Both the position numbers and the translations under genes were made by a program. Of a DNA stretch of 25,412 nt, positions 1 to 25,412 are shown piece after piece (position 1 is the stretch's first letter; every line of letters begins with the position of its first letter). The stretch is from a virus (taxonomy: Duplodnaviria > Caudoviricetes). The stretch spans positions 1 through 25,412 of the IMG/VR virus record IMGVR_UViG_3300005764_000078. One strand, 5' to 3'. A model generated the notes under the pieces. The model ran no database searches. It saw nothing but the letters and a program-made list of their open reading frames with translations, and had not been told where the DNA came from.

Positions 1-453
1 GCGATCATCGCTTCTCAGTTCAAGGATATCGTCAACATGGTACACAAATACCTGAACGACAAGGGTATCAAGGCTGAGAAGATCACAGGCGACACGTCTG
101 CCGAAGAACGCGGTGCCATCCAGAAGCGATTCCAGGATGGTGGCCCGGATTCGCCGCGTGTTGTTGTGATGACGACCACAGCCGGTGGTGTGTCCATCAC
201 CCTCGACAGGGCAGATACGGTTCACATCCTCGACGAGACCTGGGTACCAGATGACCAGGAGCAGTTCGCGGATCGTGCGCACCGTATTAGCCGCATGCAC
301 CAGGTGACGGTCTACACGTACCGCAGCAAGGGTACGATCGAGGAGTACATCGAGAAGGTCGTGGGCGACAAGGCCAAGATCAACATCGAGATCCTTGACG
401 TACGTAGGCGCGGGTTCCGCGCGAACATGCAGAAGGCGGTGCTCGATGAGTAG
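1..453 (+). CDS. SNF2/SF2-type helicase, C-terminal HELICc domain (5' truncated by window)
   Basis: Frame open from base 1 (AIIASQFKDIV...); motifs ITGDTSAEERGAIQKRFQ, TTAGGVSITLDRADTVHILDETW, QFADRAHRI, GTIEE match SNF2 helicase motifs IV-VI. Confidence 0.9.
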   Translation, partial: AIIASQFKDIVNMVHKYLNDKGIKAEKITGDTSAEERGAIQKRFQDGGPDSPRVVVMTTTAGGVSITLDRADTVHILDETWVPDDQEQFADRAHRISRMHQVTVYTYRSKGTIEEYIEKVVGDKAKINIEILDVRRRGFRANMQKAVLDE

Positions 454-949
454 CACCGAGGAGAAAGTAGATCTCAGGCACTTCGAGATCTACGACCACA
501 ACGTCACATCGGAGTACGTCACGTACATGGTCGACCTTTGGGAAGGCGATCGGAACGATCCGACAGTGAGTGTCGTACGCTACATCGGTGTGTGGCTCGG
601 AGAAGTCCTTGAGAAGGAGGACGGGGAAGCTTTTGACCCGTCCTTCTATCCCAAGGATCCTTCGCGCTATGTCTACAAGAACAAGCCCAACAATCCTCCA
701 CCGCTAGTGTGGGAGGTAGTTGCGGTCGTAAAGGAAGCCGACCAAGAGCTCGTGAAGTTCAAGAACGATCAGCAGAACGAGCTCGGAGAAGGTCGGTTGT
801 ATCGGTACGGTGCTTCCCAGAAACGGGCAGAACTGTATCAGTTGTTCATGAATGCCATCGACACTCTGGCGAAGTGGCCAGAAGACGAGGCAGCATGGAA
901 GCATGTGGAGCGCTGGCGTAACTACAACGCTAGGCTTCACGAAAAGTAG
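446..949 (+). CDS. Hypothetical phage protein (167 aa)
   Basis: ATG at 446 overlaps the helicase stop; protein-like composition; no motif recognised. Confidence 0.75.
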   Translation: MSSTEEKVDLRHFEIYDHNVTSEYVTYMVDLWEGDRNDPTVSVVRYIGVWLGEVLEKEDGEAFDPSFYPKDPSRYVYKNKPNNPPPLVWEVVAVVKEADQELVKFKNDQQNELGEGRLYRYGASQKRAELYQLFMNAIDTLAKWPEDEAAWKHVERWRNYNARLHEK

Positions 950-977
950 AACACCTACAACCTACGAAGGGAGGGAA

Positions 978-1232
978 ATGCCAACGTATCCGGCCCAGGA
1001 GAAGATCACCTGGAAAGACGTTGTTAGCAGCAACGTCAGCAAGGTGGGCTGGGACAAGATCGGCAACATGTATGTGTTGTTCCGTGATTCATCACCGAAC
1101 GGTAACAACACGCTCTACATGTACCGTGGTGTCTCGCGTCAGCGAGTCATCGCTGCCAGCCGAGCGAACAGTGTCGGCGGGTATCTCAACCAGCACATCA
1201 AGCCGTTCCACGAAGCGGTGAAGATCCGGTGA
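978..1232 (+). CDS. KTSC domain protein (84 aa)
   Basis: GGAGG then ATG at 978; VVSSNVSKVGWD...YVLF...YMYRGV...ANSVGGYLNQHIK fits the KTSC pattern. Confidence 0.88.
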   Translation: MPTYPAQEKITWKDVVSSNVSKVGWDKIGNMYVLFRDSSPNGNNTLYMYRGVSRQRVIAASRANSVGGYLNQHIKPFHEAVKIR

Positions 1233-1573
1233 TCTTCGAAGTCATCTGGATCTTTGTCCTGGTTGGCTCTATTTGGTTGGGCATCAAGTGGCGTAACCAT
1301 GAGCCTGCCGTACCAAGGGCAGGGGTCGCAACAGAGAAGCCGGGCATGATCTACTTCCTACAGAGTCAGAAGGACTCTCAGAAGATCAAGATCGTGAAGT
1401 CCCGTGGCGAGCTAGCAACACCGCTACGCATCGTGGCAGAGTTCCCCACGGATGCTCCGAATGCTGTTCTCTCTAGGATCTACCGGGATCTTGAGGACCA
1501 GCATATTGCGGCAGGCTGGTATGACGCAGATGCCGTACGCATGTACATCGACCATCTGAGGGGTGAGGCATGA
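1229..1573 (+). CDS. Membrane-anchored protein with degenerate T5orf172/MUG113 (GIY-YIG-like) domain
   Basis: GTGA overlap with upstream stop; N-terminal hydrophobic helix (IFEVIWIFVLVGSIWLGI); GMIYFLQ...KIKI and terminal AGWY resemble the GxVYFI...KIG...GEWF pattern. Confidence 0.6.
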   Translation: MIFEVIWIFVLVGSIWLGIKWRNHEPAVPRAGVATEKPGMIYFLQSQKDSQKIKIVKSRGELATPLRIVAEFPTDAPNAVLSRIYRDLEDQHIAAGWYDADAVRMYIDHLRGEA

Positions 1574-1782
1574 GCACGTTGAAGGGCACCGATCGGGTGT
1601 ATCTCCATCCGGCAACGGGCAAGGTACATGAGCAAAAGTTTGGTGACTCAACCAAACTTGCCTGTGGCAATCCGTTCGATAAGATTCCTTACAGGAGCGT
1701 CACAAGGAATCAGGCGAATGGTGTAGCGGGTAGCTCACTGTGCCAGAGTACTGCCTGTCGGATCGCGCGCGGCGAACTATGA
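1570..1782 (+). CDS. Small Cys/His-containing hypothetical protein (possible metal-binding)
   Basis: ATGA overlap, GAGG upstream; VH...LACG...LCQSTAC pattern. Confidence 0.7.
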   Translation: MSTLKGTDRVYLHPATGKVHEQKFGDSTKLACGNPFDKIPYRSVTRNQANGVAGSSLCQSTACRIARGEL

Positions 1783-1910
1783 AGCGCGGTAAACAGGAGC
1801 AATACGGTACTGGCAACTTCCGCAAGAGGCATCGCAAGGCAGAGAAGAAGTCCCGGCGCTCGCAAAAGCGGGCGTCGGGCCGCGCCTGGAAACGGGAGGA
1901 TCCTTCTTAG
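1779..1910 (+). CDS. 43-aa highly basic peptide (not in ORF track)
   Basis: ATGA overlap with preceding stop; MKRGKQEQYGTGNFRKRHRKAEKKSRRSQKRASGRAWKREDPS; 17/43 residues K or R; followed directly by a terminator-like hairpin. Confidence 0.6.
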   Translation: MKRGKQEQYGTGNFRKRHRKAEKKSRRSQKRASGRAWKREDPS

Positions 1911-1916
1911 ATTTGT

Positions 1917-1947
1917 AAAATCTAAGTCGATAGGGACTTAGGTTTTT
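1917..1947 (+). terminator. Putative intrinsic (possibly bidirectional) terminator
   Basis: Stem CTAAGTC (1922-1928) / GACTTAG (1935-1941), loop GATAGG, T5 run at 1943-1947 and A4 run at 1917-1920; lies at the end of a gene run. Confidence 0.6.
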
Positions 1948-2400
1948 CAAATTTTACAAGTCGGCCAGACGATTCTGGACGCCGACACACAGAAATTTTG
2001 CAATGTCAAAATCTGCTGCACGATTTCGCATCTTCAAATTTTCGCACACAACGATATGAAACCAAGAAACGACTTCCATTTCGCGATTTGCATTCTCTTC
2101 TGCACGCGCGGCCGTAGCGCGCGCATACGCCCGCACGCCCTGACAGCGACCCCGACCCATCGCGCCCGACGTATGCGCGCGTACACGCTCGAGCGCGAGA
2201 GGGCAGGTAATTCCTACTTCTTTACTTAAGTACTGATATCCGCCGGGGCGCGTGTACGCGCGATCGAGACCATTCCATGGACGGGCTGTGGCTCGCGGGC
2301 GTACCGCGCATACGCGCGGGAACAAATCCGCAATGGTAATTCCTAGCAACTTCCGCACGGAATCTGTCAGGGAAACGTATTTGTAAAACCCCTGCTAATC
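1948..2400. other. Non-coding repeat-rich region, candidate replication origin or control region
   Basis: Largest gap in the window; A/T tracts; inverted repeats 2118-2129/2170-2181 and 2176-2188/2250-2262; direct repeats GGTAATTCCTA (2206, 2335) and CGCGCATACGC (2120, 2305); palindrome TACTTAAGTA 2223-2232. Confidence 0.45.
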
Positions 2401-2495
2401 GGCCCTAGCTTTACAGGCGTGAATCCGCTAGACTATCCGGGTCGTGCTAAAGTCGACAGCGCGACAAGGAACTTACGAGTCTACAATAGGAGGAA

Positions 2496-3554
2496 ATGTT
2501 GGCAACGCGCGGAACACGTAAACCTCGCGAAAATGGACTCCCAATGTTACGCACGAGCGAACGTGGGGCATTGAAGCGCTGTGAGTTTGCGTGGGACCTG
2601 GGCTTCAACCGCAAGCTCAAACCGCTAACAGAAGCTCCTGCTCTACGGTTCGGCAGTCTCGTACACAAGGCGCTCGCGGCATGGTACATCCCCGGCGTGA
2701 AGCGCGGGGTACACCCGGCCAAAGCATTCAAGAAAGCCTACGACGCCGACCTGGTACGCAACAACGAACTCTTCGGGATGCACCTAGAGGAAGAAGAGCG
2801 CTGGGTGAATGCCGAAGAGCTCGGAATAGCGATGCTAGAGAACTATGTAGACGAGTATGGAACAGACCCCGACTACGAGGTTCTCGTCACAGAGATGCCA
2901 TTCCAGGTTGTCGTGCCACATATAGTACAAAAACCGGATTGGCCCTATGCCAAAGAAGAGCCATGGTTCACCTACACCGGCGTGCTTGACGGCGTATGGC
3001 GACACCGGCGCACGAAAGAGATCTGGATCCCCGAGCATAAGACCACACAGGGCATTCAAAAGAAGCTCTCGTACCTACAGATGGACGATCAAGCCGGTGC
3101 GTACTGGTCCTTCGGTCTTGAGTATCTCGTACAGAATAAGCTGCTCAAGACACACAAGGAATTGAACGGCATCCTGTACAACTTCTTACGCAAGGCGCTG
3201 CCCGACGAGCGCGCTAGCAAGTTTGTACGGGGCCAACGTGTGTACCTCAATTTGAATGGTGAGGTCAGCAAGAAGCAGCCGACACCGTACTTCATGCGGC
3301 TACCTATCTTCCGAGACGAGCATGACCGGCAGGAGGCAATCCGACGTGCGATGGTAGAGTACCGCCGCATAGAACTGTTCCGCGCCGGAGAGCTCGAGAC
3401 TACAAAGACCTCAGGAATGTTCAGCTGTCCCATGTGTTCGTACAGAGATCTCTGTGAGATACATGAGGTCGGCGGAGACTTCAGTTCCATGCTCAAGGAC
3501 ACAACGCAAGCCTGGGACCCGTATGCCGAACATGAGGTATACGATGGCCGTTAA
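2496..3554 (+). CDS. Cas4/RecB-like PD-(D/E)XK exonuclease with probable Fe-S cluster
   Basis: AGGAGG SD; N-terminal RC...W, FGSLVHKALA, catalytic E...GVLDG...EHKT, QAGAY, C-terminal CPMCSYRDLC (1+3 Cys arrangement). Confidence 0.88.
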   Translation: MLATRGTRKPRENGLPMLRTSERGALKRCEFAWDLGFNRKLKPLTEAPALRFGSLVHKALAAWYIPGVKRGVHPAKAFKKAYDADLVRNNELFGMHLEEEERWVNAEELGIAMLENYVDEYGTDPDYEVLVTEMPFQVVVPHIVQKPDWPYAKEEPWFTYTGVLDGVWRHRRTKEIWIPEHKTTQGIQKKLSYLQMDDQAGAYWSFGLEYLVQNKLLKTHKELNGILYNFLRKALPDERASKFVRGQRVYLNLNGEVSKKQPTPYFMRLPIFRDEHDRQEAIRRAMVEYRRIELFRAGELETTKTSGMFSCPMCSYRDLCEIHEVGGDFSSMLKDTTQAWDPYAEHEVYDGR

Positions 3555-3555
3555 G

Positions 3556-3644
3556 TTCGGAGCGGCACCGGGTCTAAGCGGTCGCCTCCGCAGGTGCGAC
3601 CCGCCGGTCACGCAGCCGGTCCCCCGACTCGGTGCCGCTCCGGA
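3556..3644 (+). ncRNA. Predicted Y-shaped structured RNA element in intergenic region
   Basis: 19-bp stem 3556-3574/3626-3644 (two G-U pairs) enclosing hairpins GGTCGC/GCGACC and CCGGT/GCCGG; ends 3 nt before the next SD. Confidence 0.5.
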
Positions 3645-3658
3645 GCAAAGGAGGGAGC

Positions 3659-4006
3659 GTGACGGGTAGAGTGCATTGGGACAACGAGGAAGAGATCAGT
3701 AATGCCCTCGGAGACACCTTGGCGGAAATGGCTTGGCCGGGTGTCTTCACCAGTGGTAAGCGGATTATCGCTACCCAGAGCACCAGGCGTGGTGACTTCG
3801 ACGTCATGAACTTCAAGTTTGCCGACGGCTCAGAGATGAACATTGTGGGCAAATTTGAGGTACGGTACAAGCTAGCACCCGCATACGTCAAGGATGACCA
3901 AACAAACCTGGTCGGTACTCAAGGGCCAGAAAAACTAATCGAACAGGGCAATCAACTGATGAGCGGTCAGCTTTCGCTCGAGGAGGCCGATGGCGACGAG
4001 GAATAG
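3659..4006 (+). CDS. Hypothetical protein (115 aa)
   Basis: AAGGAGGG at 3648-3655 then in-frame GTG at 3659; no motif recognised. Confidence 0.75.
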   Translation: MTGRVHWDNEEEISNALGDTLAEMAWPGVFTSGKRIIATQSTRRGDFDVMNFKFADGSEMNIVGKFEVRYKLAPAYVKDDQTNLVGTQGPEKLIEQGNQLMSGQLSLEEADGDEE

Positions 4007-4904
4007 AGGCACCCGCGCGGAGCAGCTGCGCCCGGCAGTCATTGGCTATGATGACCTGCCCGGCATACAGCCGGTGGGAGCGGGCGACTGGATACGGTGG
4101 CTTAACTTCGCGTATCCTGGCTGGGGTAAGACGTCGGCCTGGGGCACTGCCGCCGATGCGGGCATGCGTACGCTCATCGTTCGCAGTAGTCTTGATGTGA
4201 TGCCAGCACGTATCATGCGTTCCGGCGCAGAGCAGTACGTGGCTGATACCTGGGAGAAGATGTACCAGATCTTAGACTTCCTACGTATGGCGAACCACGG
4301 CTACCTGTGGGTATTCTGGGATAACGTCAGCGTACATCAGGACGTATTGCTTGACGACGTGTGGGAGGGAACAATCGCGGCGAACCCGCGTCGCGCGTAC
4401 ATCCTCGGCGACAACGGTCAGCCTACCGCACCAAACTTGAGTCCTTCTAGCGGCCTAGACCGCGGAGAGTACGGCCGCAACATGGAGCGTATCCAGCAGT
4501 GGGTGCGTCACATGGTAGGCTGCAACTCATTCCACTTTGGAATCGGTGCCCACCCGTTAGAAGGGCAGCATCCAACCAACGACGAAGGAGGTGCGCTACT
4601 TCGCCCCTATGTGCAGGGTAAGATGATGACGGAGAAACTCTGCGGCTATTGTAACATCGTCACATTCATGGAACTCTGCGAGGGGCAGGATGATAAACAG
4701 AACGAAATCAAGTGGCGACGGCTGCACTTTCAAGAGAGCAGCCGGTACTACGCGAAAGACCTGTACGATGCTTTCCCGAAAGGCTACCTCGACATTGTGG
4801 CCGATACACCGACCATTCCGAACATGATGTCGGCCATAGAGAAAGCCAGGGGTAAAGGACTAGGCGCCCAAACTACACCAAGTCGCAGAGGTAGGCGGCG
4901 TTAA
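3990..4904 (+). CDS. AAA_24/Sak4-like P-loop ATPase (recombination module)
   Basis: GAGGAGG SD; Walker A AYPGWGKTS; Walker B-like WVFWDNVS; EYG, AH and PYVQGK motifs; sits between exonuclease and SSB-like genes as in phage recombination modules. Confidence 0.8.
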   Translation: MATRNRGTRAEQLRPAVIGYDDLPGIQPVGAGDWIRWLNFAYPGWGKTSAWGTAADAGMRTLIVRSSLDVMPARIMRSGAEQYVADTWEKMYQILDFLRMANHGYLWVFWDNVSVHQDVLLDDVWEGTIAANPRRAYILGDNGQPTAPNLSPSSGLDRGEYGRNMERIQQWVRHMVGCNSFHFGIGAHPLEGQHPTNDEGGALLRPYVQGKMMTEKLCGYCNIVTFMELCEGQDDKQNEIKWRRLHFQESSRYYAKDLYDAFPKGYLDIVADTPTIPNMMSAIEKARGKGLGAQTTPSRRGRRR

Positions 4905-4924
4905 CGAAAGGGAGCATTTCGCGC

Positions 4925-5809
4925 ATGGCGAAATTGATCAAGTACGACATCAGCGGAGTAGAAGAAGCCTCCGGAGGGGGCACTGGCGTAAAGGTACGCC
5001 CAGGAGTTCATGTTGCTAAGGTCGAGCGCTGCCTCCAGCGCGAGGAGAAGCGCGACGGTACACCGGCAAACGACATCGAAGTAGCACTCAACTTCGGTGA
5101 TGAATACGACTGGGGCTTCACGTACATCGGCCTTTCTGACGCGGCCGATTGGAAGCTGGCAGAATTCATCCGCGCGATGGGTATGAAGGACAAAGGCAAC
5201 TTTGATCCAGACAAGATGGTCGGCAAGTATCTGCGGGTTAAGGTCAACTCCGGCACGTACGAAGGGGAGTACAGCCCGGACATGGGCAGACTCATGAAGA
5301 TTCAGCCGGGAGATATCGAAGCCTGGGAATCAGGCAACGGTACGGCTAGCGAGTTCTCGTCGAGCGCAGCTGCCGGACCAGACCTCGACGAAGAGCCCTC
5401 CGTAGATGGTGCTACACCCGACAATTTTTACCGCGAAGGACAGCCCGACCCCGAAGACCCCAACGAGGTCGTCGGCTCGTATGATGAATGGCCTGACGAA
5501 GACCTCGAGGCAGAGGTCAACGACAGAAGCCTGACGCTGCCGGGCGGCAGGGGTAGCAAGAAGAACAAGATGATCGCCGCACTACGCGCTGACGACGAAG
5601 CGTATGGCGGCGAGGAAGCAGAGGCAGAGGCCACAGAGGGAGACGACGCCTACGATGACTGGACCCTTGACGAACTGAAAGCTGAATGGGCTGAGCGCGA
5701 GCTCGGTGACCTGCCGTCCATCCGTGGTCGCAACGCGGACGCTCGGCTGCAGGCGAAGCTTGTCCTAGAGCTTCGTGAAGACGACAAGGCGAATCCGTTC
5801 CAGGCATAG
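4925..5809 (+). CDS. DUF669-like single-stranded DNA-binding protein with acidic linker and two SAP/HeH-like C-terminal repeats
   Basis: N-terminal PGVHVAKV...WKLAEFIRAMG...DKMVGKYLRVKV...YEG; very acidic C-half; repeats YDEW..EDL..E...R.L and YDDW..DEL..E...R.L; ends NPFQA. Confidence 0.7.
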   Translation: MAKLIKYDISGVEEASGGGTGVKVRPGVHVAKVERCLQREEKRDGTPANDIEVALNFGDEYDWGFTYIGLSDAADWKLAEFIRAMGMKDKGNFDPDKMVGKYLRVKVNSGTYEGEYSPDMGRLMKIQPGDIEAWESGNGTASEFSSSAAAGPDLDEEPSVDGATPDNFYREGQPDPEDPNEVVGSYDEWPDEDLEAEVNDRSLTLPGGRGSKKNKMIAALRADDEAYGGEEAEAEATEGDDAYDDWTLDELKAEWAERELGDLPSIRGRNADARLQAKLVLELREDDKANPFQA

Positions 5810-5810
5810 C

Positions 5811-6101
5811 ATGGAGACAGGTGTGTACCGGACTGACGATTTGGCATTGGCCACAACACTCTCCCTGAGCGGGTACGAGTACACCATGGTCAAGCTGACA
5901 CAGCGTAAGGTAGTCTGGGACTTTCCCTACACCGATGAGAAGGAGGAAGACTTCTTCGATATCGTGCATGACTTCTGGGAGTTTGCTGCTGTTGTAGAGC
6001 CCAGGGCATTCACGCTGCGATGGGCAGAGATACGTCGGGAACTATTCCAACTTGTCCCTCCCAATCGTCAGCCGGTCTCACCGGCCGCTGCTACGCCTTA
6101 A
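5811..6101 (+). CDS. DUF5659-like small phage protein (96 aa)
   Basis: ATG 1 nt after upstream stop; YRTDDLALATTLSLSGY matches the TxDLxLAxxL..G pattern as recalled for this family. Confidence 0.6.
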   Translation: METGVYRTDDLALATTLSLSGYEYTMVKLTQRKVVWDFPYTDEKEEDFFDIVHDFWEFAAVVEPRAFTLRWAEIRRELFQLVPPNRQPVSPAAATP

Positions 6102-6114
6102 CTGACCCCACACC

Positions 6115-8940
6115 TTGTCGAAAGTCACCGCTCGGCAAATCCGGCTACTCGCCCCATACCTTGAGGGCGACCACCCGACCCACACGAATACCGATAAGGA
6201 GACCGGAGATACAACTCGTGAATGGAACCTTCATTGCCCGCTCCACGGCGACGAGAGAAGGAGCGCAAGCCTCAACATTGACAAGGGTCTCTTCTGGTGC
6301 GCTCGTTGCGGAGGTATGCCTATCACCGCGCTTCTACGTCGAAAAGATGATTGGGTTCCGTTCTCCCGCAATGGTAGTGTTCCTGATCCTGATCTTGATG
6401 CCTCAGCACCAGACAAGCGGCATAGGATTCTTTCTGATGCCATGGTCGCCGGGTGGCACAGCGCGCTCATGAGCAACGAGGCAGCCCTACGTTGGCTGAA
6501 GGAGCGGCGCGGGCTGAACACAAAGACGCTCGAGAGATATGAGATCGGGATGCAGAATGAGAAGTATTACACGATCCCGATTCGTGACATTGATCGCAGT
6601 ATCTGGAACATACGCTACTACAACCCGAACCCGACCGACGAGCGCCGTAAGATCTGGAGTGAGTCAGGCTACGGCTCCCCTCCCAGGCTATACCCGATGA
6701 GCATCTTTGAGGAAGATCCGGAAGAGATCATCATTGGCGGCGGCGAATGGGACATCCTTCTCACGCTACAGAATGGCTTTGCTGCCATCACCCGTACGGG
6801 GAACGAAGACTTCTGGCTAGCGGAGTGGGGTGAATGGTTCAAGGATCGTATCGTCTACCTCGCCCATGACTGTGATGAGAAGGGGCAGAAAGCTAACCGC
6901 GTGGCAGGGCGCGCACTCCAGCACGTAGCAGATGTGCGCGTCATCCAGCTTCCGTACGCCATCCTACCCAAACACGGCAAGGATCTCACCGACTACCTCC
7001 TTGACCATGAACCGGGCGCACTACGGACTTGTATGGAGGCAGCAGAGCCGTTCCTACGTGCCAAGCCTATACGTGAGACTCACACGGTGAGCGTGCTTGA
7101 TACACAGGATGCTAGGCGCGTAGGCAAGCCGGTGCGGGTGGTGGTGACGGTAAAGGGTCGCAAGGAACCTGGCTACACCATACCGAGCAAGATACGGCTA
7201 GCCTGTACACAGGACGCCGGTACCAAGTGCAACATCTGCCCGATGCGGGCTGTGAATGGTGAGGCCGAAGTAGAGGTTACGCCAGATAGCCCCCTGGTTC
7301 TCAACCTAGTTGAACACACTGCGAATGAAGTATCGAAAGTGATCGCTGATTTCTACGGTGTACCGGGTGGTAAGTGCGTCAAGCTGGTGCAGGAGGTTGA
7401 CGAGTATCAGGCCGTAGAGGTCTTGTTCGCTCGTCCCGCGCTTGACAGCACCGATGGGGCAGATGTTCGTCCGGAAGCAGCGCAGTACAAGACCATCAAG
7501 ATCACGAGCGTAGGACGGCACGATACTCCGCCCAACAACACTGTGTCAATCATCGGTGCGCTACATCCTAACCCCAAGACGCAACATAACGAGTTCCTGG
7601 CGCATGAGCTAGAGCTCCTAGAGACAAGCGTTGATCGCTTTCAACTGAACGCCAATGCTATCAAGCAGATGAAGATCTTTCAGACTCCAAGGAACCCGCT
7701 GTCCAAGCTGCGTAGTATTGCAAGGTCCTTGGCAGAACATGTGACGATGATTCATGGTCGGCCCGCCATGCATATCCTGATGGACCTGACATTCCATAGT
7801 GCCCTCTCCTTCACCTTTGCCGGAGAGCTAGTTGAGCGAGGCTGGCTCGAGAGCCTGGTCGTGGGCGACACAAGGACGGGAAAGTCCTTGGCGGCGCAAC
7901 GGCTGGTGCGACACTACGGCGCGGGTGAGATCATCTCCTGTGAGGCAGCTAGCTTCGCCGGTGTGATCGGTGGTCTACAGCAAATAGGGGGACGGGATTG
8001 GGCAGTCACATGGGGCATCGTGCCCATCAATGACCGCAGGCTGGTCGTGCTTGATGAGATCAGCGGGCTAACGCCTGATCAGATAGCGGCTATGAGTGAC
8101 ATCCGCTCTTCCGGCCGGGCAAAGCTCACCAAGATTGAGCAGGAGGCAACGTGGGCGCGTACGAGACTTTTGTGGTTGGGCAATCCACGTAACGCGACCA
8201 TGGCGAACTATACATGGGGTGTTGACGCAATCAAGCCGCTGATAGGCAACGCCGAGGACATCGCCCGCTTTGATTTGGCCATGGCCGTAACCCTCGGGGA
8301 CGTACCGGCAGAGATCATCAACAAGCGCGTAGAGTCGGGTGAGTTTCGCTACACGAGCGAAGCCTGCCAAACGCTTCTGCGGTGGGTCTGGACGCGCACA
8401 CCGGAGCAGATCATCTTTGGGAAACGAGCAGAAAATGTGGTGTTCAATGCGGCAAATGAGATTGGGAAGTTGTACGTAGAAGATCCCCCACTCATACAGG
8501 CAGCTAACATACGCATCAAGATTGCGCGCGTAGCAGTAGCTATTGCGGCGCGTACATTCAGCACTGACCGCACGCACCAGAAGATCATGGTACTGCCCGA
8601 CCATGTCGGGGCGGCGGTCAAGTTCCTGAACTCTCTATACGGTATGCAAGAATTTGGCTACCGTGAGCGTAGCAAGGATCTAATCGCAGACAGAAGAGAG
8701 GCCGAGAACAACCGCGAGAAGATCTCAGAGTACCTACGGGATCAACCTACGCTCGCAAAGTTTCTACGCAGCGCGGGTAAGTTCCGCCGGCAGGACATTG
8801 AAGAGATCATGCAGATGAGCAGAGAGGAAGCCAATGGCGTAATCTATACGCTGTACCAGAACCGCATGGTCCGAAAGGTGCTCGGTGATGTCGTAGTAGA
8901 GCCGACCCTTCACTCTATACTGAGGGAGCACAAAAGATGA
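6115..8940 (+). CDS. Primase-helicase fusion: CHC2 zinc finger + TOPRIM + MCM-like AAA+ helicase
   Basis: CPLHGD...CARC; TOPRIM GEWD, HDCDEKG, GKDLTDY; second Cys cluster CTQDAGTKCNIC; Walker A VVGDTRTGKS, ASFAGVIGG, Walker B LVVLDE, arginine finger IARFD. TTG start is uncertain. Confidence 0.88.
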   Translation: MSKVTARQIRLLAPYLEGDHPTHTNTDKETGDTTREWNLHCPLHGDERRSASLNIDKGLFWCARCGGMPITALLRRKDDWVPFSRNGSVPDPDLDASAPDKRHRILSDAMVAGWHSALMSNEAALRWLKERRGLNTKTLERYEIGMQNEKYYTIPIRDIDRSIWNIRYYNPNPTDERRKIWSESGYGSPPRLYPMSIFEEDPEEIIIGGGEWDILLTLQNGFAAITRTGNEDFWLAEWGEWFKDRIVYLAHDCDEKGQKANRVAGRALQHVADVRVIQLPYAILPKHGKDLTDYLLDHEPGALRTCMEAAEPFLRAKPIRETHTVSVLDTQDARRVGKPVRVVVTVKGRKEPGYTIPSKIRLACTQDAGTKCNICPMRAVNGEAEVEVTPDSPLVLNLVEHTANEVSKVIADFYGVPGGKCVKLVQEVDEYQAVEVLFARPALDSTDGADVRPEAAQYKTIKITSVGRHDTPPNNTVSIIGALHPNPKTQHNEFLAHELELLETSVDRFQLNANAIKQMKIFQTPRNPLSKLRSIARSLAEHVTMIHGRPAMHILMDLTFHSALSFTFAGELVERGWLESLVVGDTRTGKSLAAQRLVRHYGAGEIISCEAASFAGVIGGLQQIGGRDWAVTWGIVPINDRRLVVLDEISGLTPDQIAAMSDIRSSGRAKLTKIEQEATWARTRLLWLGNPRNATMANYTWGVDAIKPLIGNAEDIARFDLAMAVTLGDVPAEIINKRVESGEFRYTSEACQTLLRWVWTRTPEQIIFGKRAENVVFNAANEIGKLYVEDPPLIQAANIRIKIARVAVAIAARTFSTDRTHQKIMVLPDHVGAAVKFLNSLYGMQEFGYRERSKDLIADRREAENNREKISEYLRDQPTLAKFLRSAGKFRRQDIEEIMQMSREEANGVIYTLYQNRMVRKVLGDVVVEPTLHSILREHKR

Positions 8941-9266
8941 GTGCATTCACGCAGCAAGAGGTAGATGAGTTGTATGCCAACATAGGCCGAAGGGTATCAA
9001 GGCAAGACAACACCCCACACGATGAGCAGGAGATCTCACATCAGATGATCACCTTCTGGGAAGGAATCATCTGGTTGCGTGATACCCTCTACGACCCTGA
9101 TACACACCTTGGTACAGAAGACATCATCAAAGATCGCGGAGCCTTCCTCAAAGATTTGACTGAGGAGAAGGTTCTTCTTGACCCGGAGGCAGCCTTTAAG
9201 AGATTGTGGATCGCCATCGGTAACGTCATGCACCGCAAGCTATTCCCGGAGGAATACGAAGCGTGA
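8937..9266 (+). CDS. Hypothetical protein (109 aa)
   Basis: ATGA overlap and GGGAG upstream; translationally coupled on both sides. Confidence 0.75.
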   Translation: MSAFTQQEVDELYANIGRRVSRQDNTPHDEQEISHQMITFWEGIIWLRDTLYDPDTHLGTEDIIKDRGAFLKDLTEEKVLLDPEAAFKRLWIAIGNVMHRKLFPEEYEA

Positions 9267-10066
9267 AGAACATTGGTGTGCTCGGCTGCGGGCCGACAGG
9301 GTTACTAGTGGCACACGCAATTGAGCAGGCTGGACACGTACCGCACATCATCAGCAAGAAGGAGAAGTCAGACATCCCCGGTAGTCAGCATCTCCACGGG
9401 GCGATACCGGGCCTGACGTCAGAGTACCCAGAGGGTACCATCCAGTTTGTTCGCATCGGGACGGCAAAAGAGTACGCCATGAAGGTGTACCGCGATCCCG
9501 AACGAGAGACCGGCTGGGACCACTACTGGCAGGTGTACCCATCCTGGAATGTCCTGCGTGCGTACGACGAGCTCTGGCGGAGATACGAAGATCAGATTAG
9601 CGATCTGATGATCTTACATGAAGACATGCCCGCATTAATCAGCATGTACGATAGCATCATCAGCACAATCCCGATGTGGGGTCTCTGCCTCAGGCCGGAG
9701 GAGCATGAGTTCCGTAGCCAAGACTATTGGATCAAGCGACTGCCCACCCCCGAAGCTGACAAGGATCACGAGATCGTGGTCTACAACGGACTGCGCTCAG
9801 ATCACTGGTACCGCTGGTCAATTCTGGGCGGGCTGTGCTCGATCGAATCAACAAGCTGGATGGATACTGGCGATCCCGAATGGGAGAAAGGAGTCAAAGC
9901 AATAGACAACAACTGCGACTGCTGGCCAACCGTACACCGTTGCGGCAGGTGGGCAGAGTGGACGCACGGTATCACGATGTACACGAGCTACGTCAAAGCC
10001 ACCCGAATAATGGAGTCTCTCAATGACAAACGACCTCTCGCCGCCACCCGAAGGAACAATCTCTGA
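9263..10066 (+). CDS. FAD/NAD(P)-binding oxidoreductase, Glf (UDP-galactopyranose mutase)/HemY-like architecture
   Basis: GGAGG SD, GTGA overlap; Rossmann motif IGVLGCGPTGLLVAHAI; IISTIP; C-terminal CGRWAEW resembling the GRxAxY/W flavin-contact motif. Confidence 0.75.
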   Translation: MKNIGVLGCGPTGLLVAHAIEQAGHVPHIISKKEKSDIPGSQHLHGAIPGLTSEYPEGTIQFVRIGTAKEYAMKVYRDPERETGWDHYWQVYPSWNVLRAYDELWRRYEDQISDLMILHEDMPALISMYDSIISTIPMWGLCLRPEEHEFRSQDYWIKRLPTPEADKDHEIVVYNGLRSDHWYRWSILGGLCSIESTSWMDTGDPEWEKGVKAIDNNCDCWPTVHRCGRWAEWTHGITMYTSYVKATRIMESLNDKRPLAATRRNNL

Positions 10067-10337
10067 TGCAGACTTCAGAGAGTACATACAGGTCATCAAT
10101 GCTGCGCTCCTCATTCACTACGAGCGCGAGCGTGTCCGGCAGGGTTTGTGGAAAGAGTATGAGGCCAAGGATCAAGTCAACTCGATCAAGATCAAAGCAG
10201 ACCGACTGTCTCGTTCCTTCGAGATCCTCGCTCGCGCAAAGGATCCAGACCTTCGGGAAGAGCTTCTAGAGAACATGGCCGGAGAGCTCTACGACATCAT
10301 CAACTACTCGAACTTCGCGGTAAGGCAGTTGAAATGA
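10023..10337 (+). CDS. Nucleotide modification associated domain 1 (Nmad1/DUF1599)-like, MazG-type helical protein
   Basis: GGAG SD; GLW...IKIKADRL...ELYDIINYS pattern. Confidence 0.7.
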   Translation: MTNDLSPPPEGTISDADFREYIQVINAALLIHYERERVRQGLWKEYEAKDQVNSIKIKADRLSRSFEILARAKDPDLREELLENMAGELYDIINYSNFAVRQLK

Positions 10338-10534
10338 TCGTCAAACTCAAAGGTGCTGAAGGAGGATGGTTCGATCTTCTCTGCGAAGAAGTCGTGATAC
10401 CGCTGGGTGACGAATCTGAATTTATCGCTATCAGCGTGATAAACGAGGATGAGATACTAGTCATCCGTCACAGTAAGGACTATCCTAATGAGGATGAGTG
10501 TGTGTGGTCAGAGATCTTGAGTGAACATGCCTGA
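10334..10534 (+). CDS. Small acidic hypothetical protein (66 aa)
   Basis: ATGA overlap; fills the gap between Nmad1-like gene and dnaE. Confidence 0.65.
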   Translation: MIVKLKGAEGGWFDLLCEEVVIPLGDESEFIAISVINEDEILVIRHSKDYPNEDECVWSEILSEHA

Positions 10535-13500
10535 ACATCACGGCACTGAATTTGTTGACATCCACGTTCCGGTGCACCGGGATGGGCATGGTCACACAAC
10601 CCCGGTCGTCATCCGTAAGATCAAGCGTACGCGACGACTGCCGCAACGTACGAAAGAAATGACTTTCGCGTCTTTGCACCATCACACAACCTTCTCATAC
10701 GGAGACGGTTACGCATTGCCTGAGGCTCACATACGTAGGGCCACAGAGATTGGTCTCAACGCCCTCGCGGTCACCGAACACGGGAACATCTCTAGCCACG
10801 TACAGGCAGAGGTGGCTGCGAAGAAGGCAGGGATCAAGCCCATTTTCGGTGTGGAGCTCTACACCGGAGAGCTAGGAGAGAACGCTACTCAGCGCAAGAA
10901 CCATCTCACGGTCTTGGCTGAAAACGAGCAAGGGTATCAGAACCTATTACAGTTGGTCACCAAGACATACGCGGAGGGATTCTACTATGAGCCCACTGCA
11001 ACTGGTCGCATGCTTCTTGACCATAGTCACGGTCTGGTTGTGCTTTCAGGCTGTCAGGGATCTGCTCTCTTCACTGCTCTCGTGGGTGGCAAACACGTAC
11101 AGGAGGATGAAGCAGGCTATGGCAGAGCGAAAAGAGTGGCGTCTCAGTACAAGCGTGTTCTCGGCGACAGGTACTACATCGAAGTACAAGCCTTTCCTGA
11201 GCTCGAGAAGACGCGTCAGGCGAATCCGCTTCTGGTTCAGATCGCGGAAGAGCTCGGGATACCCTACGTTGTAACATTCGATTGTCATTACACCATGCCG
11301 GAGGAGAAGGAAATACAGAAAATCCTGCACAACCTCCGGCCGGGCGAGAAACGTACAATCGAGGAGATGGCACGTGAGTGGGGATACGACTCCAACCTAT
11401 GTCCTCCGTGGACAGATTCCATGGTCATCCGAAAACTTGTTGGAACAGGTCTTTCGCATCGTCAAGCGATGGCAGCGATACTCACCACGCGGGACGTGGC
11501 AGATCGATGTACAGTTGATCTTCCCTCACTGCCGATGGTTCGCTTTCCCGTGCCACCAGAATACGAAAATAGCATCACGCTCTGGCGAGAGTGGCTCAAA
11601 CGAGGCTGGCATGAGCGCGGTGTAGAAAACCTGTCTATACGCACGCGACGAGAGTACGCCGACCGACTACGACATGAGATGAAGATCATCGAAGACAAGG
11701 ATTTCGTTGACTACTTCCTCGTAGTAGCCGACGCCATTCAGTTCGCAAAGAACCATGACATCGGCGTCGGCCCGGCACGCGGCAGTAGCGCGGGCAGCCT
11801 CGCTTGTTGGCTCCTACGCATCACGGAAGTCAACCCGATGCTGTACCCTGACGACCTCATCTTCGAGCGGTTCATTGATGTGACCCGTCAAGACCTGCCC
11901 GACGTGGATGTTGACTTCAACAGCGAACGCAGAAGCGAAGTATACGAGTACCTGCTCAGCAAGTATGGCGAAGGTAAGGTAGGCAATGTCGGTACGTTCA
12001 CCAAGTACAAGGGTAAGAACAGCCTAGATGACGCGGCTCGGGTCTTCCATGTACCAACATGGGAGATTGACCGTATCAAGGATGTACTCATAGAGAGGAG
12101 CTCGGGTGATCTACGTGCGTCTGCCACGATTGAAGATACGGCTGAGCAGTTCCCACAGGCACGCGAAGTTTTCGAGAAGTATCCAGATTTGGGTGCGGCT
12201 CTCGACCTCGAAGGGAATTACAAAGGGTTCGGGGTCCATTCGGCTGGTCTGGTTGTATCCACTGGGCCACTCACGAACGTCGCCGCAACGTACCAGCGAT
12301 TGGTTAAGGGAGAGATACGCCAAGTCATCTCTATGGACAAGTATGACGCCGAAAAGAAAGGACTCCTCAAGCTAGACTTTCTAGGGCTAACAAACATGAC
12401 GGCCATTGACAACATGCGCAAGGAAATGGGATGGTCTCTCGATGAGCTCTACGACATAGATGTACACGATCCAGAGTTGATCAAGGGATTCGCAGCCAAT
12501 GACGTCATCGGCATCTTCCAGTTTGAAGGGCCAGCCTGCCGCTACGTCAATGGCGCGCTACAGCCTGAGACCTTCAAGCACGTATACGATGTGACTGCCC
12601 TCGCCCGGCCAGGACCGCTTCACAACGGTGCGGCCAACGAGTACATCGACATCAAGTGGGGGCGGAAACCAATCGAGCAGATACACCCTGCGATGAGCAA
12701 CATTTGTGACGCAACCTACGGGCAAGTTGTCTACCAAGAACAGATTCTTCGCATCCTGGGAGAGATAGGGGGATTTGACCATACGCACCGGGCTGAAGTT
12801 CGTCGTATTATCTCACGCAAAATTGGAGAGCAAGAGTTCAACCGAAGGTGGGGAAGATTCCGAGACGGAGCAGTTAGACTCCACCAAATGGAAGAAGATA
12901 TTGCTCGTAAAATCTGGATGACCTGCATCACCGCCGGTGCGTATGCCTTCAACGCGGCGCATGCGGTGTCATACGGTATGATCGCCAGCCATGCGATGTG
13001 GTTCAAACGCTACGAGCCAGAGCTCTTCTACAAGCACATGCTCCGGGTTTCGGCAGACGACCGACAGCGTACACTCCTACGCGATACGCAGCGCAAGGGT
13101 AGAAAGATGACGATCAAGCCGCCTGACCCGAAGAAGAGCAGTGTTACTTGGACGAGCCATAATGGTGACCTCGTAGCAGGCTTCTCACAGGTACCGGGTA
13201 TTGGCGATGTCACCTCACAGAAGATCGTAGAGTACCGCAACGAGAACAGGGTTGAAGAATGGCACGATCTCCTGAAAGTCAGCGGGATCGGGCCGAAGAC
13301 ACTTGAGACAATTACTGAGTTCGTCAATCAGGGTGATGATCCATTCGGCGCGCTCTGGCTAGACCGCGCGATTGCGGCAACCAAGCTAGAGATCAAGAAT
13401 GGTAAGCTACCCGTTCCCAAACCAACGCATCTAGCTGAGGACTTCCCATACGAGCGCGGGCCAATAGACATTGAGTGTGTATGGCTCGGGACACTGTTCA

Positions 13501-13820
13501 GCCGCAACGAACGAGACCTGTTCGAATTTAACCAGGCAAAGGGTGCAGAGCTCGATATGAGTGATCCGAAGCATCCACTACTGAATGGTAAGCCTATCAA
13601 GGATCCACACCTTGACAAATGGGTCGTGATGGTAGGCCATGATGAGAGCGATCAAATTGGCCTCCGAGTAGACCGCTGGCGCTATCCGCGTCTCCGTGAC
13701 CAGGTGTGGAAAATCAGGCCAGGGAAAGACCTCGTCCTGGTCCGAGGAGTCAAGCCGGGGTGGATGCCGACTAGGCAGATCACCATCAGTGAGCTCTGGA
13801 TCATCGATCCGGAGATTTAG
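10527..13820 (+). CDS. dnaE: DNA polymerase III alpha subunit (DnaE-like, family C) with intact PHP domain
   Basis: PHP motifs HHHTTFSYGDG, TEHG, GVELY, SGC, DCHY; GPARGSSAGSL; catalytic PDVDVDF and KLDFLGL; GIFQFE; YAFNAAHA; HhH motifs. Start may be 10521, 10527 or 10659. Confidence 0.96.
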   Translation: MPEHHGTEFVDIHVPVHRDGHGHTTPVVIRKIKRTRRLPQRTKEMTFASLHHHTTFSYGDGYALPEAHIRRATEIGLNALAVTEHGNISSHVQAEVAAKKAGIKPIFGVELYTGELGENATQRKNHLTVLAENEQGYQNLLQLVTKTYAEGFYYEPTATGRMLLDHSHGLVVLSGCQGSALFTALVGGKHVQEDEAGYGRAKRVASQYKRVLGDRYYIEVQAFPELEKTRQANPLLVQIAEELGIPYVVTFDCHYTMPEEKEIQKILHNLRPGEKRTIEEMAREWGYDSNLCPPWTDSMVIRKLVGTGLSHRQAMAAILTTRDVADRCTVDLPSLPMVRFPVPPEYENSITLWREWLKRGWHERGVENLSIRTRREYADRLRHEMKIIEDKDFVDYFLVVADAIQFAKNHDIGVGPARGSSAGSLACWLLRITEVNPMLYPDDLIFERFIDVTRQDLPDVDVDFNSERRSEVYEYLLSKYGEGKVGNVGTFTKYKGKNSLDDAARVFHVPTWEIDRIKDVLIERSSGDLRASATIEDTAEQFPQAREVFEKYPDLGAALDLEGNYKGFGVHSAGLVVSTGPLTNVAATYQRLVKGEIRQVISMDKYDAEKKGLLKLDFLGLTNMTAIDNMRKEMGWSLDELYDIDVHDPELIKGFAANDVIGIFQFEGPACRYVNGALQPETFKHVYDVTALARPGPLHNGAANEYIDIKWGRKPIEQIHPAMSNICDATYGQVVYQEQILRILGEIGGFDHTHRAEVRRIISRKIGEQEFNRRWGRFRDGAVRLHQMEEDIARKIWMTCITAGAYAFNAAHAVSYGMIASHAMWFKRYEPELFYKHMLRVSADDRQRTLLRDTQRKGRKMTIKPPDPKKSSVTWTSHNGDLVAGFSQVPGIGDVTSQKIVEYRNENRVEEWHDLLKVSGIGPKTLETITEFVNQGDDPFGALWLDRAIAATKLEIKNGKLPVPKPTHLAEDFPYERGPIDIECVWLGTLFSRNERDLFEFNQAKGAELDMSDPKHPLLNGKPIKDPHLDKWVVMVGHDESDQIGLRVDRWRYPRLRDQVWKIRPGKDLVLVRGVKPGWMPTRQITISELWIIDPEI

Positions 13821-13831
13821 GAGGGAGGGTA

Positions 13832-13918
13832 ATGAGCGAGGCAGAGACGCCCGAAGGCACGGAAGAGGAGCCAGAGGCAGAAGGCACGGAAGAGGAAAGC
13901 ACGGAAGAGGAAGAGTGA
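13832..13918 (+). CDS. 28-aa hyperacidic peptide (not in ORF track)
   Basis: Strong SD GGAGGGAGG then ATG at 13832; MSEAETPEGTEEEPEAEGTEEESTEEEE (15 Glu, no basic residue). Confidence 0.6.
   Translation: MSEAETPEGTEEEPEAEGTEEESTEEEE
13857..13911 (+). repeat. Three copies of GCACGGAAGAGGA (encoding TEEE units)
   Basis: Exact 13-mers at 13857, 13884 and 13899. Confidence 0.9.
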
Positions 13919-13930
13919 TCAATGTGGGAC

Positions 13931-14057
13931 GTGCAGCAATGGGTGAAAAGTGACGATGCTCCTGTCATCGTACACAGATCAAGGGCACCGGGTTCCTAGG
14001 CTGGATCCTGTGATCGGGGCTGCACCGGAGCGGCCTGAGGCTGTCGCTCCATTCTGT
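13931..14057 (+). promoter_or_regulatory. Structured 5' leader (riboswitch-like) upstream of rpf-like gene
   Basis: P1 GTGCAGC 13931-13937 / GCTGCAC 14019-14025 enclosing two hairpins, followed by hairpin GGAGCGGC 14027-14034 / GTCGCTCC 14043-14050 and ATTCTGT. Confidence 0.45.
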
Positions 14058-14076
14058 CAACAATCCAAGGAGGGCT

Positions 14077-14442
14077 GTGAAGCTAACGGCCACCATTCTA
14101 GCCGCGTTCTGCGTGGCGTTCATTCTAGGCTCCACCGGAGCCGCCAACGGCAAGACGCATTCGGATTACGTCATGCGGGGTCTGCTTTGCATACACCGCT
14201 ACGAGGGATCCTGGAGAGCGAACACCGGCAACGGATACTACGGTGGTCTGCAGATGGACAGAGAATTCCAGCAGACCTTTGGTTGGATACGTATTCACGG
14301 CTCGCGAATGCAGTTCATTTCGCAGTGGGGGTACGCACACAACTGGCCTGTTTGGGCTCAGTTGCAGACAGGAAGGAACGGGTACAGGGCGCGGGGATGG
14401 TATCCCTGGCCAAACACAGCCCGCATCTGCGGGTTGATCTAA
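14077..14442 (+). CDS. Secreted resuscitation-promoting factor (Rpf)-like lytic transglycosylase
   Basis: AAGGAGGG SD; signal peptide MKLTATILAAFCVAFILGSTGAANG; CIHRYEGSWRANTGNGYYGGLQM with catalytic Glu; Q...GWYPWP...CG. Confidence 0.88.
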   Translation: MKLTATILAAFCVAFILGSTGAANGKTHSDYVMRGLLCIHRYEGSWRANTGNGYYGGLQMDREFQQTFGWIRIHGSRMQFISQWGYAHNWPVWAQLQTGRNGYRARGWYPWPNTARICGLI

Positions 14443-14464
14443 ATCATCTACCGAGAGGGAGCAA

Positions 14465-14863
14465 ATGCTGACGAAGAACCTAATCGCAGCGGATATCGCA
14501 TCTGATACCGGGATCAAAGTAAACCTCGTCAAACACGTTCTCGACTCGCTGGCAGACCTAGCTGCCGCCGAGATCGAAGAGGGAGAGGACTTCATCGTTC
14601 CCGGTGTCGTCAAGATCGCGTACACCTACCGCGCACCGCAGAAGAAGGGCGCACGCTGGAAGAAGGGAGAAGAGCGGACAGGGTTCGGTGGTATCACATC
14701 AGTAGCAGAGGAAGACAGCCCTCCGGTCACCGAACTCATCCGGCTGAAGGCAATGCCCACCGGCGCGGTAGGACGTCTACGACCAGGCACCAAGCCGGAT
14801 GTACAGAAGGCATTCCTCAGGAGCAAGGCGGGCAAGACTGTCCGTTCGAGGAAGGCAAAGTAA
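14465..14863 (+). CDS. HU/IHF-family DNA-binding protein, divergent arm and basic C-terminal tail
   Basis: MLTKNLIAADIASDTGI...VKHVLDSL...EIEEGEDFIVPGVVKI helical body plus beta arm; K/R-rich tail. Confidence 0.8.
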   Translation: MLTKNLIAADIASDTGIKVNLVKHVLDSLADLAAAEIEEGEDFIVPGVVKIAYTYRAPQKKGARWKKGEERTGFGGITSVAEEDSPPVTELIRLKAMPTGAVGRLRPGTKPDVQKAFLRSKAGKTVRSRKAK

Positions 14864-14864
14864 C

Positions 14865-15761
14865 ATGACAGAGCCCGGCAAGGACATCATCCGGTGGGCC
14901 GATGAGGCCATGTATGAGTCCCAGCCGATGCTGACGGAGGAGGGCGCGGGAATAACTCCCCGCGCCTTCCTTCTGAACGCAACACCGGATCCGCTCGGTA
15001 CATGTGCGGCAGATATGCGGATGTACAGAGGAAATCCCGTCTACAGCCTAGACGAGATCACGGATGAGCAGCGCCGGTGGGCCTGGGAAGAACTCAGTAA
15101 GACACACCTCAACACCCCGCTCGAGGGTGTGAGCGTCAAGTTCATGCTCGAAGCAGTCACGCGCAGCTTCACTCACCAAATGGTCCGGCAACGGGTGGGT
15201 GCGTACTACGTGCAAGAAAGTCTACGCTTTGCAGTCAAGCGAGGACTTGCGAATGAAGTGGCCAAGCCTCCCTTTGTCATTGGAAATGAAATCCCAGAAC
15301 AGATTTGGGATCAGACGATCAAGCGCATTGGCGATGCCTACAATTCGCTGATCAACGCGGGCATCCCCGCCGAAGACGCGCGAGGTCTGCTCCCGCACGC
15401 AACGACAACCCGTATCATTTACCACACGAACTTGCGCGCGCTCTTCGAGCATGCAGGGAATCGTCTCTGTACGCAGGCGCAATTTGAATGGCGTGCGGTC
15501 TTCATGTCGATGATACAGGCGATGAAAGAATTTCCTACTGACGATAGATGGCAATGGGATCTCATCGCGGAACCGAAGGCATACACGTTCACACCTATCT
15601 GCTACCGGCTCGGCCGCTGCGCGTTCATGAGCCATCTCGATCGTGGTTGCACCATTCGCGAGCGCGTCAACGACGGACGATTTGAGGACATAGACCCGGC
15701 CGAATGGATGGCGAACCCCTGGGCGGGGATTACCACAGAAGATCAACCACGACCTGTATAA
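14865..15761 (+). CDS. thyX: FAD-dependent thymidylate synthase (ThyX)-like protein
   Basis: ATG 14865 after HU stop; TPLE, TRSFTHQMVRQR...QESLRF, EDARGLLP, TNLRAL, RLCTQAQFEWR. Confidence 0.88.
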   Translation: MTEPGKDIIRWADEAMYESQPMLTEEGAGITPRAFLLNATPDPLGTCAADMRMYRGNPVYSLDEITDEQRRWAWEELSKTHLNTPLEGVSVKFMLEAVTRSFTHQMVRQRVGAYYVQESLRFAVKRGLANEVAKPPFVIGNEIPEQIWDQTIKRIGDAYNSLINAGIPAEDARGLLPHATTTRIIYHTNLRALFEHAGNRLCTQAQFEWRAVFMSMIQAMKEFPTDDRWQWDLIAEPKAYTFTPICYRLGRCAFMSHLDRGCTIRERVNDGRFEDIDPAEWMANPWAGITTEDQPRPV

Positions 15762-15769
15762 GGAGGAAA

Positions 15770-16084
15770 ATGTCGTACGAGAAATACCACAAGTCCTTGA
15801 TTGACTGCAAGCAGGTCAGACCGTACGTCAAGGAACTTGTGCTTAGGTGCGGCAATGCGAAGGCAGCGGGTGAGTATTCTCTGGTCGCTGCTTCTACAAT
15901 CCACAGAATCCTCCATAACGTGCATTGTACAGTTCAGCAAGAGACCGCACGCAAGCTCTTCCTAGCTCTTCAGCATCGGCGCGAGGAAGATCGTAAGAAC
16001 CATGAGGTACACGACGAGCTCCTCAAGGCAAGGAAAGAACAGGCCAGACAAGAAGATCGCCTAGAGCGGTTGATCGGGTACTGA
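15770..16084 (+). CDS. Putative helix-turn-helix DNA-binding protein (104 aa)
   Basis: AAGGAGG SD then ATG 15770; GNAKAAGEYSLVAASTIHRILH...VQQETARKL resembles an XRE/Cro-type HTH; charged helical C-terminus. Confidence 0.6.
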   Translation: MSYEKYHKSLIDCKQVRPYVKELVLRCGNAKAAGEYSLVAASTIHRILHNVHCTVQQETARKLFLALQHRREEDRKNHEVHDELLKARKEQARQEDRLERLIGY

Positions 16085-16941
16085 TGAGCAGAGGAGTCAT
16101 CATTGTCACCCGAGATAGAATTGATACGCTCCGAAAGACGCTTCCCAACTGGCTGGAACAGGAATTACCTATTCTGCTACTCACCGAGAAGAACCAGGTA
16201 CCAGAACATCAGGCTCTCGTAAGAGAGCTTGGTGCGAAGAAGGAGATTGTCGTCGCCGGTCACCCCAAAAAGAACCAAGGGATCGGCTATGCAAGAATGC
16301 GAGCCGTAGAGATAGCCGATACATTCGGCATCGAGGCTTTCATCATGGCCGATGACGACATGAAGATCACCAAGGGGCATCCGAATGTTCTCCTAGATTT
16401 CGTCGCGGCAGAAAAGGCGATCATCTGCGGCGGCTGGATGCCAAACTACGGGCAGTGGGTTCCGGATGGGAATAGAATTAGCAAGGAATCAAATCTGGTC
16501 GTACCCTGTGGTGGCGCTCGTGACCGTGTGATGGCGATCAACACAAAGCTAGCACTGGTAGCTGGAAACTTCCACCCGAAGCTGAAGACACTTGACACAC
16601 AAGAGATGAACCGGCGTGGCATCAAGATCGGACATCTGTGGTGGATTCATTCCGGCTGTCATATCGCGATGGTCAACAAGCCGCATGACGATGGCGGAAT
16701 TCAGGCGATGTACAAGACCGAGAAAGAGCGGGCTGCCCAGAACTTGAAGGATCACGAACTGACGTTCAAGCTGTGGGGTCCGAAATACATCAGCCCGCCG
16801 CCAAAGCGCATGTCCACGAAGTGGCTCATTCTGGCTACCGATTATATCGGTCCAAAGGCTGCCGAAGCCCTGCGGCTGGCGCGCCCGTACCCCGCAGAAA
16901 GAGTTGCTTCAGCCCTGCGTATGTTCGGGGGCAGGCCGTAG
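16084..16941 (+). CDS. GT-A fold glycosyltransferase, TAGT/GREB1-like (DNA-base glycosyltransferase-like)
   Basis: IIVTRDR, GIGYARMRAVE, FIMADDDM (DxD), late DDGGI motif; no signal peptide or TM segment. Confidence 0.7.
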   Translation: MSRGVIIVTRDRIDTLRKTLPNWLEQELPILLLTEKNQVPEHQALVRELGAKKEIVVAGHPKKNQGIGYARMRAVEIADTFGIEAFIMADDDMKITKGHPNVLLDFVAAEKAIICGGWMPNYGQWVPDGNRISKESNLVVPCGGARDRVMAINTKLALVAGNFHPKLKTLDTQEMNRRGIKIGHLWWIHSGCHIAMVNKPHDDGGIQAMYKTEKERAAQNLKDHELTFKLWGPKYISPPPKRMSTKWLILATDYIGPKAAEALRLARPYPAERVASALRMFGGRP

Positions 16942-16949
16942 GATGGGGG

Positions 16950-17021
16950 ACCGCTTGTCCAAGCCGTTGCACGAGGCTAGTGGGCCTGGAATGGGGTCCC
17001 TAAACCGCTTGTCCAAGCGGT
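16950..17021. promoter_or_regulatory. Pair of 18-bp palindromic operator-like sites
   Basis: ACCGCTTG-TC-CAAGCGGT at 17004-17021 (perfect 8-2-8 inverted repeat) and ACCGCTTG-TC-CAAGCCGT at 16950-16967 (one mismatch). Confidence 0.6.
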
Positions 17022-17176
17022 CTAATACCCTAGTCGCACCGTGCAGCCCACTGCACTGGCCGTACAAAGACACATCCAGCGGAGGCCCTACGGGGTGGGT
17101 TTACCCCTATCCTCTTTCCAGGCAGAGGATGAGGACTTCTGCAACCACCGTCTAGGTCTGAAAGGAGGCTACCGGC

Positions 17177-17638
17177 GTGAGCTACCTGACACAGTGGGTA
17201 GATCCAGCCCTAGAGATTAAGGCTGAAGAAAGCGCGGAGAAGATCACGCAAGAAGAGCTGAAGCGTCTGCTGCGGCTAAACGCCGTCGCGGCAGCTGCGG
17301 GAAGCATACCCCGCAGAGTTGGCAGCGAGGCTTCTTCTGAGGATCTCTCGGTAGACAAGAAGCGCTGTAGAAGGATTGCCCACGTGACATTACAGCTGGC
17401 GTCCTCCTGGTCAGACAAAGACCCGAGCAGACTAAAGGACGAACAGAACGTCACACAGGAAGCTGCCGTGATCAACTGGTCGACCTGGTGGGAAGGTCAC
17501 AAGGTCTGGCTAATCAACCGGCGACGCTACATCGCCACCTGGTCTTCGCGGCAACCGGGGCAGGAACGCTGGTCGAAGAGCGCGATGGTCAAGCTCAACA
17601 ATGAGATGCTCTGGCTCGGGTACGCGCTGAGGGACTAG
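17177..17638 (+). CDS. Hypothetical protein (153 aa, Trp-rich C-half)
   Basis: AAAGGAGG at 17161-17168 and GTG at 17177; last gene of the + strand arm. Confidence 0.75.
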   Translation: MSYLTQWVDPALEIKAEESAEKITQEELKRLLRLNAVAAAAGSIPRRVGSEASSEDLSVDKKRCRRIAHVTLQLASSWSDKDPSRLKDEQNVTQEAAVINWSTWWEGHKVWLINRRRYIATWSSRQPGQERWSKSAMVKLNNEMLWLGYALRD

Positions 17639-18372
17639 CGCCCTCTATTGTAGAACGAGAGTAGCTCAGCGTCGGATAGAAGACGGCTGAAAATCACCGG
17701 CTTCGCGATTGATCCGGCAATATACTGCCCAGCAAAGTTAGCGCCAGCGACGGCAAATGGATACCCTTGTGAAGAAACTGAGTAAGTAAACGAAGCGCCT
17801 GACTGCGCGCCGTCAAGCCAAAGATTTGATCCATTTGTGACGGCACTGTTTACACGCATAGCAATGAAATGCCAAGCACTATCAGCAAGCCACCCACGTT
17901 GCGTAGTCACGGCGGCTCCCCAATCATACGTACCGAGATAACCGTTATAGCCAAATATCGCCCATGCGTATTGTTTGGCCATAATTCCCTTGTACTGACC
18001 GGTGTCAGCAGTTTTGATCCAGGCAGCAAGTGTCACCTGAGATAGCTGCAAGGAAACTGGGTTGCCAATGTTCAGATCGCTGTTATCGGCACCATTGTAG
18101 GCAACCGCACAGTTACCAATTGCTATCGATGGGCCAGGTTGTGCTAGCGTGAAGCCGCCCGTATACGTGCCTGGGTTAAGTCCCTTCGCATCAGCCGCTG
18201 TTGTCCCAGACGTTTCGTCACTCTTCCAGTACGACACCGGGTTAGCAGCAAGAATGATCGAATCATAACTCGGCTCCCAGACTTTGACCGTGCCCATATA
18301 CGCACGATCAATCGATGTTGTGCCCAGATAGAGCTTATTCGGTTGCTGCGTTGGACTGATGACTGGAGTCAT
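17635..18372 (-). CDS. LamG/concanavalin A-like domain virion protein
   Basis: [49 protein letters not shown]; N-terminal KLYLG...AYMGTVKVW fibre-attachment-like motif. Confidence 0.88.
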
Positions 18373-18668
18373 CCAACAATTACGTACAACGTGTTCGGGT
18401 CTTTCACGGGCAGAGCGTTGTAAGCAGCTTGTGTCATTTGAGTAACAGAAGGTGGTCCTTGTGGCCCGGTCGGCCCCGTTGGCCCGGTGGCTCCCGTTGT
18501 CCCTTGTGCTCCTTGTGGCCCGGTCGGCCCGGTCGCTCCCTGCGGTCCTGGTAGTCCTTGTGGTCCCACTGCTCCTTGATCAACCTCTACAACGAGGGAA
18601 GATGTCTGAACAACCTCGATGACGGCCGAAGGTTGCTCAACAACTTCTATGACGCTAGGGCTGCTCAT
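18369..18668 (-). CDS. Collagen-like minor tail protein
   Basis: 14 consecutive Gly-X-Y triplets; C-terminal [19 protein letters not shown] motif typical of phage minor tail proteins. Confidence 0.88.
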
Positions 18669-18987
18669 TCGTTACGTCCTGATTGAGAGTCAAGCTTCCA
18701 TGTACCCATGTCGTCACCTGTCCAGCGAGCGTCACTTCTACATCGTAGACATACTGCCCCGGCTTGGGCGGCGTCGCCGGCATCTTCAACGTTACTTCGC
18801 CATTCAGCGCATTGGTAACAGTGGCGACGAGAGAGGCAGTTGTACCTGATGACCTGTTCTTCATCTGCGCCGCGATCGTTGCGCCCGTCAGATTGACTGG
18901 TGTGCTACCCTGCTTGAAGCGAAATACCTGCGCCCAGGAGTCACCGCGATAGACGACGAGGTTATATGTGGCCGGAAGGTTACTCAT
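18655..18987 (-). CDS. Beta-sandwich tail/baseplate adaptor protein (BppU-N-like)
   Basis: [11 protein letters not shown]...[12 protein letters not shown]...GEVTL...YVYDVEV pattern; context among fibre genes. Confidence 0.7.
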
Positions 18988-19943
18988 GTCTTGATGATCT
19001 TGTTCGTGACCTGGTAGGGCTGCAGATTGGTGTGTGAGCCACCGCCACCGTCCGATGAGATGATCGCTGCCGAGTTCTGGACTCCCATCCCTGTACCGCT
19101 ACTGTAGATACCGATGCTCGTACCGGATCCATTGATGCTGATGCCAGTGTACGCGCCGTTGACAGTATGGGAGTGCGCCGCTGAACGGCCACCGGTGTTG
19201 TTGAACTTGTAGAACAAAATGCCGCCCGAACCCAGGTTCTGAAACCGGACCCAGGATCCTTGGTTTGCCGCCGAGTCATCCGTCAGTGCCATAGTTCCGA
19301 GAATATGCGTATGATCGGCGCTCTCTGTGCCGGTTGAGTGGCCATGGGAAGGATCAGATACGCCATGTGAGTGACCAGGATCACTAATTGAGTGAGCATG
19401 ACCGGGATCACTAAGAGTATGCGCATGTACGCCACCACCGTGCGTATGACCCGGTATCTGTGCCAGCGTCAGCGTAGCAGTCTTTGCGCCACCCGTCAGC
19501 CCGAGGGTAGCGAACTCTGCCTGCCCCGAGTCACGGCCCACGGCAGCACGACCACGAAAGTCGGGCAAGTTGAACGTCGTCGAGCCATCGCCCGTTCCGT
19601 AGCCCGTACCGATGGCCGCGAACAACGTGGCGTAGGTCGTACGACTCACCGCTGAACCGTCACAGAGCAGCCAGCCCGTCGGTGCCGTTGCGCCACCAAA
19701 GTCTACGATCATACCTGCCGGGAGAACCGCGTTCGCGGCAATCATTGATGACGTGATGAGCGAGAAGACCCAGGCCGAGCCGCTCCAGACCGGCACCTGA
19801 TTTGCCGCTGGTGTCGCGTTTGACAATACCGCTTTCGTCAGTTGCGTCTCGACATCAGTGGCGAGTTCCTGCATATCGGTTGGCACATCAGCAGGATCCG
19901 TAGACGCCGGGTAGCGTAATCCGAATGTCGGTGTCGCTGGCAT
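18984..19943 (-). CDS. Tail fibre protein with phage tail-collar domain and His-x-His repeats
   Basis: GMIVDFGGATAPTGWLLCDGSAVSRTTYATLFAAIG...FNLPDFRGR; seven HxH motifs; C-terminal HTNLQPY...IIKT. Confidence 0.92.
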   Translation of the reverse strand: MPATPTFGLRYPASTDPADVPTDMQELATDVETQLTKAVLSNATPAANQVPVWSGSAWVFSLITSSMIAANAVLPAGMIVDFGGATAPTGWLLCDGSAVSRTTYATLFAAIGTGYGTGDGSTTFNLPDFRGRAAVGRDSGQAEFATLGLTGGAKTATLTLAQIPGHTHGGGVHAHTLSDPGHAHSISDPGHSHGVSDPSHGHSTGTESADHTHILGTMALTDDSAANQGSWVRFQNLGSGGILFYKFNNTGGRSAAHSHTVNGAYTGISINGSGTSIGIYSSGTGMGVQNSAAIISSDGGGGSHTNLQPYQVTNKIIKT

Positions 19944-19954
19944 TCTCCTCCTTC

Positions 19955-20590
19955 CTAGCTGATGTAGGCCAGCTTCATGGCATTGTAGTCTGCGTACTTA
20001 TCCTTCGCAATCTGGTACGTCGCGCTGGTCGTCTTAAGAGACAGATAATCCTGCCCCGCCATCGTTACGTAGTGTAGCACGAGACCGGCAGGCTTGGCTG
20101 CTATGAGCGCTGCCTGAGCAGCAGTCGGGTTCGGTGTCTGTGCTGTCTGTGTGACAACCTCAATGTTGTATGGTGAGTCAACATTCGGGTTGTTGTAGTC
20201 AAACCTCTCTCGAAAGGCAAAGTTCTTGGTCCCGGTCAGATAGGGATCGATCGCTCCGCGCATAGCGGCAACCGTACCACGACTCCAACCACCAGCGTGC
20301 TTGATACGATCCCTCTGGTCGGCATCGGAAAGATTGGAGTCAATCCTGACCCCGACGAATTGAGCCAGCCATCCAAGCGCGTAAGAGGGGCAGAGCTCGG
20401 CAGACATGACACTGGCCCAGCCGGGGATGGTACCCTGATCGCGACCGAGGTCTTCGTTGATCTGGAACCCTGTACCTACGCTCGCTACATACTTCGCCAG
20501 CGCGTAGTCATGCTCCACCTCAGCAAACTGCATAGGTGTCAGAGAATCGTACAGCGCCTGGGCGAAGCTCTGTAGGGTCGGCTTTGCCAT
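19955..20590 (-). CDS. Baseplate wedge protein, P2 gpI-like
   Basis: CPSYALGWLAQFVGV...QRDRIK...RGTVAAMR...AAKPAGL; directly downstream of baseplate J. Confidence 0.85.
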   Translation of the reverse strand: MAKPTLQSFAQALYDSLTPMQFAEVEHDYALAKYVASVGTGFQINEDLGRDQGTIPGWASVMSAELCPSYALGWLAQFVGVRIDSNLSDADQRDRIKHAGGWSRGTVAAMRGAIDPYLTGTKNFAFRERFDYNNPNVDSPYNIEVVTQTAQTPNPTAAQAALIAAKPAGLVLHYVTMAGQDYLSLKTTSATYQIAKDKYADYNAMKLAYIS

Positions 20591-22263
20591 TACGGAGTAT
20601 TCACCACTCCTGTAATAGTACCGTACTTGGGCAGTGGCGCTACACCAGGCATAGTGATGTCAACGCTGCCCATCGTACCGAAGATGCCGGTGGTCAGGGC
20701 AGAGATGTAGTCAACCCCAGAGGTATCGTTGATGATCTGCGCAACCTCAAGATAGCGCACCTTGGTAATCTGTCGCCAGGCGCGAGCATCATCCGGGGTG
20801 GTACCCCATGTCGCCGGATTGAGGTAGTTCTGAATGGATGCATCAATGTCAGACTTCAATGCTACGGTATCAACCCCCGCCAGCGCCACGACCGTGTAGT
20901 TGACATCAATGATGCTCTGCACAGCGTCGCTTGTATACACAAGGAAGTTCACCTCGCGTCGTGCCTGTAGGTCATTGTCAATCGCTGTCTTGATCGTAGA
21001 CGATACCGGATTACCGTTCTGATCAATAGCGATGACCGTAACGCAGCGCGCGACGGGTGTATCTACCGTACCACCCGCTACCCAATCCGTGCCGCTACCA
21101 TTCTTTCGAATTGACGCCTTGTCGATGTAGTGTACCTCACCGTTGGCCGGATTGGTGACGTACGCGCCGACCTGCACCTTGGCAGCATTGACAGGAGCGG
21201 TGGCGGTGACGGAGTAGTTCGTCCATGCTGTGGTCGAGTTCGTTGCGATCGTGCCCTTCGTGGCCGTACCGATGGGGTTGTTGCCACTGTCGAGAAAACG
21301 AAGGGCAGCGGCGCAAGATCGCGTAGTTGTCGCGGCCCGTATCGAGACCAGACCTATGATGACGTCTCCCGGCACGCACGCGATCGCCGAAGCTGCCGGA
21401 GGTGTACCGGCTGCAGCATCACCGCTACCTGCCGCCGTGGAGGAAAGAGCAATGCTCTTAGAACCGTCGGCTGCCTGCGCCGTGCTGCTCGCGATCGTGC
21501 AGTTCACAATCACGGCCCAGCCAGTGGCGTCCGTCTCCGCCGAAGCCTGATTAAGATTGAGGAGATTGTGCTGCGGGTTGTACAGATCGATCGCGAGCGC
21601 ACGCCAAGCACCAGGGATCTCACGCGCAAAGACTGCGAAGTCGTTCGGCAGGATCGGGCGCGGCGCGAGAAGCTCCAGCGTCGCAGCCAAGCGGTCTAGA
21701 TAATCGTCATCGCTCTCGGCGTCCTGCCCACCGCTCGTCGGTGCCGTGATCGTAATGCTCGCAACAAAGACGAGCGGGTCTAGAAGTGAAACTGGATTCG
21801 TTAGCCCATTGGCGGCTGCACCGTACTCCTCATCCACCGCCACGATCTGCACCGCACCCGCTGCGGTAGCGGTATTACCCGCGTACACGATCACATCTTG
21901 CTGCGTCTCGAAAGCGTAGTCGGTTCCGGTAGAATCCGCCATCGTCACCTGTGTCCCGGCCGGGATCGTATAGCCGAGATTGTCTACCATCGTCCAAGTT
22001 GTGGTGCCAGCCGCAGGTGTAGCATCGATCGGAGGCAGGTTCATGAGACTGTTCCCGAACCAGCGGAAGATCGACTTAGAAGCCTCGCTGGTCACATCAC
22101 GGGATTCACTGGCAATTGAAGCAATCGCCTGCAGGAGCCAGACGTCTAGGTTCCCGTCCGAAGGCTGCCAGCCGGGGACAAGGGTCTGCATCATGTCGTA
22201 TGCATCATTGAGTACGTCCTCCGGATCGGTCTCAACCGGAATCGTGATGTACGTTTCCGCCAC
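20590..22263 (-). CDS. Baseplate J/gp47-like protein with inserted carbohydrate-binding-like domain
   Basis: TIPAGTQV, GAAANG, GGQDAESDDDYLDR, DFAVFAREIPG, GVDYI; internal beta-sandwich insert at about 21100-21567. Confidence 0.9.
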   Translation of the reverse strand: MAETYITIPVETDPEDVLNDAYDMMQTLVPGWQPSDGNLDVWLLQAIASIASESRDVTSEASKSIFRWFGNSLMNLPPIDATPAAGTTTWTMVDNLGYTIPAGTQVTMADSTGTDYAFETQQDVIVYAGNTATAAGAVQIVAVDEEYGAAANGLTNPVSLLDPLVFVASITITAPTSGGQDAESDDDYLDRLAATLELLAPRPILPNDFAVFAREIPGAWRALAIDLYNPQHNLLNLNQASAETDATGWAVIVNCTIASSTAQAADGSKSIALSSTAAGSGDAAAGTPPAASAIACVPGDVIIGLVSIRAATTTRSCAAALRFLDSGNNPIGTATKGTIATNSTTAWTNYSVTATAPVNAAKVQVGAYVTNPANGEVHYIDKASIRKNGSGTDWVAGGTVDTPVARCVTVIAIDQNGNPVSSTIKTAIDNDLQARREVNFLVYTSDAVQSIIDVNYTVVALAGVDTVALKSDIDASIQNYLNPATWGTTPDDARAWRQITKVRYLEVAQIINDTSGVDYISALTTGIFGTMGSVDITMPGVAPLPKYGTITGVVNTP

Positions 22264-22589
22264 TACGTCACCTCCTGCGCCTGATCGAGCTTGATCGTGA
22301 TCTTGGCGATGAGTGGATCAAGGAAATCTGGTTCCTGTTCAAAAAGGAGAATAGCCCTGGGCTCCTGAAGCACGATGCTCTGCATGATCCCGGTCAGATC
22401 GAGCGGTTGTACGTTGAAGGTCAGATCTTCCCAGCCGAATTCAGGCAGCTCTACACGCTCACCCACAGCCGTACGCAGAATTGCCTCTACGCAATTCTGT
22501 ACGTCCAGCTGCTCATCCTGCTCCGTAACGGCAAGGTGCGTGGTCGGATCTATTCGGAAAGGCATGTCGAAATGAGGGATATCAGTCAC
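22263..22589 (-). CDS. Baseplate wedge protein GPW/gp25 family
   Basis: ILRTAVGERVELPEFG...EPRA; GTG at 22589 preceded by GGAGG. Confidence 0.9.
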   Translation of the reverse strand: MTDIPHFDMPFRIDPTTHLAVTEQDEQLDVQNCVEAILRTAVGERVELPEFGWEDLTFNVQPLDLTGIMQSIVLQEPRAILLFEQEPDFLDPLIAKITIKLDQAQEVT

Positions 22590-22785
22590 TCTTCGGCTCC
22601 TCCGCGACATCGACGGTCACATGGATCCAACTCGGCTCACCCATGACTGTCCAAAGCTCCGGATCGAGATGAACGGTTATCGGGCCCATCATTCCCTGTC
22701 CATCAGCATCGACTCCGAACGTGGTCGTATTTGTGCCAGGGCTACCCCAGGGATCCCGCCTTAGAACTACCTTGACCTGATCCAT
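22582..22785 (-). CDS. Small hypothetical protein (67 aa)
   Basis: AGGAGG SD upstream; coupled to the gpW-like gene. Confidence 0.7.
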   Translation of the reverse strand: MDQVKVVLRRDPWGSPGTNTTTFGVDADGQGMMGPITVHLDPELWTVMGEPSWIHVTVDVAEEPKSD

Positions 22786-22792
22786 GTTCCTC

Positions 22793-23512
22793 CTAGATGG
22801 GCAACTGAAGCCATGTAAGCGTAAGATAAATGGGATAACCAGCAGAAGACCATGCTTCGACGCGCATGTAGTCGCCGTTATTCAAGTTCAGGATGATTGA
22901 ACCGCTGCCGTGACCGCCAGCCTGCGTATCGGTATCTGCCGTGGCTGCTGTATGTGCTCCTGCTAGGATATAACGAGTAACGCCATTTAAGACTAGCCGA
23001 CCACCAGCATAATTTCCCGCTACGGCACCGTGATTATTGATAGCGCCTACTGTCATCAGATAGGTACCAGTCTGTCGGCAATACATGATCCCATCAGCGC
23101 CAACCTGTGCGCTGCCAGTCAACGCTACTCCGTTGTCGTAATACGAGCTAGCGGCATAGGAGAAGTAGCGGTTAGAATAGTCGGCCGGAGGAGACGCGTA
23201 GTACCACCATCCACAAGCGGCGAGCAGCCGCATATGCAAAGCTCGCAATGTCCCGGTAGCAATCTTAGCTCCGGTGATTCCACCAACAGCACTGATGTCG
23301 GCGTCCACGATCGTACCGTCAGCGATCTTCGCGCTCGTGATAGCGTTGTTAGCGACGACCGGTGCTGCTGCCGTCCCGGACAAGTCGCCCGCGAGCTGTA
23401 CGATACCTTTGCTTGCTGTGGTCGCATCCGGAATACCGCTGGAGGGCAAACCGGAGCTAACCAAAATAGCGCCACGAGCATCACGTCGCGTCCAGCCACC
23501 GAGGTTACTCAT
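22793..23512 (-). CDS. Tail fibre-like protein with fibre repeat and C1q/TNF-like C-terminal head
   Basis: DATTASKGIVQLAGDL fibre repeat; AITSAKIADGTI repeats; QTGTYLMT...ILNLNNGDYMRVEAW. Confidence 0.75.
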   Translation of the reverse strand: MSNLGGWTRRDARGAILVSSGLPSSGIPDATTASKGIVQLAGDLSGTAAAPVVANNAITSAKIADGTIVDADISAVGGITGAKIATGTLRALHMRLLAACGWWYYASPPADYSNRYFSYAASSYYDNGVALTGSAQVGADGIMYCRQTGTYLMTVGAINNHGAVAGNYAGGRLVLNGVTRYILAGAHTAATADTDTQAGGHGSGSIILNLNNGDYMRVEAWSSAGYPIYLTLTWLQLPI

Positions 23513-24465
23513 GCCAGCACCGGCCCGACGCGCACGGCCTCAAAGCTGGGCGCCCAATCGGCCTCAAAGTAGATCTGCGCGGTGGTGGCGTTGCCGGGCC
23601 AGACCATCGCCTGCACATAGTCATTGACAGCTAGATCGAGGGTCTGAGCGATGTCCATTTCTGGCGTGTTGGTGAGCGAGGGCATCTCGTAGCGGACGCG
23701 GCGCAGAAAGGTCGCGCCGTTCTTGCGGAAGGCAAGATGACGGTTATTGACTTGGTCACCCGGCGTGATGGCGACACCGCAGGTGAGCACATACTTTCCG
23801 GCTGTTTTGACGGTCATGCGGTCGGGCGTGCCCGCCGCCCACATGCCGTCGGTGTCGGCTTGGGCCACCTGCCAAGCCACCGCGTTCCAGGCATTCGTCG
23901 TCAGGTTGGCACTGTTAGCCGTGCGCACAAGCCGCATGTAAACGTCCCTCGCCTGCGGCACCGCGATCTTGGGCGTGGCGCGGCGCACGGACAGCTGCAT
24001 GGGCGTATTGCCCGAACCGGGGCCGCCCGAGCCACCATAGATGCCGACCGAGCTGCCAGCCGTCCACCCGCGCGCCGAGAAGACATGGGTTCCAGCGACC
24101 GGGGTGTAGCGGATGCGGTAACTGCCACCTTGCTGGAACTGATTCGTGCTCAAGTTCGCGTAGAGCCATCGGCCAGAGTCGACTGCCGCCGCTCCGTTGA
24201 TCGAATCCCAGAGATTGACCCCTTGCGAGGTGAGAGCACCACTGGCCATGATCCACGTCTCGAAGCTGAATTCGGCGATGACCTCGGTCGCCCCGTCGAA
24301 CGTAATCTGCGGCAGGGTGATGAGCGTCGTCGGCGCCGCCTCGGTGCCCGAAATGGTCGCTGGCGCCCCCGTGTTGTAACCGACTGCGAACTCCTGCTGT
24401 TGCAAGTCGGGGTTAAGGCCGAGTGCGTGGCTGCCGTCGGCGTTGGCGCGCCGCCAACCACTCAT
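23509..24465 (-). CDS. Virion adhesin-like protein, two beta-sandwich domains (C-terminal C1q-like)
   Basis: DTDGMW...RMTVKTAGKYVL...LDLAVNDYVQAMVW; N-domain PVAGTHVFSARGW; ATGA overlaps on both sides. Confidence 0.7.
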   Translation of the reverse strand: MSGWRRANADGSHALGLNPDLQQQEFAVGYNTGAPATISGTEAAPTTLITLPQITFDGATEVIAEFSFETWIMASGALTSQGVNLWDSINGAAAVDSGRWLYANLSTNQFQQGGSYRIRYTPVAGTHVFSARGWTAGSSVGIYGGSGGPGSGNTPMQLSVRRATPKIAVPQARDVYMRLVRTANSANLTTNAWNAVAWQVAQADTDGMWAAGTPDRMTVKTAGKYVLTCGVAITPGDQVNNRHLAFRKNGATFLRRVRYEMPSLTNTPEMDIAQTLDLAVNDYVQAMVWPGNATTAQIYFEADWAPSFEAVRVGPVLA

Positions 24466-24776
24466 GTTGTCGCTCCTGTCACCAAATAATTGATCACACT
24501 CGCAGCACCAGCGATAGCTTGGATTGTGTCGCCTGAACCGAGAGCTAGCGCACCGTTGAACTCGATTGATTCTCCAGGCGCGAGCGTGACCTGTGGATGC
24601 CAGATATTCGCATCGGCGTTACCATTCAGCCACACCTTAATCGAGTAGTTATTCGTAGCATGCACATTGATGAGTTTAATGTGACGGACGATCGCCATTG
24701 CCGCCGGAGCGGTATAAAGCGTGCTTGCAGTAGCACCGACCTGTCCCTGAGCGAGTATGTCGTAAGCAGTCGCCAT
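24462..24776 (-). CDS. Small beta-rich virion structural protein (104 aa)
   Basis: MATAYDILAQG...TLYTAP...IVRHIKLIN...TLAPGES...LGSGDTIQA pattern often seen after fibre genes. Confidence 0.7.
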   Translation of the reverse strand: MATAYDILAQGQVGATASTLYTAPAAMAIVRHIKLINVHATNNYSIKVWLNGNADANIWHPQVTLAPGESIEFNGALALGSGDTIQAIAGAASVINYLVTGATT

Positions 24777-25412
24777 CTAACCACCCATGAAGAATGCCCA
24801 ATCAGCAGTAATACCGCCACCAACGGCAGCAGTCGTCTGAACAGTGTTATCACTGAACGTGATCCCTGCTGCTGATGCTTTGAATGTATCTCCTGCTGCC
24901 ATTTCTAGTACATCGGCGGCAGTACGTCCCATACCCACATCGGTACCAAACTGCAATCCACCTGCACCAGCCGCGCCGACATATTGACCAGTCGGTACCG
25001 TGATGCCTTTCGAGAACGCCACGCCGGCACCGGCGCCAGACACGACGATCGTAACAACAGCGGTCGAATCGTTGAGCGCGATCGAGCCGGTCGTGAAGCG
25101 CCAAGCAGCATTCGTGTAAATGTTAGCCGCCGCCTGCCGCCACACGCTCGCGTCGGTCGCCGTCGCGCCGCCGCCGCCGAGACGCAACCCTGGCTTGCCC
25201 GCTCCGCCAGCTGCCTTATCGAGCGCAATCGCTGGGTTCGCATCGCCGCCCGCATTGTACTGGTTGAAGTTGTCGTCCGAGGCGAGCGTGTCGGCGGCCT
25301 TGCGGTACAGGTTCGTGTCCGGCGTAGCAGTACCGTCGCCCCACTCTACTGTCCCATCGGCCTTGAGCCGCAAGCGATCCGCCGTGTCGGCAGTCACCTG
25401 AATCGACAATCC
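24777..25412 (-). CDS. Tail fibre/spike-like protein, C-terminal part (5' truncated by window)
   Basis: Open to window edge; G/A/T-rich; repeated DTNLYRKAADTL / DASVWRQAAANI / DVGMGRTAADVL units; GITFSDNTVQTTA; ends WAFFMGG. Confidence 0.75.
   Translation of the reverse strand, partial: GLSIQVTADTADRLRLKADGTVEWGDGTATPDTNLYRKAADTLASDDNFNQYNAGGDANPAIALDKAAGGAGKPGLRLGGGGATATDASVWRQAAANIYTNAAWRFTTGSIALNDSTAVVTIVVSGAGAGVAFSKGITVPTGQYVGAAGAGGLQFGTDVGMGRTAADVLEMAAGDTFKASAAGITFSDNTVQTTAAVGGGITADWAFFMGG

Follow-up and report, generated by a model that had tools for sequence, protein, structure and literature searches.

A ThyX variant, a flavoprotein and an Nmad1-like gene as a candidate thymine-modification module in tailed phages

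The window analysed here is a 25,412-nt (25.4 kb) fragment, IMGVR_UViG_3300005764_000078, of a virus of the Caudoviricetes. A sequence-only reading had grouped four of its genes around the phage's own dnaE as a base-hypermodification pathway: those for a flavoprotein, an Nmad1-like protein, a ThyX variant and a glycosyltransferase (GT). All four open reading frames were located correctly and lie on the + strand (Table 1), the first two sharing 44 bases. They do flank dnaE, but not immediately: a 66-codon ORF follows the Nmad1-like gene and precedes dnaE, while Rpf-like and HU-like genes separate dnaE from the ThyX variant gene. The open frame of dnaE begins at 10521, and the alignment of its relatives at 10659. 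The 104-aa ORF between the ThyX variant and GT genes is also found in a relative without the GT. As had been noted, the window is without TET/JBP and ThyA, neither of which was matched in a Pfam scan of its 32 ORFs, and no nucleotide kinase was identified. Nor does the window contain a HAD phosphatase gene, though one is present in 39 of the 44 flavoprotein loci with at least 9 kb of downstream sequence.

Table 1. Genes of the candidate module and its surroundings in the window.
Feature	Position	Strand	Basis	Status
FAD-binding flavoprotein, small virus-type	9263..10066	+	PHROG 8720, model, fold searches	core gene
Nmad1 (DUF1599)-like, small helical protein	10023..10337	+	sub-cut-off DUF1599 match, own profile	core gene
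66-aa ORF, no assigned function	10334..10534	+	seen only in closest relative	not core
Phage DnaE (PHP + polymerase III alpha)	10659..13820	+	Pfam DNA_pol3_alpha, E 1e-65	
ThyX variant	14865..15761	+	Pfam Thy1, ThyX fold, residue alignment	core gene
104-aa ORF, no assigned function	15770..16084	+	between ThyX and GT	
GT-A glycosyltransferase, TAGT-like	16084..16941	+	GT2/TAGT profiles	accessory gene

The flavoprotein has no Pfam match, GLF included, and belongs to PHROG 8720 (E 3.8e-42), to which no function is assigned. Searches with its predicted model (pLDDT 94) point to an FAD-binding fold, in agreement with its earlier description as a Rossmann flavoprotein. Foldseek ranks UDP-galactopyranose mutase first for this model (TMq 0.55, 10% identity), and VIA aligns the two over 262 residues (Z 14.8, rmsd 4.0), with flavin monooxygenases close behind at Z 13.6. 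The nearest named cluster in the Atlas is also a mutase (0.92), amine-oxidase types lying at 0.91-0.92. The earlier label of Glf-like flavoenzyme is apt for the fold but does not extend to sequence homology. A profile alignment with six mutases covers only the first 120 residues, or 110 N-terminal columns (probability 85.5), and the flavoprotein is more than 100 residues shorter than the mutases. Since GLF is not matched, the alignment is confined to the N-terminus and none of six true mutases exceeds 6.1 bits on the flavoprotein family profile, identification as a true Glf was rejected. Judged by its predicted model, the protein keeps a fold likeness to mutases and flavin monooxygenases. It occurs in 126 GenBank phage records, where it is annotated as an oxidoreductase, and a narrow pattern search of bacterial genomes gave no match. 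One copy of the module comes from an actinobacterial assembly, where it lies on a contig of 65 kb that is probably viral.

Nmad1 is reportedly associated with nucleotide-modification gene neighbourhoods, as Iyer et al. are said to have described in 2013. The likeness of the window's protein to this family is weak, its DUF1599 score being 16 bits where the cut-off is 25, and the MazG part of its earlier description found no match in the MazG profile. Among its relatives, two score 17.5 and 13.5 bits on DUF1599, five of seven have no match, and none of five cultured genomes gives one. Its locus counts accordingly come from a profile of our own, which places the gene in 43 of the 44 flavoprotein loci and in all eight cultured phages. 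The family has one invariant aspartate (96 of 97).

The ThyX variant matches Pfam Thy1 (E 3.6e-33) and has the ThyX fold, with Foldseek matches to ThyX chains (E 2e-10). In the numbering of the canonical Thermotoga maritima enzyme TM0449, it keeps the Arg78, Arg80, Ser88, Arg90, Arg174 and Glu58 positions, all of them contacts to dUMP and flavin; the first five show no variation across the 121 aligned rows. It departs from the canonical enzyme at His53, His79 and Tyr91, whose sites are occupied by Leu82, Gln109 and Phe122, respectively. In the alignment, Leu82 falls at the position altered in the H53A chain 4gtf, and Gln109 stands in place of the histidine of the Arg-His-Arg motif. Within a viral set of 94 sequences, Leu is found at the first site in 88, Gln at the second in 85 and Phe at the third in 90, whereas 50 of 50 bacterial ThyX sequences have His at each of the first two sites and 46 of 50 have Tyr at the third. 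Phe replaces Tyr91 in the other four bacterial sequences. His53 of ThyX stacks on folate, and a Y91F substitution slows flavin oxidation about 1000-fold (PMC11940539). In a second ThyX clade, all 24 sequences carry Leu, Ser/Thr and Ala at these positions. The two viral clades are joined in a quick tree (support 84), but only across long branches, so a single origin does not follow. An eight-residue spacing before the serine was dismissed as a special feature because bacterial ThyX sequences have the same spacing. The variant is publicly annotated as thymidylate synthase.

In addition to its substitutions and its place in a long-branch viral clade, the ThyX variant differs from canonical ThyX in having fixed partner genes. 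The flavoprotein accompanies it in 54 of the 55 ThyX-variant loci with at least 7.5 kb of upstream sequence, and the variant is found in 43 of the 44 flavoprotein loci, counts that include near-identical contigs and shared descent. The flavoprotein, Nmad1-like and ThyX variant genes are contiguous in three loci (L015, L017 and L023), and the core genes remain together despite changes of order among loci. Sister phages that share DnaE but not the module provide a comparison: the flavoprotein is present in none of seven, and the ThyX variant, the Nmad1-like gene and the HAD phosphatase in none of the four sister dnaE neighbourhoods examined. The predicted co-occurrence thus holds tightly for three of the four genes, which are also jointly absent from the sisters, but the GT is sporadic.

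The GT scores above the cut-off on the GT2 profile (24.7 bits against 23.3) and has an invariant Asp triplet at 90-92. Its description as TAGT-like holds better for its relatives, four of five of which exceed the TAGT cut-off of 27.5 bits (at 28.8-38), than for the window protein itself at 23.5 bits. The family is found in 8 of 81 ThyX-variant loci and 2 of 13 whole records, has no match among 50,697 GenBank phage records, and did not turn up in either of the Pbunavirus/Wifcevirus gene sets that were scored. Of the 12 distinct GT sequences, six are encoded no more than 400 bases away from the ThyX variant and six at 6-12 kb from it. The absence of the GT from most module-bearing genomes leaves a place at the centre of the pathway unsupported; the GT was ruled out as a core gene on that ground and is an occasional accessory to a three-gene core. 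A scan for TET/JBP found none in five complete relatives, one of them with the GT, although the control also matched nowhere. The tail region of PHTowN encodes another, separate GT.

Orthologues of the flavoprotein, Nmad1-like protein, ThyX variant and DnaE are present in all eight actinophage cassettes compared (PBI1 gp58-65, Hager gp53-55, Ranch gp69-84, PHTowN, Wollypog, Onyinye, Terapin and P3.1). Most of these add a HAD phosphatase and some an SDR or methyltransferase, and none has the GT of the window. The accessible text of the published annotation already names oxidoreductase and ThyX-like genes in this cassette and assigns it no function or base (PMC11385102). The glycosylated 5-hydroxycytosine pathway of RB69, DLP3 and RL38J1 (PMC13326640) likewise repurposes a thymidylate-synthase homologue with flavin and employs glycosyltransferases, but it uses a ThyA fold and cytosine rather than a ThyX fold and a uracil-type site. 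The RL38J1 cluster also contains a UDP-galactopyranose mutase, a clear one (Z 50.3 in that paper's table), unlike the 255-residue look-alike of the window (Z 15). A flavin-based route to a glycosylated base, suggested earlier to be new, is anticipated by the FMN-bearing ThyA-fold dCMP hydroxylase that feeds arabinosylation there (PMC13326640); our literature search found no ThyX-fold route to such a base. The 5-hmdU hypermodification systems of M6, ViI and PaMx11 (PMC8989533) share a modified thymine and combinatorial tailoring enzymes that include a flavoenzyme, but rely on a ThyA-fold hydroxymethylase together with a DNA kinase and an amino-acid transferase, and no ThyA was found here.

A further comparison is with the Pbunaviruses F8 and 14-1; in their DNA, according to the portion of the report available (bioRxiv 10.1101/2025.03.31.646159), thymidine occurs in sugar-bearing forms of 362 and 390 Da. 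The authors interpret the fragments as a sugar alcohol of four carbons and a cyclic pentose, both attached to thymidine, and the modification lies in a TG context and takes the place of roughly one T in four. The main text never uses the word thymidylate, and the available passages assign no genes. ThyX of F8, 14-1, LBL3 and WFH has Ile, Thr and Ala at the His53, His79 and Tyr91 sites, and Pbunavirus ThyX matches the window family at E 1e-28 to 1e-30 with about 28% identity. The flavoprotein of F8, 14-1 and LBL3 scores 21.8-23.6 bits on our own profile (E 2e-4 to 6e-4 for a database size of 1e5), and the Nmad1-like match reaches E 0.0097 in 14-1, that of F8 being below threshold. Pbunaviruses further carry a fusion of a HAD and a weakly Nmad1-like domain and a large DNA polymerase gene, whereas in the window the Nmad1-like gene stands by itself, a GT is added and a HAD phosphatase is missing. 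The core genes also occur together in Wifcevirus. These matches indicate that Pbunaviruses carry a distant form of the three-gene module, its orthologues being remote from those of the window.

The tight co-occurrence, the joint absence from sisters, the loss of folate-site residues and the distant Pbunavirus form make it likely that the ThyX variant, flavoprotein and Nmad1-like gene serve in base modification. We put the probability that the module makes some non-standard thymine at about 0.65. We infer every catalytic step and the modification of this phage's own DNA. Our tentative proposal for the chemistry, itself on the doubtful side, is a direct route to a C5-linked sugar by the ThyX variant. 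Having kept its dUMP residues and lost the folate-stacking histidine, the variant would draw on its reduced flavin to place on C5 of dUMP a chain derived from a sugar rather than a one-carbon unit. Preparation of the sugar donor would fall to the mutase-like flavoprotein, the Nmad1-like protein would presumably act on the nucleotide pool, and the phage DnaE would build the modified nucleotide into DNA; in phages that have the GT, this enzyme would add another sugar. The model has an aldehyde precedent in the formaldehyde shunt of ThyX, in which the free aldehyde is used via a flavin-N5 adduct without folate (PMC8316439). In its fullest form, which is rather unlikely, the variant would be a folate-independent C5 sugar-transferase that captures an aldose on reduced flavin and forms a C-C bond to dUMP, with the minimal mutase-like flavoprotein feeding it. 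A pentose intermediate would then be reduced (362 Da, open chain), or a hexose hydroxyl would close onto the intermediate (390 Da, C-glycoside). The computed masses (dU + pentose - H2O + H2 = 362.13; dU + hexose - H2O = 390.13) equal those in the available text.

The same two masses fit a hydroxymethyl-dU tetritol ether and pentoside equally well. This would accord with a rather unlikely scheme, close to the earlier idea, in which the product of the ThyX variant is a hydroxylated handle, either 5-hydroxymethyl-dUMP or 5-hydroxy-dUMP, and a sugar is then added via the oxygen, perhaps on DNA in sequence context, while the flavoprotein supplies a furanose donor or oxidises the base and the GT acts where present. 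The TG context, as given in the accessible report, is easier to explain by a step on DNA than by a route through the nucleotide pool and so speaks for the handle and against a direct C5-sugar route. Also against that route, the ThyX and flavoprotein of F8 and 14-1 are 94% and 97% identical, respectively, yet the two phages have different bases according to the same text. The route is further weakened by the remoteness of the Pbunavirus orthologues, with other genes of those phages as possible makers of the base, by the shortness of the flavoprotein and its nearly equal fit to monooxygenases, by the four bacterial ThyX sequences with Phe in place of Tyr91, by the missing HAD phosphatase gene of the window and by the failure to identify a nucleotide kinase. 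The flavin-using ThyA-fold hydroxylase and the phage mutase in a DNA-glycosylation cluster (PMC13326640) offer precedent for a handle, and the six GT sequences adjacent to the ThyX variant and the four relatives above the TAGT cut-off also favour it. A hydroxymethyl group, however, needs a one-carbon donor, but the folate-stacking histidine is lost; 5-hydroxy-dU glycosides would have masses of 376 and 406, unlike those available from the report; and the GT family is missing from most module genomes and from the two Pbunavirus/Wifcevirus sets.

Improbable, in our estimate, is that the module makes ordinary thymidylate by a folate-poor route, in which the flavoprotein, for example, releases formaldehyde or reduces flavin for ThyX, with cleaning of the nucleotide pool. 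The DNA would then be canonical, with the 362/390 Da base a product of further genes in the Pbunaviruses. The retention of all dUMP-contacting residues, the ability of ThyX to use formaldehyde (PMC8316439) and the public annotation agree with this, as do the five complete relatives, none of which has ThyA and four of which have one Thy1 each and hence no other thymidylate synthase. Yet the relative G005 has an ordinary ThyX directly behind the variant, and Tyr91, which the formaldehyde-adduct step needs, is replaced (PMC11940539, PMC8316439). Tailoring-type genes also vary among the 44 flavoprotein loci (SDR in 18, methyltransferase in 8, GT in 4), suggesting varied products. More improbable still is that the genes form no single DNA pathway, the flavoprotein and GT instead making or using a sugar nucleotide to glycosylate virion or host molecules, or the module making a small anti-defence nucleotide, with linkage reflecting shared descent in a replication operon. 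The six GT sequences distant from ThyX, the tail-region GT of PHTowN and the mutase-like fold of the flavoprotein would fit such a role, but the flavoprotein occurs without the GT in most genomes, and the core genes stay together through order changes and in Pbunavirus and Wifcevirus as well.

The comparison names candidate genes for the sugar-modified thymine of Pbunaviruses, a phage family used in therapy, whose report assigns none in its available passages, and it leads us to expect a base of this kind in more than 100 cultured actinophage records. If the C5 sugar-transferase scheme is correct, it would supply the pathway still lacking for the Pbunavirus bases, along with a new means of glycosylating DNA without a glycosyltransferase, by a route spanning actinophages, Pbunaviruses and Wifceviruses. 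Sugar transfer by the ThyX variant would extend ThyX chemistry beyond methylation and would bear on the nucleases that recognise these phages.

All four open reading frames of the locus were confirmed on the window sequence at the coordinates proposed by the sequence-only reading, and the Pfam scan of the window makes the family assignment of the ThyX-like gene firm. The Nmad1 and TAGT labels, names said to originate with Iyer et al. 2013, both fall under the Pfam cut-offs in the window, though four of five relatives of the glycosyltransferase (GT) pass the TAGT cut-off. The replication genes lie on the + strand, reaching 17,638, and the - strand carries baseplate and tail genes. Complete or near-complete relatives have genomes of 53-88 kb, so more than half of this phage's genome likely lies outside the 25,412-base fragment.

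Coordinates of the module genes and of other features observed in the window and in relatives
Locus	Coordinates	Feature	Observation
Window	6115-8940	Primase-helicase fusion	941 aa, PHROG 18685, no Pfam match
Window	9263-10066	Flavoprotein	
Window	10023-10337	Nmad1-like gene	
Window	14077-14442	Rpf-like transglycosylase	Signal-peptide-like start; between dnaE and ThyX in the window's clade
Window	14465-14863	HU-like gene	Also between dnaE and ThyX in the window's clade
Window	14865-15761	ThyX variant	
Window	16084-16941	GT	
Window	17177-17638	Conserved gene, no known family	Last of the + strand block, where transcription directions meet; relatives in 25/81 ThyX-variant loci
L023 (G005)	11951-12709	Ordinary ThyX	
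L023 (G005)	12891-17132	DnaE frame	1413 codons; ~280 additional residues past position 764, possibly an intein
L308 (Weiss13)	11800-12801	gp76, divergent ThyA-fold gene	Pfam E 5e-15
L314 (WFH)	11438-11989	gp62, unannotated	183 aa; SDR on one side, polymerase genes on the other; glyoxalase-like by eye
L123 (contig)	3165-4091	Flavoprotein gene	Interrupted by an in-frame stop
L001 (Hager)	17459-18004	Gene with weak similarity to pyrimidine-dimer glycosylase	E 0.045; upstream of the flavoprotein
L003 (PHTowN)	18820-19374	Relative of the Hager gene	

The flavoprotein, the Nmad1-like gene and the ThyX variant form a module that is real and conserved, with a putative function in DNA modification. Among 81 ThyX-variant loci (the best 80 of 147 viral loci and one from a bacterial assembly), the flavoprotein is present in 58, and in 54 of the 55 having at least 7.5 kb upstream; the sole exception stops at the HAD phosphatase gene that usually follows the flavoprotein. 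A reverse scan returned at least 155 flavoprotein loci, of which 80 were used, 68 of them new. Among the loci listed, the 44 with at least 9 kb downstream contain ThyX (43), the Nmad1-like gene (43), HAD phosphatase (39), SDR (18), a methyltransferase (8) and the GT (4). A species may contribute several contigs and the sets partly overlap; as loci were not collapsed by species, these counts overstate independence. All three core genes occur in 8/8 cultured actinophages examined.

As a control, we checked seven of the 273 records with the same DnaE type. None of the seven carries the flavoprotein, two encode a high-scoring Thy1 distant from dnaE, and the four dnaE neighbourhoods examined hold none of the module genes. 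On this evidence the module and the replication core are separable units. In the module-less sister Mycobacterium phage Weiss13, gp76 occupies the equivalent slot behind dnaE. Inspection by eye places Asn at its Asp169 position, a marker of pyrimidine hydroxylases according to an excerpt of PMC13326640, and Asn at the uracil-specifying position, making gp76 a candidate dUMP hydroxylase.

Relative to Thermotoga maritima ThyX, the window protein carries Leu82 for His53, Gln109 for His79 and Phe122 for Tyr91, and retains Arg78, Arg80, Ser88, Arg90, Arg174 and Glu58. In 50 actinobacterial ThyX proteins (the 30 top-scoring and 20 picked for spread, from 201 matching genomes), His53 and His79 are invariant and the Tyr91 site is Tyr in 46 and Phe in four. 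At the same sites, the 94 sequences of the viral set carry Leu in 88, Gln in 85 and Phe in 90; one ordinary ThyX, fragmentary sequences and misalignments are among the rows that deviate. All 24 sequences of a second viral clade show Leu, Ser/Thr and Ala there. His53 of ThyX stacks on folate, and Y91F slows the reaction ~1000-fold (PMC11940539, excerpt). ThyX can also use formaldehyde to methylate dUMP via a flavin-N5 adduct (PMC8316439, excerpt). The PDB title for Corynebacterium glutamicum ThyX, which has Phe at the Tyr91 site, describes that enzyme as atypical and ThyA-dependent. Judged by these residues, the module ThyX appears to be a rewired enzyme. ThyA was not found in five complete relatives.

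The flavoprotein belongs to PHROG 8720, occurs in 126 GenBank phage records and had no match in the Pfam scan of the window ORFs. In structure comparison its predicted model ranks UDP-galactopyranose mutase first (Z 14.8), with monooxygenases close behind (Z 13.6). In the Atlas, about two dozen matches rank before the first named one; the listed ones are viral clusters (0.98), and a mutase cluster comes in at 0.92. The description "Glf-like" holds for the fold; in sequence, profile alignment to six mutases is confined to the N-terminus, and the flavoprotein is more than 100 residues shorter than the six compared.

The GT, proposed as a fourth linked gene, is instead an extra gene of the module, present in only 8/81 ThyX-variant loci, 2/13 whole records and 1/5 complete uncultured relatives. 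It had no match among 50,697 phage records, and a protein search returned 11 relatives. Six of 12 distinct sequences lie less than 400 bases from the ThyX variant and six at 6-12 kb, a placement compatible with an optional tailoring role.

Distant carriers of related genes include the Pbunaviruses LBL3, F8 and 14-1 and the Wifcevirus WFH; in their ThyX the positions of His53, His79 and Tyr91 are filled by Ile, Thr and Ala. Near ThyX lie a related flavoprotein scoring 21.8-23.6 bits on the profile in the Pbunaviruses and 16.4 bits in WFH (mutases at most 6.1 bits, reversed sequences below 0) and a HAD protein whose tail weakly resembles Nmad1; WFH additionally has an SDR. DNA of F8 and 14-1 is reported to contain thymidine derivatives with masses of 362 and 390 Da, which take the place of roughly a quarter of T, in a TG context (END nuclease preprint, bioRxiv 10.1101/2025.03.31.646159, excerpt). 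By formula, 362.13 equals dU + pentose - water + H2, i.e. the ThyX reaction with pentose replacing formaldehyde, and 390.13 equals dU + hexose - water.

We put the probability that the module yields some modified thymine at roughly 0.65. By the direct route, which we tentatively favour over the alternatives, the flavoprotein would ready a sugar donor, the ThyX variant would move the flavin-bound sugar to C5 of dUMP, phage DnaE would build the modified nucleotide into DNA, and the GT might optionally add a further sugar. Mutases form a flavin-N5 sugar adduct, as stated in a PDB title. Counting against this route are the TG context of the Pbunavirus modification described in the preprint excerpt, the different bases of F8 and 14-1 despite enzymes 94-97% identical, the large distance between Pbunaviruses and the window phage, and the fact that no nucleotide kinase was identified. 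Installation of a handle, followed by the sugar, is somewhat less likely; hydroxymethyl-dU with tetritol or pentose also fits 362.13 and 390.13, so the masses do not separate it from the direct route.

Synthesis of ordinary thymidylate by the module is unlikely. G005 encodes an ordinary ThyX directly downstream of its variant. That the genes do not serve one DNA pathway at all seems quite improbable.

A flavin-based route to a glycosylated base had been taken as new, a claim overtaken by a published flavin-using thymidylate-synthase homologue that feeds DNA glycosylation (PMC13326640, excerpt). That system has a ThyA fold, whereas the module described here has a ThyX fold. PaMx11 hypermodification involves a flavoenzyme (PMC8989533, excerpt), and cassette genes in cultured phages are annotated without an assigned function (PMC11385102, excerpt). 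Our literature search, with most subscription journals outside its scope, found no modification assigned to a ThyX-fold enzyme, and the excerpts of PMC7824862 and PMC13307970 contain nothing on one. If the module works as proposed, it would represent a new form of phage pyrimidine hypermodification.
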